64,000 nucleotides of DNA, taken from the NCBI GenBank assembly GCA_963677485.1, contig OY781964.1:4192001-4256000 (forward strand), written 5' to 3'. The DNA comes from Armatimonadota bacterium (GTDB taxonomy: Bacteria > Armatimonadota > HRBIN16). This document shows positions 1 through 64,000 of the stretch, piece by piece (positions within the stretch are counted from its first letter, which is position 1; each line of letters begins with the position of its first letter). The notes beneath the pieces are model-generated. The model did not search any database. It was not told where the DNA came from and saw nothing but the letters and a program-made list of their open reading frames with translations. A program made the position numbers and the translations under genes.

Positions 1-2
1 GT

Positions 3-719
3 GACTTGGGCGGGATCATCATCATCGACTTCGTGGATATGGACAGTGCCTCGCACCGTTCGCAACTGGCTCGTGTGATTGAGCGTGCCATGAAGAACGA
101 CCGAGCGCGGGCGAAGATCAGCTCTATCAGCCAACTGGGGCTGGTTCAGATGACGCGTAAGCGCACAGGCGAATCCGTTGTCGAACAGCTTGCCGAGAAG
201 TGTCCATACTGCGCCGGTAAAGGCCGCATTTTGGGGCATGAGACGGTCAGCCTGGACATTGAGCGCGAGCTTCAGCGGAAGTGCAAGAGCGAACATCCCG
301 AAGCCATGCTGGTCATTTCGCATCCCAAGGTTGCTGAAATGCTGATCGGGCCAGAAGGCGAAAACATTGAGGATCTGGAGCGGCTGCTTCATTGCGCCAT
401 CTATGTGCGCGCTGATCTGAACATGCATAGTGAAAAATACGACATCCAATGCGGAACAATGGCTGACTACGACCGTGCCTGGCTTGGCTATCGCCGCGGT
501 CAGATTGTAGAAGCTGATGTGTACGAATCCGCACTTCAGAGCGGTGATGATGTGAGCCTTGTGGGCTGGAGCGAAGGATACCTTCTGGAGATATCCGAAG
601 GACAGTGTGCCGCAGGCCAACGAGTTCGGACCCGCCTGAGCGAAGTGCGTCGCTCGTTCGCGATGGTGGAAGTGGTGCCATCTGCACGCCCCGCCGTAGC
701 CCATAGGCTGCACGTGTAG
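3..719 (+). CDS. rng: Rne/Rng family ribonuclease, C-terminal part (5'-truncated by window edge), with a TRAM-like C-terminal extension
   Basis: Motifs DLGGIIIIDFVDM, LGLVQMTRKR and the Zn-link CPYCAGKG are diagnostic of RNase E/G; the frame is open to the window start. Confidence 0.9.
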   Translation, partial: DLGGIIIIDFVDMDSASHRSQLARVIERAMKNDRARAKISSISQLGLVQMTRKRTGESVVEQLAEKCPYCAGKGRILGHETVSLDIERELQRKCKSEHPEAMLVISHPKVAEMLIGPEGENIEDLERLLHCAIYVRADLNMHSEKYDIQCGTMADYDRAWLGYRRGQIVEADVYESALQSGDDVSLVGWSEGYLLEISEGQCAAGQRVRTRLSEVRRSFAMVEVVPSARPAVAHRLHV

Positions 720-721
720 GG

Positions 722-2167
722 ATGGCTTACCGCCACTACCAAGACTTCTTAGCGGCTCTAGAAAAGGCTGGCGAACTGAAACGGGTTCGCCAGCCTGTTT
801 CGCCTCTGCTCGAGATCACCGAAGTGGCCGACCGCGTGATGAAGAGCGGTGGACCGGCTCTTCTTTTTGAGAACCCCACCGGATACCACATGCCAGTCGC
901 CATCAACGCCTTTGGATCACGCAAACGCATGAGCATGGCGCTGGGCGTGGCTGACTTCGATGAGATCGCTGAAGAGATCGCCATTCTGCTCAAACCTGAA
1001 ATTCCCGAAGGCATCGGCGGTGCACTGCAGTTGCTGCCGCTCGTAGCCCGTCTTAAGGACGTGCCACCTAAGAAAGTCTCCAAGGGGGCTTGCCAGGAGA
1101 TCGTGCTCCGCGGAGCGGATATCGACCTGGAGGCACTGCCTCACCTGTTATGCTGGCCAGAAGACGGCGGACGCTACATCACCCTGCCACTGGTATTCAC
1201 CCACGATCCCGTCACCGGTAAGCGCAATGTGGGTATGTATAGGGTGCAAATCTTAGACAAATCAAGTTGTGCCATGCACTGGCAGATGCACAAAACCGGT
1301 GCAGAACACGCCCGAGAAGCCAGGGCCGCCCATCAAAAAGTGCAAGTGGCAATCGCCCTCGGGGGTGATCCTGCACTGACTTATGCTGCCACCGCTCCGC
1401 TCCCACCCGGGATCGACGAAACGCTGTTTGCCGGCTTTATCCGCCACAAACCGGTGGAGCTCTGCCCCGCGGTGAGTGTGGATTTACGGGTGCCCGCCGA
1501 TGCGGAGATCGTGATCGAGGGTGCGTTGGACCCAGACGATCTTGTCACCGAAGGCCCGTTCGGAGATCATACCGGCTACTACAGCCTGGCGGACCTCTAC
1601 CCGCGGGTGACGGTGACCGCCATCACCATGCGCAAGAACGCAGTCTACCCTTGCACCATCGTGGGGCCGCCGCCGATGGAGGACACCTGGCTGGGTAAAG
1701 CCACCGAGCGCATTTTTCTACCAATGCTGAAGGTCGTGCTTCCTGAGGTGGTGGATATGAACCTACCTACCGAAGCCTGTTTCCACAACCTGGTAGTGGT
1801 GTCTATCAAGAAGAAATATCCTGGCCACGCACGTAAAGTGATGCACGCACTCTGGGGCACCGGCCAGATGATGTTTGCGAAGATGATCATTGTGACCGAC
1901 GACGATGTCGATGTGCAGAATCTGCCGGAGGTGCTCTGGCGGTTCAGTAACAACATTGACCCTGAACGCGACATGGAGATGGTCAAAGGCCCAATAGACG
2001 TACTGGACCACGCCTCGCGTCTGCCCGGGTTCGGCAGCAAGATCGGCTTTGATGCCACACGAAAGTGGCTAACTGAGGGCTTTACCAGGCCATGGCCGGA
2101 AGTCAACCGCATGAGCGAAGAGGTCAAGCAGACCATCGACCGCATCTGGGGAGAGCTTGGGCTGTAA
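722..2167 (+). CDS. ubiD: UbiD-family decarboxylase (menaquinone biosynthesis decarboxylase, MqnL-like)
   Basis: EGPFGDHTGYY, RNVGMYRVQ and KKYPGHARKVMHALWG motifs; 481 aa. Confidence 0.9.
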   Translation: MAYRHYQDFLAALEKAGELKRVRQPVSPLLEITEVADRVMKSGGPALLFENPTGYHMPVAINAFGSRKRMSMALGVADFDEIAEEIAILLKPEIPEGIGGALQLLPLVARLKDVPPKKVSKGACQEIVLRGADIDLEALPHLLCWPEDGGRYITLPLVFTHDPVTGKRNVGMYRVQILDKSSCAMHWQMHKTGAEHAREARAAHQKVQVAIALGGDPALTYAATAPLPPGIDETLFAGFIRHKPVELCPAVSVDLRVPADAEIVIEGALDPDDLVTEGPFGDHTGYYSLADLYPRVTVTAITMRKNAVYPCTIVGPPPMEDTWLGKATERIFLPMLKVVLPEVVDMNLPTEACFHNLVVVSIKKKYPGHARKVMHALWGTGQMMFAKMIIVTDDDVDVQNLPEVLWRFSNNIDPERDMEMVKGPIDVLDHASRLPGFGSKIGFDATRKWLTEGFTRPWPEVNRMSEEVKQTIDRIWGELGL

Positions 2168-2335
2168 GTTCCCATCGGGCCATATGGATTATCTTTGTGG
2201 GTCACCAGTCACGCCTACACGTTGTACGGCTCCATGTTTCATAACTACCATTTGTGGCGAAGCTTGATTGGTATAATGGCGAATAGCATGGCTCACTTAG
2301 GTGAGCTGCGGTTCAAGATATAACCAAGGGAGCCG

Positions 2336-5335
2336 ATGAAAATGAATCATTTCAGTGACATCATATGCCTGTCAGATATCATCCATCTCTGTCTGTTCGC
2401 GACTGCGCTTTTGCTGTTGTGGGCAGCCTGTTCACGGCCTGCTAAAGCGAAGCTGGTAGAGGACCCCTCTGACGGCTACTCGATGCCTGCGGTGTTCAAA
2501 CCACGCGACTTCACATCGCTCTCTCGGATATTTCTACAGCCCGCTCACTCATACTGGCGCGCTGAAAACTTCAAGCTCGCCGAGTTCACGCGTGTGTCCT
2601 ATAAGGGTGATGAGTGGGTACGGTGGCATTTCATCAAGAAGGCGGTTGCGACATACATCCCGTCCATCGCCTACAGATACCCTTCACGCATCGCCACCAC
2701 TGGCTATTCGCTGCGTGTTCTGAACCGCGGGCCTCAAGCTGTTATCGTGTCGGGCTGGGGTGATAATGAGCCGAAAAACTTCATCACACTCGAACCAGGT
2801 ATGGAGAAGCTTGTTCATATCACCGGAATGACTTCGCTGGTGGCCCAGGCCACAAAGCCAGACGTGGAGTATGATCTGTATCTACGCGACCTGAGCATCT
2901 TCTATCCTGAAGCTGAGGGCATCACCACAGAGAAGTTTGAGATATCAAGGCAACTGGTGGCTGGCCGGAAGATGATCATTAAGCTGGCAGCCCAGGGTGT
3001 GTTTGACAAAAAGGTAATCGATGTTGAGGTTCGCAAAGAGCACTGGGTGGTGTGGCGTATCCGCCTCACTCCCGAGGAGCTGAGGCAACTCTCTACGCGT
3101 CAACAATGCACCATCGAACGCGAAGTACCCTGGTATCTCTCCTCTGGTAAAGTGAATGCCAGTTTGGTGGCTGATGGCCTCAGAGCTAAAGGTGTGGAGG
3201 CACAGGCTGAGGTGGTCAATCGACGGCGTGCCCAGTTACCTGTGATGGAGAGACGGCAGCTCAATGGTCGGCCAACGTTCATGCTCGATGGCAAGCCCTT
3301 CACTTGGAACGGGTATGCCACATACAATTTCTACCCGGGTGCCATCAACGAGTTTGCTGCCAATGAGGCGAATCTATTCCACATCACCTGCGCACCGGGG
3401 CGGCACTACCATAATGTGGCTGCTCCCACCTGGCTGGGCGGTAATGAGTATGACTTCGGAGAAATTGAGCAGATGGCGACCACCATACTGCAGGCGAACC
3501 CCAAAGCCAGGATCATGATGCGCCTGGCCCTGGGCCTTCCGCCGTTCTGGTATAACGAGCACAAAGATAGCCTGGTACGCACTCAATCGACTGACGGAAA
3601 AGAGGTAGTCTGGTTTGAGACCGACAGTCAGGTGGGTTCCTTAACCTCAGAAGACTGGCGGAAACAGCAGGCCATCGCACTGCGTAAACTGGTGCAGTAT
3701 CTTGCGTCGCGCCCGTGGGCTAGCCAGGTCATTGGCTTCAATATCGGTGGTGCGATGACAGAGGAGTGGTTTGCCTGGGCAACCTGTGATGAGATCATCA
3801 AACCGGTGAAATACTTCGGTGACTACAGTCACGACAACCAGCAAGCTTTCCGCAAGTGGTGTGCTGCAAAGGGCTATCCATACACACGGGTTCCTGATGC
3901 GAAGCTGCGAAATAAGTTGGGATATGATCTTTTCCCTGACGACACTAACGGCCGCTGGGTGATGGCTTATAACGCATTCATGAACGAGGTGTCAGCCGAC
4001 ACGGTGAAGTATTTCGCTGCGGTGATCAAAGAGGAGACCAAACGGCGCAGCCTGGTCGGCGTGTTCTACGGATATGTGGTTTTGCTGGCTGGTGAGGCCA
4101 GGCAGAGCGACTCCGGGCAGTTTGGGGTGCGGGAACTGCTGGAGTCTGAGGATGTCGACTACCTCGGTGGCGTGCCGCAGCACTACCTGCGGCGCTTGGT
4201 TGGTGATGGATACGCCCAGAACGCCACGGCCGTGGCCAGTGTGGTCGCACACAACAAACAATATATGGACGACAACGACTTGTTTTCCTGGCTGCATGAA
4301 GGCATATGGCACACTCCATACGATGAGAAAGACCCTCGTGGAGCGTTGATCAAGATGCATCGCCGCTGGCTGGCGACCGAAGTGATTTATGGAAATGCCT
4401 ACGAATGGTTCAGTCTGGACCCCAAGTGGCATCATGACGAAGGCGTGATGGATGAGTTTGCACTAGAAGCACGCATCCATACCGAATCCCTCAAGGAGGA
4501 CCGCACACCGATCGAAGAGGTGGCGTTCGTCATTGATGACCATACTTTCCTGTCATTGACCCCATCTGCGAGCACCCACTTCAGCAACCAGGTGTTGCTT
4601 GGTGCCGTGGGTCGGACTGGCGCGTCGATGGGCGTGTGGCTGTTATCGGACGTAGACCGCCTTCCTGAACGCATCAAATTCGTGGTGGTCGTGAACGCGA
4701 CGGCTCCACGGGCTGATGATCTGGAGAAGCTGCGTACATTGATCGCACGGGGCGGCCGCACGATCATGGTCGTTGGGTTGCCTGGGTTGATCGATGCTCA
4801 GAGCCTACGCTGGAAACCGGCTAATGTGGAGCGGTTGCTTGGCTTGCCCATCCGCCTTGACGATGAGGCCCAACCGGCTCGTGCTGGGATCATCGAGACG
4901 AACGAGTGGCTTTGCCCGATCATGGCACCGATGAATGACGCGGAACCGAAGTTGATCAGGCCACGGCCGTATCTAGCGGGAGAGGGCTTTATGCACTATG
5001 AAGATGGTAAAACCGCCGGTGTAGAGCGCGATCTGCCAACGGGCGGTAAACTCATCTGGTGCGGTGTGCCTCCGTATGCCGGCGATGAGTGGCTCCGAAA
5101 ACAGGTGATCGCAGCTGGCGTGCACTGTTATGCCCCGGCAACTTGCTCAATTCATGCCACGAAAGAGCTGGTGTCTGTGACCTCCGTATATGTTGATGAT
5201 CGCGACATCGAGCTGAAGTGGCCGGAGAATGTCATGGTCACCGATCTGTTTGATGGTTGGCACGGTGAGGGGACCACAATGAGCTGTCCGTTCACGCATG
5301 GGCAGACCCGTCTATTCAGAGTTCAGAAGAAGTAG
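2336..5335 (+). CDS. Secreted GH42/beta-galactosidase-like TIM-barrel protein
   Basis: N-terminal hydrophobic signal; GRPTFMLDGKP, VIGFNIGGAMTEEWF, DYS...FRKW and VGVFYGY patterns; C-terminal trimerization/GATase-like region. Substrate unknown. Confidence 0.6.
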   Translation: MKMNHFSDIICLSDIIHLCLFATALLLLWAACSRPAKAKLVEDPSDGYSMPAVFKPRDFTSLSRIFLQPAHSYWRAENFKLAEFTRVSYKGDEWVRWHFIKKAVATYIPSIAYRYPSRIATTGYSLRVLNRGPQAVIVSGWGDNEPKNFITLEPGMEKLVHITGMTSLVAQATKPDVEYDLYLRDLSIFYPEAEGITTEKFEISRQLVAGRKMIIKLAAQGVFDKKVIDVEVRKEHWVVWRIRLTPEELRQLSTRQQCTIEREVPWYLSSGKVNASLVADGLRAKGVEAQAEVVNRRRAQLPVMERRQLNGRPTFMLDGKPFTWNGYATYNFYPGAINEFAANEANLFHITCAPGRHYHNVAAPTWLGGNEYDFGEIEQMATTILQANPKARIMMRLALGLPPFWYNEHKDSLVRTQSTDGKEVVWFETDSQVGSLTSEDWRKQQAIALRKLVQYLASRPWASQVIGFNIGGAMTEEWFAWATCDEIIKPVKYFGDYSHDNQQAFRKWCAAKGYPYTRVPDAKLRNKLGYDLFPDDTNGRWVMAYNAFMNEVSADTVKYFAAVIKEETKRRSLVGVFYGYVVLLAGEARQSDSGQFGVRELLESEDVDYLGGVPQHYLRRLVGDGYAQNATAVASVVAHNKQYMDDNDLFSWLHEGIWHTPYDEKDPRGALIKMHRRWLATEVIYGNAYEWFSLDPKWHHDEGVMDEFALEARIHTESLKEDRTPIEEVAFVIDDHTFLSLTPSASTHFSNQVLLGAVGRTGASMGVWLLSDVDRLPERIKFVVVVNATAPRADDLEKLRTLIARGGRTIMVVGLPGLIDAQSLRWKPANVERLLGLPIRLDDEAQPARAGIIETNEWLCPIMAPMNDAEPKLIRPRPYLAGEGFMHYEDGKTAGVERDLPTGGKLIWCGVPPYAGDEWLRKQVIAAGVHCYAPATCSIHATKELVSVTSVYVDDRDIELKWPENVMVTDLFDGWHGEGTTMSCPFTHGQTRLFRVQKK

Positions 5336-5350
5336 ATTTGAGCATAAACA

Positions 5351-5383
5351 AGAGGCGGTGATGGCACAAACTGCACCGCCTCT
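5351..5383. terminator. Hairpin after the GH42-like gene
   Basis: AGAGGCGGTG ... CACCGCCTCT 10-bp inverted repeat 16 nt after the stop codon; no clear U-tract. Confidence 0.5.
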
Positions 5384-5477
5384 GTGAACTATGATGTTCT
5401 AGTGACGTCTACATATGTGGAAACAACTGTACTGGCTCGATCGCCAGTATCAAACCGCATTGACGGAGGAATATCTC

Positions 5478-6167
5478 ATGAACCGATCCTTGTTAACAGC
5501 AGCTCTGGCGGCTTTAGTTCTTGCCGCACCTGTCTTTTCGCAGACCAACACCCAACCAGCAGCGGCGCAAAGGCGTCCAGCCATGGCTGCCCGACAGCCA
5601 CAGATGCAGCTTCGTCTGCTGTCGCAGGCCTTAAGCCTCACGCCCGATCAGATCGAAAAGGTAAAGGCGCTGATGAAGGCGGAGGCACCAAAAACTCTGC
5701 GGATTCGAAATGTTTCTCAGAAAAAAATCGCGGCAATATTAACGCCAGATCAGATTAAGAAGTACGATGAGATAGTCAAACAGCGTAATGCCGCGATGCG
5801 CCCTGCTACAAATCAGGCAAACCAGAATGTGAAACCCGGAGCACCGGCTGCTGGTAATGCGCAGATGCGAAAACCAGGTCAGCGTGTTGACCAACTCCGC
5901 AGATTGGTGCAGGAGCTTGGTTTGACCACCGCTCAAACGGACCTCATCAAGCCGATTCTCAAGACGCAGGCTGCTCAACTGAAGGTTGTCCGCGACGATA
6001 CACAGAAGAAAGTCATGGCGATCTTGACCCCAGAGCAAGTAGAAAAATACAAAAGCATTCGTGATGTGCAAGCAACAACTGTTAAGACTGGTCAGGTGAA
6101 TGGTGGACAGCCCAAGGCTAAGGACGTCAAGCCTGCCAAACGGAATAAGGTCAACAGCGGATTCTAA
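5478..6167 (+). CDS. Secreted Spy/CpxP-like helical protein
   Basis: GGAGG RBS before ATG 5478; signal peptide; repeated LTPDQ/LTPEQ (LTxxQ) motifs in two duplicated halves. Confidence 0.65.
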   Translation: MNRSLLTAALAALVLAAPVFSQTNTQPAAAQRRPAMAARQPQMQLRLLSQALSLTPDQIEKVKALMKAEAPKTLRIRNVSQKKIAAILTPDQIKKYDEIVKQRNAAMRPATNQANQNVKPGAPAAGNAQMRKPGQRVDQLRRLVQELGLTTAQTDLIKPILKTQAAQLKVVRDDTQKKVMAILTPEQVEKYKSIRDVQATTVKTGQVNGGQPKAKDVKPAKRNKVNSGF

Positions 6168-6183
6168 TCGCTGACGCAACCTG

Positions 6184-6212
6184 ATGGCGGTCTGAAAAGA
6201 CCGCCATTTTTT
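6184..6212 (+). terminator. Rho-independent terminator
   Basis: ATGGCGGTCT-GAAA-AGACCGCCAT followed by a T-run. Confidence 0.85.
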
Positions 6213-6284
6213 GTTTGAATCCCTTTCGGATGTGGCTGCATCTAAAGAATGTAAGTAAACACCGCATCTGCAAGGAGGCCACAA

Positions 6285-6653
6285 ATGGCACTTTTCGGTT
6301 TTGGCAAAAAGAATGATACCGCCACAGTTCCCGGTAAGGTAGGGCATGTGAATGCCGAGAACTTCGATCAGGAAGTTCTCAAGAGCGACATCCCGGTGAT
6401 TGTTGACTTCTGGGCACCCTGGTGTGGCCCATGCCGTATGCTGGCCCCTGTTCTTGAGCAGGTCGCTGAAGCCGTTGATGGCAAGGTGAAGGTTGTGAAG
6501 CTGAACACCGATGAGGAGCAGGCCATTGCGGGAAAATACGGCATCCAAGGTATCCCAACGATGATCCTGTTCAAAAACGGCGAGGCTGTATCAAGGCAGG
6601 TCGGTCTGGCACCTAAGGGCACCATCGAAAGCTGGGCTTTGAAGAACGCATAA
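6285..6653 (+). CDS. trxA: Thioredoxin
   Basis: DFWAPWCGPC active site; GIPT motif; AGGAGG RBS. Confidence 0.95.
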   Translation: MALFGFGKKNDTATVPGKVGHVNAENFDQEVLKSDIPVIVDFWAPWCGPCRMLAPVLEQVAEAVDGKVKVVKLNTDEEQAIAGKYGIQGIPTMILFKNGEAVSRQVGLAPKGTIESWALKNA

Positions 6654-6673
6654 GCGACTGCGCCGAATAGATT

Positions 6674-6733
6674 GTTAATCGGACGGGTCAGGCGGGTCGG
6701 ACGGATATGATCCGTCCGACCCATCCGATTAAC
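6674..6733. repeat. Palindromic REP-like element (CGGACGGAT family) between convergent genes
   Basis: GTTAATCGGA...GGGTCGGACGGAT-ATG-ATCCGTCCGACCC...TCCGATTAAC; related copy at 27326. Confidence 0.65.
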
Positions 6734-6736
6734 TGA

Positions 6737-7957
6737 CTACCAGCTTGAGTTGCGGTACTCTTCCCACACGCGGTCATATACAGCGCGTGTGATTCCGCTG
6801 ATGCGGGGCCAGTTATATAGCTCTTTAACGCGCTGTAGTGCCGTCTGAGCCCTTGATCTGTTGTAATCCGGCTCAGCTATCGCCTTGAGTATCATACGGG
6901 CCAGACTGGTGCTGTCACCGCTGAAGAAGGTGAGGCCATCCACGTTGTGGCGTATGATCTCCTTCAGTCCGCCTGTGTCACTCACGATGACTGGGGCCTG
7001 CGCCGCCATAGCCTCCAAAGCCACGATTCCAAAAGGTTCATACCGGCTGGGGAAACAGGCCACGTCGCAGCAAGCCAGCATCATGCGCTTATCGTCATCG
7101 CTGAGGTATCCCGTGAAGGTCACTGCTTCGGATACTCCCAGCCATCTTGCGAAGTCCTGAAGATTGTCCCGTTTACCCCCGCCGCCAATCACCAACCGCA
7201 CGTCTTTATACATTGTGCGCACCTGTGCCAGGGCGTCAATCAGCAGATCACCGCCTTTTTCGCGGACCATGCGACCTATGAAGAACACAATTCGCTCGTA
7301 GTCTGCGGCAAAGCGTGACCGGAATTGGGCACGCTGTTCGGCGTCTGCATTCACTGTGAAATTCGCAACATTGACACCATTTGGAATGACATCCATCTTG
7401 TCCCATGGGCATTCCAGTGCCGAAGCTATCTCATTTCGCATGAAGTCGCTGCAGCAGATCACACGCCATGATTCAAATGCGAGCTGCCACTCCACACTGG
7501 AGATATACTTTTGAATATCAGTTGATATTTTGCCGTTTCGGCCAAACTCAGTGGCATGGATGGTTGATACCATCGGCAGATGGTACTGGTGCTTCAAATG
7601 GGCAGCCGCAAAGTGCGATAACCAGTCGTGCGCATGGATGATGATGCCATCAGCGTCGCGCCATGCTCCAGATGCAGGACGCCTACCTTCAATCAATTGC
7701 TGCGCCTTCTCCAGCATGAATACATTTAGCTGCTGCACCCAATGGATAAAGTCGTTGCTGTGCTCGGGGTTATGCACACGGTGGACATGCAGCCCAGGAC
7801 GCATCTGCTCGTATGCTGGTGCTTCGCCGAACTCGGCGGTGATCACATGAACCTCAGTGCCAGCGGCGGCTAGAGCTATTGATATGTCGTGAACATGGGG
7901 GGCAATTCCACCAACAATACGTGGTGGGAACTCCCAAGATAACATGATTATTTTCAT
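6737..7957 (-). CDS. Glycosyltransferase family 4
   Basis: WEFPPRIVGG, HAHDWL and PSRYEPFGIVALEAMAA motifs. Confidence 0.9.
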   Translation of the reverse strand: MKIIMLSWEFPPRIVGGIAPHVHDISIALAAAGTEVHVITAEFGEAPAYEQMRPGLHVHRVHNPEHSNDFIHWVQQLNVFMLEKAQQLIEGRRPASGAWRDADGIIIHAHDWLSHFAAAHLKHQYHLPMVSTIHATEFGRNGKISTDIQKYISSVEWQLAFESWRVICCSDFMRNEIASALECPWDKMDVIPNGVNVANFTVNADAEQRAQFRSRFAADYERIVFFIGRMVREKGGDLLIDALAQVRTMYKDVRLVIGGGGKRDNLQDFARWLGVSEAVTFTGYLSDDDKRMMLACCDVACFPSRYEPFGIVALEAMAAQAPVIVSDTGGLKEIIRHNVDGLTFFSGDSTSLARMILKAIAEPDYNRSRAQTALQRVKELYNWPRISGITRAVYDRVWEEYRNSSW

Positions 7958-7983
7958 AGCCTAACCTCTTGCCTTCGTGTATA

Positions 7984-8613
7984 TCATACAGATGAGAGCC
8001 ATCGTTCACTGCCGATGGTTGAGCTCTGTCCGTGTCCGGGATAGAATATCGTAGATGGTGCGATTTTGCTCAGTAGCCTGAGACTTTTCACAATCATGCT
8101 GTCATCACCACCCGCGTAGTCCGTACGTCCCCACGTTCCAGCGAACAGGGTATCACCTGTGAACAGCCGATTTTCTGATGCACCATATACACATATACCA
8201 CCTGGCGTATGCCCGGGAGTCTGTATTATCTGTAAATCTGTGGATCCGACAGATATTATCTGTGCATCCTGCAATATGTGATCAGGCTTGAAGCTCTCCA
8301 CTTCGACACCCAGATAGCTAAACGGAATACCCTGGCTCTCAGGATCGGATGCAAACGGCCAGTCGGACTCATGCAGCCATATGTCTGCCCCGAACCGTCG
8401 TTTCAGTATCGGCACATCCATGGTATGATCGAAATGTCCATGGGTGAGTATGACGTGGCTCAGTTGGGCCTGATGTTTTTCCAGCTCGTGAGCAACATCA
8501 TCGCTGATACCGGCTGGAGCGTCGATCAGAATGGCCTCTTTCGTGGGCTCGTCAATGAGAAGATAGCAGTTGGTTTGAAGAAGGAAACTGGTGATAGTGC
8601 GAAGGGTTAACAT
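7984..8613 (-). CDS. MBL-fold metallo-hydrolase (glyoxalase II/YcbL-like)
   Basis: THGHFDH, TPGHTPG, FTGDTLF and PGHG motifs; start moved to ATG 8613 because the longer ORF overlaps rpmH. Confidence 0.85.
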   Translation of the reverse strand: MLTLRTITSFLLQTNCYLLIDEPTKEAILIDAPAGISDDVAHELEKHQAQLSHVILTHGHFDHTMDVPILKRRFGADIWLHESDWPFASDPESQGIPFSYLGVEVESFKPDHILQDAQIISVGSTDLQIIQTPGHTPGGICVYGASENRLFTGDTLFAGTWGRTDYAGGDDSMIVKSLRLLSKIAPSTIFYPGHGQSSTIGSERWLSSV

Positions 8614-8630
8614 CCAAATCTCCGTAAAAG

Positions 8631-8660
8631 TTGCAAGGACAGGCCTTGCCGGTTTATAAT
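8631..8660 (+). promoter_or_regulatory. Putative sigma70 promoter of the rpmH operon
   Basis: TTGCAA-N18-TATAAT. Confidence 0.5.
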
Positions 8661-8747
8661 ACTCCATGTGTACAGTCATCAGTAGTATACTGAATGATTG
8701 ACAGTCGATGTTAATAAATACATCCTCGTATGGAGGACACCTTACGC

Positions 8748-8918
8748 ATGAAACGTCCCTATCAGCCAAATAAGCGACACCGACGAAGATCTCATGGCTT
8801 TCGCGAGCGCATGCAGACTCTAGATGGTCGCAACTTACTGAAACGGCGCCGCCAAAAAGGCCGCGCCTCGTTGACCGTATCTGATACCTGCCGGCATTAC
8901 GGTCACGAAGCCTACTAG
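8748..8918 (+). CDS. rpmH: 50S ribosomal protein L34 (short C-terminal extension)
   Basis: MKRPYQP...HGFRERM...RRRQKGR; GGAGG RBS; adjacent to rnpA. Confidence 0.95.
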
Positions 8919-8933
8919 AATCCGAGGGCACTG

Positions 8934-9269
8934 ATGCTGCCAAGCGAAGAAAGACTTAGAAGTCGTCAGGACTTCCGCTGTTGTTATTCGTCTGGTAAGT
9001 CATTCCCTTCCCGACGGTTGGTGCTGTATGTCCTTCCTAAGGCACAGCACCGGCGGTTTGGATTCAGTGTCAGCAAAAAAGTGGGATCAGCTGTAGAGCG
9101 AAACTTCATCAAGCGGCGTCTGCGGGCGATATGCCGCAGCTTCCGAGAGAACATAGCTCAAGAGTATGACATGGTATTTATCGCTCGAAAACAGGCATTA
9201 ACGGCCAGTTATGAGCAGCTTTCCGCCGACTGTGACACGTTGTTACATCGGGCTGGAGTGATGTTGTAA
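8934..9269 (+). CDS. rnpA: Ribonuclease P protein component
   Basis: RFGFSVSKKVGSAVERNFIKRRLR (RNR motif region). Confidence 0.95.
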   Translation: MLPSEERLRSRQDFRCCYSSGKSFPSRRLVLYVLPKAQHRRFGFSVSKKVGSAVERNFIKRRLRAICRSFRENIAQEYDMVFIARKQALTASYEQLSADCDTLLHRAGVML

Positions 9270-9539
9270 ATGAACCGCCTCGGACGTGCGAGCCAAATCC
9301 CAGCGATGAGTATCATCTGGCTTATCCGCCGGGTGTATCAGCCCCTATCACGGCGTACACCGCCGAGTTGTCGTTTTTACCCAACTTGTTCTGAATATGC
9401 CGCACAAGCATTGAGCAGGTATGGGTTATGGCGAGGTACGTTCTTGACCATATATAGAATTGTGCGATGCAACCCGTGGAACCAGGGAGGCATAGACCCC
9501 GTCCCTGAGAAACCAGATTTTGCCCGAAGTAGAAGGTAG
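9270..9539 (+). CDS. yidD: Membrane protein insertion efficiency factor
   Basis: CRFYPTCSEYA and RCNPW..GG.DPVP motifs. Confidence 0.95.
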   Translation: MNRLGRASQIPAMSIIWLIRRVYQPLSRRTPPSCRFYPTCSEYAAQALSRYGLWRGTFLTIYRIVRCNPWNQGGIDPVPEKPDFARSRR

Positions 9540-9551
9540 AGGTCGCCGTCT

Positions 9552-11024
9552 TTGAGTATCCGACGTCCCCACATCCTAATTGCCTTGTTTGCCATAGTGC
9601 TGCCGTTACTGGCCGGGTGTAATCCCGCACCGGTCTCTGGCACCATGTTCAGCAAAAACATACAGCCGCTTTCTGCGCTCACACCTGAACAGCGCACTGA
9701 GATCAATAAAGATGCTGTCTCTGCTTTTTGCACATTTAAGGCTGTTGACATCGTAGATCCGCAAAGTGTGACCTTGTTGCTGAAGAACCGTTCCAATGCG
9801 GTAAGCACCTATGTGATGAGCAAGGCATTACCTGCCGATAGTGCAGTGCTGAATGCCTATAAAGCCGGCTCTGAGGTGTCACCTGGCATTCTTCAGGCTG
9901 TGCTTAATGTGCTGAACAATGTTGTTGATGATGCTTCTCTGTATGATGCACGCCGTTTCGCTGAGTTTAAGCTTCCGCAAAAACTGACCGATGCTGCCTC
10001 AGGCAAGCTGACCGGTTTGAACCTGGCGGAGTTCAATGTGACGCTACTCCAATCCGCTTACGTCAAGAGCGTAAAAATGGTGGGAGGTACTCCTGACCGT
10101 TTAGCTCAAGTTGCGACGCTCTTCCATGATGTGTCACTGATGGTGCCGCTCGATTCACCGGGCGCAAAGGCGTTTGATGATCAGGCCAAACTGGCACTAG
10201 ATAGTGCTCGAAAAGCGAAGCTGACGGACAGTGACGCCCAAAAGATTGAAGTGCTGCACCGTGAGGTGTTAGCGCGTATGGATCGGCGCAACCAGACCAA
10301 AATATCGTACAAGGTTCTAGATGCCATCGTGGCCGCGACAGGACGTAACCGAGAATTCAGTTATGCTCTGGCGATGATCCTGCTGGCTGTTTTCGTAAAG
10401 CTCATCACCAATCCGCTGCAAAAGGCCTCCATGCAGGGCATGAAAGAGATGCAGCGCATGCAGCCCGAAGTCGCGAAGCTGAAGGAACGCTTTAAGGGCG
10501 AAGAGCTGAACACCAAAATGATGGAGCTGTATAAAGAGCATAAGGTCAACCCTGCTAAGAGTTGTCTACCTATGGTCATACAGTTTCCTATCATGATCTA
10601 CATCTATAACTCCATCAGGCTTTATGAGTACCAATTCTCAAATGGTAATTTCCTGTGGATACGAGATAGCTCGCTCAGTCAGCAATATCCACATATAGTG
10701 GCCGCAAACCTTGGCATGCATGATGTCGCCTTGCTGGTTCTATACTCGATCTCCATGTTCGTCTCACAGCGACTGACACCAGTGAGTGATCCTGCGCAGG
10801 CTGCACAACAGAAGCAGACCAGCCTCATGATGACTGTGATGATCACATTCATGATGTTTAGCTGGAACTTCCCATCGGCTTTCGTTCTTTACTGGCTGAT
10901 ATTTAACGTGCTGAACATGTGGCAGCAATGGAAATTCCAAAAAGATGCCGAGTTAGAACTTGCCACAACCGGTGCTGCTGTAGTAAATGCGCGGCCCGCA
11001 CCAAAACCGCGCAAGAAGAAGTAG
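9552..11024 (+). CDS. yidC: Membrane protein insertase YidC with lipoprotein-type N-terminus
   Basis: MQRMQPEVAKLKERF, MELYKEHKVNP..SCLP, QFPI and LYW motifs; lipobox LLAGC. Confidence 0.9.
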   Translation: MSIRRPHILIALFAIVLPLLAGCNPAPVSGTMFSKNIQPLSALTPEQRTEINKDAVSAFCTFKAVDIVDPQSVTLLLKNRSNAVSTYVMSKALPADSAVLNAYKAGSEVSPGILQAVLNVLNNVVDDASLYDARRFAEFKLPQKLTDAASGKLTGLNLAEFNVTLLQSAYVKSVKMVGGTPDRLAQVATLFHDVSLMVPLDSPGAKAFDDQAKLALDSARKAKLTDSDAQKIEVLHREVLARMDRRNQTKISYKVLDAIVAATGRNREFSYALAMILLAVFVKLITNPLQKASMQGMKEMQRMQPEVAKLKERFKGEELNTKMMELYKEHKVNPAKSCLPMVIQFPIMIYIYNSIRLYEYQFSNGNFLWIRDSSLSQQYPHIVAANLGMHDVALLVLYSISMFVSQRLTPVSDPAQAAQQKQTSLMMTVMITFMMFSWNFPSAFVLYWLIFNVLNMWQQWKFQKDAELELATTGAAVVNARPAPKPRKKK

Positions 11025-11067
11025 ACTAGAGATAAGGCAACACAAAGCGACAAGGATGGTATAAGCA

Positions 11068-11751
11068 ATGCAGGAACCAAACAACGAAATAATGGTTGAA
11101 CTACCGGGTAAATGTATCGAGGAAGCGATCGAACTGGCTGTACAAAAGCTGGGTGTCGAGAGTGCTGAGGATCTTGATATAGAGGTAGTTCAAGAGGGTA
11201 CTGCAGGCATCTTGGGAATAGGTGCTGCACCTACCATCATTCGTGCTGTGGTCAAACCCAGTACACCGCCTGAAGAGGTTCCAGAAGACGAAACCGAGCG
11301 CACAGCAGTGGCTGTGTTAAATGGTGCGATGCGGGCTGGCAACTTGAGCGTAAAAGCGATGGTGGTCAGTCATAACGGGCGGTACCTTTACGTCGAACTG
11401 GTGGGTCGTGACGCCTGTGAGTTTGGCGGCACCCAGCTGGAAGCGCTTCAGGAGATCATGAACCTCATCCTGACCCGCAAGTATCACCTTGAAGCCAGAT
11501 GTGTGCTGGATGCCGATGGGTATCGTGAGCGACGCGCGCAGAAGCTGCATAAACTGGCTTTAGAAATTGCTGAAGAAGTGAAGCAAAATCATGGTGAAGC
11601 GGAGCTGGATCCATTGCCTCCATACGAGCGTCGCGTGGTGCATATGGCACTGAAAGAAGATCCGCAGATCGTGACCTACTCCGAAGGTGAAGGCAGCGCA
11701 CGCCATATCGTGATCGCTTATACAGAAGAACCAGTGGAGTCCGAAGACTAA
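11068..11751 (+). CDS. jag: Jag/EloR KH-R3H RNA-binding protein
   Basis: Jag_N pattern EEAIELAVQKLG; R3H motif PYERRVVHMAL; synteny with yidC. Confidence 0.9.
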   Translation: MQEPNNEIMVELPGKCIEEAIELAVQKLGVESAEDLDIEVVQEGTAGILGIGAAPTIIRAVVKPSTPPEEVPEDETERTAVAVLNGAMRAGNLSVKAMVVSHNGRYLYVELVGRDACEFGGTQLEALQEIMNLILTRKYHLEARCVLDADGYRERRAQKLHKLALEIAEEVKQNHGEAELDPLPPYERRVVHMALKEDPQIVTYSEGEGSARHIVIAYTEEPVESED

Positions 11752-12377
11752 TGTCTTTGAACATCGCAGTGATGGTGAGTGGTGAAGGCCGCGGCAGTAA
11801 TATGTGGGCCTTAGTTGAAGGGTGCCGTTCCGGTGAAATAGATGCTGTGGTCACACTGGTCATCGGTACTCGTAAGAACTCACCTGCGCTGGTTCGCGCT
11901 CAAGAAGCGGGGATTCGAACAGTCGTGGTTTCACCAGCAGGGATAGATGATGATGTCTATGCTCAAAAGCTGCTTCGTCAGCTTGCGAACGCACAGATCG
12001 ACCTGATCTGTCTGGCTGGGTATATGCGCCTGCTGCCGTCCGCGGTGCTGGAGCAGTATCACAACCGGATTACCAATATTCATCCCGCCTTATTGCCTGA
12101 CTTTGGCGGTAAAGGGATGTATGGTGAGCGTGTCCATAAGGCGGTACTGGCAAGCGGCAAGAAGCAGTCGGGATGCACCGTGCATCTTGTTGATGCTGAG
12201 TATGACAGCGGTCCTATACTACTACAGCTCATCGTTCCAGTTCTGCCAGGTGATGACTGGCACAGTCTCGCTGCGCGGGTTTTGGAGCAAGAACATATCG
12301 GCTATGTTCGTGCTGTTTCCAAGTTGGTGAACGAAATTGAAAACAACGGTGCACTGTCGCCGCAAGTTCGGAGTTGA
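11751..12377 (+). CDS. purN: Phosphoribosylglycinamide formyltransferase
   Basis: GRGSNM, LAGYMR, NIHPALLP, GCTVHLV and YDSGPI motifs. Confidence 0.95.
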   Translation: MSLNIAVMVSGEGRGSNMWALVEGCRSGEIDAVVTLVIGTRKNSPALVRAQEAGIRTVVVSPAGIDDDVYAQKLLRQLANAQIDLICLAGYMRLLPSAVLEQYHNRITNIHPALLPDFGGKGMYGERVHKAVLASGKKQSGCTVHLVDAEYDSGPILLQLIVPVLPGDDWHSLAARVLEQEHIGYVRAVSKLVNEIENNGALSPQVRS

Positions 12378-13243
12378 ACATGGAAGTAAAATCCTACGCA
12401 AAAGTGAACCTGACACTAGATGTCGGCGATCGCAGGTATGACGGGTATCACCGTATCGAATCTGTGTTTTGCGAAATCGGCATCGCTGACCTCATCACAA
12501 TAGAACGCTCACCAAAACTAGGTATTCACCTGTCCAATAATCTGCCGTTTTTGAAGAATGACAACACCAATATCGTCTACCGTGCGGCGGAGGCCTTTCT
12601 ACAGCGTGCCAATATCATGCCCGAACTTAAGATACATCTTGAGAAGTTCATACCCGTGCAGGGTGGAATGGGCGGCGGCAGCGGAAACGCCGCCACTGTG
12701 CTACTTTCACTCAACGAGATGTATGGTCACCCATTTAGCTATGAAGCTCTGGTTGACATGAGCCTTGCACTTGGCTCGGATGTTCCGTACTTCCTGACAG
12801 GTGGTGTGACACGTGTTGCCGGTATCGGCGAGAAGATGCTCGCCTTACCTGACATCACCGGTCTTCATGTGCTCGTAGTGCATCCCGGGGTGGGGATATC
12901 GACCGCCTGGGCATATAAAGAACTCGATAAGGTGCGGCCCAGCGCTGGCGGCTCGATATCACGCACACCGATCCTTGAACAAGCGATGGTAGAAGGCGTA
13001 AACTGGTATAGTATGCTGTCAAACGACTTCGAACAGGCTGTGTTTCCCAGCTATCCGCAGATACAGGGGTTGAAGGAAAGGCTCCTGTCCAATGGTGCCG
13101 CTTGTGCCTTAATGTGCGGCAGCGGAAGTTGCGTTTTTGGTATGTTCCAGAAACGTGAAGATGCCGAACTGCTGGAACAAGCAGTTGCCAGTGTGGGTCT
13201 AAAATGCTGGTTGACGGAACCAATTCCACGGCGTGTTGTATAG
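12374..13243 (+). CDS. ispE: 4-diphosphocytidyl-2-C-methyl-D-erythritol kinase
   Basis: AKVNLTL, DGYH, IPVQGGMGGGS and LGSDVP motifs; the start may be ATG 12380. Confidence 0.93.
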   Translation: MNMEVKSYAKVNLTLDVGDRRYDGYHRIESVFCEIGIADLITIERSPKLGIHLSNNLPFLKNDNTNIVYRAAEAFLQRANIMPELKIHLEKFIPVQGGMGGGSGNAATVLLSLNEMYGHPFSYEALVDMSLALGSDVPYFLTGGVTRVAGIGEKMLALPDITGLHVLVVHPGVGISTAWAYKELDKVRPSAGGSISRTPILEQAMVEGVNWYSMLSNDFEQAVFPSYPQIQGLKERLLSNGAACALMCGSGSCVFGMFQKREDAELLEQAVASVGLKCWLTEPIPRRVV

Positions 13244-13319
13244 TCTTGCATCAGCCGCGTATCGTTGCGTATGACCCGGTGCCGTCAGGCCTCACAGAAT
13301 GAACTTTCTGAGGCGTCAT

Positions 13320-13349
13320 TTGACAGACGGTATCGAAATCCGGTAAAAT
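13320..13349 (+). promoter_or_regulatory. Putative sigma70 promoter of infC
   Basis: TTGACA-N18-TAAAAT about 50 nt upstream of the inferred start. Confidence 0.6.
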
Positions 13350-13397
13350 ATCATGCACCCTTATGGGTGAATCATAACAAATTTGAGGTAACCTGTC

Positions 13398-13910
13398 ATC
13401 AGAACTGATCTGCGTTTGAATGATCGTATCCGCGCTCGAGAGATTCGTGTAGTGGATGCAGAGGGCAACCAACTCGGGATAATGACACCGAACCAAGCTC
13501 TACAGATGGCGCGCGAGCGCGGTCTCGACTTGATAGAGGTCGCCCCACAAGCAGCCCCTCCAGTTTGTCGTATTATTGACTACGGTAAGTATAAATACGA
13601 ACAAGCCAAGAAGGACAAAGATGCTGCTAAGCAGAGTAAGGTTGCTGACTTGAAAGCGATTCGTGTTCGCCCGGGAACTGATGATCACGACATCGACTTC
13701 AAGATAAAAAATGCAATTAAGTTCCTTGCTGATGGTGATAAAGTTAAGGTTACAGTGATGTTTCGGAGCAGGGAAATCACCCGGCCAGAATACGGCCAAA
13801 AAGCTCTGAAACTGTTCATCGACGCCACGGCTGAGGTTGCCGTCGTCGAGCGTCCCCCCTTAATGGAGGGCCGTATGATGTCAATGGTCTTGAGCCCGAA
13901 GCCCAAGTAA
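13398..13910 (+). CDS. infC: Translation initiation factor IF-3, probably with a non-canonical ATC start
   Basis: NDRIRAREIRVV, DLIEV, PPVCRIIDYGKYKY and GDKVKV motifs; GAGGT SD at 13385-13389 lies 8 nt before an in-frame ATC at 13398. Confidence 0.93.
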   Translation: MRTDLRLNDRIRAREIRVVDAEGNQLGIMTPNQALQMARERGLDLIEVAPQAAPPVCRIIDYGKYKYEQAKKDKDAAKQSKVADLKAIRVRPGTDDHDIDFKIKNAIKFLADGDKVKVTVMFRSREITRPEYGQKALKLFIDATAEVAVVERPPLMEGRMMSMVLSPKPK

Positions 13911-13958
13911 ACAATCTGTTTTCTGGCGTTCGGTAGGGCCGTATACTGCGTTACGATG

Positions 13959-13984
13959 GGGGGCCGATAAGCCCCCTGTTTTTT
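13959..13984 (+). terminator. Terminator-like hairpin between infC and rpmI
   Basis: GGGGGC-CGATAA-GCCCCC-TGTTTTTT. Confidence 0.65.
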
Positions 13985-14011
13985 CGCGACTCTAGCAAAG
14001 GAGTATAGACC

Positions 14012-14212
14012 ATGGGAAATGGGAAAATGAAAACCTGTAAGACCGCTGCGAAACGCTTCAAGATCAGCGGTACCGGAAAACTGATTTGCTGTAATGCCAG
14101 CAACAGCCATATGTTTAGTGCCAAGAGCCCCGGTAGGAAGCGTCGCCTCGACGTGGACAAAGAGTGCGATCACGGCAACCGCAAGCGCATGAAACGACTA
14201 CTGGGTAGATAG
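14012..14212 (+). CDS. rpmI: 50S ribosomal protein L35
   Basis: KMKT.K.AAKRFKISGTGK; located between infC and rplT. Confidence 0.93.
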   Translation: MGNGKMKTCKTAAKRFKISGTGKLICCNASNSHMFSAKSPGRKRRLDVDKECDHGNRKRMKRLLGR

Positions 14213-14250
14213 TAACCCTCGAATTGATACCTTAAGGAGGTTAGCAAAAA

Positions 14251-14622
14251 ATGGCACGTGTAAAACGCGGAATGATGACCCATAAGCGGCATAAGAAAAT
14301 TCTTAATATGGCCGAGGGTTATTTCCTTAAGAAGCGTAACGTCTTTACCGAAGCTATTCAGCAGGTCATGAAGAGTGGGCAGTATGCCTACAACGACCGC
14401 CGCAAGAGAACTGGCCAGTTCCGCAGACTGTGGATCACCCGTATCTCTGCAGCATGTCGTGCTGAAGGCATCACCTATAGCCGCTTCATCGAAGGCCTGA
14501 CTAAGGCCGGTGTGCAAGTAGACCGCAAGATGCTGAGTAATATGGCGATCGAACAGCCACAAGATTTCAGCAAGATTGTGGAAATCGCGAAGCAGCACTG
14601 CACCCTGGTGACCGCAGGGTAA
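14251..14622 (+). CDS. rplT: 50S ribosomal protein L20
   Basis: MARVKRG, FRRLWITRI, YSRFI and DRKML motifs. Confidence 0.97.
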   Translation: MARVKRGMMTHKRHKKILNMAEGYFLKKRNVFTEAIQQVMKSGQYAYNDRRKRTGQFRRLWITRISAACRAEGITYSRFIEGLTKAGVQVDRKMLSNMAIEQPQDFSKIVEIAKQHCTLVTAG

Positions 14623-14624
14623 CT

Positions 14625-15614
14625 ATGAAAGAGAAGCTACAGGCTCTGGTGGAGCAGTCGATGCTTAGCATCCGCGACGCGCAAACCACACAGACGCTTG
14701 ATGCACTCGAAACGCAAGTACTAGGCCGGAAGGGAGAACTGACCGGCCTGTTGCGCATGATGGGTGGGCTATCCGCCGATGAAAAACCCGTCATGGGCCA
14801 ATTGCTGAACGAGGCAAAAGCCAGCATACAGGACGCCTTGAACCTTCGTAAAGAAGCCCTGATGATGCAGGAAAAAAGCGCAAAGCTGGAATCAGAGCAA
14901 ATCGACATTACGCTCCCATCACGCATTCAAAGAATCGGACACAAACACCCCGTTAGTTTCACTCAAGAGACCGTGAAAGACGCCCTCATAGGTTTAGGGT
15001 TTGAATTCATGGACGCCCCTGAGCTGGAAGACTACAAATACAATTTTGCAGCCCTCAACTATCCCGAGAACCATCCCGCTATGGATGAACAGATGTCGTT
15101 CTATGTCACTGACAGGCATCTGCTGCGAACACAGACCACCGCGCTTCAGGGTAGAACGCTTACTCTGAAGAAGCCGCCGTTCCGGTATGCCATCACAGGC
15201 CGCTGTTTCCGTAATGAAACGGTGGATGCCACGCACCACCACTCCTTCCATCAGATTGATGTGTACATGGTGGACAAAGGTGTGAGCATGGCGGACCTTA
15301 AGGGCACACTCGCGGCCTTTGCCAGGCGTATGTTTGGATCGGACGTTCAGGTGCGGTTCCGCCCCGACTTCTTCCCGTTTGTGGAGCCTGGAGTGGACTA
15401 CTCCATCTCCTGGAAGGGTGGATGGCTGGAACTTGGCGGTGCTGGACTGATACACCCCAACATCCTGAGAGCACATGGGCTGGATCCGAACGAGTGGAGT
15501 GGTTTCGCATTTGGCTTAGGTATCGAACGCATCCCCATGATCCAGAGGGGTGTTGATGACCTGCGGTTGTTCCTGGAGAACGACCTGCGCTTCCTCAACC
15601 AGTTCGGAGCCTAA
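14625..15614 (+). CDS. pheS: Phenylalanine--tRNA ligase alpha subunit
   Basis: NFAALN, LLRTQT, FHQID, RFRPDFFPFVEP and GFAFGLGIERI motifs. Confidence 0.97.
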   Translation: MKEKLQALVEQSMLSIRDAQTTQTLDALETQVLGRKGELTGLLRMMGGLSADEKPVMGQLLNEAKASIQDALNLRKEALMMQEKSAKLESEQIDITLPSRIQRIGHKHPVSFTQETVKDALIGLGFEFMDAPELEDYKYNFAALNYPENHPAMDEQMSFYVTDRHLLRTQTTALQGRTLTLKKPPFRYAITGRCFRNETVDATHHHSFHQIDVYMVDKGVSMADLKGTLAAFARRMFGSDVQVRFRPDFFPFVEPGVDYSISWKGGWLELGGAGLIHPNILRAHGLDPNEWSGFAFGLGIERIPMIQRGVDDLRLFLENDLRFLNQFGA

Positions 15615-15628
15615 CCCTACAATTCGTC

Positions 15629-15654
15629 GGACGGCATATTGTTGTATGCCGTCC
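15629..15654. other. Intercistronic hairpin between pheS and pheT
   Basis: GGACGGCATA-TTGTTG-TATGCCGTCC, 10-bp stem, no U-tract. Confidence 0.55.
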
Positions 15655-15670
15655 CCACATGAGGTGAATC

Positions 15671-17713
15671 ATGCGACTACCTGTTGAGTGGTTGAAAGAT
15701 TACGTAGATATCGACGCCAACCCCGAGCAGATTTCCGTCACTTTGACTATGGCCGGTCTGGAAGTGGAGACCGTGGAGCAAGAGGGCGACGAAGCGGTGC
15801 TGGATATGAAGGTGACCCCGAACAGGGGTGACTGTCTGTCACTGGTCGGCTCCGCCCGCGAACTGGCCGCCAAACAAGCAACTGCGCTCAAGCATCCCAT
15901 GCCGACCGCTCAGTCGAGTGATCTGGGTGAGTTGGGCACGCGTTGTTCCGTGACCGTCGAAGCATCTGACTTATGCCCCCGGTATGCCGCCCGTATCGTA
16001 GATAACATCAAGATCGGCCAGTCACCGCTATGGATGCAGAAGCGGTTATTCGCGGCTGGTCTGCGCCCCATCAACAACGTGGTGGACGTGACTACCTATG
16101 TTCTGCTGGAGCTGGGTCAGCCGCTTCATGCGTTTGACCTGGCACTGCTGCCAAAAGGTGCCATCGTGGTGCGGCGTGCCAATGAGCAGGAAATGGTCGA
16201 AACGCTTGATGGTGGGAAACATACCCTCAGCAACGACATGCTGGTGATCTGCGACGAAACCCATCCTGTAGCAGTAGCCGGCATCATGGGCGGAGCAGAG
16301 ACCGAGGTGACCTCGGCTACAAAGTTGGTGTTGCTGGAAAGCGCGCATTTCCATCCGGCCAGCGTCCGCCTGACCAGTCAGAAGCTGGGCTTAGCCAGTG
16401 ACTCGAGTTATCGATTTGAGCGCAATGTGGATCATGATGGTGTGGTAGCTGCACTCGACCGTGCCTGTGAACTGCTGGCGCTGATGGGTGCTGGTGAGCC
16501 AGTGCCTGGTGTTCTGGACGTTGATCATCGTGATCAGGCACCCAAGGTTATTTCGATGCGCTGTGACTTCTGCCGACTTCTGCTGGGCACTGATGTCGCC
16601 GATGAAACCCAACAGGACTGCCTGCTTCGTTTGCAAATCCCTTCGGTTCTGACCGATGGTGTGATCACTTCAACCATCCCTAGCTGGCGTGCCGACCTTG
16701 AACAAGAGCATGACCTTATCGAAGAGGTAGGCCGTGTCTACGGCTATGAGAATATCGAGGAGAGCCTGCCTAAAGGGATGACTTGTCAAGGTTCGGACAG
16801 CATCCGCTCCCGACAGTGCAAGCCGATGCGTGAAGCATTACTGCGGTTTGGACTCACCGAATGTGTGTGTCACACGCTGCGTGCACCTGGTGTGCTGGAT
16901 GAGCCTGGTAAGGTGGCACCGAAGGTGCGCCAAGCGGCCAGCCCTGAGTTGAGCACCCTGCGCACCAGCTTGCTGCCAGGCTTGGTGGATGTGATCCGGC
17001 ACAACATGGCCCGTCGGCAGAACGACGCTTTCTTGTTTGAGACGGCCAGTGTGATGCATCAGATTGGTGAGTATGAGTTCGATCAGCCATATAAGCTGGC
17101 TTTTACCTGCGTTGGCCATAGTGTGCCCGCCGGTTGGAACACCAAACCTCAGTTGGCCGACTTCTACACTGCGAAGGCTGTGGTAGAGGCGTTGCTTGAG
17201 AGCGCTGGTGTGGCCAACTGGACGTTGGATACCAAAACCGACTGCCGCTTCCACCCCGGCCGTAGTGCTCGCGTGCTGGCGGATGGTGTGGTTCTGGGGC
17301 AGTTCGGTGAGCTGCATCCTGATGTGTATAGTGCGCTTGATATCAAGCGTGTGCGTATCGTGGGCGGGGAGTTTGACTTCCAGTCACTGGTGGATGCTGG
17401 TGGAGCGAAGATGACTTACAAGCCGATATCCAGGTATCCTGCGGTTTACCGTGACCTGGCCATCCTGGCGCCTACGGAAATGCAATTCCAAACTCTGCTG
17501 GAACTGACCACGCTGCAGGCAGGAGAGAATCTGGACTCCGTGTGGCTGGTGGATGTTTATCAGGGCGAACACGTGCAGCAGGGGATGCGCAGCATGACGC
17601 TGAGCTTGACCTTCCGGCGAACCGACCGCACGCTGGTGGATACCGAAGTCGATGGCTGCATCACGGCTATAGTCGACGCTTTAAGCGGTATTGGGGCCAG
17701 CCTGAGGTCTTAG
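15671..17713 (+). CDS. pheT: Phenylalanine--tRNA ligase beta subunit (short form lacking the B2 OB domain)
   Basis: TPNRGDCLS, INNVVD, GQPLHAFD, DLIEEVGRVYGY and an FDX-ACB C-terminus; 680 aa. Confidence 0.95.
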   Translation: MRLPVEWLKDYVDIDANPEQISVTLTMAGLEVETVEQEGDEAVLDMKVTPNRGDCLSLVGSARELAAKQATALKHPMPTAQSSDLGELGTRCSVTVEASDLCPRYAARIVDNIKIGQSPLWMQKRLFAAGLRPINNVVDVTTYVLLELGQPLHAFDLALLPKGAIVVRRANEQEMVETLDGGKHTLSNDMLVICDETHPVAVAGIMGGAETEVTSATKLVLLESAHFHPASVRLTSQKLGLASDSSYRFERNVDHDGVVAALDRACELLALMGAGEPVPGVLDVDHRDQAPKVISMRCDFCRLLLGTDVADETQQDCLLRLQIPSVLTDGVITSTIPSWRADLEQEHDLIEEVGRVYGYENIEESLPKGMTCQGSDSIRSRQCKPMREALLRFGLTECVCHTLRAPGVLDEPGKVAPKVRQAASPELSTLRTSLLPGLVDVIRHNMARRQNDAFLFETASVMHQIGEYEFDQPYKLAFTCVGHSVPAGWNTKPQLADFYTAKAVVEALLESAGVANWTLDTKTDCRFHPGRSARVLADGVVLGQFGELHPDVYSALDIKRVRIVGGEFDFQSLVDAGGAKMTYKPISRYPAVYRDLAILAPTEMQFQTLLELTTLQAGENLDSVWLVDVYQGEHVQQGMRSMTLSLTFRRTDRTLVDTEVDGCITAIVDALSGIGASLRS

Positions 17714-17782
17714 GAACCCGCGTATTTTACATAAGTAACCGCTTGAGATGGCACGGCAGCTCATACTGTAATTAATACTGTC

Positions 17783-17864
17783 GTAGGGGCGTCCCTTGTG
17801 GACGCCCTCATCGTTGGACATTCGACAGTTTTGGTTTTAGGGCGCCCACAAGGGACGCCCCTAC
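17783..17864. repeat. GTAG-type REP doublet (REPIN-like)
   Basis: GTAGGGGCGTCCCTTGTGGACGCCCT ... AGGGCGCCCACAAGGGACGCCCCTAC inverted pair; homolog at 19046. Confidence 0.8.
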
Positions 17865-17949
17865 GACCAGTTACTTACAAACCTGCTGGAGCACTCTGCT
17901 TTTGCAGGCTTTTTCACTAGATATTGGACGAACCATAAGGAGAAACGGA

Positions 17950-18447
17950 ATGGCTGATACCGTTAAGGAACTCGTGTTTACCCGTGCGATCGCCGAAGCC
18001 AAAGGGTTTGGTCTGGAGGTATGCGAGCAAGACGCCAAGCGTCCATGGGGTGGATTCCTGAAATTCACTGAGGCCAGCCTTCCAGCCTTCACTGAGGCCT
18101 ACCTTCAGGGCGTAGAGGTGGACGGCGACTTCGGAAAACGCGACCCCAAGGTTCTGCTGGTGGCTCCCGGGGCCAGGCTCTCGCTGCAACTGCACCATCG
18201 CCGCAGTGAGCTCTGGAGGGTGCTGGACGGGCCTGTGACCATCGTCAGGGGCCATGATGAGGCGAACCTCTCTGAGCGCGTATATCAAAGCGGTGAAGCG
18301 ATCCACTTGTACTGCGGCGAAATCCACCGTTTGTGCGGCGGAGAGAACAACTGGGGCCGTGTGGCGGAGATATGGGAGCACAGCGATGCTTCCAACCCCA
18401 GCAACGAAGCCGACATCGTACGCCTGCAGGACGACTACGCTCGCTGA
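17950..18447 (+). CDS. Cupin, mannose-6-phosphate isomerase type II-like
   Basis: RPWGG, PGARLSLQLHHRRSELWRV and EADIVRLQDDYAR motifs; AGGAG RBS before ATG 17950. Confidence 0.8.
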   Translation: MADTVKELVFTRAIAEAKGFGLEVCEQDAKRPWGGFLKFTEASLPAFTEAYLQGVEVDGDFGKRDPKVLLVAPGARLSLQLHHRRSELWRVLDGPVTIVRGHDEANLSERVYQSGEAIHLYCGEIHRLCGGENNWGRVAEIWEHSDASNPSNEADIVRLQDDYAR

Positions 18448-18465
18448 GAGTATTCCAAACACCTT

Positions 18466-18507
18466 ACAAAAGCCCGTTCAGGTTTGCATCTGAGCGGGCA
18501 TTTGTTT
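18466..18507. terminator. Bidirectional terminator
   Basis: ACAAAA-GCCCGTTCAG...CTGAGCGGGC-ATTTGTTT. Confidence 0.7.
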
Positions 18508-18548
18508 GTGGGGTAACGGCTCAGCTGTGGATGGCTAGAATGGATATC

Positions 18549-18990
18549 GACCGCGCCGGTGTGGCAGATAGCCGAACCCGTCACACCTGGGCGGGCTTAT
18601 CCAACGCCCGCCGGAACGCGGATTCGTAGGGGCGTTTCGCGAAACGCCCTGGGTGACTGTGCCCGTACCGGGACGCAGTCACCTAGGGCTACCGAACCCG
18701 TCGCCATGTGCCTGTGGTATTGATCGCAGGTTATCAGCCACGCTGCTGCGGGTTTAGTCACCCCACGGGACTGTGTCCCTAAACGGGGTTACCTCACCGC
18801 GCGTCTAGGCATATGCAGCCCGCAAGCGGGCGCAGGTGGCCCTCAGTCCGCGCCCGCTGGAGCGAAGCGACGCGGGCAGCCATCTGATCAGCGACGGGTG
18901 ATGGAGCCCCCTGGGGCGATGGAACCCGTCGACGCGGCGCTGATCGGCTCATATCGAAGCCGATCAGCCCCTCATGCCACCGGTTTGGTC
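18549..18990. ncRNA. Hairpin-dense non-coding region, candidate structured RNA or composite repeat
   Basis: Multiple stable stems, three GAACCCGTC copies, a GTAG REP half (GTAGGGGCGTTTCGCGAAACGCCC), possible end-to-end pairing, and a module shared with 56967-57120. Confidence 0.45.
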
Positions 18991-19045
18991 ACCCAAAGAA
19001 CCTGCCCGTGCTGACACGGCAGCCCACGCTGTAACGGATACGACC

Positions 19046-19125
19046 GTAGGGCGTCCCTTGTGGGCGCCCTAATCGTTGTTCGTTCGAGAGTTCATGTATA
19101 AGGGCGCCCACAAGAGACGCCCTAC
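19046..19125. repeat. GTAG-type REP doublet (REPIN-like), second copy
   Basis: GTAGGGCGTCCCTTGTGGGCGCCCT ... AGGGCGCCCACAAGAGACGCCCTAC; spacer resembles that of the 17783 copy. Confidence 0.8.
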
Positions 19126-19136
19126 GAACAGGTCGC

Positions 19137-21503
19137 CTACACCCGGTTCATACCGCTCTTCAGGGCGATGCGGCGACTGCCATTTACGTATTCGCCCGTC
19201 ACGCCATCGGGTAACTCGATCAGGGTGTTATTCACGCTGATCCAGCCGTTGGGGTGGGGGATGCGCACATCGATGTCGGAAGACACACCAGGCAGTGGCT
19301 GTATCAGCACCTTCTGGAATCCCGGCGCTGCGGGCCGGATGCCAGCGATGGTGGCTGCAATATGGTAAAGCGGATGGGCCCCCCATGCGTGGCAGTCTGA
19401 CCGGCTAGGCTCCGGTGTTTCGAAGGTGGTGCGGAAGCCGTTAGCCTTGAGTGTGTTCCACAGATCAAGCCGTTTGATGAAGGCGTCACGCGCGCCGATC
19501 TTGTGGTAGGTCTCGAACAGGTAATGGGTGTAATAGATGGTGGTACGAGCCAACACTGGTTCGTTCAGCAGGGCGTGTGCCAGCTTCGCTTCCATCTGTT
19601 CATCTAGCAAGCCGCTGAGTATGGCCAGGCACTGGCTGTGCTCGCTGTAATACTGGTGCTGCAGGTCATCCGACAGCATCTGCCGTTCCTCACTCCAGTA
19701 TGCTTTGAAGATGGCTTCCATGAGCTGTTTCGCGGCATTCTCATCGCGTTCCGCCAACAGCACATCACCCACGCTCCGCTCAATTTCGGCTTTAGCTTGT
19801 AGTGCCAGCACCATCTGAAGGTTGATGGGTGCCACCGTGCCGAAGTCGCCGGTGAAGGGCACACCGGTAATCCACAGGGGCTGGTCGACCCAGTCCACGA
19901 AGTTCCACCCCCGAGGCGCGTCGATTAAGCCGTCTTCACGTAGCAACCCACGGAAGTATTCCATGATCGCCCGCGCGCCAGGAAGCAGGCCACGCACGAA
20001 CTCCGGGTCGTTCCGCCACATCATGAAGTCATGAGCCATGCAGACCCACCAGAGCGAGAAGGGCGGAATCACCTGCGTGATTCGGCTGGGGTACCGCGAC
20101 TGGGTGAGCCCGTTGTTTCGGCGTGACTGGTCGAACGTCACCAGGGCTTTCCGGGGAAGGCGGTCATCGTGCGACAACACATGTGTGACCAGGGCTTCCA
20201 GACGGGTGTCGCCCACGTACATATACTGCTCGTAGTAGGGGCAGTCCATGTAGGTTTCGTGCATGCACATCTGCTCTGCTCTGACCATCAGCGGCACAGC
20301 GGCTTGCAGCTCTGCCATGCCTGTCTCTAGGTTGCCTTCTGGCTTGATGGGGTAACGGGTCTCTTCCAACAGCAGCTTTTCGATACACAGAGGCTCTTGT
20401 TGGGTAGTGACTGTGACCTCCACATAACGGCCGGCTTGCCACCAAAGGGGATGCAATGTCACATTTTGGCCATTACCGATATAGGTATCGCCCTCACCCA
20501 GGAAATACATGCCCTCGATCTTGTCCCTGTTCTCCTTCACGCCGCCTTCGGGTTTGTTGAACAGGGCTTCGGCAGTTTTTATGCTAACAACGGCATCTGC
20601 TCCGCCGTTTATGGTGAGCTGGGCGTAGAAGCAGGCGTAGTTGTCCAGGTCAAACAGCACAGTTTGGGTCGTATTTGCTGGGATGGTAAGCTGGCTGGTA
20701 CCGTCGCTGAGTGACTGCCAAGACTTCACCAAACTAGGGTCATTTTGTGATGCGTTTGCCGGATATGGCTTGGCAGATGTAGTCGCCAACCGCACTGTAC
20801 CCGGGGCCATATTCTGACTGAGCATGGCCGGAAGCATCGCAGGTCGAAGCAGCCAGAAGGGCTGTATCTCATTCTTCCATTCCGCGCACATCCCGGGACA
20901 TATCGTCACGGTATTGACCAGGTTGTCAGATACCCCTTGCATCCAGTTGGCTGGGAACTGCCTTGCGTCAATTTTGAACCTACAGCCGGTGACGATGGTG
21001 GGGCCGGTGGGTATCCAGTCGATGCCGTCCAGGATCGTCGCCTTCCAGTCGCCCTTGCCGGTGGATACGAGATCACCAATTGCGCCTTCTGCGGCCAGAA
21101 GGAATCCGGGGCGGATACTGCACTGCGCCCATGGGGCCAGGTTGTTCAGCCACCAGCTCAAGGCGCATATGCGGTGCTTGCCAGCGGACAGCTCTATTTC
21201 GTGGCTTTCGTAGTACCAGTTCAGTGCATCGCCGCGCTCTGGTCCCATCCCGATTCTCGCACCATCTACCGCCAGCATATAGCGATGGTCTGCGGTGACA
21301 TGCAGCTTCAATGTCTGAGCGGTGTCGAGTTCGAAGTCAAGTTGGAACAGCGCCACCGATGGCTCCACTTGCGAGCGGGTGGGGTGATCAATCCATTGGG
21401 CGGGCCAATCCCCATATGATGGCCAGCCCCAGTCCATGGGGGTCGGATCCTGGCGTCTTGCATGGTTGACGAATGGGTCATTTGTGACTTGGATACGCGA
21501 CAT
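19137..21503 (-). CDS. Alpha-L-rhamnosidase (GH78)
   Basis: HETYMDCPYYEQ, YVGDTR, WNFVDW and SRSDCHAWGAHP motifs. Confidence 0.85.
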   Translation of the reverse strand: MSRIQVTNDPFVNHARRQDPTPMDWGWPSYGDWPAQWIDHPTRSQVEPSVALFQLDFELDTAQTLKLHVTADHRYMLAVDGARIGMGPERGDALNWYYESHEIELSAGKHRICALSWWLNNLAPWAQCSIRPGFLLAAEGAIGDLVSTGKGDWKATILDGIDWIPTGPTIVTGCRFKIDARQFPANWMQGVSDNLVNTVTICPGMCAEWKNEIQPFWLLRPAMLPAMLSQNMAPGTVRLATTSAKPYPANASQNDPSLVKSWQSLSDGTSQLTIPANTTQTVLFDLDNYACFYAQLTINGGADAVVSIKTAEALFNKPEGGVKENRDKIEGMYFLGEGDTYIGNGQNVTLHPLWWQAGRYVEVTVTTQQEPLCIEKLLLEETRYPIKPEGNLETGMAELQAAVPLMVRAEQMCMHETYMDCPYYEQYMYVGDTRLEALVTHVLSHDDRLPRKALVTFDQSRRNNGLTQSRYPSRITQVIPPFSLWWVCMAHDFMMWRNDPEFVRGLLPGARAIMEYFRGLLREDGLIDAPRGWNFVDWVDQPLWITGVPFTGDFGTVAPINLQMVLALQAKAEIERSVGDVLLAERDENAAKQLMEAIFKAYWSEERQMLSDDLQHQYYSEHSQCLAILSGLLDEQMEAKLAHALLNEPVLARTTIYYTHYLFETYHKIGARDAFIKRLDLWNTLKANGFRTTFETPEPSRSDCHAWGAHPLYHIAATIAGIRPAAPGFQKVLIQPLPGVSSDIDVRIPHPNGWISVNNTLIELPDGVTGEYVNGSRRIALKSGMNRV

Positions 21504-21599
21504 ATATTACCTCTGTGATCTGACAGTCATATACATTTTATCCTGCGAAGCGGAGTGTATAGTAGGGTAAATCGGGTAGATTCTAAGTAGAGGTGCATC

Positions 21600-22319
21600 A
21601 TGAAGAGGCAAATTATCATATTTGCATTGTTGTTATTGCTTTCCACTGCAATAACAGCGGAACCTGCCGCTTGGCCGAGTTTGAAGAAGCCAGAGGATAG
21701 TAAATCTGCGGCAAAGGATAAAGCCGCGACTGGTAGTATGTCGAAAAAGGACACTGCCACCACTTCCGCCAAACCCAAGAAGGCCAAAGCAGTCGTCAAA
21801 CCCACTGAAGATAATAGACGCTCTTTAGTTGATGCACCGAAGGCGAACCAGGTTAAGCCGGTTCCCGGTCAGTCGCCTGGAGTGGTCGACTTCATGCAAC
21901 CTCCCGTCTGGGCGGACCCCAACTACGGCAAGCCTGTGGAGAACACACTTCCTGGGTTTATGCAGCCTGATATACTGAACCCCAAAACCAGTGAAAGACA
22001 GTCTACCGATGCCCGGCAAAAAGCTGACACCCTGGGCAGCAGCATTTTTTTCGACAAAACTGGCCCGTCACCCGCATGGATGCTGCCGTCAACTTCGGCA
22101 AGCACAACACCCGATTACACACAGAGTCTAACTCCATCGCGGAAGCTTGATCTCGGCTGGTCTAGCCCCAAGTTGAGTGATGGCCTACCGGGTTGGCGCA
22201 TGAACACCCCCAGTCTGGACACTCCGAATATGCGCATTCTGCGCAGCCAGAACGACTACCAGCAGGGGCGTGACAGCCTGGAACAGCTTTATCAACGGTG
22301 GGCACCGGTAAAGAAATAG
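21600..22319 (+). CDS. Secreted low-complexity hypothetical protein
   Basis: GAGG RBS, signal peptide, K/P/S-rich body. Confidence 0.65.
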   Translation: MKRQIIIFALLLLLSTAITAEPAAWPSLKKPEDSKSAAKDKAATGSMSKKDTATTSAKPKKAKAVVKPTEDNRRSLVDAPKANQVKPVPGQSPGVVDFMQPPVWADPNYGKPVENTLPGFMQPDILNPKTSERQSTDARQKADTLGSSIFFDKTGPSPAWMLPSTSASTTPDYTQSLTPSRKLDLGWSSPKLSDGLPGWRMNTPSLDTPNMRILRSQNDYQQGRDSLEQLYQRWAPVKK

Positions 22320-22331
22320 GCCGCCTGAGCG

Positions 22332-22340
22332 TGATATAAT
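22332..22340 (+). promoter_or_regulatory. Extended -10 promoter of the tRNA
   Basis: TGATATAAT 14 nt upstream of the tRNA. Confidence 0.55.
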
Positions 22341-22354
22341 ATTATAGCCAGCGC

Positions 22355-22430
22355 GCCCTTGTAGCTCAGTGGATAGAGCGCCTCCGTCCTAAGGAGGGCG
22401 TCGGGGGTTCGATTCCCTCCGAGGGCGCCA
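22355..22430 (+). tRNA. tRNA-Arg(CCT)
   Basis: Full 76-nt cloverleaf: acceptor GCCCTTG/CGAGGGC, D arm GCTC/GAGC, anticodon stem CCTCC/GGAGG with loop GTCCTAA, TTCGATT T-loop, encoded CCA. Confidence 0.95.
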
Positions 22431-22714
22431 TTTGATTTATGACTGTCTCACTGCACCGCATGGGGCATACGTCTCTACCGCTTCTCATCACCCCCTTAGA
22501 GCACATCACAAACAATCGCGGTTGATATTAGCCACCTCAAGCCGTATTATGTAATTTGGGTTATTTGGTGAGCACGTCTATTTAGACATAACACTCGCCA
22601 ATATTGCCGTCGCGGGTGGCCATGTGTTTTATCACCACGGCTGCACCCAAACACAGCTAACTGTGTGAAACCACGGCAAACTAATCACCTATACACTTTT
22701 TGGAGGACTCCTAG

Positions 22715-24160
22715 TTGAACGTCAAGCTAACATCGGGCAAGATGCTGCCCATCGAGATGCACAAGGTCCGTATCGTGCAGAAGGCCAATCTAAAGCCTAT
22801 TGATCGACGGCTGGAGGCCATCACCGAAGCAGGGCACAATACTTTCCTGCTGAACACCCGTGATATCTTTATTGATATGCTGACTGACAGCGGCACTAAC
22901 GCGATGAGCGATAACCAGTTGGCCGCCATGATGGTGGCTGACGACGCATATGCCGGTGGCGAGAGCTACTATAAGATGGGCGACGCCATCAAAGACATTC
23001 TGGGCTTTAAGAACTACGTGCCAGCTCACCAGGGACGCGCCTGCGAGCACCTTCTGGCGAAGATGTTTGTCAAACCGGGAACCGTCATCCCCATGAACTA
23101 TCACTTCACCACCACCAAAGCGCACTTCGAGATGCATGGCGGAAAAGTGCTGGAAATCTACTGTGATGACGCCCTTGAGACCTGCAGCACCAACCCATTC
23201 AAAGGCAACATGGACCTCGTAAAATTCCAGAAGGTCATTGATGACTACGGTACCGAAAAAATCCCGTTCGTGCGTATGGAAGCCACGACCAACCTGATCG
23301 GTGGACAGCCTTTCAGCTTGAATAACCTCAAAGCCGTCAGCAAAATGGCACGAGCCAACGGTATCCCTGTCATCATCGACTGCAGTCTGATCTCTGAGAA
23401 CGCCTACTTCATCAAACGACGTGAAGCCGACTACATGGATTGCACAATCGGCGAGATCGTGCTTGACATGATGGCTCAGGCTGACCTCATCTATGCATCA
23501 GGCCGCAAGAGCACCTGTGTCCGCGGTGGATTTATCGCCACGAATGACGACAGCTATTTCAACATGCTGAAAGAGCTTTTGCCGATTTACGAGGGCTTCA
23601 TCACCTACGGTGGTATGAGCTCCAAAGAGATCGAAGCGATGGCCGTGGGCCTGCGTGAGATGGTTGACATCGACGTGGCTAGCAGCTCCGCTGACCTGAT
23701 CCAATACTTCGTAGACCGCATGGTGGAATGCGGGTTGCCTGCCGTCACTCCTGCTGGCGGACTGGCCGGGCATATTGATGCGATGAAGTTCGTGGGACAT
23801 ATTCCGCAGCTTCAGTATCCCGCTGGTGCACTCGCCGCTGCGCTGTATGTGGTCTCCGGTGTTCGTTCCATGGAGCGAGGTACCATTAGCATGGAACGCG
23901 ATGAGAACGGGAACGAAGTGCCGAGTGATCTGGAACTGGTGCGTATGGCTGTACCCCGACGTGTTTATAGCATAAGCCACATGGAGTATGTGACCGACCG
24001 TTTGGCATGGCTGTGGGCGCACCGTGAGATGATCGGTGGATTGAAGTTCACTTACGAGCCGCCAATCCTGCGCTTCTTCACGGGCAAGATGGAAGCCATT
24101 GACAACTGGACTACCAAATTGGCCGATGCCTACAAGGCTGATTTCGGTTCGGAAGCCTAG
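22715..24160 (+). CDS. PLP-dependent beta-eliminating lyase (tyrosine phenol-lyase/tryptophanase family)
   Basis: IDMLTDSGTNAMS, DDAYAG, HQGRACE, YEGFITYGGM, PAGG, RSMERG and PRRVY motifs; GGAGG RBS before a TTG start. Confidence 0.9.
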   Translation: MNVKLTSGKMLPIEMHKVRIVQKANLKPIDRRLEAITEAGHNTFLLNTRDIFIDMLTDSGTNAMSDNQLAAMMVADDAYAGGESYYKMGDAIKDILGFKNYVPAHQGRACEHLLAKMFVKPGTVIPMNYHFTTTKAHFEMHGGKVLEIYCDDALETCSTNPFKGNMDLVKFQKVIDDYGTEKIPFVRMEATTNLIGGQPFSLNNLKAVSKMARANGIPVIIDCSLISENAYFIKRREADYMDCTIGEIVLDMMAQADLIYASGRKSTCVRGGFIATNDDSYFNMLKELLPIYEGFITYGGMSSKEIEAMAVGLREMVDIDVASSSADLIQYFVDRMVECGLPAVTPAGGLAGHIDAMKFVGHIPQLQYPAGALAAALYVVSGVRSMERGTISMERDENGNEVPSDLELVRMAVPRRVYSISHMEYVTDRLAWLWAHREMIGGLKFTYEPPILRFFTGKMEAIDNWTTKLADAYKADFGSEA

Positions 24161-24176
24161 TTTTCGATCGTCAATC

Positions 24177-24215
24177 ACGCCCGAGCAAGCATCCGCTAGC
24201 TCGGGCGTTTTTATT
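24177..24215 (+). terminator. Rho-independent terminator
   Basis: ACGCCCGAGC...GCTCGGGCGT followed by a T-run. Confidence 0.8.
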
Positions 24216-24315
24216 GGTAAACACTACCCCGTGTAGGAACTGATGCTTCTGGCGGGGTAAAATAACCAAGTGGCTCGTTGTAATCAACCGTAATTTAAAC
24301 ATGAGGGGGATCATT

Positions 24316-25722
24316 ATGCATAATCCAGAATTTGCCGCAGTGGTGATGGCTGCGGGTAAGAGTACTCGGATGAAATCACGTCTACCAAAGCCGCTGCACC
24401 AACTGTGTGGTCAGAGTTTGCTGAGTTACATTCTGGAGGCTTGCCAGTCAGCGGGTGCCAGCCGCAAGGTGGTGATTGTAGGCCATGGGGCGGAGATGGT
24501 GAAAGAGGCGATGGGTGAAGGCCTGGACTACGCCCTGCAGGCAGAGCAAAAAGGCACCGGCCACGCGGTGATGATGACCCGTGGACACCTTCTGGATTTC
24601 CATGGTGACGTGCTTGTATTGCCTGGTGATGTTCCCCTGATCACTAGCGATGTGTTGGTGAATTTTATCGAGTATCACCGGCAGTCAGGGGCGATGGCCA
24701 CACTGTTGAGTGCTGTCTTGCCGCACGATGCCGGTAGCTATGGCCGCATCCTGCGCGACGAGGCCGATCATGTGCTGGGTATTGTGGAGGCCAAAGATGC
24801 CACACCCGAGCAGATGCAGGTCAGGGAAATCAACTCCTCTATCTACGTGTTCAACGGACCGCTTCTGTATGAGGCGCTTGGCTGCCTGAAGAACGACAAC
24901 GCTCAGGGTGAATACTACCTCACCGATGTGGTCGGCTGGATGCGTGAGCAGGGCCACAAGGTAGATGCCTGGATAAGCCCGGACTGGGAAGTGATACTGG
25001 GTATGAATACCCGTGTGGAGCTGGCTGATCTGACCGCGAAACTGCAGAAGCGCATATTGAACAAGCTAATGCTGGACGGCGTAACCATTGTGGACCCGGC
25101 GAACACATACATCGACGCGAATGTGAAGATCGGTGAAGACACCATCATTCAGCCTGGCTGCCATATTCACGGTCATACGGTGATTGGTGAGCTTTGCGTG
25201 ATCGGACCGAATACTCGGCTGACGGATGCCGCAATCGCTGCCAACTGTGAAGTCGCTTTTTCGCAGATCAACGGCAGCGAACTGAAGCAGGACGTGACCG
25301 TAGGGCCGTTTGCGAATATCCGCCCCAACTGCGTGGTGGGCGCCAAGTGCAAAATCGGCGACTTTGTGGAGTTGAAGGGAACCGTGCTTGAGGACCACGT
25401 CTCAGCGGGTCACCTCAGCTATCTAGGTGATGCCGAGGTTGGCGCAGGCACCAATATCGGCGCAGGAACCATCACCTGCAACTACGATGGTGTACGTAAA
25501 CACCGCACGCGCATCGGCAAGCGGTGCTTCGTGGGCTCCCATAGCACTCTGGTAGCGCCTGTCCAATTGGGTAACGAAGTCATCACAGCCGCCGGCAGTA
25601 CGATCACGGAGGACGTGGCCGACAGCACTCTGGCCATTGGACGCTCTCGGCAGCTCAACAAAGAGGGCTGGGTGGCGCTCAACCGTGAGAAACACTTCAA
25701 AAAGGAGCCACACCAAGCGTGA
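24316..25722 (+). CDS. glmU: Bifunctional UDP-GlcNAc diphosphorylase/glucosamine-1-phosphate N-acetyltransferase
   Basis: AAGKSTRMKS..PK, GTGHAV, EYYLTD, hexapeptide repeats, HLSYLGDA and GTITCNYDG. Confidence 0.97.
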   Translation: MHNPEFAAVVMAAGKSTRMKSRLPKPLHQLCGQSLLSYILEACQSAGASRKVVIVGHGAEMVKEAMGEGLDYALQAEQKGTGHAVMMTRGHLLDFHGDVLVLPGDVPLITSDVLVNFIEYHRQSGAMATLLSAVLPHDAGSYGRILRDEADHVLGIVEAKDATPEQMQVREINSSIYVFNGPLLYEALGCLKNDNAQGEYYLTDVVGWMREQGHKVDAWISPDWEVILGMNTRVELADLTAKLQKRILNKLMLDGVTIVDPANTYIDANVKIGEDTIIQPGCHIHGHTVIGELCVIGPNTRLTDAAIAANCEVAFSQINGSELKQDVTVGPFANIRPNCVVGAKCKIGDFVELKGTVLEDHVSAGHLSYLGDAEVGAGTNIGAGTITCNYDGVRKHRTRIGKRCFVGSHSTLVAPVQLGNEVITAAGSTITEDVADSTLAIGRSRQLNKEGWVALNREKHFKKEPHQA

Positions 25723-26342
25723 GCTTTTTCAAACGCTTAAGAACTCAGCCTTCAGAAAAACTGCGTCCCGAGTGGGTGGTGGCTGGCCTTGGTAATCCCG
25801 GGCCTGAATACGCCCACACACGCCACAACGCCGGTTTCGATGTGATCCATCATATGGTGCGCCGATATGCTGTACAGCTAAGGCCTGGTCATGACGACGC
25901 CCGTTTGGCTTTGGCCAAAGTGGGGGATGTACCTGCACTGCTCAGCACACCCATCACATTTATGAACCGCAGCGGGGTTTCCGTCAGCAAGTCATTAACT
26001 CGGTATAAACTGGGGGCAGACAAGCTGATCGTGCTGGTGGACGATGTGGCCTTGCCGATCGGCCGGCTGCGAATCCGTCTAGAAGGCTCCGCTGGCGGGC
26101 ATAACGGCTTGAAGTCCATTATTGCCATGTTGGGAACACAAGAATTCATACGGATTCGGGTAGGAGTCGGCGACCCGGGTGGCGAAAATATGATAGACCA
26201 CGTGTTGGGTCCTTTTTCCGGATCCGAACGTCAGGCACTGATACCGGCACTACATGCCGCCGCAGATGCAGTGGAGATGATACTCACTGACGGTGTGGAT
26301 GCGGCAATGAATAAGTATAATAACAAGAGCTTTTCGCTTTAG
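25719..26342 (+). CDS. pth: Peptidyl-tRNA hydrolase
   Basis: GLGNPGPEYAHTRHNAGF, FMNRSG and GSAGGHNGLKS motifs. Confidence 0.97.
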   Translation: MSFFKRLRTQPSEKLRPEWVVAGLGNPGPEYAHTRHNAGFDVIHHMVRRYAVQLRPGHDDARLALAKVGDVPALLSTPITFMNRSGVSVSKSLTRYKLGADKLIVLVDDVALPIGRLRIRLEGSAGGHNGLKSIIAMLGTQEFIRIRVGVGDPGGENMIDHVLGPFSGSERQALIPALHAAADAVEMILTDGVDAAMNKYNNKSFSL

Positions 26343-26357
26343 TCTCGGAGGTACCGC

Positions 26358-27314
26358 ATGCCTATACTTACCGTGAACCCTTTGAAATGGAATGAAATGA
26401 CGAACAGCTACATCGGTAGCTCGACGGTGTCACTGCAGGCGATGGGTGTCAAAACGGACTACGCTGAAGTCGCTGCACTGTCTGGTTTCGCCTTCAAGCT
26501 GAGCTTCTACCAACCGGAGTTTTGTCCGAGCAGTGTGGATGCAACATGCGGTTTCGATTGCTCCACCGTTCTCTGGCAGAACTTCGGGTATACCAACCAG
26601 TTCCTGGGGTGTGACCTGAAAAAGCCAGAGGATATTCGACGTGTCAGAATGGTGTTGATCCGTCAGTTGCGACTGGGTCGGCCGGTACCAGCAATTGGGA
26701 TTCGGGTTGCTGATGAATGGGGCGTGATCTGCGGTGAGCAAGATAACGGTGAGAAACTCATATGCCACAGCTACTTCGACAGCACCGATGAGGCTGTGCC
26801 CGTAGACAAATTCCCATGGATCGTATCCATCGCTGATGGTGATGGCGGTAAGCTGCCAGGCGAAGCTGAATATCTAGCGGCCTTACGCAGAGTAGGGATG
26901 CTGGCGCGGCAGCCGGAGTTCATTCCGTATCACAACGGTTGGAGAGCTTATACAACCTGGATTGGTCAGCTTGAGGATGAGGGCTGGTGCAAGCGCAACC
27001 CGAAGTTCGACTATGGCTTCTGGCAGAGCATGAACGCATATTTCCTGAGTAACTTAACTGACTCGCGAAAGCAAGCCGGTGTGGCGTTGGCAAGGTGGGC
27101 AGACGTGATGCCCCTGCGGATGCGCTCGAAACTAAAGGACGCAGCCGCACAATACCAGCAGGAACACACCATACTCGCAGCGGCTTGCCTAGATGCTCCC
27201 TGGAACGGTGAATGGAACGAAATCCAGCGTCGCAAGCAAGCAAAAGCGATGCGTGCGGCTCTAGCGATTGACAAGCGGGCCGTTGGCTTCGTGGAGCGGG
27301 CCGTCGGCGGGTAG
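26358..27314 (+). CDS. Hypothetical protein (possibly BtrH_N/papain-like fold)
   Basis: 318-aa ORF with GGAGG RBS; LSGFAF and LGRPV..EWGVICG patterns; family assignment is weak. Confidence 0.6.
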   Translation: MPILTVNPLKWNEMTNSYIGSSTVSLQAMGVKTDYAEVAALSGFAFKLSFYQPEFCPSSVDATCGFDCSTVLWQNFGYTNQFLGCDLKKPEDIRRVRMVLIRQLRLGRPVPAIGIRVADEWGVICGEQDNGEKLICHSYFDSTDEAVPVDKFPWIVSIADGDGGKLPGEAEYLAALRRVGMLARQPEFIPYHNGWRAYTTWIGQLEDEGWCKRNPKFDYGFWQSMNAYFLSNLTDSRKQAGVALARWADVMPLRMRSKLKDAAAQYQQEHTILAAACLDAPWNGEWNEIQRRKQAKAMRAALAIDKRAVGFVERAVGG

Positions 27315-27325
27315 GATTCAAATCT

Positions 27326-27350
27326 CGGACGGATCCAACCGATCCGTCCG
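27326..27350. repeat. Palindromic REP-like element (CGGACGGAT family)
   Basis: CGGACGGATC-CAACC-GATCCGTCCG between convergent genes. Confidence 0.6.
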
Positions 27351-27367
27351 GTAATTCCTGAATCTAG

Positions 27368-28141
27368 CTACGCCTTCCACTTGCGCGCGACGAAATGCAC
27401 GCGGTCGCTGCGCTTGTCCGGTGCATGCTGGCTGTAGCTGTTAAAGCTGCGCACACTGTCAAATCCGACCTGCATTAACCAGCTTTTGATGTCGGCCAAG
27501 TCATAGGCGCGTTCGTGGTGCTGCTCATTGAACTCTTCTGTAACCTCGCCTTTATCATTCCTTACGAGGAAGGTCATGTTGACCTCGCAGATATGGGTTT
27601 CGGCATTGTATGTGCCAATCCAGTTGTAGTTGAGGGTGGCCTTCTCGTCCTCGCAGTTTTGGTTGAAAAGCGATTCCGCGAATGCATACTCGGTATTGAG
27701 GTCAAATATGAAAAGGCTGCCCGGAAGCAGGTGGTCATAAACTTGTTGAAAAGCCATTTGCAAGCGTGTTTCGTCTAGAATGTAGTTCAGGCTGTCATAC
27801 AAGCAGATGCAGGTATCAAAAGAGCCTGGCACATCCAACTCGGCGGCATCTTGAACATAAAAAGGCACTGGTATATCTTTCGCCTCGGCCTTTTGGCGCG
27901 CCTGGGCGATCATGCCTTCGCTGAGGTCAACGCCAACAACCTCCAGACCCATCTCGTGGAATATCAAAGACATCGTGCCGGTGCCGCAGCAAAGGTCCAA
28001 TAGACGGTGAGGCACATGGTTGTGCCTGCTGCACAACTGCAGAATGTATCGCGACCAGAATCTGTAGGGAACAGAGCCCATGAGCTCATCGTAATATCTG
28101 GTGACGGCGGTGAATGAGGAGTTGTATTCAGTATTATTCAT
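27368..28141 (-). CDS. Class I SAM-dependent methyltransferase
   Basis: LLDLCCGTG, GVDLSEGM and DSLNY motifs. Confidence 0.88.
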   Translation of the reverse strand: MNNTEYNSSFTAVTRYYDELMGSVPYRFWSRYILQLCSRHNHVPHRLLDLCCGTGTMSLIFHEMGLEVVGVDLSEGMIAQARQKAEAKDIPVPFYVQDAAELDVPGSFDTCICLYDSLNYILDETRLQMAFQQVYDHLLPGSLFIFDLNTEYAFAESLFNQNCEDEKATLNYNWIGTYNAETHICEVNMTFLVRNDKGEVTEEFNEQHHERAYDLADIKSWLMQVGFDSVRSFNSYSQHAPDKRSDRVHFVARKWKA

Positions 28142-28200
28142 ACTTATATTCTACCGTCTGCAAGCTGTGGCAAAATGTAAGAAGAGGAATTTGACACGAA

Positions 28201-28980
28201 GTGACATATACAGCACCATCTTGGCTTACCGTACTCGGCAGCGGAACATCACATGGCGTGCCCATGGTGAAGTGTCAGTGCGCGGTGTGCCGATCGACGA
28301 ATCCCAGGAATTTCCGCAACCGGAGCTGCTTCTTGCTGGAGCTACCAGCGGGCAGTGCCATCATCGATACACCCCCTGAGTTCCGCATTACCTGCATCAA
28401 ACACAATGTGCAGCATGTAGATGCGGTTCTATACACACATCATCACGCCGATCATGTATGCGGGTTTGACGACGTGCGCGGTTTTACCGACCATGCACAG
28501 AACCCCTTGCCTGTCTATGCCGATGAAGCCACACTGACCAGTCTGGAGAGTATGTTCCCGTACGCCTTCAAGCCTGCTCCCGCAGGGTTATCACTACCGC
28601 GGGTTGAGTTGATCACGATTGATGGGTGCTTTGGTCTACTTGGTGAGGAGATACAGCCGATCAGGGTGCTGCACGGCAAGCTGCCTGTGATGGCCTATCG
28701 CATACGCAATGTGGCGGTTGTCACCGATGTCTCTCATATACCGGCAGATGCTGAGGAGATGCTGCAGGGTTTGGATGTGCTGTTGCTGGATGCTGTGCGG
28801 TATAAGCCGCATCCCACGCATTACCATATGGATGCGGCACTTGAGGTGGTTAAAAGATTGCGGCCCAGGCAGACCTACTTTATCCATCTGTCGCATGACT
28901 ATGACCACGATGTGGTGAATTCACAGTTACCTGACCATGTCGAATTGGCATACGACGGGTTGAAGATACCAATTCGGTAA
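28201..28980 (+). CDS. MBL-fold metallo-hydrolase, PhnP-like
   Basis: LGSGTSHGVP..C.C.VC, THHHADH and HLSH motifs. Confidence 0.88.
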   Translation: MTYTAPSWLTVLGSGTSHGVPMVKCQCAVCRSTNPRNFRNRSCFLLELPAGSAIIDTPPEFRITCIKHNVQHVDAVLYTHHHADHVCGFDDVRGFTDHAQNPLPVYADEATLTSLESMFPYAFKPAPAGLSLPRVELITIDGCFGLLGEEIQPIRVLHGKLPVMAYRIRNVAVVTDVSHIPADAEEMLQGLDVLLLDAVRYKPHPTHYHMDAALEVVKRLRPRQTYFIHLSHDYDHDVVNSQLPDHVELAYDGLKIPIR

Positions 28981-28986
28981 ACCGGC

Positions 28987-29346
28987 CTACTTGATGAGCA
29001 GGTTCTTTATCCCCATGACGATGAGCAACAATCCGAATCCCCGCTTTAGCCATATTTCAGGAAGCATGACTGCGATTTTGGCTGATAGATAACTGCCAAG
29101 CACAAACCCTATGATGATGAGCCCGGCAGCAAGCACGTTAATGTTTTTGCTTCGGTAATACTCCATCACGGCGGCGATCCCGATGGGGGGCAGCATCAGT
29201 GCTAATGAGGTACCCGTGGCCATCTTCTGCGAGAACCCAAACCACGCCACGAGTGCGGGCACTATGATGATCCCGCCACCCACACCAAACGCTCCGGCCA
29301 GACCACCTGCGCATACGCCCACCAATATCAGTAATATATTAGTCAT
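28987..29346 (-). CDS. Half-size TauE/SafE family membrane protein
   Basis: GVGGGIIIVPAL and ATGTSL motifs; four hydrophobic segments. Confidence 0.8.
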   Translation of the reverse strand: MTNILLILVGVCAGGLAGAFGVGGGIIIVPALVAWFGFSQKMATGTSLALMLPPIGIAAVMEYYRSKNINVLAAGLIIIGFVLGSYLSAKIAVMLPEIWLKRGFGLLLIVMGIKNLLIK

Positions 29347-29460
29347 CGAATGTCACCATCTCCTGTTTTCTCTTCTTATGTCAGAGTACACGAATGAGCT
29401 GGCAACGGCAAATCCAGTGCTGCATAGGGTACACTTGGGTAAACACAACAGGAGTTTGAT

Positions 29461-29667
29461 ATGGCACAATTCACGAATGAACAACGCGGCGCGTTTCTGC
29501 GTACCACCATCGTAATCAAGGCCGGTGAGACAGTTCGTCTATGCCGATGCTTCAAATCTGAGGATTTCCCGTTTTGCGATGGGGCGCATAAATCATGTCC
29601 TGGCACTGGCCCGGTGATCGTTCAGGCCGTCGCTGAAGATGCACCTGATGCTGAGGTTGAGGGCTAG
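29461..29667 (+). CDS. CDGSH iron-sulfur domain protein
   Basis: LCRCFKSEDFPFCDGAH matches the CDGSH consensus; AGGAG RBS. Confidence 0.88.
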   Translation: MAQFTNEQRGAFLRTTIVIKAGETVRLCRCFKSEDFPFCDGAHKSCPGTGPVIVQAVAEDAPDAEVEG

Positions 29668-29799
29668 AATGTAACCCCATTTGTGGTGGCACATTGAACA
29701 GGGGTGGTATAAAACCGCCCTTTGCTTCATCTGGATTTTACGCAACAGCTATGGATCGTGAGACTGCCGTTTTGCACTACTATTAGATACACTGATAGT

Positions 29800-31269
29800 A
29801 TGATGCAAAGTAATAACGAACAGCAGGGTGCTGTCGGTTCAACTGAACAACATTCTGTTCAGATTGATACTTCATTGTACACACCAGCCACAGATATCGA
29901 TTGGCCGACCATGGCTCACGAAATTGCACAGTTACCTCCAGGCCCGATCATTGTACGCGTATATCTGCGACCTTCTGAGCAATGGATGGAACGTAATAAA
30001 TCGCAACTGGTCAAGGGTATGGCCCCGTATTCTCAGGCGGTAGTGCTGCCGTATCCCAGTATCTTTTCGGAGCGCTGGGGTGATGAGGCACTGCGTTTGA
30101 TGAAAAAGCTGGGAATCGATATTCACAACCAGAGCTGGGTATCACGGGTGTCGTGTATCTATTTGGAACAAGTGGAGTATCTGGGTGTAGGGGAATCGGA
30201 TGAAAACACCCGCTATTGGGGTGATTACAGCGATGTGGCTGAAGAAGCATTTACTGCCTGGATGTGGGAAGGAAACAAACATATTCCAGAGAGTATGGAG
30301 CTTATACCTGGTGCAGAATGGCGGGCGGCGGGTCCGGGCGAGTATTTCCCTGACGCGCCTATGGGTGCTCTGAGTGGTTTGTATGACGCATTTCTAGCTC
30401 AAGCAGCCTCGCACTGGCAAGTTCGAATGATGGACGCACTCTCTACCGCTTTGTCATCGAAGGTGCCGGTGGGTATCAGTTCAAAGGGTTGTGTAGGCAG
30501 TTCATATGATAGACACCGTCTGTGGGGTATTCATCTACTGGATACCATTACGCATGAATCCTCGGTCTGTAAAAGCGTGTTATTGCAGGATAGCCAAAGC
30601 TGGATCCCCGTAGACAGCCTTATTGCCCGGGGTCTATCAGTGGTTGGAACGCAGCCGGAAGCCAATCCTCAAGTAGCCTTTTTACTTCATGAAACCAGCA
30701 CTTGCTGGACAGGATATGGTGCTCAGTTCCCCTCGCAGATACTGAAGATGCGCTCACTCTTGCGCGAGATGAAGCTGGCCGTTTGGGATGGATTGGTGTC
30801 TGATTTGCAGAAGCTTCCATCTACGGTGAAGTTAGTGGTCATCGCGAATGCTTGTGCGTTAAGCGATGCCGAGATGACTGCCCTTCAGGCTTTCATTCGC
30901 AAGGGGCAGCGTCATTTTGTGCTTGTCGGTGCGATAGGGTTAATTAACCCGGACACCGGACAATGGGATGTGGGCCGTATGCAGTCTGTGACCGGTATTC
31001 CGTTCAGTCTGCAATTTACCAAAGGCAGCAGCCGGTGTATATGGGCTGATAACAAACCGTTTGGTGATGGCGAGGTGGTACCGCGGTTTGTTTCTAGGTC
31101 GGCATCTCTCATAAAGTTTGAAGATGGTGGAAACGCGAGCGGGCAAAGGTGGCTTCCATCGGGTAAACTGAATTGGTGTGCTTGCGCCCCTTTGCATATT
31201 CCTTTATGGCGGGACTGGCTTACGGAGGCTCAGGTAACACTTGCGGATGCTATTTCTGCGGAGGTGTAA
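29800..31269 (+). CDS. Divergent paralog of the GH42-like protein
   Basis: YWGDYS..AFTAW; the C-terminal half aligns by eye with 2336..5335 (VAF..., LPSTVKLVVIANA, GLINP, LPSGKLNWC). Start uncertain. Confidence 0.55.
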   Translation: MMQSNNEQQGAVGSTEQHSVQIDTSLYTPATDIDWPTMAHEIAQLPPGPIIVRVYLRPSEQWMERNKSQLVKGMAPYSQAVVLPYPSIFSERWGDEALRLMKKLGIDIHNQSWVSRVSCIYLEQVEYLGVGESDENTRYWGDYSDVAEEAFTAWMWEGNKHIPESMELIPGAEWRAAGPGEYFPDAPMGALSGLYDAFLAQAASHWQVRMMDALSTALSSKVPVGISSKGCVGSSYDRHRLWGIHLLDTITHESSVCKSVLLQDSQSWIPVDSLIARGLSVVGTQPEANPQVAFLLHETSTCWTGYGAQFPSQILKMRSLLREMKLAVWDGLVSDLQKLPSTVKLVVIANACALSDAEMTALQAFIRKGQRHFVLVGAIGLINPDTGQWDVGRMQSVTGIPFSLQFTKGSSRCIWADNKPFGDGEVVPRFVSRSASLIKFEDGGNASGQRWLPSGKLNWCACAPLHIPLWRDWLTEAQVTLADAISAEV

Positions 31270-31272
31270 CCA

Positions 31273-31473
31273 GTGACTGTAACCGTGACCTGCCAAGGTA
31301 ACTCTGTATGGGTTGCGGAGTGCGCTGAGGTACCCGGCTGCTACAGCCATGGGCAAACCCGCGAAGAAGCTCTGTTCAATATCATGACTGCTTTACCTGT
31401 ATTCATGGCTGAGTTTGACCCATATGATGAGATGGATGTTTTGGATGTGGGGGCCGCTTGGGCAGAAGCCTGA
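31273..31473 (+). CDS. HicB-like antitoxin domain protein
   Basis: WVAEC.EVPGCYSHGQTREEALFNI pattern. Confidence 0.75.
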   Translation: MTVTVTCQGNSVWVAECAEVPGCYSHGQTREEALFNIMTALPVFMAEFDPYDEMDVLDVGAAWAEA

Positions 31474-31549
31474 CGGTCACTGATCGATTATCTGAGATCA
31501 GCCTGTATGCAACAGGGGTCTCATCACAACTAGCCCAAATGGTAGAGTA

Positions 31550-32332
31550 TTGATACAAAAGAACACAAACCCTACGATAGACTGGATTTACGAAGCCCTC
31601 GTCTTCTTTGGCGATGCTGGCTCTTTGGTCATGCAAACATGCCTGGCCCTGATAAAGGGCAAGGTGGAATGGGCCAACGTATTCCGGCAGATGGTGTTAA
31701 TTGGCGTTCAAGCCCTGCCGATGGCCATCATCGCAAGCTGCTTCATGTCTGGAGTCATCACACTATACATCACACCCCTCATGATGCAGTACGGGGTGGC
31801 TTCACTGGTGGGCGGCAGCGTGACTCTGGCAGTCACTCGAGAGATTGGCCCCATTGTCACAGGCGTGGTCGTGGCGGCTAGAAGTGCATCAGCGATTGCC
31901 GCAGAGATCGGCTCTATGAAAGTGACCGAACAAATCGATGCATTGAGAGCTTTATCGGTTCCTCCTGTGCAGTATTTAGTGGCTCCTCGAATCATCGCCA
32001 GTGTGCTGATGATGCCGGTGCTGACTATGATCGCTGTTGCTGCCGGGATTGCCGGAGGTTATTTGGTAGCATTAGGTCTTGGAGTACCCTCACAGAACTA
32101 CATCATGTCGATTAGAGAACTGACAACCACAAAAGATATTTTCACAGGGCTAGGTAAAACATGCGTGTTTGGCCTTATCATTTCTGTGGTCGGATGCCGG
32201 ACGGGGCTTCGGACCTCTGGTGGAGCCACCGGAGTGGGTTTGAGCACGACCAATAGCGTGGTGATCGGTGTATTGAGCATATTCGTAGTGAACTTCATCA
32301 TGGCGTATCTGTTTTTTGGTACTGGACAATGA
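31550..32332 (+). CDS. mlaE: MlaE-family ABC permease
   Basis: REIGP, AAEIGSMKVTEQIDALRAL and GGATGVG.STT.SVV motifs. Confidence 0.93.
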   Translation: MIQKNTNPTIDWIYEALVFFGDAGSLVMQTCLALIKGKVEWANVFRQMVLIGVQALPMAIIASCFMSGVITLYITPLMMQYGVASLVGGSVTLAVTREIGPIVTGVVVAARSASAIAAEIGSMKVTEQIDALRALSVPPVQYLVAPRIIASVLMMPVLTMIAVAAGIAGGYLVALGLGVPSQNYIMSIRELTTTKDIFTGLGKTCVFGLIISVVGCRTGLRTSGGATGVGLSTTNSVVIGVLSIFVVNFIMAYLFFGTGQ

Positions 32333-33108
32333 CGGAAACAGCCAAGAAGGAGTGCCCGGACGTCATATGCTGCAAGGATCTATGTTACACCATTGATGGC
32401 AAGAAGGTACTGCAAGGCATTACCGTGAGTATACCTAAGGGTGAGATATTCGCTGTCATGGGTACCTCGGGATGCGGAAAGACCACTTTTTTGAAACTAT
32501 TAGGCGGGTTGATCAGGCCGACTTCAGGACAGATCAACATGCTGGATTACTCTCTAGCCAAAATGCCAGAAGTGAAACTGAGTAAAATCCGCTGCCATTT
32601 CCAGCTAGTGTTTCAGTACTCTGCGTTGTTTGACTCACTGACTGTCGAACAGAATGTGGCGTTTGGCATGAGGCGGCATAAACCAATGTCCGCAAAGGAA
32701 GCCAAACCTTTAGTCGCTGAAAAGCTGAAACTGGTGGGTATGGAAGGATCTGAACAGCTCTATCCTTCACAGCTTTCTGGTGGAATGCAAAAGCGGGTGG
32801 GGCTGGCTCGTGCATTAGCACTGGAGCCTGAAGTCTTGTTATACGATGAGCCGACATCCGGGCTAGACCCGATATCTGCTGGAGCCATCAACAGCTTGAT
32901 ACGAGAGACAGCCTTAAGCCTTGGTGTGACTTCCGTAGTGGTATCGCACGATGTGCAAGGCGTGCTGACGACAGCCAACCGGGTCATGATGCTGTCCGAC
33001 GGTGTCGCGAAGGCGATCGGCAGCCCTGAGGAGTTGATGCACCATCCTGACGAATCGGTCAGGGCATTTATACAAGCCGGTTTGTTGATTCAGAATGGAG
33101 GGATATAG
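32329..33108 (+). CDS. mlaF: MlaF-family ABC ATPase
   Basis: GTSGCGKT, FQYSALFDS, LSGGMQKRVGLARAL and YDEPTSGLDP motifs. Confidence 0.93.
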   Translation: MTETAKKECPDVICCKDLCYTIDGKKVLQGITVSIPKGEIFAVMGTSGCGKTTFLKLLGGLIRPTSGQINMLDYSLAKMPEVKLSKIRCHFQLVFQYSALFDSLTVEQNVAFGMRRHKPMSAKEAKPLVAEKLKLVGMEGSEQLYPSQLSGGMQKRVGLARALALEPEVLLYDEPTSGLDPISAGAINSLIRETALSLGVTSVVVSHDVQGVLTTANRVMMLSDGVAKAIGSPEELMHHPDESVRAFIQAGLLIQNGGI

Positions 33109-33110
33109 CC

Positions 33111-34481
33111 ATGCTATCATCACGTAAAGCTGCGATTATGACCGGACTGACGATATTCATCGCAGCAGTGCTGTTATACGGACTTGTGACCCTGTTAAAA
33201 GGGCCGCTAGCTGGCAAAGGTGTTTATCATCTCCGGATGCTGCCAAACGATGCTATAGGCATTCAAAAACAGAGCCGGGTCTACATGGCTGGTGTCGAGG
33301 TTGGACAGGTAAAAACTGTGGAACTGTCCAAAAATCTGAAGGCTACGATTACTCTGGAGATCGATACCGATGTGGTCATTCCGAAAGGTTCTGTGGCCTC
33401 GCTTCAGTCACCTGGGATCGCTGGCGTCGATAAACTGGTCGCTATTATGCCAGGCCATGGTCCCGGTAGGTTAAAAGAAGGTGACATTCTACCGTGTTCC
33501 CTTCAGATTGGCATCATGGAGATGGGGCCTGTGATTGCTGACACTATGGTGAGTGCGAAGAGATTGATGGACACCACGAACAAGATGTTGACCGATGCCA
33601 CGATGCGCAGACAGATACACGAAACACTTAACAATGTGCAAAGGGCAACGGCCGGTGCGGCTGCACTGACACAGCAGGCGATGGTCAGCTTGCAGAAGTT
33701 GACCGATCATGTTGATGCGCTGGCGCGAGACGCCCAGGGGGCCAGTCGGCAGTTGCCGGCTACCATATCGGAGATGCGCATCGCATTGCAGAAGGCCCAA
33801 ACCTTGATCGATACTGCGAATAAAGCGACCGAAGGGATATCAAAACTAACCTCCGACCCTGAGGTACAGGCTTCCATAAAGTCTACGTCTGCGCAGATAG
33901 AGATTTTGTCCAAGCAGATGAATGACATTGCGAAAGGCATCAATAACATCACCGGGGACACCAAATTCCAAGAGGACATCAAGGGTACAGTCGCTAAGGC
34001 GAATGACACGATGGCTAGTGCTAAAGAGACAACCATCAAGGTTGGTAAATTCATGGACCGTGTCTTGGCCCCACCAAACTGGAAATTCGAGCCCCTCATC
34101 ACCCTAGAGTCTTTTGCACTACCGACCAATGGTACTGTGCGCTCGGACTTAAACATGCGGCTGCCACTGCCGAAAGGCTCCTTCTTGAGTCTGGGGCTAT
34201 ATGATGTGACGGAACGCGACTTAACCAATATCCAGTACGGGCTGGAATTGACACCTGGCCTTGAGGGCAGATATGGGCTATATGCTGGTAAGGCAGGAGC
34301 AGGCCTCGACTGGAATATCAGCCCCACATGGCAATTCCGCGGCGACCTGTGGAACCCCAACAACCTGCAGCTTGATGCTAAAGTGCGGTATCGCGGCGGC
34401 AAGCAGTGGAGCATCTGGGCGGGTATGGATAGCATATTCGACAAAGGTCTGCCTCTAGTCGGTGTTCAGATCAACAGATAG
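33111..34481 (+). CDS. mlaD: Long MlaD/MCE protein with helical stalk and C-terminal beta-rich domain
   Basis: N-terminal TM segment, MCE motif VYMAGVEVGQV, long amphipathic helix, Gly/aromatic beta-strand C-terminus. Confidence 0.88.
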   Translation: MLSSRKAAIMTGLTIFIAAVLLYGLVTLLKGPLAGKGVYHLRMLPNDAIGIQKQSRVYMAGVEVGQVKTVELSKNLKATITLEIDTDVVIPKGSVASLQSPGIAGVDKLVAIMPGHGPGRLKEGDILPCSLQIGIMEMGPVIADTMVSAKRLMDTTNKMLTDATMRRQIHETLNNVQRATAGAAALTQQAMVSLQKLTDHVDALARDAQGASRQLPATISEMRIALQKAQTLIDTANKATEGISKLTSDPEVQASIKSTSAQIEILSKQMNDIAKGINNITGDTKFQEDIKGTVAKANDTMASAKETTIKVGKFMDRVLAPPNWKFEPLITLESFALPTNGTVRSDLNMRLPLPKGSFLSLGLYDVTERDLTNIQYGLELTPGLEGRYGLYAGKAGAGLDWNISPTWQFRGDLWNPNNLQLDAKVRYRGGKQWSIWAGMDSIFDKGLPLVGVQINR

Positions 34482-34531
34482 ACACCCCCAGGCTGGGATA
34501 GAATATAAATAACTAGTAGGAGGACGAACTG

Positions 34532-34993
34532 ATGGCAATACAAGTTCTGTTTCGTAAGGACGTGCCTGGAGTGGGCAAAAAAGGTGAGGTAAAGAGTGTA
34601 TCTGAAGGTTACGCTCGCAACTATCTGCTACCCAAGGGGCTGGCAGTAGAGGCTGATAAAGGCATTATGAACAACATCGCATTACGCGAAAAGAATGATG
34701 CCGCGAAGGACCAGGTGGCCCGGGCAAAGGCTCAGGAGCAGACCGATATACTCAAAGGCAAGACGGTTGTGATCAAAGCAAAAGGCGGCAAAGACGGCAC
34801 CAAGCTGTTCGGTGCAGTCACCGCGCAGCACATCGTGGATGCCCTGAAATCCGACTTCAAGATGAACATCGATAAACGCAAGGTCATTTTGAAGGAGCCG
34901 ATTAAGATTGCTGGCAACTACATCATTAGTCTGCATCTATACCACGATGTAACCGCTACCGTTACGATTGTGGTTGAGGCCGTGGCCCAATAA
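34532..34993 (+). CDS. rplI: 50S ribosomal protein L9
   Basis: [13 protein letters not shown] and KLFGAVT motifs. Confidence 0.97.
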
Positions 34994-36430
34994 ATGGCCT
35001 TTGGCGATAACCAGCACTCGACACGAAGTGAGGCGTCATCGACAGCCAATCCCCAGATGATGCCTCATGACCTGGATGCCGAACAGGCGACTTTAGGCGC
35101 AATGCTCATTGATGGAGCAGCGACCGAACGCATGGCGGAAGTTCTTGATAGCGATGACTTCTACCGTCCTGCCAATCGCACCTTGTTCGAAAGCATGATA
35201 TCCCTTGCTACACGCAATGAGGCCGTTGACCTGGTCACCACCACAAATGAGCTAAAACGCCAGGGTAAGCTGGACGATGTTGGTGGGGCGCCGTTCCTTG
35301 CAATGCTGATGGAGGCGGTGCCTAACGCCGCGAACGTCGAGTATTATGCGAACATCGTGCAGGCGATGGGGCGGCGACGCAGACTAATGCGGGCTGGCCT
35401 CGATATCGTTAGACTCGCGAGTGGGACAGACGAAGATCCCAGGACGATGACAGAGCTGATAGACGATGCCGAGTCGCGCATATATCAAGTGGCCAGAAGC
35501 CGTGATGTATCGGGGCTGATGCATATACAACCGATGCTGGGTGCCGCGTTTGACCAGATCGAGACTCTGTTCCATGAGAAGAAGCATGTGACTGGAGTTC
35601 CGACTGGATACCAGTATCTAGATGAGATGACGGCAGGTTGGCAGCGCGGTGATCTGGTGATCGTTGCGGCACGTCCGAGTATGGGTAAGACCAGCCTCGC
35701 GATGAACATGGCAGAATACTGCAGCATTCACCATGGAAGCACTGTGGCTGTGTTTAGCTTGGAAATGGGCAAAGAACAACTGGTCCAGCGCATGATCTGC
35801 AGTCAAGCCGAAGTGAACGGCAACCTGTTGCGGCAGGGGCGGGTCCCTGAAGAAGCGTGGGATCGGATCCAGACGGCAGTCAGCCGGTTGTGGGAGGCTA
35901 AGATTTTCATCGACGATACACCCTCAGCCTCCGCGTTGGAAATCCGCAGCAAATGCCGCAGATTAAAAAGCGAGCATGGTTTGGACTTGGTGGTGATTGA
36001 CTACCTACAACTCATGCGTGGCCACCGGAAGAACGAGAACCGAAACCAGGAGATATCGGACATCGCCCATGCGTTAAAGGCACTTGCCCGCGAGGTACAA
36101 GCACCTGTGATCGCTTTGTCGCAGCTTTCGCGGTCGGTTGAAAGCCGTGATGATAAACGTCCGATGTTGAGCGACTTGCGCGACTCAGGAACAATTGAGC
36201 AGGCAGCGGATGTCGTGGCTTTCATCTATAGAGACACTTATTACAAGCAAAAAGCGTTGAAGAACGGCGATGAAGGCGAGTTCGAACAGGTTAGGCCGAT
36301 ACCTGGTGCAGTGGAGAAGGCCGAAATCATCGTAGCAAAACAGAGAAATGGTCCGACAGGCAGCGTGAAGGTTGGATTTAAGGCCGACTACGCGCGATTT
36401 GTGCCGTTGGACTTTACGTCGGAGGAATAG
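34994..36430 (+). CDS. dnaB: Replicative DNA helicase
   Basis: AARPSMGKT, FSLEM, IDYLQLM, LSQLSR, SDLRDSGTIEQ and KQRNGPTG motifs; no intein. Confidence 0.97.
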   Translation: MAFGDNQHSTRSEASSTANPQMMPHDLDAEQATLGAMLIDGAATERMAEVLDSDDFYRPANRTLFESMISLATRNEAVDLVTTTNELKRQGKLDDVGGAPFLAMLMEAVPNAANVEYYANIVQAMGRRRRLMRAGLDIVRLASGTDEDPRTMTELIDDAESRIYQVARSRDVSGLMHIQPMLGAAFDQIETLFHEKKHVTGVPTGYQYLDEMTAGWQRGDLVIVAARPSMGKTSLAMNMAEYCSIHHGSTVAVFSLEMGKEQLVQRMICSQAEVNGNLLRQGRVPEEAWDRIQTAVSRLWEAKIFIDDTPSASALEIRSKCRRLKSEHGLDLVVIDYLQLMRGHRKNENRNQEISDIAHALKALAREVQAPVIALSQLSRSVESRDDKRPMLSDLRDSGTIEQAADVVAFIYRDTYYKQKALKNGDEGEFEQVRPIPGAVEKAEIIVAKQRNGPTGSVKVGFKADYARFVPLDFTSEE

Positions 36431-36433
36431 ACC

Positions 36434-37717
36434 ATGAGGATCATGATAGTGGGCGGTGGTGGCCGTGAACACGCGATAGCGTGGAAACTGGCTCAGAGCC
36501 CCCGTGTTAAAAAAATTTACTCTGCGCCTGGAAATGCTGGAATTGCTGATGTCGCTGAATGCGTAGATATCAACGTGAAGGATATTCAAGGGCTTGCCAG
36601 TTTTGCAGAGCAGAATGCGATTGACATCACGGTGGTCGGTCCTGAGACCCCTTTAATCGCCGGAATTGTGGATACCTTCCAGCAACGTGGTTTGCTGGTG
36701 TTTGGACCGAGCTCCGATCCTGCCCAGCTGGAAGGCAGCAAGAGCTTTGCTAAAGATATGATGCGTCGGTACCAGATACCAACGGCAGACTACGCCAGTT
36801 TTACCGACTCGGCAACCGCCATAGAGTATCTGAAGGGGTTGTGGGACAAGGGTACACGCAGTATTGTGATCAAGGCTGATGGTGAGGCCGCCGGTAAGGG
36901 CGTGCTGATGATCAATAGCTACGATGAGGCAGTTGACGGAGTGGTGAGCCTGCTTGACCAAAGAGTATTAGGTGAGGCTGGCCGCCAGATCGTGATCGAA
37001 GAACGTCTGGTCGGTGAGGAGGTCAGCCTTCTTGCCATTACCGATGGCTTTACGGCCCTGGCTTGCCCCAGCGTTCAGGATAACAAACGCGCACTTGATG
37101 GCGACCGCGGACTCAACACTGGTGGAATGGGCTGTGTCAGTCCTGTGCCTTTCTTTACCCCTGAGATGGCTAAAGAAGCACTTGATAAGGTGATCATGCC
37201 GGCCATTCAAGCCAGCCGAGATAGAGGTATCCCATTTAAGGGTGTGTTGTATGGCGGTTTGATGCTTCCGCCTGACGGTGTAAAGGCTCTTGAGTATAAC
37301 GTGCGGTTCGGCGACCCCGAAACGCAGTGCTTGATGCCGTTACTAGATACGGATTTCCTGGATATTATTGAAGCGGTGATCGAATGCCGGCTTGACAAGC
37401 TGCCGATTCAATGGAAGAGCCAGAGTGTGGTCTGCGTGATCGTGGCCTCTGGCGGCTACCCTGGAAAGTATCAAACTGGTCTGCCCATCAGTGGCCTCAA
37501 AGAAGCCAACTCTATCCCCGGGGTGACCGTGTTCCATGCGGGCACGGCATTTGACGCCGAGGGGCGAGTGGTGACGGCTGGCGGTCGCGTGCTGGCGGTT
37601 ACAGGGGTAGCGAACACCATTGCCGAGGCGCGGGATCTTGCCTACAAAGGTGTGAGCCACATCAAATTCGACCAGATGCATTACCGTACAGACATTGGTG
37701 CTAAGTTCATCAAATAG
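36434..37717 (+). CDS. purD: Phosphoribosylamine--glycine ligase
   Basis: GGGGREHA, LEGSKSFAK, NTGGMG, EYNVRFGDPETQ and GGRVL motifs. Confidence 0.97.
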   Translation: MRIMIVGGGGREHAIAWKLAQSPRVKKIYSAPGNAGIADVAECVDINVKDIQGLASFAEQNAIDITVVGPETPLIAGIVDTFQQRGLLVFGPSSDPAQLEGSKSFAKDMMRRYQIPTADYASFTDSATAIEYLKGLWDKGTRSIVIKADGEAAGKGVLMINSYDEAVDGVVSLLDQRVLGEAGRQIVIEERLVGEEVSLLAITDGFTALACPSVQDNKRALDGDRGLNTGGMGCVSPVPFFTPEMAKEALDKVIMPAIQASRDRGIPFKGVLYGGLMLPPDGVKALEYNVRFGDPETQCLMPLLDTDFLDIIEAVIECRLDKLPIQWKSQSVVCVIVASGGYPGKYQTGLPISGLKEANSIPGVTVFHAGTAFDAEGRVVTAGGRVLAVTGVANTIAEARDLAYKGVSHIKFDQMHYRTDIGAKFIK

Positions 37718-37744
37718 ACGGCTGCTGTATCGATGTTGCCAATC

Positions 37745-37781
37745 GACCGTCTCGGCTATGTGCCGAGACGGTCTTACTTTT
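37745..37781 (+). terminator. Rho-independent terminator
   Basis: GACCGTCTCGGC-TATGT-GCCGAGACGGTC followed by TTACTTTT. Confidence 0.8.
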
Positions 37782-37875
37782 AAGATATGTCTAGAATTCG
37801 GCTCATCGTATGGAATAATCTGACTAGTTCGTGCATCTTTATATTGGAACGACGAAAGACGAAGTGACTGGTGTG

Positions 37876-39954
37876 ATGGAAGAGACTGATATCATCAAGC
37901 GAGCGCAATCGGGTAGCCATCCGGCATTCGACCTGCTGGTAGACCGGTATTACCACATGGTGTATGGGATAGCATCCCGTATGTCTGGCAATGCAGTCGA
38001 TGCCGATGAGTTGACCCACGATATCTTCGTTGAGGCTTACCTGAAAATCGGGCAGATCAAGAACCACGAAAGGTTCGGGGGCTGGCTGAAGGTACTGGCG
38101 ATGAACACCTGCCGAATGTGGATCAGACACCGGCGTCGATTGCAGACTGTGCCTCTCAACGATGAAATACTCGTGAGTGTGGATGAACCAAGCAGATGGT
38201 ATGGCCATATTTATAGCGGTATGTCACGTCTGACGGCAGCCCACCGCATGGTGTTAGCTCTTCACTACTTTGAGGGACTGCTATATGCCGATATCGCCAG
38301 GTTCCTTGATGTGCCGACAGGCACAGTGATGAGCCGTCTGAGCCGTGCCCGCAAGTTGTTGAAGGAGGAAATAGAAATGGAAAATGCTGACTGTGACCAT
38401 ACGGAGATCGCAGACATTCGGATTAAGGAAGAGATTCAAGCGGAGGTCGCCTTATTGCTGTCAATGAGGGGCGTCAAGAGTGCCACCGGTACGCGACTGA
38501 GGGCGGTGTTTGAGAAGTCCCCAGAACGACTGACACTGATGCTTGACGACGCATCAGATTCGGTGTTGACGAACATCGCGATGGTGCTGCCGCGACTGAG
38601 CGCAGATGCCTGTCATGCGGTCTTTCGAGAGTGCTTCTCCAGTTCACCGATGCGTGCAGACCGGGCCCGCGTGGTGTTGCGTGAGTATATGAAGTTGTGT
38701 GAGCCAGAATCGGTGCCCGGTGCGGAGCTACACATGGCCTCATATCGGGCGTATGAGCTGGTTTACCGTCTGCTGAATTCGGATATGGTGACCTCAATGA
38801 AACTCAGCCTGCTGATGTTGTGCTCAGAGGAAGCACACGACCAAGCCGCCAGAGCACTATTCATCAGCACGATGTGTCTGTATGGCGATGAGGCATTTGA
38901 GACGTTATGGAGCCAGTATATGGCCCCCTCAACTCATGGTGAGCAATGGGTGAAACACGCACTAGCTCGGTTCGGAACGCGGTTTTTGAACCGTGTATCC
39001 GAATTGGTTAAAAGTGAGCAGCCGGAGATGCTGTTGAAAGGGCTTACGGGATTTGAACTGATCGTCCGGTCTATGAAACACCCGTGGAGTGTGGATGCTT
39101 CCGCTCAGAAACTGAACCACGAACGGCGAATCGCCGTGAAGTATCCAGCCCTATCGCCAGATGATCTCGATGGCGATGTGCTTCAATCGACAGCAGACCA
39201 GATAGCACTATTGACTGAGAGTCCGAGTGTTGAGGTCCGTGATTACTGCATACGGATACTCGCCATACTGAAGAATGACCGTTACACCAGTCATATTCGG
39301 CGCGGGTTGGCAAGCGACACTTTGTCGACAATGTTATGTGCAATCCGCGCTGTGGCTGACATTGGTGATGTCGAATCGGTGAGTATATTAACCGAGATGC
39401 TCAACAAGGTGAGTGTCGATGAGCAGGTGGCCTGCCTTGATGCCTTGGGAGCTATGGGCGTAGCTGATGCTGTACCAAATATCGCAGCACTAGTGGATGA
39501 CCCACATGAGGTTGTGAGAGCCTCTGCTGTGGCAGCCTTGGGCGGGATAGCCACTGCTGAAGCAAAGCTGATACTGTCGGGTCTGATGTCCACGGGCGAA
39601 GCCGCCACAAGAAGACTTGCTGCAAAAGCCTTGTATGGTGGGGAAACCCCTCGTCAAGCACCTCTGTCAGAGGTCCAGCGTCGTCTGGCGGAGAAACGCA
39701 AGCGGATGGTTCAGCCAGTTTGCTTCATTTCGCTTGATGCCGTAATGCGTTACGGATTGCCAGAGCTGCGCATCTACGATGAGAAAGAGCTGACCGAACG
39801 AATTGCCTGTGTATGCGAGGACTACTGCGCCGCACGCAGATACCTTGTTGAATACAGGCTGATGAACCGAGATAACGGACGCTACAGTTTCACACCACAG
39901 GGTGAGAGGATGTGGCATGTAGAACAAGCGATCATGAATGGGGTTGAGATATGA
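37876..39954 (+). CDS. ECF sigma factor fused to HEAT repeats and a DUF2087-like C-terminal domain
   Basis: Sigma region 2 (DADELTHDIF..FGGWL), region 4 (GTVMSRLSRAR), HEAT-like DDPHEVVRASAVAALG, and tail YDEKEL...DYCAARRYLVEYRLMNR. Confidence 0.8.
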   Translation: MEETDIIKRAQSGSHPAFDLLVDRYYHMVYGIASRMSGNAVDADELTHDIFVEAYLKIGQIKNHERFGGWLKVLAMNTCRMWIRHRRRLQTVPLNDEILVSVDEPSRWYGHIYSGMSRLTAAHRMVLALHYFEGLLYADIARFLDVPTGTVMSRLSRARKLLKEEIEMENADCDHTEIADIRIKEEIQAEVALLLSMRGVKSATGTRLRAVFEKSPERLTLMLDDASDSVLTNIAMVLPRLSADACHAVFRECFSSSPMRADRARVVLREYMKLCEPESVPGAELHMASYRAYELVYRLLNSDMVTSMKLSLLMLCSEEAHDQAARALFISTMCLYGDEAFETLWSQYMAPSTHGEQWVKHALARFGTRFLNRVSELVKSEQPEMLLKGLTGFELIVRSMKHPWSVDASAQKLNHERRIAVKYPALSPDDLDGDVLQSTADQIALLTESPSVEVRDYCIRILAILKNDRYTSHIRRGLASDTLSTMLCAIRAVADIGDVESVSILTEMLNKVSVDEQVACLDALGAMGVADAVPNIAALVDDPHEVVRASAVAALGGIATAEAKLILSGLMSTGEAATRRLAAKALYGGETPRQAPLSEVQRRLAEKRKRMVQPVCFISLDAVMRYGLPELRIYDEKELTERIACVCEDYCAARRYLVEYRLMNRDNGRYSFTPQGERMWHVEQAIMNGVEI

Positions 39955-40667
39955 ATATCCTGGTAGTCAATGGTAGTCCGCGTGGAGCACATGGAAACAC
40001 TGAGGTGTTGATCCATGCGTTCCTGGCGGGGGCTGTATCGGAAGGCGATACCGTCAGCAGTATCGAATTGAAAGACAAGAAGATAGAACACTGTAAGGGT
40101 TGCTTTACCTGCTGGACGACCACCCCCGGTATTTGCTGTCAGCATGATGATATGGAGCAAATACTGAACAGCGGCACGAGCGTCGATATCCTGGTGCTTG
40201 GCAGCCCGCTCTATATCTACAACTTCAGCGGGTTAATGAAGGACTTCATGGATCGACTGCTGCCGACGGCCCAGCCATTTATCGATGTCAACAATGGTGT
40301 GAGCACTCATCCATCGCGGTATGCTCATTTCAAGCCTAAGGCGATTGTGTTGGTCTCAAATAGCGGTTTTCCAGAGGTGAGCCATTTCGACGGAATGAAG
40401 CAGGTTTTTCGCCAGAGTTTCGGCGTGGCCAGCCCGATGATCTGCTGTGCCGGAGGGGCGATGTTGGCAAATCCTGCCCTGCGAAGCTCCGTTCACTGGT
40501 ATCTGCAGGCAGTTCAGGAGGCTGGACGGCAGGTGGCTGAGACGGGTTCTATCAACTCGGAAACTCAATCGATCCTCGATCGGCCCTTGGTTGATGATTC
40601 AGCAGCATACGCAGAGCGGCTGAACAGTCACTGGGAATCACTGGGTCTGACCAGGCTGCCATCATAA
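39951..40667 (+). CDS. Flavodoxin-family iron-sulfur flavoprotein
   Basis: NGSPR...GNT, CKGCFTCW....C and LGSPLY...MKDFMDR motifs; ATGA overlap with the sigma gene. Confidence 0.85.
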   Translation: MNILVVNGSPRGAHGNTEVLIHAFLAGAVSEGDTVSSIELKDKKIEHCKGCFTCWTTTPGICCQHDDMEQILNSGTSVDILVLGSPLYIYNFSGLMKDFMDRLLPTAQPFIDVNNGVSTHPSRYAHFKPKAIVLVSNSGFPEVSHFDGMKQVFRQSFGVASPMICCAGGAMLANPALRSSVHWYLQAVQEAGRQVAETGSINSETQSILDRPLVDDSAAYAERLNSHWESLGLTRLPS

Positions 40668-40704
40668 ACAAAATCCCCGGTAAGCTATCAGCTTGCCGGG
40701 GATT
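40667..40704. terminator. Terminator between convergent genes
   Basis: AATCCCCGGTAAGC...GCTTGCCGGGGATT with an A-run on the left (U-tract for the minus strand). Confidence 0.75.
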
Positions 40705-40728
40705 AGAATTGTCAGCCGTGGTTTGGCC

Positions 40729-41274
40729 TTAGAAGCGGTAACCGACCTTAATACCCCAACCGTCATCAAGTGCGTTGTCATTCAGCACATTCCAGTTGAT
40801 TTCGGCCCGCCAAAAATCAGCGCGATATCCCAGGGCGATTGACCCTACGAGCTTCGTGTTGTTTCGTGTGTCGCCGTTTAGGTCCATGTGGCTGTAGCTA
40901 ATACCGAGGGCTGGTGCTGCATATACTGTGCCGTCTGTATTGAGGGCATAGCGTAGTCCAACCATAGGGGCCACTCGATAGGCTTGCGTACTGACCTTGG
41001 TTAGTGGGAAGGTGATCATCTCTTCTTTTACTGTAAAGAAGTCCGCTTCTACACTCAGGAAATAGTCGACTGCAGGGTTCTGCTTGAAAGTGTAGCTGCC
41101 AGTCAGCGAAACACCGGCGTCAGCCTTGATAGTAGAGCCTATATGGGTTTCATCAAGTGAGCTTTGATACATACCTATAGAGGCTACCCAGGGTTTTTCG
41201 ATATCCTGAGCGAAAGCGGCACATACGGAGCCTAACATCGCTCCTGCTACTAGAACGGCGGTGATCTTGTTCAT
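40729..41274 (-). CDS. Small outer-membrane beta-barrel protein
   Basis: Signal peptide, alternating beta strands, C-terminal GIKVGYRF; AGGAGG RBS. Confidence 0.75.
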   Translation of the reverse strand: MNKITAVLVAGAMLGSVCAAFAQDIEKPWVASIGMYQSSLDETHIGSTIKADAGVSLTGSYTFKQNPAVDYFLSVEADFFTVKEEMITFPLTKVSTQAYRVAPMVGLRYALNTDGTVYAAPALGISYSHMDLNGDTRNNTKLVGSIALGYRADFWRAEINWNVLNDNALDDGWGIKVGYRF

Positions 41275-41563
41275 ACGTTCCTCCTGTAAGGACAATGGTA
41301 TACCAGATGGATGAATGCGTATTCCATCTCTTCATTTATACCCTATATGTAAACATCAATACAGCATTATTAACGGGATTACCCGCATTGGCGTATATGT
41401 ATTTGCGTGATTCGGCTTGTCATTGTCTTGTTCCGGAGCTTTTGTATCACTCAGAGATGCTTTTCCGATAGAGTTGCAGATGCTCGCGTGAAAGGCTATA
41501 GTAGAATTGAGCGTCAGATGCTTGGCGCAAAGTCGTATGAAGTTACTATTGAGAGGTGTTCCT

Positions 41564-42652
41564 ATGAAACGGAGTGTGATCTCCCATGTTATGATGGGGG
41601 TAATCTGCGCGGGTGTTGTGATACCTGCTCTTGCTCAAACCCCTGCTGAGCCGCCCGCTGCCGCCGCACCGGCACCCGCCGCTGCAGCACCTGCAGCTGC
41701 TGCTCAGGCGGCCCCTGCACCAGCCACACCGGCTGGCACGGAGACGGTCATCGCTCCTGCACCAGCCGATGCAGCGGCACCGGTGGTTTCTTCTGAAGCC
41801 CAATCGTTGGTTGCCGATGTGAAACCTGCGGCTCCGATGTTGGTTGTGGCAGGGTTTAAAATGCCTCAAAACACCTCTCTGAGTGAAATAGTGTTGTCTG
41901 AAATTTGGGATAGCCTGTCAAGCAGTAAGCGTTTCCGGATGCCTGACCGTGGCGATACTGCCAAAATGATCAGCGATATGCAAATCGCCAACTCCGCGCT
42001 TGTGGAGAAGGCCTCCGCCATCGCCATCGGCAAGAAGCTGGGTGCCGACTATGTGATGTATGGCGAAGTAGTGCGGATGGATCGTGAAATCTTAACTCTG
42101 GCTGGCGATAACAACACCAAACGCTACCTGACCAGGGCCTACCTGACAGTGGATTGGAGCGTTGTGCAGGTTTCCAGCGGATTAGTGGTATTGAACCAGC
42201 GCATCATCCGCACAAATGAAAAAGGCGGCAGCTTTATCGACGCCTCATCACTATATCAGCGGTGTGCACTTGTCGCTTCCGACATCTATGTTCGTGCTCT
42301 GCAGGAAGCATTACCCATCAAAGCCACGGTGCTGAAGGTGACCGTTGGTAAGAATGGTATTATCCTGGTCGATATCGGCAGTCGACAGGGCGTCACAAAT
42401 GACTATGATTTCAATCTGTTTACCTTTGAACCAGTAGCGTTGCCAGACGGCAGGATGATCAACAAGCAAGTCGATCTTTTCCTGCTGCGCCCAGCGACCA
42501 TTCAACCGAACCTAAGTGAGTTGAGAGCTGGTCGGTATAGCCGTGCTGCTCTGGGGCTGGGATGGAAGTGGGACGATAAGCTGACCGAGAAAGCTCAAGT
42601 CGGTTACTATGTTGAAACACGGTTGCGCGTAAAAGAGGGTCTATTGAAGTAG
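41564..42652 (+). CDS. Secreted CsgG/FlgT-like (TolB_N fold) protein with Ala/Pro linker
   Basis: Signal peptide, AP-rich linker, AIAIGKKLGADYVMYG and VDIGSRQGV motifs. Confidence 0.6.
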   Translation: MKRSVISHVMMGVICAGVVIPALAQTPAEPPAAAAPAPAAAAPAAAAQAAPAPATPAGTETVIAPAPADAAAPVVSSEAQSLVADVKPAAPMLVVAGFKMPQNTSLSEIVLSEIWDSLSSSKRFRMPDRGDTAKMISDMQIANSALVEKASAIAIGKKLGADYVMYGEVVRMDREILTLAGDNNTKRYLTRAYLTVDWSVVQVSSGLVVLNQRIIRTNEKGGSFIDASSLYQRCALVASDIYVRALQEALPIKATVLKVTVGKNGIILVDIGSRQGVTNDYDFNLFTFEPVALPDGRMINKQVDLFLLRPATIQPNLSELRAGRYSRAALGLGWKWDDKLTEKAQVGYYVETRLRVKEGLLK

Positions 42653-42677
42653 GCTTTCCCAGAACTACCATGCTGAT

Positions 42678-42714
42678 ATGAGGCGGTAACTGATCAAGTT
42701 ACCGCCTCATTTTT
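42678..42714 (+). terminator. Rho-independent terminator
   Basis: ATGAGGCGGTAAC...GTTACCGCCTCAT-TTTT. Confidence 0.85.
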
Positions 42715-42771
42715 GTGGCAAGAGGGGAGACATGCGAATTATTGGATCGTGGATTTCGCTGTCATACTAAG

Positions 42772-44484
42772 CTATTTTGTGCAGTATAAGCTCCACTTAC
42801 CTGAAAGACGAAGCCTCTCCAACTCGATCGCCTGGTTGCCGGGAGCGGTCAACAACTCACCATCCGGAGCCATCCATAGCTTGATTGCGAATGGAACCTT
42901 CTGGGTGGATTTTTGCATGATCACATAGCTCTTGTTAGTCTTGCTGAGCACGGGATACGCCTCGCTGCCCAGATCGGTTTCACTCACATGATCGGCATTT
43001 CCCGCCACATACAGGCAGGACGGTCGCCGAGGCTCCAGCGCCAGCAGAACCAGGTTGGAACTGCCTGCATCAAGCTCAGGTTTCGCAAGAGCAACCAGGC
43101 TGTGCAGTGGTTCTATGTCGATCTTGTTCCAGGCGGGCAGTGCGATGGCGACGATCACGCTGGTCAGCAACATGCAAAATAGCGTTGCTTTAGCCGTAAA
43201 TGAAGGCACCTTGGTGGCGCCCATCGCGGTACCAAGGCAGCCGATGACATAGCAGGCACCAATCGCCAGAGCGCTAAGCCCCATTCCTGAGGCGATCGGA
43301 ACCACGTCAGCTGGTATCTTCATGCCAAACAGGGGGCTGTCCGGCGACATCGAAATCAACAGACTGGTGATCCCAGCGGCGAAAAAGAGAAATCCGAAGA
43401 AGATACCGGCGAAACCTATGATGCCGATTTCCCATTTTTTTAGGGCACCAGCAGAATGCCAGTTCGCCACAAGGTGATTCGCGACAAGCAGGCATAACGC
43501 AGGAATGACCGGCACAATATAGCCCGGCAGTTTGCTTTTGCTGATTGAGTAAAACACCAACACCACTGCCGCCCAGAGGGCCCATATCGCCACGGGGCTT
43601 CGGTTATCTTTGTCGAAAATCTTCCGCATATAACTCCACCAGATGCGGGGAGCGAGGGCGATGTAGGGGAGCATCCCTACCAGCAGCATGGGGATGTAGG
43701 CCCAGAAGGGCGCATTATGCCCGAAATCTTTACCTTCGAACCGCTGTATGTGGTGGTGGATGATATATTCCTGAACAAAGGCGTGGCCATTGGCCATATA
43801 CACGGCGATATGCCAGGGCAGCACAATGATAGATAATAACAGCAGGCAACCAAGCCATGGCACTCGGGCCAGCTCTTTCCAGTCCCGTTTGAATGAAACC
43901 AGCGCGAGCAGTGTCAAGCCCGGTAGCACCAATCCCGGCAGACCTTTGGTCATCATCGCCAAACCGACCCCTGCGGCTGCGAGATAATACCAGCGGCGGT
44001 CCACACGGATGGCCTCGATAATCCCAATGATCGCCATTGTTAAAAAGAATGTGAGCATGCTGTCCATCACGGCCTGCCGGGCCACCACTGTGCATAACAG
44101 ACTGCTCATTGTAAACAACCCTGCCAGCCAGCCTACCTGTGCACGTCCAGCCCGTTTGGACCACCACCAGAGCAACGCGGCGGTGCCCACCATAGCCAGT
44201 GCTGAGGGCAGTCTGGCTGCGAGTGGCGTGAAGCCGATGAACTTCATGCTGAGCGCCTGCGCCCAGTAGGTGAGAGGGGGTTTGTCGAAAAAGAGCCCAT
44301 GCCCCACACGCGGGGTGATGAAGTCGCCAGACTCCAGCATCTGCCGTGAGCATGTGGCATATAACCCTTCGTCAAGGTCAAATAGCCCGATTGCATTTAA
44401 CGCGCTCAGGCTGCATACAAAGGCCACAATGGCGAAGAGGATAAGGTGCATATTGTTTTTGATAACTGAGGGCGTGTGTTTCAT
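42772..44484 (-). CDS. ArnT-family (GT39/GT83) membrane glycosyltransferase
   Basis: DLDEGLY, FFDKPPL.YW, ARLPSAL, TKG and SKSKLPGYIVP motifs. Confidence 0.88.
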   Translation of the reverse strand: MKHTPSVIKNNMHLILFAIVAFVCSLSALNAIGLFDLDEGLYATCSRQMLESGDFITPRVGHGLFFDKPPLTYWAQALSMKFIGFTPLAARLPSALAMVGTAALLWWWSKRAGRAQVGWLAGLFTMSSLLCTVVARQAVMDSMLTFFLTMAIIGIIEAIRVDRRWYYLAAAGVGLAMMTKGLPGLVLPGLTLLALVSFKRDWKELARVPWLGCLLLLSIIVLPWHIAVYMANGHAFVQEYIIHHHIQRFEGKDFGHNAPFWAYIPMLLVGMLPYIALAPRIWWSYMRKIFDKDNRSPVAIWALWAAVVLVFYSISKSKLPGYIVPVIPALCLLVANHLVANWHSAGALKKWEIGIIGFAGIFFGFLFFAAGITSLLISMSPDSPLFGMKIPADVVPIASGMGLSALAIGACYVIGCLGTAMGATKVPSFTAKATLFCMLLTSVIVAIALPAWNKIDIEPLHSLVALAKPELDAGSSNLVLLALEPRRPSCLYVAGNADHVSETDLGSEAYPVLSKTNKSYVIMQKSTQKVPFAIKLWMAPDGELLTAPGNQAIELERLRLSGKWSLYCTK

Positions 44485-44534
44485 GAGGCTCCCTTGAGCA
44501 GTGCATAGCGTATTTGGTGCCAAGGAGATTCTAC

Positions 44535-44561
44535 CGGAGCGGGTCTAGATAAGCCAGAATG
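44535..44561 (+). repeat. 27-bp direct repeat, copy 1 (upstream of RCC1 gene 1)
   Basis: CGGAGCGGGTCTAGATAAGCCAGAATG, identical at 52004-52030. Confidence 0.9.
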
Positions 44562-44657
44562 GGTATTTGTGGGCAATCACCGGCTGTAACGAACGATGCC
44601 GATATCCGTAAAAATGCCAGTTTATGATCAACGTTCCAATATTATGCGTACTAAATA

Positions 44658-44686
44658 TTGATATATCACTTCTTAAAAGGTACACT
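44658..44686 (+). promoter_or_regulatory. Putative sigma70 promoter of RCC1 gene 1
   Basis: TTGATA-N17-TACACT; homologous TTGATA-N18-TACATG at 52119-52148. Confidence 0.55.
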
Positions 44687-44770
44687 TTACGACATATATG
44701 CCGCAGGCATCGTAAGATTGGCTGCTTTTAAATGTGTTAGTGGCTAGAATGAAACGAACGGAGGCAACTC

Positions 44771-46942
44771 ATGAAATACTCAGCAACGCGGCTCGGAAAC
44801 GGTGCAATGGGATGGGTGGTGTGGTTATTGATGGTGGTGTGCGGCGTTTCTTGCCTGGCTCAGGGAGGCACCCTGGAGGGTTGGGGATACTATCGTCTGA
44901 TTCCCGGTGAACTGACAGGTTTTACGGCTGTGTCGGCAGGTTATACTCATGCGGCTGGCTTGAAACCTGACGGCTCAATTGTGTGCTGGGGTAGCAACGC
45001 AAATGGCCAATGCAGTGTACCAACACCAAACAGTGGCTTTGTGGCCGTATCCGCAGGTAATGAGTTCACTGTGGGGCTAAGGGCTGATGGGACGGTGGTC
45101 TGCTGGGGCTTGAATAATACAGGTCAGTGTAGTGTTCCTGCTCCGAACGACAGTTATACTGCAGTGTCGACAAATGGGAACCATACCGCCGGACTGAAGA
45201 GTGATGGCTCCGTGGTTTGTTGGGGGGCCAACGGCAGTGGACAGTGTACTGTGCCTGAGCCAAACACTAACTTCAAAGCCATATCAGCAGGTGCGTTTAC
45301 GACTGCCGGAGTCAAAGAGGACGGCTCCGTGGTGTTCTGGGGCGATAATAATGGAGCTCAGTGTAATTTACCTGCCACGAACGACTATGATGCAGTCTCT
45401 GTGGGTACTTGGTATACCATTGGATTGAGAAAGAACGGCTCCATCGTCGGTGTTGGCACCAACGGTTGGGGTGGGTGGGTAATCGACCCTGTGCCTAACA
45501 GCGGTTTTACAGCAGTCTCTGTTGGCAATAACCATCAGGTCGCGTTGAAGAGCAACGGATCCATCATTACTTTTGGCAGCCCCGAAGGAAATCGGTGGGG
45601 ACAATGTGATGTTCCTGGTCCGAATAGTGACTTTATCGCCGTTTCTGCAGGTGCCTTCTTTACCCTGGGACTGAAGTCAGATGGCACAGTAGTGTGCTGG
45701 GGGATGAACAACTACGGGCAATGCAACGGGCCGATGCCCAACCGAGATTTCGTCTCCATAATGGCGAACGAAAATCATAGTATCGGGTTGAAACCTAACG
45801 GTACGATCGTCTGCTGGGGTGACAGCGATAACGCATTGGCGCATATGCCGACATCCAATAGTGACATCATCTCCGTTGCCGCAGGCTGGGGCGCGGGTGC
45901 GGATTCATATGGGCACAGCGCTGTTCTCAAGGCAAATGGATCGATCTACTGTTGGGGAAACAATGGGGAGGGGCAGTGTAATACTCCAGAACCAAACAGT
46001 GGGTTTGTATCTGTCTCGGCGGGATACAGAAATACTGCAGGGGTCAAAAGAGACGGATCCATTATCTGCTGGGGTTTCAACCACTATGGCGCTTGCAATG
46101 TGCCCGAACCGAACACGGATTTCGCTGCGGTGGCTATTAACTCCAACAATGCAGTAGGGTTGAAGCGCAATGGATCGGTCGTTGGCTGGGGCAGCCCCTT
46201 CACCGGGGTCAACACAGTGCCAGAGCCCAACAGCGGCTACATTGCGATTGCCGCAGGCCCCGCTTTCGCTGTGGGACTGAAACGCGATGGAACGATTGTT
46301 GGTTGGGGAGACAATGGAAGTGGGCAATGTAATGTTCCTGAGCCTAACCAGGACTTCATTGCGGTATCCACCTGCGGCGGGACAGTGGCCGGGCTTAAGA
46401 GTGACGGTTCGATCGTCTGCTGGGGCGACAACACCTATGGTCAATGCATTGTTCCTTCACCAAACAGCGGCTTCATCTCAGTATCTACCGGCCGGTGGCA
46501 TACGGTGGGACTCCGGGGTGGGCATGGTATATCGGGCACATCGACTCTGGGTAATCTGATAGGTGACATCACCCGCCAGCAGCTCACGGCGGATTTGAGC
46601 AGCATGAGCAACTTGAATGTCACTCAGATCTTGCCCTTCCACCCGAAGAGCGATGGTAGTTTCGCCCTTCACAGCTACTTGGAACCACCGTACCAAGTGC
46701 GACTCACCAGCCCACATTACCTGGCTCTGCAAATCCCCAACGTCGATGCCAACACAGGCCTCAACTTCGCCCTCGTCAACGGCGATGCGGATGGCGACGG
46801 GCAGGTCAACCTGTTCGACTTCGTGGTGTTGGACCAGAACTTCGGCAAGATCAATGCGATGGCCGACTTGGACGGCGACGGGCAGGTGAACCTGTTTGAC
46901 TACGTGGTCATCGACCAGAACTTCGGAGCGAAGGGCGATTAA
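44771..46942 (+). CDS. Secreted RCC1-repeat protein with dockerin-like C-terminal domain (copy 1)
   Basis: Signal peptide; about 39-aa repeats of AVSAG..H..GLK.DGS.VCWG.N..GQC.VP.PN; duplicated D.DGDGQVNLFD tail. Confidence 0.88.
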   Translation: MKYSATRLGNGAMGWVVWLLMVVCGVSCLAQGGTLEGWGYYRLIPGELTGFTAVSAGYTHAAGLKPDGSIVCWGSNANGQCSVPTPNSGFVAVSAGNEFTVGLRADGTVVCWGLNNTGQCSVPAPNDSYTAVSTNGNHTAGLKSDGSVVCWGANGSGQCTVPEPNTNFKAISAGAFTTAGVKEDGSVVFWGDNNGAQCNLPATNDYDAVSVGTWYTIGLRKNGSIVGVGTNGWGGWVIDPVPNSGFTAVSVGNNHQVALKSNGSIITFGSPEGNRWGQCDVPGPNSDFIAVSAGAFFTLGLKSDGTVVCWGMNNYGQCNGPMPNRDFVSIMANENHSIGLKPNGTIVCWGDSDNALAHMPTSNSDIISVAAGWGAGADSYGHSAVLKANGSIYCWGNNGEGQCNTPEPNSGFVSVSAGYRNTAGVKRDGSIICWGFNHYGACNVPEPNTDFAAVAINSNNAVGLKRNGSVVGWGSPFTGVNTVPEPNSGYIAIAAGPAFAVGLKRDGTIVGWGDNGSGQCNVPEPNQDFIAVSTCGGTVAGLKSDGSIVCWGDNTYGQCIVPSPNSGFISVSTGRWHTVGLRGGHGISGTSTLGNLIGDITRQQLTADLSSMSNLNVTQILPFHPKSDGSFALHSYLEPPYQVRLTSPHYLALQIPNVDANTGLNFALVNGDADGDGQVNLFDFVVLDQNFGKINAMADLDGDGQVNLFDYVVIDQNFGAKGD

Positions 46943-47088
46943 ATCACCCATACACGCATGGAGCCAGAAGGCTCACACGTGTGCAGACGAATGGGGTGTG
47001 CCGAGATGGAGCGACCGGCTGGGTTCACCCCAATAGTTGAATGATGTAATTCGTGTATATGGCCGTGGGATGGCCAGGAGGCTAACAT

Positions 47089-49848
47089 ATGAACCTCAAA
47101 AAAAGTATCCGATTTGTATTACTACTCCTCGTAGTGATATGCAGCGTTAAGGTCGATGCACAATTCAAGCCGATTCGGGCGGATCTGCCCACTCCTAATA
47201 GTCGAATCTCCCTCCCCTTCTTTGGTGTTCGACATAATGATGCCCATGGAACTATCGGATCGCTCACTGCCCAAGCCACCGATGCATCACAGCCGCCAGT
47301 CATTGACTACTTCGCACCCCTCGGCGGGTGGGCCTATGATACAGTGAGTATCTACGGGGCAAACTTCACAGGTGTGACCGAGGTATATATTGCCAATTTC
47401 TACGCCGAATTTACGGTAGAGAACGACAATTTGATCAGTGCCTTGGTGCCCGAATACAGGGATGGGACAGGCCCTGTATCAGTGACTGGTCCTGGTGGCA
47501 CCGCGTACAGCACAGAGAATTTCACGATCTACACCTACGGGCCTATCATGACGACCACCATCGATTCATTTGAACCTGTCAGTGGACGGGTGGGCGACAC
47601 GGTCGACATCTATGGTATGGACATCACCGGTGTCAAGAATGTGGCGTTCAACAGAATGCCCGCACAGATAGTCGGATCTGAATATGGACACATTACGGCA
47701 GTAGTGCCGAAAGGAGCGACCACAGGCAAAATATCGATCGATGCCATGTACGGGCCGGCGACAAGCGAGGATGATTTTGTTGTAATTCCATCCACTCCGC
47801 CAGTTGGAGCCATCGAGATATGGGGAGGAAGTAAGCTTACACCGGGAGAGCCAAACGGGTTCACCTACATCTCAGCTGATGATCTCAGTACGATAGGTAT
47901 AGAGCGGGACGGTTCCATTGTAGGCTGGGGATCAAACTATGTTGGAATGCTCATGACTCCGTTACCGAACTCCGATTTTAGGATGGTGGCCTCAGGATGT
48001 GCGCACACTGTTGGATTGAAGAAAAATGGTAGCGTTGTATGTTGGGGCAACAACACAAGCGGACTACGCAATATCTCTGCACCAAACAAGGATTTTATAT
48101 CGATAGATGCAGGAGCGTATCATAATGCCGGTCTGAAGGCTGATGGAACCATAGTCTGTTGGGGTGGTAATGAAAATCAGCAATGTAACGTACCGTCACC
48201 AAATGCAGACTTTACGGCGGTGTCCGCTGGTTATAGTCATACAGTTGCATTAAGGAAAGATGGGTCGGTGGTATGCTGGGGTAGTAACAGCATGGGACAA
48301 TGCAGTGTGCCTTCTCCAAATGCCGATTTCGTGGCTGTATCTGCTGGCTTAAGTTATACTGTAGCTCTCAGAAAGGATGGGTCCATCACAGGTTGGGGTA
48401 ATAACGCATATGGGCAGTGTTCACCACCAGAACCGAATGTGGGATTCGTTGCGGTCTCAGCCGGGTATTATCACACAGTGGCACTTAGGGGAGATGGTTC
48501 GGTGGTTGTATTTGGTAACAATACGTACGGTCAGTGTGATATACCCAAACCAGATGGTATATACATAGCGATCTCCGCTGGTAGTGTTCATTCGGTGGCT
48601 TTAGGTAAAGACGGATCGGTGCAGTGCTGGGGGGGCAATGACAATAACCAATGTGGAGTCACACCGAATGATGACTTTACCTTAGTCAAATCGCGCGATC
48701 ATGTTACATTTGGGTTAAAAAATGACACCATTGTTTGCTTCGGAAGCAATTTAGGCAATCGAATTCATGTTCCCGAACCTAACCAAGGGTTTGTCGAAAT
48801 AGGTGTCGGGCAAGGTCACGCCGTAGGCCTGAGAAATGACGGATCAGTTGTGTGTTGGGGCGATAATTCTTTGGGTCAGTTGGATATTCCTCTACCCAAC
48901 CAGGATTTTGTGGCTATTGCCGTAGGAGCGCAGCACACACTAGCAGTGAAAAGGGACGGCACGGTTGCTGGCTGGGGTTGGAATGAATATAACCAATGCG
49001 ACATACCAGAGCCAAACCGCGCTTTTGTCGCGGTGGCCGCTGGCGATGCGCATTCGATAGGCTTGAAGGAGGACGGATCTTTAGCTCAATGGGGATATGC
49101 GTATTATTGTCAACAATATCCACTACCATCCCCAAACAGCGGCTATGTGGCCATCGCGGCAGGTGACTACCACTCGGTCGGATTGAAAAACGACGGATCG
49201 ATTGTTTGTTGGGGCTGGAACGGATTAGGCCAATGTAACGTGCCTGAACCAAATCAGGACTACATAGCTGTTGCGGCTGGCTATTCACATACTATGGGTC
49301 TCAAATGTAATGGATCGATCGTCTGTTGGGGAAGTAACAACGAAGGCCAGTGCAATATTCCTCTCCCTAACAGTGGCTTTACAGCTATAGCAGCAGGATA
49401 CAACATTTCACTGGCTATACGCAGTCTATATTCGATATCTGGGAATTTGCATCTGGACGGATATTACGGTAATCAGCTACCGGTGGAGCTGTCGGCTACC
49501 ATCAACACTACTGGGTATCCGGACATCACCCAATGTATGAGCTTGAACTCACGTAATGTCAGCGACTATCAAATCACAACCTATCTGCCGCCCCCATATG
49601 ATGTCCGCATTTTTGGATCCCATTTTCTACCCATCAAGGCGGCAAATGTTGCCGGCGGGAATATCCCCAACTTCTCCCTCGTCAACGGCGACGCCGATGG
49701 CGATGGGCAGATCAACCTGTTCGACTTCGTGGTGCTTGACTCCAACTTCGGCAAGTCGACCCCCATGGCAGACCTGAACGGAGATGGGCAGGTGAACCTG
49801 TTTGACTATGTGGTCATCGACCAGAACTTCGGAGCCAGGGGAGATTGA
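47089..49848 (+). CDS. Secreted IPT/TIG + RCC1-repeat protein with dockerin-like tail (copy 2)
   Basis: Two IPT/TIG-like modules (P.IDYFAP..G, IDSFEP.SG.VG..V.I.G, VPKGATTGKI), RCC1 repeats, same tail as copy 1. Confidence 0.88.
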   Translation: MNLKKSIRFVLLLLVVICSVKVDAQFKPIRADLPTPNSRISLPFFGVRHNDAHGTIGSLTAQATDASQPPVIDYFAPLGGWAYDTVSIYGANFTGVTEVYIANFYAEFTVENDNLISALVPEYRDGTGPVSVTGPGGTAYSTENFTIYTYGPIMTTTIDSFEPVSGRVGDTVDIYGMDITGVKNVAFNRMPAQIVGSEYGHITAVVPKGATTGKISIDAMYGPATSEDDFVVIPSTPPVGAIEIWGGSKLTPGEPNGFTYISADDLSTIGIERDGSIVGWGSNYVGMLMTPLPNSDFRMVASGCAHTVGLKKNGSVVCWGNNTSGLRNISAPNKDFISIDAGAYHNAGLKADGTIVCWGGNENQQCNVPSPNADFTAVSAGYSHTVALRKDGSVVCWGSNSMGQCSVPSPNADFVAVSAGLSYTVALRKDGSITGWGNNAYGQCSPPEPNVGFVAVSAGYYHTVALRGDGSVVVFGNNTYGQCDIPKPDGIYIAISAGSVHSVALGKDGSVQCWGGNDNNQCGVTPNDDFTLVKSRDHVTFGLKNDTIVCFGSNLGNRIHVPEPNQGFVEIGVGQGHAVGLRNDGSVVCWGDNSLGQLDIPLPNQDFVAIAVGAQHTLAVKRDGTVAGWGWNEYNQCDIPEPNRAFVAVAAGDAHSIGLKEDGSLAQWGYAYYCQQYPLPSPNSGYVAIAAGDYHSVGLKNDGSIVCWGWNGLGQCNVPEPNQDYIAVAAGYSHTMGLKCNGSIVCWGSNNEGQCNIPLPNSGFTAIAAGYNISLAIRSLYSISGNLHLDGYYGNQLPVELSATINTTGYPDITQCMSLNSRNVSDYQITTYLPPPYDVRIFGSHFLPIKAANVAGGNIPNFSLVNGDADGDGQINLFDFVVLDSNFGKSTPMADLNGDGQVNLFDYVVIDQNFGARGD

Positions 49849-49859
49849 ACCCAACATCG

Positions 49860-50284
49860 CACCCGTCTATCAAATATACATAACATGTCGAAACGTTTGG
49901 TATTTTGCGGTTCTGCTCTCGGTTAGTACCCTGTGCCGTCATGTTCAAAGATGGGCAACTGGAACCATCGATTCCTTGGGGGGTGATGCGCCTGGCTCCA
50001 GGTGTCCGGTCAGAATATGTTCCATAGCTGCCCGCGGCAGCCAAATAATTGGTCTTTAATAGGATGTTTCCATAGTCTGCTGGGGTGACAATAAATACGG
50101 TCAGCTCGATGTGCCTGTTCCTAACAGCGGATTTTTGGTTATTGATGCCGATCAAACATATCATGCGGACTGAGAGCAGTTGGATCCGTTGTGTGTTGGA
50201 GCGATAGACTTGATAGACAGTGCGATGTTCCCACACCAAATCCAGATTACCTGTTTTTGGGCCCTGCACTCTACCACATATTAG
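49860..50284 (+). pseudogene. Decayed RCC1-repeat gene, left fragment
   Basis: Remnants ATGTIDSLG, SIVCWGDNKYGQLDVPVPNSGF and QCDVPTPNPDY...YHIL with stops and frameshifts; left boundary approximate. Confidence 0.8.
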
Positions 50285-51940
50285 TATCTTACCAACCATA
50301 TTTTGAACACGGTGTATAGAATATTCTGATATTACGCACCACACAAAGCGTTAGGCACAACGATCTGGCGAATAGCAAGTGCTGCCATGATGATACGCTT
50401 GCCAAGTGCAGTGAGGTAGTATTTGTAGCGTTTACCGCATTTTTTAACGAGCCGGAATACTCGGCATCGCTTGATGAAGTATGATATCTGAGAGCTGGAC
50501 ATCTGCGGTAAGGCTTTTTGAAGCATACGGTTTGTGATCCCGCTGATGCATCCCTCTCCGCGAGCAAGTGCAATGAGACATTCCAAATCCTTCTTGAGGA
50601 AAAGGTTGAATCCTCGATACGAGCGATGATCACGGGTGGTCGAGGTCGCGATTTTGATGATCTGATGTTCACCATCGCTGTTGTCATCAAGGGCGGAAAG
50701 AAAGTCAAGATATCTGTTGTTTGCAGATAATAACAGTTCCCTCAATGGAGGAAGGCTGTAGATGGTCTTTTGCATAGGGGCGTATTTAATCTCAGTCGTC
50801 CCATCATGATGTTCTACCTCACGGTAGTGTTTAAATTCAGAGACGTCATTCACAGTCGTCTCGATACGCAAGATTATCCCTTGCTTGTCATACATTTTGA
50901 TAGAAGCCCATCCCATGTAGTGTTTGATGCGCGTGCCTTGTATGCGGCGATCGAACTTGTAGTCAGTGCCGATCTCAGCGAGTGTTCGCCCATCAAGTTT
51001 CTTACCAAGAAACATCGCGATAGACTCTGGCGTTACCGTATGTATCGCTGTTTTGACTAGATTATCGTAGATGGCTTTGAGGTCTTCGGCGCGTTTGAAC
51101 ACGATGTCTGTAGCATATTCCACCTGCATTAGCGACCAATGATATGAATTGTCAGCAAGCCGTATCACGGGGCAATACATTCTGGCAAATGCATCCAGCG
51201 CATGGTGCAGCTTATCAGCAGGAAAAGCGTCTGCCAGCCTCTGAGCACAGCTAAAGTCGTCGATTTTTACAAAGGCGTTGTCCAGTGGAGTGAAAACTAC
51301 TCCCTCGGATTGAAGGCAATGCGCGAGATAATTGTGTCCATTACAATAGAATTGCAGACGGAAGGGCACCCAGGTCGGAACTCGTAGATAGCACAGTCCA
51401 AACTCTGCATCGATGAAATAGAAGTAGTAATGAAGACACTTGGTCTCCTTGATATTCAGCCGGGTTTTGTGGGTAATCTTGTCGTGCCACGGGGTGTATG
51501 CAGGACATTTTTCCAACACTGAGAATATGTGGACGAGACCGGGGTGACACCCTCGACTACTAATGATCTCTTTGATGCGGTCTTCTTTTCGAAATGAAGA
51601 GGCACGGCGTATATACTCAATTTCAATGCTGTTGGTAACGGCAAGGCGTTCCGCATTGGCTTTGATCTCATCTCGTAGAGGTTCGGCAAATTCCTTAGGA
51701 AAGTCAAATAGCCTGATGTTGCGTTGATGAAGATAGATGCCCATTCCGTCGCTATGACACCAGCCTGGGATTGTACCGGTGATAACTATGCGGTCGAAGC
51801 ATGAATATACCCCAGCTATCTGCTTTGCATAGCGTTCTTGAAGTGATGTCATTCTGGGCAACCTCACGAAAGGGTGTTTGAATGTATATTACGTGGCGAA
51901 TGCAATCATTCCTTTTTTGGTTGCGGCTAAGCCGCCTTAG
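50285..51940 (-). mobile_element. 1656-bp single-ORF insertion without terminal inverted repeats, flanked by TTAG
   Basis: TTAG at 50281-50284 and 51937-51940; removing the element restores an in-frame RCC1 repeat (YHIL-GLKCDGSIVHWGN); terminal hairpin GCGGC-TAA-GCCGC. Confidence 0.85.
50332..51852 (-). CDS. Putative transposase/Rep-like protein with C-terminal winged HTH
   Basis: About 506 aa from ATG 51852 (GAGGT SD); QVEYATD, IKMYDK and LRIETT motifs; wHTH-like tail with YKYYLTALG. Confidence 0.75.
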   Translation of the reverse strand: MTSLQERYAKQIAGVYSCFDRIVITGTIPGWCHSDGMGIYLHQRNIRLFDFPKEFAEPLRDEIKANAERLAVTNSIEIEYIRRASSFRKEDRIKEIISSRGCHPGLVHIFSVLEKCPAYTPWHDKITHKTRLNIKETKCLHYYFYFIDAEFGLCYLRVPTWVPFRLQFYCNGHNYLAHCLQSEGVVFTPLDNAFVKIDDFSCAQRLADAFPADKLHHALDAFARMYCPVIRLADNSYHWSLMQVEYATDIVFKRAEDLKAIYDNLVKTAIHTVTPESIAMFLGKKLDGRTLAEIGTDYKFDRRIQGTRIKHYMGWASIKMYDKQGIILRIETTVNDVSEFKHYREVEHHDGTTEIKYAPMQKTIYSLPPLRELLLSANNRYLDFLSALDDNSDGEHQIIKIATSTTRDHRSYRGFNLFLKKDLECLIALARGEGCISGITNRMLQKALPQMSSSQISYFIKRCRVFRLVKKCGKRYKYYLTALGKRIIMAALAIRQIVVPNALCGA

Positions 51941-51985
51941 GACTGAAGTGTGACGGCTCCATCGTCCATTGGGGCAACATTTAAG
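51941..51985 (+). pseudogene. Decayed RCC1-repeat gene, right fragment
   Basis: (G)LKCDGSIVHWGNI-stop directly after the element end. Confidence 0.75.
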
Positions 51986-52003
51986 ACCAGCAGGATGATG
52001 TAT

Positions 52004-52030
52004 CGGAGCGGGTCTAGATAAGCCAGAATG
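52004..52030 (+). repeat. 27-bp direct repeat, copy 2 (upstream of RCC1 gene 3)
   Basis: Identical to 44535-44561. Confidence 0.9.
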
Positions 52031-52225
52031 AGGATTCGTGGGCTCCATATTATGATGTGCTCATGACAGCAATAATGCTTGATTATGCCCACATCGAGTT
52101 CACAGTGCATGATTTCTATTGATATAGCCATCTCCTGTCGGGTACATGTAAGGGCATAAGTGATCAGCGGTGAGGACCAACCAGTGCTAGACAAGTGTGT
52201 GAGCCCTAGATGATGGAGGCATAAC

Positions 52226-54364
52226 ATGAAACACACGATAGCCGTATTCTGTAGAAGCATGGTCAGGTGGGGCATCTGGCTTTTGATGCTGGTTTGCAGT
52301 GTCTATAGCTTTGCCCTGACGGGCACAATAGAAGGTTGGGGATCTAATTGCACAGCACCTGGTGATATGAGTGGCTTTATATCAGTTTCAGCAGGTGCCA
52401 TGCACTCCGCAGGGGTAAAACACGATGGGTCGGTAGTGTGTTGGAGATACAACCACGACCGCCAATGTAATGTGCCAGCACCCAATAGTAACTTCGTGGC
52501 GGTCTCCGCAGGTTTTTACCACACAGTAGGACTGAAGAATGACGGCTCGGTTGTTTGCTGGGGCAGCAACCAGCAGGAGCAGTGCAATGGGCCATCACCT
52601 AACAGCGGGTTCACGGCTGTTTCGACTGGCACCTACTATTCTGCAGGCCTGAAGAGTGACGGCAGCATTGTTTGCTGGGGCAATGCCGCCTATGGTGAGT
52701 GTAGTGTGCCTGCACCCAACAGCGACTTCGTCGCCATTTCTGCAGGTCCCGAGTTCATGGTTGGTCTGAAGCACGACGGCTCCGTGGTCTGCTGGGGAAA
52801 TAACGCAAAAGGCCAATGCAGTGTTCCTTCTCCGAATAGCGGATTTATCGGAATATCGGCAGGAGTCAACCATGCCGCTGGCTTGAAAAGTGATAGCTCG
52901 ATCGTGTGTTGGGGCCTGAACACCGATGGTCAGTGCAGCGTTCCGTCACCGAACAGCAGTTTTATAGCGGTTGCGGCCAGTAAATACCATACATCGGGAT
53001 TGAAGACTGACGGCTCGATCGTGTGTTGGGGCTGGAACGGTGATGGCGGATGCAATGTTCCCGCACCCAACGGCAACTTTACCGCCATATCGGGAGGTGA
53101 CTATCATACGGCAGGACTTAAGCGGGATGGTTCTCTGGTATTCTGGGCATGGAATGACGATGGTCAGTGCAACATGCTTGCACCTAACAGCGGATTTATC
53201 GCCGTTTCGGCAGGATATCATTCTGCCGGGTTGAAACAAGATGGCTCGGTGGTTTGTTGGGGATGGAACACATATGGTCAGTGTGTTGTGCCAGCTCCCA
53301 ACAGCGAGTTCATTGCCCTCTCATCTGGATACGCCCATACAATCGGCTTGAAAAGTGATGGCTCTGTCATCTGTTGGGGCGATAACTCATATGGTCAACG
53401 CCAGGTACCGGCGCCCAACAGCGGGTTTAGCTATATATCTGCAGGAATCAACCATAACGCCGGGGTTAAAACTGACGGATCAGTGGTCTGCTGGGGCTCG
53501 AATTCGTCGTCTCAGTGCTCTGTGCCCTCACCCAACAGCGGATTTATGGCGGTCTCCGCAGGCGACAGCCATACGGTAGGTTTGAAAACTGATGGAACGG
53601 TGGTCTGCTGGGGAGCCAACACGTCAGGGCAGTGTAGCGTACCGGCTCCGAACAGCGGCTTCACAGCGGTTGCAGCGGGGACAAGCCATTCTGCTGGACT
53701 GAAGAACGACGGATCTATTGTCTGCTGGGGATCAAACGCATTCGGTCAATGCACCGTACCAGCTCCTAACAGCGGCTTTACTTCCGTGTCAGCAGGAATT
53801 AGTAATACTGTCGGTTTGAAGAGTGACGGTTCGATCATCTGTTGGGGACTTGATGGGCATGGCCAATGTGCGGTACCGACACCAAACAGCGGATTTGCAG
53901 GTATTTCTGCTGGGGCTTACATTATTGAAGGCATTCGTACTCAGCATTCGGTGTCTGGTGCAGCCCATCTGGGTAACTTCGTGGGCGATGTCACTCATCA
54001 ACAGCTTGTGGCGTCCATCAGCAGCACGGCTAACCCGAGTAACTCGCAGTGCCTGAGCTTTTCGCCACAGATCGACGGAAGTTTTCTGATCAACAGTGCC
54101 ATCAGTCCTCCGTTGCAGGTCTTGATTAGCTGTCAGCATTTCTTGCGGCTCAAAATCCCCAATTTCGATCCATCAAACAGCATGAACTTCACGCTGGTCA
54201 ACGGTGATTCTGATGGTGAAGGACAGATCAACCTGTTCGACTTCGTGGTGCTCGATATGCACTTCGGGTCTTCGGACAGTATGGCAGACCTGGACGGCAA
54301 CGGGCACGTGAATCTGTTCGACTACGTGGTCATCGACAAAAACTTCGGAGCTAAAGCCGACTAA
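52226..54364 (+). CDS. Secreted RCC1-repeat protein with dockerin-like tail (copy 3)
   Basis: Same architecture as copy 1; very regular repeats; GGAGG RBS. Confidence 0.88.
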   Translation: MKHTIAVFCRSMVRWGIWLLMLVCSVYSFALTGTIEGWGSNCTAPGDMSGFISVSAGAMHSAGVKHDGSVVCWRYNHDRQCNVPAPNSNFVAVSAGFYHTVGLKNDGSVVCWGSNQQEQCNGPSPNSGFTAVSTGTYYSAGLKSDGSIVCWGNAAYGECSVPAPNSDFVAISAGPEFMVGLKHDGSVVCWGNNAKGQCSVPSPNSGFIGISAGVNHAAGLKSDSSIVCWGLNTDGQCSVPSPNSSFIAVAASKYHTSGLKTDGSIVCWGWNGDGGCNVPAPNGNFTAISGGDYHTAGLKRDGSLVFWAWNDDGQCNMLAPNSGFIAVSAGYHSAGLKQDGSVVCWGWNTYGQCVVPAPNSEFIALSSGYAHTIGLKSDGSVICWGDNSYGQRQVPAPNSGFSYISAGINHNAGVKTDGSVVCWGSNSSSQCSVPSPNSGFMAVSAGDSHTVGLKTDGTVVCWGANTSGQCSVPAPNSGFTAVAAGTSHSAGLKNDGSIVCWGSNAFGQCTVPAPNSGFTSVSAGISNTVGLKSDGSIICWGLDGHGQCAVPTPNSGFAGISAGAYIIEGIRTQHSVSGAAHLGNFVGDVTHQQLVASISSTANPSNSQCLSFSPQIDGSFLINSAISPPLQVLISCQHFLRLKIPNFDPSNSMNFTLVNGDSDGEGQINLFDFVVLDMHFGSSDSMADLDGNGHVNLFDYVVIDKNFGAKAD

Positions 54365-54618
54365 AAGACAGACAATGTAAATATGAATGCCCATTGACAG
54401 ACCGCGGTGCGAGTGATATGACGGTGAGAGCTTGACGCCGTTGTAGATGCCGTGCTACACTCTAGGCGGCATGGCGGGATTACGCCGTTGGCATGTCTGC
54501 AAATATGCAGAGTCGCAATATCTCATCACCACATCGGTATGTAACCCCGCGTCGTACAATCATGTACTAGCAGGCAGTTATCAAAAAATCATATACTCGC
54601 ACATGGGATCAGTTATGA

Positions 54619-56966
54619 TTGGAAAGGGTAGATATAGTGCTCCGTTTGGCTCATTCACTAATCCCACTAATGGCGACGGTCATGATAACATTGATGGCAT
54701 CATCGCCATCATTCAGCCGCGACACATTCCACAAAACACAATGGTTTACTCCCAAACTGGTGGTTAAGAAAGCGATGCCTGATGCCGCTGGAGCTCGAAT
54801 CCGGCAGGTAAAGGGCACCCCTCGGCTCTTCGTGAACGGCCGGTTGGCTGTGCCAAATTTCTTGTTTGTCAACACAGATAGTGCCGTTAGTGAGGAATAC
54901 TCACAGCAGATCACCCATCAAGTGGCACTGGCCAAAACCGAGGCGAATCAGCATCTGGTATCCATGATCTACTGGCTTGATTGCAATAGCGAGCTTGATG
55001 ACAGCCGGAAATACTCCGATCTCGACCGTAAGCTGGATATGACGATCGCTGGCGATCTAGAAGCGAAGATCATGCTGCGATTGGGGATCATCAACACAGG
55101 ATATATCGACTCTGCCATCCCCGCGTCGGAGCGGATGAAGTATGTCGGCAACCCCGAATTGGGTGAGATGGCCAGACTATCTATGGCCTCACCCCTGTGG
55201 ATACAGCATACAGCCGATGAACTAGCGCGAATCATCAACTACCTGCGCAGCTCACCGAAATACGCGAAGCACATCATAGGTCTGCATTTGGACTGTGGTG
55301 AGTGGTTTCAGTATGGCTTCAGGGAGTGGGGGCTTGATATCAGCGAAGCGAACTCCCGCCTATTCAGGCTCTGGCTGAAAGAGAAATACGGAACTAACAA
55401 TGCCTTGCAGGCGGCATGGGGAACTGGATACAGCTTGGAGACAGCTCAGGTGCCCGAGGATTTGCCCGCCAACAAATATAACGACCATTACGACCGCACA
55501 CTGCTTTTGGAGAAGGGTGATGCGAGATGGATCGACTATCTGGACTACATCAGCACGATGGTGACAGATCGGTTATTGCAGATATCCAAAGTGATCAAAG
55601 ACTATTCCCAAAACCAATGGGTCATCATGATCAACTATGGCTACTTCTTTGAACTTGGGAATGCGGCTTCAGGACACTACTCATTGACGCGGCTTCTTGA
55701 ATCTAGGAATGTCGACATGCTCACCTCCCCAATATCATACCTCGACCGTGGATACCTGAGCCCATATCAGCAGACCGCCACCATAGCCGGATCCACGGGC
55801 GCCTACATGAGCACGGCGGAGTCCGTATTACGCGCCGGCAAGATATGGCTTTTCGAGAGCGACGATATGACCTACAAACAAAAGCTCAAAGGCCGTTACA
55901 TGACCGATGCAGATGCAGAAAGTATGTTTGGGATTCTCAAGAATATAAACGAGATACACAACGTACATAAGCGAGAAGCAGGGGTTTGCATTGTGAACTC
56001 CACCGGCATGTGGCCGATGGAGCTGCGGGGTCAGGGCTGGCTTGATGATGCGCAGATCTGGACCAACTACAATGCTCTCACTGAACTGTATCTGAAGTAT
56101 ATCCAAGCAACGAAATCAAAAGCGACATACGAAGTAGCGATCGTGGTGGATGAAAAGGCAGACCGCATCTCGCGTCAGCCGATACAAACTATCACTGCCA
56201 TGAAATCTGGTTTGCGGTATGCTGCCTGCAGGATGGGCGCATCTGTCTGTTTCGTGCTCCTCAGTGATGTGCTGGCCGGGAAGGTGAATGACGCAAAGCT
56301 GTATGTTTTTGCTGACCCATATCGCTTGTCTGATGATGAGGTGACCAAACTAGGCTCCATCATACACCAAAAGGGTAAAACTTCGGTGTTTATGTATGGG
56401 TTTGGTGCTCAAAGTGTCGGAAATATCAGAAAACTGACCGGCATGGATATCAGTGCTGACAAAACCAACTTGAGCAGTCAACTGAGCATCAACAAGCTCC
56501 AAAAAGCACTCCCAGGACTGACTTCTGACGCCGGAGCCACCGTCAACCCGCGATATAAAGTCACAGCTCATCAGACGGAGACCCTTGGATACTATTCGGA
56601 TGATGCCATCGGCGCGGCGCTCTACCAGGCACCGAACTATAACACGCTGTTTATGGATCGACCATCATCACTCCCGACTCACTCAGAGCGATTGCCAAAT
56701 ATGCTGGGGTTCAGGTGTTTGCAGAGGATAATGATGTCTGCGCGGCCAATAACAACATGATCATGCTCCATGCGTCCTATGCTGGTATTAAGCTGATCCA
56801 CTTCAAACCTGGTATGGACGTATATGACTACTTCCACAACAAGTGGTATGAAAATGTATCGTCGGTGAACCTGGACGATATGCCATTTGGATCCACACGG
56901 TATCTGTTCTATGGACAAAAGGCTGAGATCGAGAAGATGAACCTGCCGGATTGGAGCCTGGACTAG
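54619..56966 (+). pseudogene. GH42-like secreted protein split by a single frameshift near 56655
   Basis: GTPRLFVNG, IIGLHLDCGEWF, FRLWLKEKY and YGYFFE motifs; after TLFM the homologous sequence continues in another frame (GSTIITPDSLRAIAKYAGVQVF...) into ORF 56715..56966. Confidence 0.7.
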
Positions 56967-57120
56967 GCAGGTGGCGACACGATGAGTAACTGCTCAGCCA
57001 TCGTCGACGGGTTCCATCGACCTGCTAAAGCAGGCCTTGTCACCCGTCGCTGATCAAATGGCTGCCCGCTGAAGCGGACGCCTTTCGACTTCGCAGCGTC
57101 CGCAGGCGGTTACTGTGGCA
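56967..57120 (+). repeat. Structured repeat motif, copy B (copy A at about 18833-18984, opposite strand)
   Basis: 57002-57019 is the reverse complement of 18917-18934 (18/18); 57040-57069 is the reverse complement of 18872-18901 (29/30). Confidence 0.8.
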
Positions 57121-57127
57121 AAGAAAT

Positions 57128-57171
57128 GACAATCAGGGCAGGATTTGGTGCCTGCCCTGATTGTCTGTTTT
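57128..57171. terminator. Bidirectional terminator
   Basis: Perfect 15-bp stem GACAATCAGGGCAGG/CCTGCCCTGATTGTC with T-rich 3' and A-rich 5' flanks. Confidence 0.85.
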
Positions 57172-57189
57172 GGTTTGAGAGGCTTTACT

Positions 57190-59895
57190 CTACCACTCGA
57201 CACGAACCTGCTGGATGCTGTGAATCGAACTCTTTCCTATGGAGACCACCGCGAGGCTGGTTTTGTCGTCCCACTTGCAGGAAGCGAGTTTGCCGTTCAC
57301 AGTCACGCGTTTGGGCTGTTTCACGAGGTGCATATCCAGCCGATATCCGCGTTGCTTGGGCTGAGCTTTGTATGTGCCCGACGCAGGCGCTACGGTGATA
57401 CTCAGGCTGTTCAAGGACTGCATCTGCATCTTAATGGACGTCCAAGAACACTGGTTGTTTTTGTAGTGGAGTGAGGTGCCATCGTCTTCATAGAGTTTAA
57501 ATGAGCCGTTCTGCCCAGGGTAGATATCCAAAATCAACGGATCGATGGGCTTCTGGCTGCTGAACTCCATATCTGGCTGCATGGGGATAATCGCACCCTG
57601 ACGCACAAACACAGGAAGGCGATCGAGCGGACAGGTATACTTAACGGTCTGACCGCCCTGGTAACGCTGACCTGTGAAGTAGTCGACCCACACCCCAGCA
57701 GGGAAATAGATGTTACGTGTTGCTTTCCCGTTTGTGGCGGGTGTCACGATGGGCGCCACCAGCATTTCCTTACCCAACAGATACTCGTCAAAGTGGTTGT
57801 AAGCTTCGTTGTCGTTGGGATACTCCAGATAGAGCGGGCGGCTTAGCGGCAGCCCGGTGTCGTAAGCTTCACGGCAATAGGTATACAGGTATGGGATCAA
57901 CCGGTACCGTTGGGTTACGAATTTCCGGGCCAGGTTGAGGCCTTTATCGCCATAGTTCCAGGGCATCCGAGCATTGCCTTCCTCTGGATTCTCATGACAG
58001 CTATGCAGTCGGAATATGGGGCTGAAGGCTCCGAACTGTACCCAGCGGGCGTAAAGCTCGTAGTTGTCTTTCAGATTGCCCACAAACCCGCCGATATCAT
58101 GGGTGACATAGGGGATGAGCACATTGCCGGATTTTACCGTCAAAGGTACTTCGTAGTTCAGCACCTTCCATGTCGACCAGGCGTCACCGGTGAAGAATCC
58201 GGGGTACCGATGCGATCCAGGCCCACCATATCGGCTAAAGATGAAGCTGCGTTCGCCTGTATGCTTCTCCTGAGCGGTGTAATACATGCGGTTAGTCCAC
58301 ATCTGCGAATTTAGTCCTGGCATATTCGCATAGTCGCCGTCTATCCACCAGAAGTCAAGCCCTTGATCCACAATTTCGTTGAGATAGTCGGTATAGACAG
58401 TGGCTTCTTTCTTGTCTGCCAGATTGAATCGAACGCCCTGAACCCCATACGATTCGGTGCCCAGAACCATCGGCAGTTTGGTGAATCCACCGTTGTTTCC
58501 CCAGTCCAGCACGCGGAGCGCAATCAGATTCCGGCCAGTGGGCTTAAGGTAACCACTGATCTCAGTTTCGGTGAGTTTGTCATATACGCTATTGCCTGGT
58601 GAACCATACTTCGCCACCATCTTGCCGTTGATATAGAGTTCGTATTCGTCATCGACACCACCAAAGCTAAGGAAGACTTTACCAGTCTGCATCTTCGCAG
58701 GCAGTTCCACCCATTTACGGAACCATCCATATCCATCGTATTTCGGGTAACCAGCCTGCTCCCACATAGTGGCTTTCGCCATCCTTGGCCACGAAGAGTC
58801 GTCATATTCGGTTTGAGACCAGCCTTGAGCCATACCCTGGTTGGAAGGGTCGACTTGGAATATCCAATCCGTGCTGATGTCCATCTTTACACGGTCACTG
58901 ATGCTGGGTTTACCTAGCTTCTTGAGTGCATCGTTAATTCTGGTGTCCAGTATTGATAGACCTGAACTGGGGTGGTCATTAGCTGATGTTTTGATCCCAT
59001 TTTCGTGCAGCTTCTTCAGAAAGGCTGTGGGATCCTTGAACACCGGGCTCCAGTCGAGGCCACCATCCCAGCCGTGGAGATGCCATCCAAAGTCAAATAC
59101 GAACACATCCAGCGGTATGTGCTCTGTACGGAAGCGCTCGACGAGTGACCAGAGATACTTCTCGTCAGTTTTCTGGTTGTTATACTCGAAGTTGATATCA
59201 GTGATCCATGCACCTAGCACATACCGAGGTGCCATGGGGATGCGGCCAGTTAAGGTCGTATACTCGCTGAAAAAGTGTTTAAAGTCTTTGCCATAGACGA
59301 ACAGGTACCAGTCTTTGCTCTCTTTGGAACTCCGCGGGGTAATCCACTGGTCGTGAGTATCCCATACCGGCGTGCTGCTGTCATCAAAGAAGCAGAACCC
59401 ATTTCGGCTCAAGAAACCATCGGGTAGACCGGGCAGGGTGTTCTGGGGCATGGTTTGCTCATAGATCGAGTTAAAGCTAGGCATAGGACCACCCAGATTT
59501 TGGTCGTCATATATCCCAGAACTCCATTCGTGGTGTCTTGTCGAGTCCTGCCAGACCGCACGAAGATTCTCTGAATTGAAATTGCCAGATCCCACGCGGT
59601 ATCGTAACAGCACTTTGGGGGTGCTGATTTGCAGCCAGCCGTTCTTTTCACTCGTCTTGAACTGCTTTGTGCTCATCGAGCGGTTGGTGACGATGGCAGT
59701 TGGTGCATCTGTGAATGATCCGTATTGCATGCGGATGAGGGTGGTAGATAGAACGTCAAACCGCGCCTGTCCACAGGTGACCTGGTTACCGGCTTGCACG
59801 AAATCTGCCCCACGAACTGGTGCCATGACGAGACAGAATATCACCGGCATTAAGATGCCGGAAATCACCTTTCGGATGCTTATATTAGTAGACAT
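57190..59895 (-). CDS. GH31 glycoside hydrolase with an inserted sugar-binding jelly-roll domain
   Basis: IPLDVFVFDFGWH, FWWID, HRYPGFFTGD, HDIGG, RWVQFGAFSPIFRLH and LYEDDG motifs; signal peptide; GGAG RBS before ATG 59895. Confidence 0.9.
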   Translation of the reverse strand: MSTNISIRKVISGILMPVIFCLVMAPVRGADFVQAGNQVTCGQARFDVLSTTLIRMQYGSFTDAPTAIVTNRSMSTKQFKTSEKNGWLQISTPKVLLRYRVGSGNFNSENLRAVWQDSTRHHEWSSGIYDDQNLGGPMPSFNSIYEQTMPQNTLPGLPDGFLSRNGFCFFDDSSTPVWDTHDQWITPRSSKESKDWYLFVYGKDFKHFFSEYTTLTGRIPMAPRYVLGAWITDINFEYNNQKTDEKYLWSLVERFRTEHIPLDVFVFDFGWHLHGWDGGLDWSPVFKDPTAFLKKLHENGIKTSANDHPSSGLSILDTRINDALKKLGKPSISDRVKMDISTDWIFQVDPSNQGMAQGWSQTEYDDSSWPRMAKATMWEQAGYPKYDGYGWFRKWVELPAKMQTGKVFLSFGGVDDEYELYINGKMVAKYGSPGNSVYDKLTETEISGYLKPTGRNLIALRVLDWGNNGGFTKLPMVLGTESYGVQGVRFNLADKKEATVYTDYLNEIVDQGLDFWWIDGDYANMPGLNSQMWTNRMYYTAQEKHTGERSFIFSRYGGPGSHRYPGFFTGDAWSTWKVLNYEVPLTVKSGNVLIPYVTHDIGGFVGNLKDNYELYARWVQFGAFSPIFRLHSCHENPEEGNARMPWNYGDKGLNLARKFVTQRYRLIPYLYTYCREAYDTGLPLSRPLYLEYPNDNEAYNHFDEYLLGKEMLVAPIVTPATNGKATRNIYFPAGVWVDYFTGQRYQGGQTVKYTCPLDRLPVFVRQGAIIPMQPDMEFSSQKPIDPLILDIYPGQNGSFKLYEDDGTSLHYKNNQCSWTSIKMQMQSLNSLSITVAPASGTYKAQPKQRGYRLDMHLVKQPKRVTVNGKLASCKWDDKTSLAVVSIGKSSIHSIQQVRVEW

Positions 59896-59986
59896 ATGGG
59901 ACTCCTTTATCACTGAGCGATCGTGTAGACTCTACCATTTATGATATATCCTGGCAAATATGCATACTAGACCAATTTAGTGTAGA

Positions 59987-60014
59987 TTGACATTAGCGGT
60001 AGAAGATGTATAAT
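59987..60014 (+). promoter_or_regulatory. Consensus sigma70 promoter upstream of the APC permease
   Basis: TTGACA-N16-TATAAT. Confidence 0.7.
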
Positions 60015-60295
60015 AGCTCAGGTATCACCATGAATATGGATGTAACGAGACGTCTACCACTCTGCGCTGCTTGCAGAATACCACAAGATGATGCTGTCGG
60101 CTATTCACCCAATGAAGCAACCTATAAACCGGTCATGAAAGCCGGTATATTAATAGACACCGGGTCATCAGATCCGGCGCGGCAGACGGATAATCTGCCC
60201 TAATCGGTAGCATGTTACTTTTCGGACAACCAATACGACATTGAGGCCGCATGAACTTTCCGGGTGACAGCCACTAAGGTATATACAGGCTAAAA

Positions 60296-62209
60296 ATGAA
60301 TATCAGTTCGAAACAGTTCCGCCGCTTCCTGTTCGGTCGCCCTCTCTCCTCTGACAAACTTGCCCATCAAAGGCTACCTAAATTCCTGGCATTACCTGTG
60401 TTCTCATCGGACGCATTGTCGTCTGTTGCATACGGAACCCAGGAGATTCTGCTCCAGGCCACAGCTATAGGAATGGCTGGACTAGCCATCACGATACCGG
60501 TCGCAGCGGCGATCATCTTCGTGCTGGTTTTAGTGTCCATCTCATACACCCAGACGATATATGCCTACCCCAGCGGTGGCGGCAGCTATATTGTGGCTAG
60601 GGAAAACTTAAGCACCAATATGGGGCTGTTAGCGGCTGCCGCTTTGTTGACCGACTATGTGCTCACGGTTGCCGTATCAATTGCCTCCGGGGTGCAGCAG
60701 ATCACCTCGTTCTTCCCACATTTGGCGCACATGCACATGGAAGTACCCTTGTGCTTACTGTCGGTGGCTGTGGTGACGCTTGCTAATTTGCGGGGAGCCA
60801 AAGAATCGGGATGGTTCTTCAGTATGCCCACCTATTTCTTTCTCATCTGCATGTTGGTGATGGTGGGTGTGGGTATTTTTGGACCGATGCTGGGTTACCA
60901 TCTGATGGCATATTCTGATGTGATGACACCGGCCGAACGCGCGCAGTATGCAGCCTGGCAGATCCACCAGCATGGCCTGGCTGTCCAACTGAGTGGGTTT
61001 GCGATGGTCGCGATCGCCCTCAAAGCCTTCGCCTCAGGGTGTTCTGCCTTGACTGGTGTTGAAGCCATTTCGAACGGAGTGCAGGCGTTCAAGAAGCCTG
61101 AGAGCAAAAATGCAGCTCAGACACTGGCGGCGATGGCGATACTTCTGGGCATCATGTTCCTGGGCATGAGCTACCTGGCTCAGACCAACCATGTGATTTA
61201 TGCCCATGGTTTTGACCACCAGACGGTGGTAGCCTGGGTGAGCCGTATTGTGTTCCACAATAACCCTGTGGTGGTGGGCACTGTCCTGTTTAGCACGGCC
61301 ATCATATTACTGTTGGCGGCCAATACCAGTTATGCCGACTTCCCGCGGCTGGTGGCGATTTTGGCACGTGATCGGTTCATGCCGAGGCAGCTTAGCAATC
61401 TGGGCGACCGGCTGGTTTTTGCCAACGGCATCGTGATGCTGGGCATATTTAGCTGCGTTTTGATTGTGGCCTTCCATGGAAAGACAGATAAGTTGATCCC
61501 GCTGTACGCGGTAGGCGTATTCCTGAGCTTCACATTGTCTCAGGCGGGTATGGTACGGCACTGGTTTCGCGACAGGGGAAAACACTGGCAGACCAAGGCG
61601 TTATTCAATGGAATGGGTGCAGTCGCCACATTCATAGTGCTCAGCGTGATAGTTTATGAAAAAACGCTTGAAGGTGCATGGGTCGTCATCATCATCATTC
61701 CGGTCTTGATGGCCATGTTCACTATGATCAATAAGCATTATGAACGCCTGCGCGAAATGCTTCGGATGGCCGATGATGAAAAAGCCGTTGAAGCCACAGA
61801 CAGGCCGCATACTGTACTAGTTCTTCTTGACCGTTTACACCGTGGCAACATCAAAGCGCTGCGGTATGCGAAATTGCTCAGCAATGACGTTCGTGCGGTG
61901 CGGGTTGAGGTGCATCAGGATGCCAAAGTGAGTGAGATGGTGCGGCGTGAGTGGAACCAGTGGGGCGGGGATATCCCGCTGGTGAACATCGCTTCGCCTT
62001 ATCGGTCGTTGTTTGAACCGATCGTGGAATATGTGAAGCAGGTGCGAGAGGACCGGCCCGATCATATCGTGACGGTAATCCTCCCCGAGTTCATCGTCGA
62101 TAAGTGGTATTACCGTGTGCTTCATGCCAACCATGCTACCATGTTGAGGCATGCATTGGGAAACATACGTGGTGTGATCATCACCGGGGTGAGATTTTAC
62201 ACGGACTAG
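60296..62209 (+). CDS. APC-family permease, KimA/YdaO-like K+ transporter
   Basis: SSDALSSVAYG, YPSGGGSY, ALTGVEAISNGV, AANT...DFPRL, LIPLYAVGVF and SPYRS motifs; cytoplasmic C-terminal domain. Confidence 0.88.
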   Translation: MNISSKQFRRFLFGRPLSSDKLAHQRLPKFLALPVFSSDALSSVAYGTQEILLQATAIGMAGLAITIPVAAAIIFVLVLVSISYTQTIYAYPSGGGSYIVARENLSTNMGLLAAAALLTDYVLTVAVSIASGVQQITSFFPHLAHMHMEVPLCLLSVAVVTLANLRGAKESGWFFSMPTYFFLICMLVMVGVGIFGPMLGYHLMAYSDVMTPAERAQYAAWQIHQHGLAVQLSGFAMVAIALKAFASGCSALTGVEAISNGVQAFKKPESKNAAQTLAAMAILLGIMFLGMSYLAQTNHVIYAHGFDHQTVVAWVSRIVFHNNPVVVGTVLFSTAIILLLAANTSYADFPRLVAILARDRFMPRQLSNLGDRLVFANGIVMLGIFSCVLIVAFHGKTDKLIPLYAVGVFLSFTLSQAGMVRHWFRDRGKHWQTKALFNGMGAVATFIVLSVIVYEKTLEGAWVVIIIIPVLMAMFTMINKHYERLREMLRMADDEKAVEATDRPHTVLVLLDRLHRGNIKALRYAKLLSNDVRAVRVEVHQDAKVSEMVRREWNQWGGDIPLVNIASPYRSLFEPIVEYVKQVREDRPDHIVTVILPEFIVDKWYYRVLHANHATMLRHALGNIRGVIITGVRFYTD

Positions 62210-62244
62210 GCGTATAAGGTCAGTAATATGACCAACCGATAGAA

Positions 62245-62307
62245 GGGTATATCGCTACTTTTGTTGTATATAAGGCTAGTATACAGCGCAAACGAGCGAC
62301 GATACCC
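62245..62307. other. Imperfect long hairpin in intergenic region
   Basis: GGGTAT..TCGCT..TGTTGTATA ... TATACAGCG..AGCGA..ATACCC. Confidence 0.4.
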
Positions 62308-62327
62308 ACACTATACGAGGTTATTTA

Positions 62328-64000
62328 ATGTCCTATAAATACATACTGCGTCTGGCTATTCAACCGAGATTCCACGAAAAAGAACGATTTGATTCTATGG
62401 TGGAGTTCTGCCAGCAGGCGCAGATTGACGACGTCATGTTTTTCATCAACTGCGAAGAGCTCAATCAGGGTCACCTGACCAGAGAGCAGACAATGCCCTG
62501 GCTTGATCTGATTGCTCGGGCACAGCAGATACTGAAACCAATGGGAATCACCACCTCTATTAACCCCTGGATCACCACGCTGCATACCGACCGCGGCCGC
62601 AAGCTGCAGACAGGGCAAGATTTCACCACCATGGTGGACCCATATGGTCAGGTCTCGACTGCCGTGGCCTGCCCCTTGTGTCCAGAATGGCAAAGCTACA
62701 TTACCGATATGTTCGCGTTATATGCCAGCATCAAGCCGCACATGGTGTGGGTAGAAGATGATTTCCGTCTGCACAACCATGCTCCTTTGCAGTGGGGAGG
62801 CTGTTTCTGCCCGCTGCATATGCAGCAGTTTTCGCAAAAAGCGGGCCATGAGCTCAGCCGCGAACAGTTCGTAGCCGGATTGCTGCAGCCCGGCGAGCCG
62901 CATCCATACCGCAAGATATGGCTGGACACCGCCCGCGAAAGCATGGCCGACCTGGCTGAAAAGATAGGGCAGGCGGTTCATGCCGTTTCGCCCGATACCC
63001 GCGTTGGCCTGATGAGCTCCAGCCCCACGGTCCACTGTGCAGAAGCCCGGAACTGGGAAGCTATCCTTCATGGTCTGGCAGGCGACAACGTGCCCATGGT
63101 GTTACGGCCGCATCTGCCCGCATATCAGGGAACTGCAGGGCAGCACTATCTGATGGGCTTTTCCGATGTGACGCAGATGACTCAGGCCTCAGTGCCCTCA
63201 AGCACGGAGTTATATCCTGAACTCGAAAGCTTCCCCGATACCCGCTTCACAAAGTCCAGAGCGTTCACGCGGCTGCAACTGGAGACCTCTCTGCTGATTG
63301 GTTCTCAAGGCATCACGTTGAATATATTCGACATGATGGGCAACGGGGCGATGATGACCGAGGGCTACCAGCAAACCTTAGCCGAAGTCAAGCCGTTGCT
63401 GAACAGTATACAGGCACTGGGATTGACGCGCGAAAGCCGATCTGGGGTACGCGTGCTGTTTGACCCACTGGCGTCCTACGATATCCACACCTCGCAGGGT
63501 CATGGGATGCATGAGCTCTACCCGTATAACTCGTTCTGGTCTAGCCTTTTGAGCGCGTTTTGTGTGAGCAACCGCTATGACTCGGAATTGGTGCCAGAGG
63601 GCTGCGCGGTGGCGGTCTCCGGGCAGTATTTCCGAGGCCGCAGCCGCGAAGAGCTTCAAGCACTGTTTGACACGCACTTCGTGATGCTGGAAGCCGAAGC
63701 CGCGTATGTTCTGTGCGAACTGGGGTATGGCGCCATGGCAGGTATCAAGAGCGCCAAATGGGTGGCTCAGGACTCTGGTGTGGTGTCGTATGAGCAGATA
63801 TGTGACGGATCGGTGTATAGCGGTCTGGAAGAGGCACGGCTATCGGGGCAAAATTCCTGTGGTGACTACCTGGATATAGAGTATCTCAACACCCCCACGG
63901 TGCTGTCCCAGATGAAGAGTCCGGCTGGTGACACGGCAGGTGTGGGTTGCGCGGTGGTGGATGGGCGTGTGTTCGTGCTGCCTTACGGCCACTTCGGGAT
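62328..64000 (+). CDS. Glycoside-hydrolase-like TIM-barrel hypothetical protein, 3'-truncated (absent from the ORF track)
   Basis: GAGG RBS then ATG; the part translated by hand reads MSYKYILRLAIQP...ACPLCPEW...WVEDDFRLHNH...GGCFCPLH; appears to run off the window end. Confidence 0.75.
   Translation, partial: MSYKYILRLAIQPRFHEKERFDSMVEFCQQAQIDDVMFFINCEELNQGHLTREQTMPWLDLIARAQQILKPMGITTSINPWITTLHTDRGRKLQTGQDFTTMVDPYGQVSTAVACPLCPEWQSYITDMFALYASIKPHMVWVEDDFRLHNHAPLQWGGCFCPLHMQQFSQKAGHELSREQFVAGLLQPGEPHPYRKIWLDTARESMADLAEKIGQAVHAVSPDTRVGLMSSSPTVHCAEARNWEAILHGLAGDNVPMVLRPHLPAYQGTAGQHYLMGFSDVTQMTQASVPSSTELYPELESFPDTRFTKSRAFTRLQLETSLLIGSQGITLNIFDMMGNGAMMTEGYQQTLAEVKPLLNSIQALGLTRESRSGVRVLFDPLASYDIHTSQGHGMHELYPYNSFWSSLLSAFCVSNRYDSELVPEGCAVAVSGQYFRGRSREELQALFDTHFVMLEAEAAYVLCELGYGAMAGIKSAKWVAQDSGVVSYEQICDGSVYSGLEEARLSGQNSCGDYLDIEYLNTPTVLSQMKSPAGDTAGVGCAVVDGRVFVLPYGHFG

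Follow-up and report, generated by a model that had tools for sequence, protein, structure and literature searches.

A 1656-bp insertion sequence of an apparently undescribed family with IS91-like DNA anatomy

A 1656-bp segment within a 64,000-nucleotide stretch of an Armatimonadota bacterium genome (the window) is a real, active insertion sequence of an apparently undescribed family. The term "undescribed" is judged here against Pfam, NCBIfam, PHROGs, PDB and the literature. The best explanation of the data, which we hold to be rather probable, is an autonomous and recently active IS that belongs to a large unrecognised family and combines an IS91-like build with an unrelated, non-HUH transposase.

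Boundaries, copies and local context of the element

The element, its gene and the features discussed below are located in Table 1. The 5.22-Mb genome contains 22 copies, 21 of which are at least 99.9% identical to the 1660-base query (99.2% in the remaining one), and 21 of the 22 encode one and the same protein. The GC content of the element is 46.4%, compared with 54.4% for the genome, and in contigs from 4 of 24 public read runs the depth over the element is about 20 times that of its flanks; no joints, whether from circles or from excision, were seen in these assembled contigs. The gene was found in none of 30 relatives, two members of the same genus included. A preceding sequence-only reading had proposed an IS-like mobile element with exact ends and of no standard family, to be checked by a genome-wide search for copies and empty sites; the 22 copies, two paralogous empty sites (see below) and the lack of any family match bear this out.

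Table 1. Location of the element, its ends, its gene and the candidate functional residues in the window
Feature	Position	Strand	Remarks
Mobile element	50285..51940	-	Boundaries common to 22 copies; exact stretch missing from the empty site
Target tetranucleotide TTAG (CTAA in gene orientation)	50281..50284	+	Flank, not element; varies among copies
Element's own terminal TTAG (CTAA in gene orientation)	51937..51940	+	Mimics the target word; invariant in 22/22 copies
Flank G (C at -1 in gene orientation)	51941..51941	+	G in 22/22 copies
Upstream-of-gene end ("ter-like")	51853..51940	-	CTAA-G-GCGGC-TTA-GCCGC-AACCAAAAAAGG..., 88-nt leader
Subterminal hairpin GCGGC-TAA-GCCGC	51923..51935	.	One base off the terminal TTAG
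Downstream-of-gene end ("ori-like")	50285..50331	-	Adjoins the target word; gene orientation ...GGTTGGTAAGATA
Transposase gene P0001, 506 aa + stop, single ORF	50332..51852	-	No Pfam or NCBIfam family
MarR-like winged helix-turn-helix, ~residues 430-495	50368..50565	-	Profile against PDB, and Pfam
Codon of D20 (FDRxxxxG), candidate metal ligand	51793..51795	-	Resembles Rep_trans motif N'
Codons E245-Y-A-T-D249 (QxEYATD), candidate metal ligand	51106..51120	-	Resembles Rep_trans motif I, RxDxAxD
Codons K319-M-Y321-D-K323 ... L-R329-I-E331	50860..50898	-	Y321 candidate catalytic Tyr; E331 candidate third acidic residue

On the plus strand the left flank reads ...CTCTACCACATA TTAG, after which the element begins with TATCTTACCAACC...; its right end is ...GCGGCTAAGCCGCCTTAG, and the right flank begins with GACTGAAGTGTGACGGCTCC. 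The two flanks are translated as ...CDVPTPNPDYLFLGPALYHIL and LKCDGSIVHWGN, respectively, and the in-frame reconstruction made earlier, with one TTAG retained, is correct: the codon split by the element (G|GA) encodes Gly, and the restored reading is YHILGLKCDGSIVHWGN. An RCC1 repeat is indeed interrupted, as had been claimed, although not in an intact gene. Because two stops occur in the same frame about 40 codons upstream, the interrupted repeat was already a gene remnant, and this remnant, with the element in it, is flanked by two intact RCC1-repeat genes. The length of 1656 bp stands; the start originally placed at 50281 takes in the TTAG of the flank, the element proper starting at 50285. 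The ends form no terminal inverted pair, the best end-to-end inverted match being 6 bp, in agreement with the statement that long terminal inverted repeats are lacking.

Target word, element ends and relatives

One copy of the element (G000:C1:824516-826174) has flanks that match two other places in the genome with 99.7% identity over 293 bp. These empty paralogous sites read ...GAGT ATAG GTGTTT... without interruption, with the target tetranucleotide present once, and the occupied site reads GAGT ATAG [element...TTAG] GTGTTT. Both empty sites show that the insertion amounts to exactly 1656 bp and that no 4-bp word was duplicated; a 3-bp duplication of CTA is compatible with the data of this genome alone. 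When the flanks of two copies were sought in the congener G204, no cleanly uninterrupted counterpart turned up.

The word to the left of the element is TTAG in 17 copies, ATAG in four and TTAA in one, and everything to the right of this word is constant. The terminal TTAG is unchanged in the five copies (of 22) whose left word is ATAG or TTAA. Among the relatives, 11 of 47 distinct ends have CCAA instead of CTAA, and the far flank of these CCAA-type ends is CTAA or CTAC in all nine cases (of 11) where it can be read. Because the terminal TTAG is invariant here and the CCAA-type relatives keep a CTAA or CTAC flank, this word is inherited with the element rather than duplicated. Elements of the mycobacterial branch begin with CTAC, and their flank is CTAG or CTAA.

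The target can be described as W-T-A-G|G, with T and A in 22 of 22 copies, G in 21 of 22, and G at +1 in 22 of 22. In gene orientation, the element has a flank C before it and a flank CTAN after it; this CTAN adjoins the downstream end in every one of the 22 copies and, among the relatives, in 42 of 43 distinct ends (CTGC in the remaining one). Of 66 distinct insertions of relatives, 61 have the C at -1, and the five exceptions comprise two tandem junctions, two mis-registered matches and one decayed end. On these counts, the flank G at 51941 is a required target base. Relative to replication, 15 of the 22 copies are in one orientation; in another genome (G003:C1) the split is 12 vs 10 on a stretch with a weak GC skew and no sign change. 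The absence of a clear replication-strand bias may speak against strict lagging-strand coupling of the IS608 style.

Read in gene orientation, the element has CTAA at its start, a hairpin with a 5-bp stem after it, and ...GTAAGATA at its end. The genome contains the upstream-end motif exactly 22 times, and its consensus in 35 aligned relatives is C[T/C]AA-N-hairpin-AACCAAACAGG. When folded as DNA, the subterminal hairpin reaches -5.7 kcal/mol (z = -2.0) on one strand and -5.9 kcal/mol (z = -2.4) on the other. Across the 35 relatives, 93% of cells pair, with seven compensatory cells and no one-sided changes, and the resulting covariation score was reached by none of 500 shuffles. The distant mycobacterial branch has fully compensatory stems of 11 bp. 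At the other end, the downstream terminal motif [T/A]AAG[G/A]GA, followed by the flank CTAN, is kept in 43 distinct ends of relatives. The downstream end of the present copy forms no stable DNA hairpin; in the relatives it contains a weak one (65% paired vs 57% in shuffles), and RNAalifold found no consensus structure in these ends. The non-coding parts are confined to the leader of 88 nt and a tail of 47 nt; an Rfam search yielded no family match, and promoter and terminator scans performed no better than shuffles. IS608-like guide pairing or a junction stem (GGG/CCC), sought by eye, proved not to be conserved, being absent both here and in the alpha- and nitrospirotal sets.

Relatives belonging to at least 15 phyla have the same end layout, compensatory hairpin changes included, and so does a branch of 22% identity on a mycobacterial plasmid. 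Multi-copy sets with the same ends comprise 6, 11 and 2 copies in other phyla, and two other genomes contain 7 and 47 matches, respectively, 37 of the latter 47 being of full length. On the transposase tree the phyla are intermixed. Head-to-tail tandems also occur: 12 contigs show the junction pattern, one triple tandem among them, and heterologous elements may stand head to tail at one and the same word. The ends alone survive as mini-elements of 64, 162, 171 and 242 bp. On the plus strand, the left junction is written NTAG|TATCTTACC, and the expected circle or tandem joint would bring ...GCCGCCTTAG next to TATCTTACC....

Several of these features would also fit a quite different process, in which a double-stranded circle is inserted by conservative site-specific recombination, with the crossover in the CTA core (junction ..GATA CTAA GG.. 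x target C CTAN), in a manner resembling IS110 or IS607 and catalyzed by a new recombinase. The lack of duplication, the 3-4-bp word common to the target and the junction, the absence of a clear replication-strand bias, and the heterologous elements joined head to tail at the same word are all in favour of it. However, the CCAA-type core differs from the target at position 2, which is awkward for a crossover based on core homology; the leader and tail provide no long non-coding region for a guide RNA, and Rfam found no match; and the protein has no conserved Ser, no R-K-H-R-H/W-Y set of the tyrosine recombinases and no DEDD match. Further, a single hairpin beside the cut word is typical of strand-specific nickases. 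We consider recombination of this type decidedly improbable, and retain transfer by a single-strand nuclease as the preferred reading.

The transposase and its possible kinship with Rep_trans

Searches of Pfam, NCBIfam, PHROGs and PDB placed the P0001 protein in no family, the one part matched being its C-terminal MarR-like winged helix. In the profile search against PDB, the MarR protein 3bj6 was matched with E = 0.013 at profile positions 439-501, which agrees with the winged HTH proposed earlier from the letters. At E <= 1, P0001 alone hit no Pfam family, and the 66 members together hit 53, all 25 of those listed being of wHTH type or one-off; the matches among the members include HVO_A0261_N (30), HTH_45 (13) and MarR (5). 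The single ORF had been said to lack recognisable DDE, HUH and recombinase motifs, and, consistent with this and with the lack of family matches, alignments of 66 and of up to 258 sequences contain no conserved His pair, no conserved Ser and no invariant His. The protein shows no sign of an internal repeat, for which the test returned 0.4%.

The family is very large, with at least 7998 homologues of about 506 aa and at least 6547 related clusters at 50% identity; no relatives were found on viral contigs by a pattern-based search. In an Atlas search with the homologue P0089, the neighbours were all unnamed clusters of the same transposase family. The database names of the relatives are "MarR/ArsR family transcriptional regulator" or "hypothetical protein", a misannotation that the sequence-only reading had anticipated. 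Taken literally, the names "MarR family transcriptional regulator" and "ArsR family transcriptional regulator", together with the weak wHTH match, would make the ORF an ordinary regulator and the repeats duplications of a host gene. This reading, to which we give almost no credence, is refuted by the 22 near-identical copies with exact boundaries in unrelated contexts, by the existence of empty sites and by the absence of the gene from 30 relatives; the intermixing of phyla on the tree and a wHTH that spans just ~70 of 506 residues also speak against it.

Fifteen columns of the alignment are invariant, and they include the D, D/E, Y and E that Rep_trans needs, in the same order. D20 is invariant in 66 of 66 sequences and is kept in 208 of 213 in a wider alignment, and FD20R..G26 was aligned to RepC FD46AMTIVG both by hhalign and in the block chain. 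E245 and D249 are kept in 252/258 and 246/257 sequences, respectively; the invariants of Rep_trans motif I are R140, D142, A144 and D146. Further along, conservation is 233/246 for Y321, 235/245 for K323, 239/246 for R329 and 232/245 for E331, and the segment K319-E331 provides the best-scoring blocks against Rep_trans RFIRIY191NK and R212VE214. The look-alikes follow the order of the Rep_trans motifs N', I, III and IV, and the ~200 residues between the first two contain the further invariants G105, Y143, Y145, G152, P163, N171 and N192. The observed score was reached by 4, 7, 9 and 35 of 1500 order-shuffles (p ~0.003-0.02), by a permutation statistic that is home-made and weak and in which one of five blocks is spurious; two control family pairs gave no signal in the same test (44 and 38 of 200).

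The motifs QVEYATD, KMYDK and LRIE, put forward earlier as equivalents of those of Rep_trans, are therefore real in the sense that they contain invariant residues (E245/D249, Y321/K323, R329/E331), and FD20R..G26, the N' look-alike, adds a fourth to these three; profile comparisons gave no match, and the spacing differs. The PF02486 HMM has no match at E <= 1 in P0001 or the 66 members and none at E <= 0.01 over the whole genome with the 22 copies inside, and hhalign against 14 Rep_trans sequences gave 0.3% with whole profiles and 1-5% with core slices. The spacing from N' to I is 225 residues vs 96 in Rep_trans, and that from III to IV is 8 vs 21. For DUF7845, the PF25227 HMM found no matches in the genome at E <= 1, hhalign against 34 members gave 0.3%, and the block chain had z = 0.8. 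In 201 genomes of another phylum, the PF02486 search produced two matches. The assignment of the transposase to Rep_trans is weakly supported, and a Rep_trans-like fold of its catalytic part is plausible but unproven.

The same element and insertion behaviour could be served by a fold unrelated to Rep_trans, either new or a divergent RNase-H-like or PD-(D/E)xK one, the motifs being then convergent or due to chance. This is what one might conclude from the missing HMM and profile-profile signal to Rep_trans or DUF7845, from the different motif spacing, from the invariants between the first two motifs that have no clear Rep_trans counterpart, and from the Atlas neighbours, all of them unnamed clusters. 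We nevertheless regard it as unlikely. The four residues needed by Rep_trans are invariant and in the same order; neither the target duplication nor the inverted repeats that are usual for DDE-type enzymes were found; and the DNA anatomy is that of tyrosine-nuclease transposons.

A tyrosine-nuclease, IS91-like mechanism is likely. We suggest that the 506-aa protein would use its MarR-like winged helix at the C terminus to bind the hairpin end and would then cut a single strand, the one antisense to the gene, directly 3' of (N)TAG at each of the two junctions. A tyrosine would act as the nucleophile, Y321 being the best candidate, and D20, E245/D249 and E331 could make up the metal site. As in IS91 or IS608, the released strand would either circularise or roll off before insertion 3' of another TAG|G site. 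It is less certain that the catalytic part is a distant relative of the Rep_trans and Rep-Arvir rolling-circle endonucleases, which have a TBP-like fold; if so, it would be a transposase of a kind not described before. The most specific form of this proposal, which we advance tentatively and with slightly less than even confidence, is an unrecognised class of prokaryotic transposons found in at least 15 phyla, in which a TBP-fold, Rep_trans-like tyrosine nuclease is joined to a MarR-like wHTH as a bacterial counterpart of the archaeal Rep-Arvir initiators. These would be the first non-HUH rolling-circle transposons, with an IS91-like transfer at C|CTAN, mini-elements and tandem arrays.

The chemistry of known transposases is limited to a few classes, of which the rolling-circle, or single-strand, one has so far been HUH only; it includes IS200/IS605, IS91/ISCR, Helitrons and Replitrons, according to the Replitron preprint. 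Here, a very large protein family, with at least 6547 clusters and up to 37 full copies in a single genome, has the DNA anatomy of that class and an unrelated enzyme. If the Rep_trans-like reading is true, it would represent a new transposase class, and the bacterial Rep_trans proteins, the archaeal Rep-Arvir proteins and these transposons would form one enzyme lineage. It would also offer a compact, sequence-specific (C|CTAA) and duplication-free insertion system with tiny cis requirements, as illustrated by the 64-bp mini-element. Whatever the fold, the MarR/ArsR regulator labels of these genes should end, and a widespread family appears to be missing from the IS catalogues.

Comparison with known systems

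Compared with the MarR/ArsR regulators, the gene is multi-copy, mobile and patchy in its distribution. With respect to the DDE-type IS families and the NCBI IS transposase models, there is no model match, and neither inverted repeats nor a duplication was found. IS110 (DEDD transposase with bridge/seeker RNA) similarly has no inverted repeats, no duplication and a short donor-target core; the present element differs from it by the lack of a DEDD or Transposase_20 match, of a long non-coding region and of an Rfam match.

The IS200/IS605 family (IS608, ISDra2; Y1 HUH TnpA, "peel and paste") resembles the element in its DNA: insertion takes place 3' of a specific tetranucleotide on one strand and leaves no duplication, and the ends lack inverted repeats and are marked by subterminal hairpins. 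However, hairpins occur at both ends there and clearly at one end here. The TnpA of IS200/IS605 is a small HUH protein, whereas the present one has 506 aa and no HUH family match.

The IS91 family (IS91, IS801, IS1294), whose layout is taken here from PMC13181058, shares with the element the lack of target duplication and of terminal inverted repeats, the tetranucleotide target adjoining the end downstream of the transposase gene (oriIS in IS91), and a single subterminal palindrome beside the cleavage tetranucleotide at the upstream end. In IS801 and IS1294, according to the same source, the cleavage word is the target word. The rolling-circle type named by the sequence-only reading is supported because the DNA anatomy matches that of this family point by point. 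In contrast, the protein has no HUH motif, Y2 family match or Zn-binding N-terminus and has a C-terminal wHTH, and the target is CTAN in place of GTTC or CTTG. Single- and double-stranded circles with joined ends, as well as one-ended transposition, belong to the IS91 family; the present element is known from assembled sequence.

Among the rolling-circle initiators, Rep_trans (PF02486: pT181 RepC/RepD, RepSTK1, NicK/MOB_T relaxases) would share the proposed Tyr nucleophile and the D-D-E metal site; the fold of these enzymes is TBP-like, with the catalytic Tyr on a beta-strand. PMC5714925 describes nicking beside or in a hairpin and the motifs N' (D), I (RxD), II, III (YxK) and IV (RxE). The transposase differs by an extra region of ~130 residues and by the lack of a clear equivalent of motif II, and the Rep_trans proteins are replication or transfer initiators, none of them described as a transposase in the papers examined.

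Finally, the Rep-Arvir / DUF7845 proteins (RepSNJ2, haloarchaeal pleolipoviruses) have no sequence similarity to the transposase, are archaeal virus or plasmid replication initiators and contain an extra C-terminal domain. According to PMC13107129, they are TBP-fold, Rep_trans-like nucleases fused to a MarR-like wHTH and recognise a hairpin; their kinship with Rep_trans is invisible at the sequence level, and the paper reports no such fusion among the Rep_trans proteins of bacteria. The layout is nonetheless alike in its catalytic domain of ~300-400 residues, MarR-like wHTH and conserved DNA hairpin, a resemblance and not a proof of kinship. The residue spacing is similar as well, with E25, D207, Y283 and E303 in Rep-Arvir and D20, E245, Y321 and E331 here, and the Rep-Arvir members are likewise annotated as "MarR family transcriptional regulator".

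Boundaries, copies and insertion site of the element

The element is a real, active insertion sequence. A DNA search of the 5.22-Mb single-contig genome to which the window belongs found 22 copies, and the limits listed in the table were set by placing these side by side. Against a 1660-base query, 21 copies are at least 99.9% identical and one is 99.2% identical; the encoded protein is the same in 21 of the 22. Read on the forward strand, the left flank closes with ...TACCACATA TTAG; the element opens with TATCTTACCAACC... and finishes with ...TTGGTTGCGGCTAAGCCGCCTTAG, after which the right flank starts GACTGAAG. The stretch from TATCTTACC to CCTTAG is invariant in all copies, and the first right-flank base is always G, whereas the tetranucleotide on the left side differs among copies (TTAG in 17, ATAG in four, TTAA in one). 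The constant interior and the variable left word thus delimit the element proper and assign these four bases to the target. The sequence-only reading, which had proposed a 1656-bp element with exact ends, was right in length, but its start at 50281 took in the target bases. The element is occupied by one minus-strand ORF of 506 aa (P0001) and has no terminal inverted repeats, long ones having already been denied by that reading.

Coordinates of the element, its surroundings and related loci
Feature	Location	Strand	Remarks
Element	window 50285..51940	minus (gene)	1656 bp
Target sequence	window 50281-50284
RCC1-repeat remnant	window 49849-52225		between two large RCC1-repeat genes; landing place of the element
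Intact RCC1-repeat gene	window 47089-49848
Intact RCC1-repeat gene	window 52226-54364
Metagenome variant, public run X6	aligned to window 50280-51941		7 substitutions, 1 deletion
Two ~100-bp sequences	L009:4303-4616 (own genome)		right flank of own-genome copy G000:C1:2650753-2652412
Clustered copies	G003:C1:578000-1395000 (another colonised genome)		all 22 full copies of a 1.56-Mb contig, within ~0.8 Mb
Closely spaced copies	G003:C1, 1229785 and 1231640		example of copies a few hundred bases apart
Distant paralogues	G003:C8:58272-59312; G001:C192:1-639; G003:C1:960780-961355		24-27% identity; genomes that also carry element copies
Triple head-to-tail array	L147:1512-6467 (related locus)		period 1652; 941-kb contig of a long-read MAG

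The proposed interruption of an RCC1 repeat is borne out by the flank sequence and its translations, which after deletion of the element give the predicted in-frame join YHIL-G-LKCDGSIVHWGN. Since stops lie about 40 codons upstream in the same frame, the interrupted repeat is a gene remnant, flanked on both sides by intact RCC1-repeat genes. Both neighbours contain RCC1_2 repeats, one also has a TIG domain, and their C-terminal tails are alike (...GDxDGDGQINLFDFVVLD...).

Paralogous empty sites, of the kind that the sequence-only reading proposed to collect, occur in the genome. Two further loci match the flanks of the oldest (99.2%) copy, with 99.7% identity across 293 bp; the empty places read ...GAGT ATAG GTGTTT..., and the occupied one GAGT ATAG (1656 bp ending TTAG) GTGTTT. 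For another copy, a paralogous empty site at 88% identity leads to the same conclusion. The two words differ, ATAG on the left and TTAG on the right, which rules out a duplication of 4 bp; one of 3 bp (TAG) would be compatible with this genome alone but is excluded by the sequences of relatives. In gene orientation, 11 of 47 distinct upstream ends of relatives have CCAA instead of CTAA, and the far flank is CTAA or CTAC in all nine readable cases; a distant branch begins with CTAC and has CTAG or CTAA in the flank. Hence the upstream-end word is inherited with the element and merely mimics the target. Of 66 distinct insertions, 61 have a C immediately before the element in this orientation, the five exceptions being two junctions with another element's end, two mis-registered hits and one decayed end. 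At one related locus (L034) a run of CTAAGTAC repeats, a microsatellite of target-like words, lies just past the downstream end, and similar target-like repeats occur at the flanks of two others (L024 and L067).

Recent invasion and distribution of relatives

The element is a recent invader of its genome. The gene is absent from all 30 related genomes, among them two congeners (one closed). Of 400 other genomes sampled across the phylum, 13 have a match with E <= 1e-15, and many of these matches are fragments. The GC content of the element, 46.4%, is below the 54.4% of the genome. In contigs from public runs the element is about 20 times deeper than its flanks (187.6 versus 8.8 and 263.8 versus 13.6). 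The left flank of the variant in run X6 is almost identical to that of the own-genome copy at 2650753, so a related strain sharing this insertion is present in the environmental sample. The two sequences at the right flank of that copy have at least 80 matches (76-98% identity, often inverted neighbours) in the closed congener G204, and resemble a REP/MITE-like repeat dispersed in this genus, unrelated to the element.

Relatives are numerous: at least 7998 homologues at E <= 1e-3 in a word-indexed search that scored 8000 candidates, and, in an exhaustive search of representatives, at least 6547 related 50%-identity clusters at the same threshold and 659 at E <= 1e-30. The best 120 homologues (469-532 aa, 57-77% identical, without a Pfam domain) lie mostly on contigs of 1.6-2.5 kb. 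Of 286 candidate stretches in contigs taken from one genome per species, 252 code for a relative; the 80 related loci kept for analysis have hosts in Chloroflexota, Nitrospirota, Acidobacteriota, Thermodesulfobacteriota, Pseudomonadota, Planctomycetota, Bacillota, Bacteroidota, Gemmatimonadota and others. On a FastTree phylogeny of 61 rows (the window and 60 loci, leaving out rows with stops, those under 440 aa and identical duplicates), 15 phylum labels take 27 changes against a minimum of 14, to which MAG binning errors may add. Database names of relatives include "hypothetical protein" and, as the sequence-only reading foresaw, "MarR family" or "ArsR family transcriptional regulator". Two other colonised genomes hold seven full copies (G002) and 47 matches, 37 of full length (G003). 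The clustering of copies on one G003 contig suggests local hopping or a plastic region, and the distant paralogues within colonised genomes imply that several subfamilies coexist in one host.

Conserved ends and a proposed mechanism

Independent boundaries came from multi-copy sets in three MAGs, one nitrospirotal (six copies of 1656 bp), one alphaproteobacterial (11 of 1621 bp) and one gammaproteobacterial (two of 1641 bp). In gene orientation, with ^ marking a border, all follow the plan flank-C ^ C(T/C)AA-N-(5-bp stem, 3-nt loop)-AACCAAACAGG ... gene ... (T/A)AAG(G/A)GA ^ CTAN-flank. In 35 aligned upstream ends 93% of hairpin cells pair, with seven compensatory double changes and no one-sided ones; none of 500 shuffles reaches this score, and the paired share in slid controls is 5-38%. 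As DNA, the hairpin of this element has about -5.8 kcal/mol on either strand. The downstream end has at most a weak hairpin (65% paired versus 57% shuffled), with none found by RNAalifold in relatives and none in this copy. The same plan holds for a mycobacterial-plasmid member only 22% identical (two copies at 97% and one deleted copy), whose 11-bp stem differs between copies in a fully compensatory manner, and the end is unchanged in members with a longer leader.

In the species collection, 12 contigs, one with an internally deleted copy, contain an exact junction of downstream end, CTAA and upstream end. In the triple array, copies 1 and 2 differ by one base and copy 3 belongs to a different subfamily (44% versus 48% identity to P0001). 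Either the word adjoining a resident element is a favoured target, or arrays come from read-through. Mini-elements of 64, 162, 171 and 242 bp consist of the two ends alone, so the ends suffice in cis; the own genome has none, its end motif occurring exactly 22 times.

The strand antisense to the gene has NTAG^T at the downstream end, hairpin-N-TTAG^G at the upstream end and WTAG^G in the target. We suggest that a strand-specific nuclease would cut 3' of TAG, holding the 5' end on a tyrosine, and reseal the donor to WTAG^G; the TTAG-3'OH of the element would be joined to its own 5' end in a circle with the junction TTAG^TATC, and reversal at a new TAG^G would give insertion. Alternatively, replication from the nick may displace the strand, as proposed for IS91, with hairpin and word as the stop signal, read-through of which would yield tandems. 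The two ends could be served by one tyrosine in a dimer or by two (Y321 with Y143 or Y145).

The protein and comparison with known systems

P0001 matches no Pfam family at E <= 1, gives only chance-level matches in NCBIfam and PHROGs, nothing below E = 0.9 in a PDB sequence search, and no match to NCBI transposase models, in keeping with the earlier remark that it fits no standard IS family. In a diverse alignment of 66 members (28-67% identical to P0001) the invariant columns, which hold in 270 sequences, are D20, R21, G105, Y143, Y145, G152, P163, N171, N192, E245, F252, K319, Y321, R329 and E331. No His or Ser is invariant, which speaks against an HUH enzyme, a serine recombinase or a classical tyrosine recombinase; the sequence-only reading had likewise seen no such motif, nor a DDE one. 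Its C-terminal winged HTH is supported by a profile match to a MarR structure (positions 439-501, E = 0.013) and by the wHTH families among the Pfam matches listed for the 66 members (HVO_A0261_N 30, HTH_45 13, MarR 5).

Rep_trans proteins are described as having motifs N' (D), I (RxD), II, III (YxK) and IV (RxE); their metal site is D-D-E, and their tyrosine lies on a strand (PMC5714925). In our alignment of 14 of them (pT181 RepC relatives with plasmid and genome loci), the invariant residues include R140, D142, A144, Y191, K193, R212 and E214. The P0001 family has four look-alikes: FD20RxxxxG26 versus (F/I)D46(A/R)xTxxG52, QxE245xAxD249 versus RxD142xAxD146, KMY321DK versus RIY191NK, and LR329IE331 versus WR212xE214. 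The motifs named in the sequence-only reading do contain invariant residues, and their order beats shuffles in the statistic given below, but the PF02486 HMM has no match in the genome. The hhalign probability is 0.3% with whole profiles, and 5.3% and 1.1% when core slices are compared, although the low-stringency alignments do pair the four look-alikes. In our own statistic, the best same-order chain of five ungapped 8-column profile blocks, the Rep_trans pair scores 57.2 and the reversed profile 34.0. When the order is shuffled in segments of 8, 12, 16 and 24 columns, 57.2 is reached in 4, 7, 9 and 35 of 1500 trials, respectively. Control pairs give no signal (P0001 family versus DUF7845, 44/200; DUF7845 versus Rep_trans, 38/200). 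Of the five blocks, one is clearly spurious and one offers an alternative motif I (FTPLDNAF versus FTRLDLAF). We take these results together as a lead, not a demonstration.

Archaeal RepSNJ2 (DUF7845, Rep-Arvir) is reported to be a TBP-fold Rep_trans relative unrecognisable by sequence, with key residues E25, D207, Y283 and E303, and to carry a fused MarR-like wHTH proposed to recognise a hairpin origin, a fusion that the same account calls unknown in bacterial Rep_trans proteins (PMC13107129, 2026). The P0001 family has the layout described there and a similar residue spacing, but no sequence similarity to DUF7845. For the chemistry, a Rep_trans-like enzyme is at present the strongest hypothesis; we put it at close to an even call.

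IS608-type elements are described as biased to the lagging-strand template, and share with this element a one-strand logic; a lagging-template bias is not clear here. The TAG-cut strand lies on the lagging template in 15 of 22 own-genome copies (origin ~2.15 Mb and terminus ~4.75 Mb by cumulative GC skew), and on one G003 contig stretch, where the skew is weak and does not change sign, 22 copies split 12/10. The literature searched, ISfinder and paper supplements being outside its scope, has no description of the family, and none of its papers contains the end motifs. The closest likeness in the ends is to IS91, where the upstream cleavage word equals the target word in three of four named members (PMC13181058): the element agrees with every point of the end layout described for that family and differs in its enzyme, which is non-HUH. 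It apparently belongs to a very large, uncatalogued family that combines IS91-like ends with a non-HUH enzyme.

Follow-up and report, generated by a model that had tools for sequence, protein, structure and literature searches.

An insertion sequence from an Armatimonadota genome with the cutting motif of plasmid-replication nickases at both ends suggests a new kind of transposase

The described systems closest to the element reported here are two groups of tyrosine nickases. The first is Rep_trans (PF02486), represented in our comparisons by RepC/RepD of pT181/pC221, Rep of pSTK1, and the MOBT relaxases NicK (ICEBs1), RelSt3 (ICESt3) and Orf20 (Tn916). The nick site of the Rep_trans and MOBT enzymes is given as CT'AA (PMC9371924; here and below an apostrophe marks the cut), and the pT181 record contains CCGGCTACTCTAATAGCCGG, in which CT-AA stands between GC-rich arms. 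The sections of PMC5714925 drawn on here describe a catalytic tyrosine in a beta sheet, the motifs YxKxxE and W/LxRxE, and a D-D-E metal site. The second group, Rep-Arvir (DUF7845, PF25227; for example RepSNJ2), comprises initiators of archaeal viruses, plasmids and ICEs and is reported, in the sections of PMC13107129 drawn on here, to be exclusive to archaea; its members join a TBP-like to a MarR-like domain, with residues in the order acid-acid-Tyr-acid (E25, D207, Y283, E303). That 2026 paper names only plasmids, phages and conjugative transposons as users of bacterial Rep_trans enzymes, and our literature search found no report of transposition by a Rep_trans-type nickase.

The 30 bases flagged in the initial annotation of an Armatimonadota contig are the upstream end (left end, LE) of a 1.66-kb insertion sequence that belongs to an unclassified and widespread family. 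The features of the element are listed in Table 1, with positions counted from the first base of the window, the whole stretch of 64,000 nucleotides that was analysed. The genome holds 22 copies, each at least 99.2% identical, and the length that they share, flanking motifs included, is 1661 bp in 21 copies and 1660 bp in one; the read depth of the element in Logan contigs is about 21 times that of its flanks, which fits 22 copies. Exact cores number 21 for LE and 21 for the right end (RE), and no solo ends, MITEs or read-through copies were found in this genome. The element is absent from two genomes of the same genus (G001 and G002) among the matches listed, and three loci tested in them gave no clean empty site, synteny being broken or the flanks repetitive. 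Neither circle joints nor empty sites were found in the Logan contigs of four public runs, a search that covered assembled contigs and that counts neither for nor against them.

Table 1. Coordinates of the element and its parts within the window.
Feature	Position	Strand	Remarks
Element proper under the nick model	50283..51938	-	1656 bp; first base the A that follows CT' at LE, last base the T of ..ACT' at RE
Single ORF, P0001, 506 aa + stop	50332..51852	-	Residues 1-390 predicted TBP-like two-lobed domain; ~391-506 predicted MarR-like winged helix
Codon of Tyr321 (IKMYDK), candidate catalytic tyrosine	50890..50892	-	Invariant in 66 diverse homologues; catalytic role proposed
CCT (ORF-sense), putative target-derived 5' half of the nick-site-like junction CCT'AA	51939..51941	-	C at -1 in 22/22 copies; present in empty sites
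AAG, first three bases of the element, between proposed nick and hairpin foot	51936..51938	-	Columns 10-12 of alignment A3; A10 and A11 conserved in at least 90% of rows
LE hairpin GCGGC-TTA-GCCGC, 5-bp stem and 3-nt loop	51923..51935	-	Folds, covariation, 76/77 loci
Box just 3' of hairpin, AACCAAAAAAGG (family consensus AACCAAACAGG)	51911..51922	-	A27-A31 (ACCAA) invariant in 36/36 distinct LEs; A26 conserved in at least 90%
RE box TGGTTGGTAAGATACT (family consensus ..TGGTAAG-R-N-ACT), ending at proposed nick	50283..50298	-	No hairpin
AA (ORF-sense; A then A/T across copies), putative target-derived 3' half of junction ACT'AW	50281..50282	-	A in 22/22; next base A 18 / T 4

The flanks of the copies show where the element inserts. 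Read on the strand opposite to the ORF, the tetranucleotide at the RE side is TTAG in 17 of the 22 copies, ATAG in four and TTAA in one, and the LE-side flank is TTAGG in all 22. For two of the 22 copies we obtained empty sites, which are paralogous sites within the same genome; these read GAGTATAG-GTGTTT, against GAGTATAG-TATC..CCTTAG-GTGTTT when filled, leaving a residual ambiguity of 3 nt and showing insertion into CCTA(W). Reconstruction gives the target as H-C-C-T-A-W-H; its C, T and A are found in 22/22 copies, and 21/22 have the first C of CTA. A related element with seven full copies in one genome narrows this further, its ends having only CT in common: its RE reads ..GGTACT followed by A (three copies), T (two) or C (two), and its LE is invariably Y-CCT-AAC. 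Another related element begins (a/t)-TAAC, and taken together the RE and LE ends of these relatives place the crossover inside C^T^A. Within that interval the nick is assigned to CT'AA from the ends of the related elements and the published site (PMC9371924), and its exact position is therefore provisional. The pairing of ATAG at one end with TTAG at the other in 4/22 copies rules out a 4-bp duplication, and a 3-bp duplication breaks down in four of the seven copies of the related element. Two RE-LE junctions, one between two different elements (L108) and one within a 77-nt repeat of the same element (L068), hold a single CTAA. The initial annotation had proposed that TTAG/CTAA is not a true duplication, and the ATAG/TTAGG and TTAA copies and the 3-nt ambiguity of the empty sites agree with this as far as 4 bp are concerned; taken by themselves, the DNA data would also be compatible with a 2-bp CT duplication or with exchange of a double-stranded core.

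The letters of the end structure are as first described. On the plus strand they are TGGTTG (51918-51923), GCGGC (51923-51927), TAA (51928-51930), GCCGC (51931-51935), C (51936), TTAG (51937-51940) and G (51941), with CAACCA near the other end (50293-50298). Read on the ORF-sense strand, LE runs from the flank through CCT'AA(G/C) into a 13-nt GC-rich hairpin and then AACCAAA(C)AGG, and 28 of 36 distinct LEs have CCTAA as their junction pentamer. The hairpin is the minimum-free-energy fold on both strands and is weak when taken alone (z -1.45 and -1.99), so that the case for it is comparative. Among 77 related loci, chosen by an AACCAR box with no stem required, 76 have a 13-mer with a perfect 4-bp outer stem directly upstream of the box; the outer pair is CG in 29 LEs, GC in four and UA in three, and the next pair CG in 33 and UA in three. 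In the alignment 93% of cells are paired, ten cells have changed on both sides (reached in 0 of 500 shuffles), and every stem variant is Watson-Crick, with zero G-U pairs among 180 cells. On the strength of these related loci and their compensatory stem changes, the LE hairpin is real. The box that follows it is likely, by analogy with the bind site adjoining the nick hairpin in Rep_trans origins (PMC4797284), to be a protein-binding site.

Two further foldings did not survive comparison. The alternative CTAAG/CTTAG helix that was suggested as one state of a switch can be drawn here, but across the family only 45% of its cells are paired and double-sided changes are absent from all of its pairs; of the five pairs, three can form in just 10, 2 and 3 of the 36 sequences. 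A hairpin across the joined ends, GGG-ACTAA-CCC, which would place CT'AA in its loop, lacks covariation across elements (by eye). Nor does the loop appear to guide target choice, as had been proposed: CCTAA goes with 12 loop types, and CCCAA has loops in common with CCTAA, in a test that covered the hairpin loop and the CTAAG/CTTAG helix only.

The protein has no recognizable family at the sequence level. No Pfam or NCBIfam family matches it (511/506 aa) at E values up to 0.1, and among the 25 families listed for 66 homologues only winged-helix ones appear (HVO_A0261_N in 31/66, HTH_45 in 14/66), with PF02486 in 0/66. No HUH Y1 or Y2 transposase was found by the Pfam and NCBIfam searches, and membership of IS200/IS605 or IS91, the families named in the initial annotation, is not borne out. 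The PF02486 profile matches in 0 of 21 genomes, the element's own included (the B. subtilis control was positive), and PF25227 finds nothing in the element's own genome at E up to 10 (the Haloferax volcanii control was positive). Phmmer and profile searches against PDB sequences returned winged-helix matches and none for the catalytic domain, hhalign against a partial pT181 RepC gave a probability of 0.1%, and the ESM Atlas gave unnamed clusters only, with a best score of 0.81.

The full-length structure model has a pLDDT of 93.6, and since winged-helix proteins filled its list of structural matches the N-terminal domain was also folded separately (pLDDT 91.0). Against 48,161 PDB representatives, the only structures that match over both lobes at Z of at least 6.8 are TBPs and Rep_trans initiators: 1mp9_B, a TBP (Z 8.6, rmsd 4.1, 181 residues aligned), and the Rep_trans proteins 4cwc_A (Z 7.4, rmsd 5.1, 175 aligned) and 4cij_A (Z 7.1, rmsd 4.5, 190 aligned). 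Foldseek with the whole model also ranks 4cij best (E 6.9e-4, probability 0.99), and with the N-terminal domain alone it returns nothing at E of 0.001 or below. These fold scores, from predicted models, are middling (Z 7-8.6), and the top scorer is a TBP, not an enzyme. The C-terminus resembles MarR/HxlR winged helices with Z of 9-10. Six residues are invariant in the 66 homologues (K319, Y321, R329, E331, D20 and E245) and K323 is nearly so, each of the seven lying within a predicted beta strand; the KxYxK around Tyr321 resembles R189/Y191/K193 of RepD (PMC4797284). From model and conservation together we infer that the N-terminal 390 residues are a Rep_trans-type tyrosine nickase, with Tyr321 in KMYDK as its candidate catalytic residue, along with the acidic residues D20, E245 and E331.

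Because CT'AA, the published nick site, occurs at both ends of an element whose protein has a TBP-like domain, nick-and-join through single-stranded DNA is the best reading, and in this the single-stranded intermediate of the initial annotation is retained on a new basis. We put the probability that the element is a single-strand tyrosine-nickase transposon, and not a member of IS200/IS605 or IS91, at roughly 0.6. In such a scheme the winged helix and hairpin would position the nickase on LE, and the enzyme would cut the ORF-sense strand at CT'AA at both ends and remain bound to the 5' A. The RE end ..ACT-3'OH would then be joined to the LE end 5'-AA.., so that a single-stranded circle with ACT-AAC at its junction is released or copied out. 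Run in reverse at a CCT'A(W) target, the reaction would insert the element without duplication, host replication supplying the second strand, and it would leave at both ends a CTA(A) that is the nick-site motif, half of it target and half element.

The same CT(A) at both ends and in the target, and the one CTAA in the RE-LE junctions, could also reflect conservative double-strand site-specific recombination, in which both strands are exchanged between a circular RE-LE junction and a target with a 2-3-bp CT(A) core, as in IS607/IS110-type elements. The enzyme would be a topoisomerase-like tyrosine enzyme or one of unknown chemistry, and the hairpin a palindromic duplex binding site, a role that the all-Watson-Crick stem variants would suit equally and with which the absence of lagging-strand bias agrees. 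We consider this unlikely, however, given that the protein has no detectable domain of the serine-recombinase, tyrosine-recombinase or DEDD kind, that the only enzymatic relatives of the fold are single-strand nickases, and that the ends are asymmetric with a single palindrome.

That asymmetry, noted from the start, is real. A second alternative is ordinary cut-and-paste transposition, in which imperfect subterminal inverted repeats (CTTA..AACCA) would be accompanied by a target-specific duplication of 2-3 bp (CT or CTA) and the hairpin would be incidental or regulatory. IS630- and IS5-type elements make short target-specific duplications, and in this element LE minus its hairpin does resemble RE (CTAAG-AACCA and CTTAC-CAACCA). 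The 4-mer complement ACCA/TGGT connects the ends in 17 of 41 elements and in 11% of shuffles. The longer CAACCA/TGGTTG complementarity of the initial annotation is exact here, but just two of the 41 distinct elements have the 6-mer, and LE box and RE do not covary. The termini are not inverted repeats. On the ORF-sense strand RE is ..TGGTAAG-NN-ACT'A(A)-flank, stems of at least 4 bp occur there in 14 of 36 sequences and in 35% of shuffles, showing no enrichment, and RNAalifold finds no consensus pair; stems of the type TGCC..GGCA, frequent by eye in RE, are likewise not above shuffles when counted. With neither an RNase-H-like fold nor any other fold or family known from transposases in the protein, with duplications of 3 and 4 bp failing as described above, and with a hairpin retained at nearly every related locus, we regard cut-and-paste as decidedly improbable.

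Least probable of all, and very much so, is that the LE hairpin and AACCAAACAGG act as RNA, either as a 5'-leader that controls translation or, as the guide idea of the initial annotation implies, as a guide or bridge RNA that selects the target: the location upstream of the ORF and the strong conservation would fit, but the hairpin begins 4 nt from the element's first base, which makes transcription from an internal promoter impossible, a scan of the element finds no promoter-like site in LE and inspection by eye no convincing hexamers across the circle junction, Rfam gives no match at E up to 1, G-U pairs are missing from the stem, and the loop covaries with neither junction nor target, the same CCTA being used despite different loops.

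On the nick-and-join reading, the element resembles IS200/IS605 members (IS608, ISDra2) in moving without terminal inverted repeats or duplication and in combining a subterminal hairpin with a tyrosine nickase bound to the 5' end; as with them, its insertion site adjoins a fixed tetra- or pentanucleotide (CCTA(W) in 22/22 copies), with a similar motif repeated at the element's end. It differs in that its transposase is not an HUH Y1 TnpA (about 150 aa, Y1_Tnp), the predicted fold being TBP-like plus winged helix, in having a hairpin at one end instead of both, and in that covariation of guide and flank was not found. By GC skew, replication starts near 2.15 Mb and ends near 4.75 Mb, and only seven of the 22 copies have their CT'AA strand on the lagging-strand template, the opposite direction to IS608-type behaviour and not significant (binomial estimate ~0.13). 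With IS91/ISCR and Helitrons it has in common a single large gene, here for a putative nickase, asymmetric ends with a hairpin near one of them, and a tetranucleotide target that abuts one end without duplication. Unlike these, it encodes no HUH Y2 domain (which in IS91/ISCR comes with a zinc-binding N-terminus) or helicase, its predicted fold is different, and no solo ends or read-through copies of it were found in this genome. DDE insertion sequences are set apart by their terminal inverted repeats and fixed-length duplications of arbitrary target bases, neither of which is seen here, and IS110/IS1111 by a DEDD RuvC-like plus Tnp domain, for which Pfam gives no match here, and by a non-coding RNA, from one end, pairing with target and donor; there is also no Rfam match and no LE-flank covariation, and the CT core common to that type is a resemblance only.

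The likeness to Rep_trans extends from the predicted two-lobed, TBP-like beta-sheet catalytic domain to the invariant strand tyrosine in K-x-Y-x-K followed by x-R-x-E, an extra DNA-binding domain of helix-turn-helix type, and a CT'AA that adjoins a GC-rich hairpin, itself followed directly by a conserved box, an arrangement known here from sequence alone. In contrast to Rep_trans there is no sequence-level match, the domain of catalytic size is ~390 aa and not ~200-270 aa, the motif lies 3 nt outside the 5' foot of the hairpin instead of in its loop, and it occurs at two places bounding a 1.66-kb multicopy transposon, unlike in Rep_trans replicons and ICEs. Rep-Arvir proteins share the domain order, a TBP-like domain at the N-terminus and a MarR-like winged helix after it (predicted here), the residue order acid-acid-Tyr-acid (D20, E245, Y321 and E331 in our protein), a hairpin-forming DNA element as recognition site (putative here), and a likeness to Rep_trans that is, according to the same parts of the Rep-Arvir paper, recognizable by structure only. 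The two differ in that PF25227 is unmatched in the element's own genome and in that the present family is mostly bacterial and found in multicopy insertions of 1.6-1.7 kb.

The family is large, with 6547 clusters at 50% identity (E of 0.001 or below) from many bacterial phyla and some archaeal bins. The only labels that its members carry are 'hypothetical protein' or 'MarR family regulator', which hides these elements from present-day annotation of insertion sequences; many homologues lie on contigs of 1.6-2.5 kb, and elements of the family break assemblies. Two ends with the cutting motif of a plasmid-replication nickase suggest a new kind of transposase. At even odds, we think, this is the first family of transposable elements moved by a TBP-fold, Rep_trans-like (non-HUH) tyrosine nickase, and a third independent origin of nick-and-join single-strand transposition beside HUH Y1 (IS200/IS605) and HUH Y2 (IS91, Helitron). 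The CT'AA site would have been kept as in pT181-type plasmids and MOBT relaxases and the recognition hairpin moved to the element side, leaving one end recognizable whatever the flank, and bacterial Rep_trans, archaeal Rep-Arvir and insertion sequences would be linked in one ancient enzyme class across thousands of genomes. A single 506-aa protein that, on the best reading, recognizes a short hairpin and places 1.6 kb at a 5-nt motif, duplicating nothing, is also a possible tool. Should the protein indeed be a Rep_trans-type nickase, this fold would serve transposition as well as plasmid replication, phage replication and conjugation.

A search of the host's own 5.22-Mb single-contig genome recovered 22 copies of the element, each at least 99.2% identical. 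With the ends anchored from (T/A)TAG to TTAGG, 21 copies are 1661 bp long and one is 1660 bp; the latter, like contigs of the public runs X3 and X6, has one base fewer in the T run at the end upstream of the ORF (LE). All 22 copies read CCTTAGG on the right, with variable sequence beyond; the tetranucleotide on the left varies, being TTAG in 17 copies, ATAG in four and TTAA in one. Solo ends are absent from this genome, with 21 exact cores of the LE and 21 of the other end (RE) against 22 copies, and the copy at 4184646 has TT at its RE where others have CT, which is a point change under any model. Inspection of the window sequence bears out the letters read at both ends by the initial annotation.

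Features of the element and its surroundings in the window (^, inferred nick or junction)
Feature	Position	Strand	Remark
TGGTTG	51918-51923	+	
GCGGC	51923-51927	+	followed by TAA
GCCGC	51931-51935	+	followed by C, TTAG (51937-51940) and G
CAACCA	50293-50298	+	
T run of the LE	51913-51918		
Sole long ORF between both ends	50332-51867	minus	as listed; 506 aa counting from ATG at 51852
Proposed cut at the LE	between 51939 and 51938	minus (ORF-sense)	CCT^AAG..
Proposed cut at the RE	between 50283 and 50282	minus (ORF-sense)	..GATACT^AA
Element proper if so nicked	50283-51938		
Flanking secreted-protein gene	47089-49848		paralogue of the next
Flanking secreted-protein gene	52226-54364		

On either side of the element is a gene for a secreted protein. 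The two genes are paralogues, and by eye from their translations we take both products to combine many RCC1-like repeats (..GSVVCWG.N..GQC..P.PN..) with a dockerin-like C-terminus. Among the 22 copies, two have paralogous sites in the same genome that run on uninterrupted. One is the copy at 824515-826173, for which a pair of empty sites has the sequence ..GAGTATAG^GTGTTTAC.., and in the filled site the segment TATC....GCCGCCTTAG stands between GAGTATAG and GTGTTTAC; the second case is a diverged paralogue, ..GGCGCGGTTAG^GG... Comparison of filled and empty sites thus fixes the inserted segment to within 3 nt, which read TAG on the + strand and CTA in the ORF sense. The proposal that TTAG/CTAA is not a true duplication holds as far as 4 bp are concerned, since the four copies bounded by ATAG and TTAG rule out a duplication of that length. 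The target reconstructed from the 22 copies is H-C-C-T-A-W-H in the ORF orientation, with the C at -1, the T and the A in every copy, the C at position 0 in 21, and W represented by A in 18 and T in four.

Of 8000 candidates scored, at least 7998 are relatives of the transposase, most of them 505-508 aa long; they lack a Pfam domain and are labelled 'hypothetical' or 'MarR family regulator'. At 50% identity the family falls into 6547 clusters. Scanning a single genome for each species gave 574 confirmed stretches, from which 80 loci were retained; going by the names in the records, the loci represent numerous bacterial phyla plus a few archaeal bins. Copies were compared within seven genomes having 2-6 copies each, in which the ORF-oriented LE is flank-CCTAAC-CCGG(C/A)NNN(G)CCGG-AACCAAACAGG and the RE is ..TGGTAAG(G/A)N-ACTA(A)-flank. 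A subfamily of five loci (L097, L115, L119, L130, L126) has GCGG/CCGC (or CCGG) stems and the LE junction CCCAA(C/G), the RE still being ACTAA; this would imply either targeting of CCC^ or an end that escaped recognition.

Three copies on a Sedimentisphaerales chromosome (L101-L103) lie within short CTAATAC / CCTAA-rich heptamer repeats and have the same 7-mer on both sides; this resembles a duplication, but the repeated CCT^AA target explains the 7-mer. A subgroup ending in GTAGGTACT has a near-identical 3′ flank, NACGGTCGCGGYTC, in several genomes (L063, L069, L074, L085, L127, L134, L140), and the motif is also found elsewhere in L140, which suggests either that the host sequence entered is itself a repeat or that the element extends past its called end. 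A repeat of ∼165 nt adjoining one copy (L026:1-170) occurs at at least 40 places in the same-genus genome G001 with 91-98% identity.

The position of the crossover can be narrowed with a related element in genome G031, which has seven full copies and one 5′-truncated copy (L140, G031:C3:76165-76938) with the RE intact and no LE. Its RE is ..GATGTAGGTACT, followed by A in three, T in two and C in two of the full copies and by C in the truncated one, and its LE is invariably (C/T)-CCT-AACCCGG, such that only CT is common to both ends. A further pair of copies has a or t as the LE flank before TAAC. If one mechanism operates across the family, the exchange point would thus lie within C^T^A. At two loci an RE abuts an LE with a single CTAA: at L108:120-215 the RE and the LE come from two different, diverged elements, and at L068:1-110 the first 77 nt exactly repeat the 77 nt with which the same element ends, which may reflect a tandem copy, the junction of a circle or an artefact of assembly at k = 77. 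No joints were seen in the contigs of four public runs, a result that is neutral for the mechanism.

The hairpin at the LE is real. For a count blind to the stem, the 400 nt upstream of the ORF were searched for AACCA(A/G) and the preceding 13-mer inspected; the box is present at 77 of the 80 loci, and a perfect 4-bp outer stem precedes it in 76 of these (the box or the sequence is missing at L114 and L118, and L120 has TACCAA with the hairpin). We also aligned 36 distinct LEs, deduplicated from 72 hits, with a spurious in-ORF hit (L131:1250-1290) dropped. Hairpin cells are paired in 93.3% of cases versus 6-38% in slid controls, although rows were chosen by the 4-bp rule, which biases the percentage paired and not the kind of variation. 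Ten cells have both sides changed, matched by none of 500 shuffles. The outer pair is CG in 29, GC in four and UA in three, the next CG in 33 and UA in three, two pairs are invariant, and the inner is CG in 24 or an A-G mismatch in 12; no G-U pairs occur in these 36 LEs. The asymmetry of the ends is likewise confirmed: in 36 REs (the window's and 35 of 38 usable, excluding the near-duplicate L092 and L111 and L117, which run off contigs) RNAalifold found no consensus pair, and stems of at least 4 bp occur in 14 of 36, compared with 35% of shuffles.

Three further suggestions of the initial annotation find no support in the family. The switch to an alternative helix (alignment columns 8-12 with 17-21) has 45% of cells paired against a shuffled mean of 45.9% in the 36 LEs, with no two-sided change at any pair and three of the five pairs present in only 10, 2 and 3 LEs. 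A target guide in the loop should covary with the flank, but the junction pentamer CCTAA (28 of 36 LEs) occurs with 12 different loop types, and the variant CCCAA (five LEs) has the loops ACAAG, CAAAG and CGAAG in common with it. The 5-bp CTAAG/CTTAG pairing is thus a peculiarity of the window's element. As for TGGTTG/CAACCA pairing across the ends, both ends were called in 61 elements, 43 of them distinct and 41 after dropping two with mis-called ends (L066, L096). A complement of the LE 6-mer lies within the last 33 nt of the RE in only two of these 41, the window's element and L120 (where the calling of the end is doubtful), and of the 5-mer in three. The 4-mer TGGT occurs in 17 of 41, versus 11% of shuffled tails, and is a piece of the conserved RE word TGGTAAG; where the RE varies (TCGT, TTGT, TGCT and others) the LE box remains AACCA. 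Both boxes may be protein sites.

The full-length protein model is confident, with a pLDDT of 93.6 and a pTM of 0.80, and has residues ∼390-506 predicted to form a winged helix of MarR/HxlR type (Z 9-10). Sequence searches covering Pfam, NCBIfam and PDB sequences link the catalytic-size domain to no known family. Residues 1-390, folded alone (pLDDT 91.0) and compared with 48,161 PDB representatives, best match TBPs (1mp9_B, Z 8.6, rmsd 4.1, 181 of 189 residues aligned; others Z 7.7, 7.6, 7.2 and 6.8), and next the two Rep_trans (PF02486) initiators RepDE (4cwc_A, Z 7.4, rmsd 5.1, 175 aligned) and RepSTK1 (4cij_A, Z 7.1, rmsd 4.5, 190 aligned); most other matches at Z of at least 5 cover one lobe only. 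Foldseek ranks 4cij first with the full model (E 6.9e-4, probability 0.99), and its best 4cij match to residues 1-390 alone has E 1.6e-3. The scores of this predicted fold are middling, and a fold by itself is no proof of function. Fifteen residues are invariant across 66 diverse members, including D20, R21, Y143, Y145, E245, K319, Y321, R329 and E331, all in predicted strands, and IKMYDK and LRIE match R/K-x-Y-x-K and x-R-x-E as candidate catalytic motifs.

Rep_trans enzymes have their catalytic Tyr in a beta sheet, with motifs YxKxxE and W/LxRxE alongside a D-D-E metal site (PMC5714925), their origins place the binding site beside the nick hairpin (PMC4797284), and CT'AA is the conserved nic site of MOBT relaxases (PMC9371924). 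Rep-Arvir, reported as an archaea-exclusive replication initiator, is described as having a TBP-like catalytic domain with a MarR-like winged helix, Tyr283 with E25, D207 and E303, and kinship to Rep_trans by structure only (PMC13107129). The pT181 record contains CCGGCTACTCTAATAGCCGG within the rep reading frame.

Two independent lines, the copy comparison, with the exchange inside CT^A, and the fold, whose only enzymes nick CT'AA beside a GC-rich hairpin, point to nicking of the ORF-sense strand. The CCT and A(W) would be target bases, with no duplication, and the hairpin would lie entirely within the element as bounded by the nick. A transposon presumably needs this arrangement, since beyond the nick there is only arbitrary flank. 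Nicking, strand, single-stranded intermediate and residue roles are all proposed, and movement could be by cut-out or copy-out. Replication was mapped by GC skew (origin near 2.15 Mb, terminus near 4.75 Mb). Unlike IS608, with its lagging-strand preference, the element has its CT^AA strand more often on the leading-strand template than on the lagging-strand template (15 copies versus seven), a bias that is not significant. The transposase gene is head-on to replication in 15 of 22 copies, a mild and non-significant tendency against the usual gene bias.

No transposon whose enzyme is of Rep_trans type or has the TBP fold turned up in the literature searched, which includes only a minority of subscription journals. 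Of the known systems, Rep_trans and Rep-Arvir are judged closer to the element than IS91. On the nick reading the element belongs mechanistically with the nick-and-join transposons, among which its enzyme would be a new branch.
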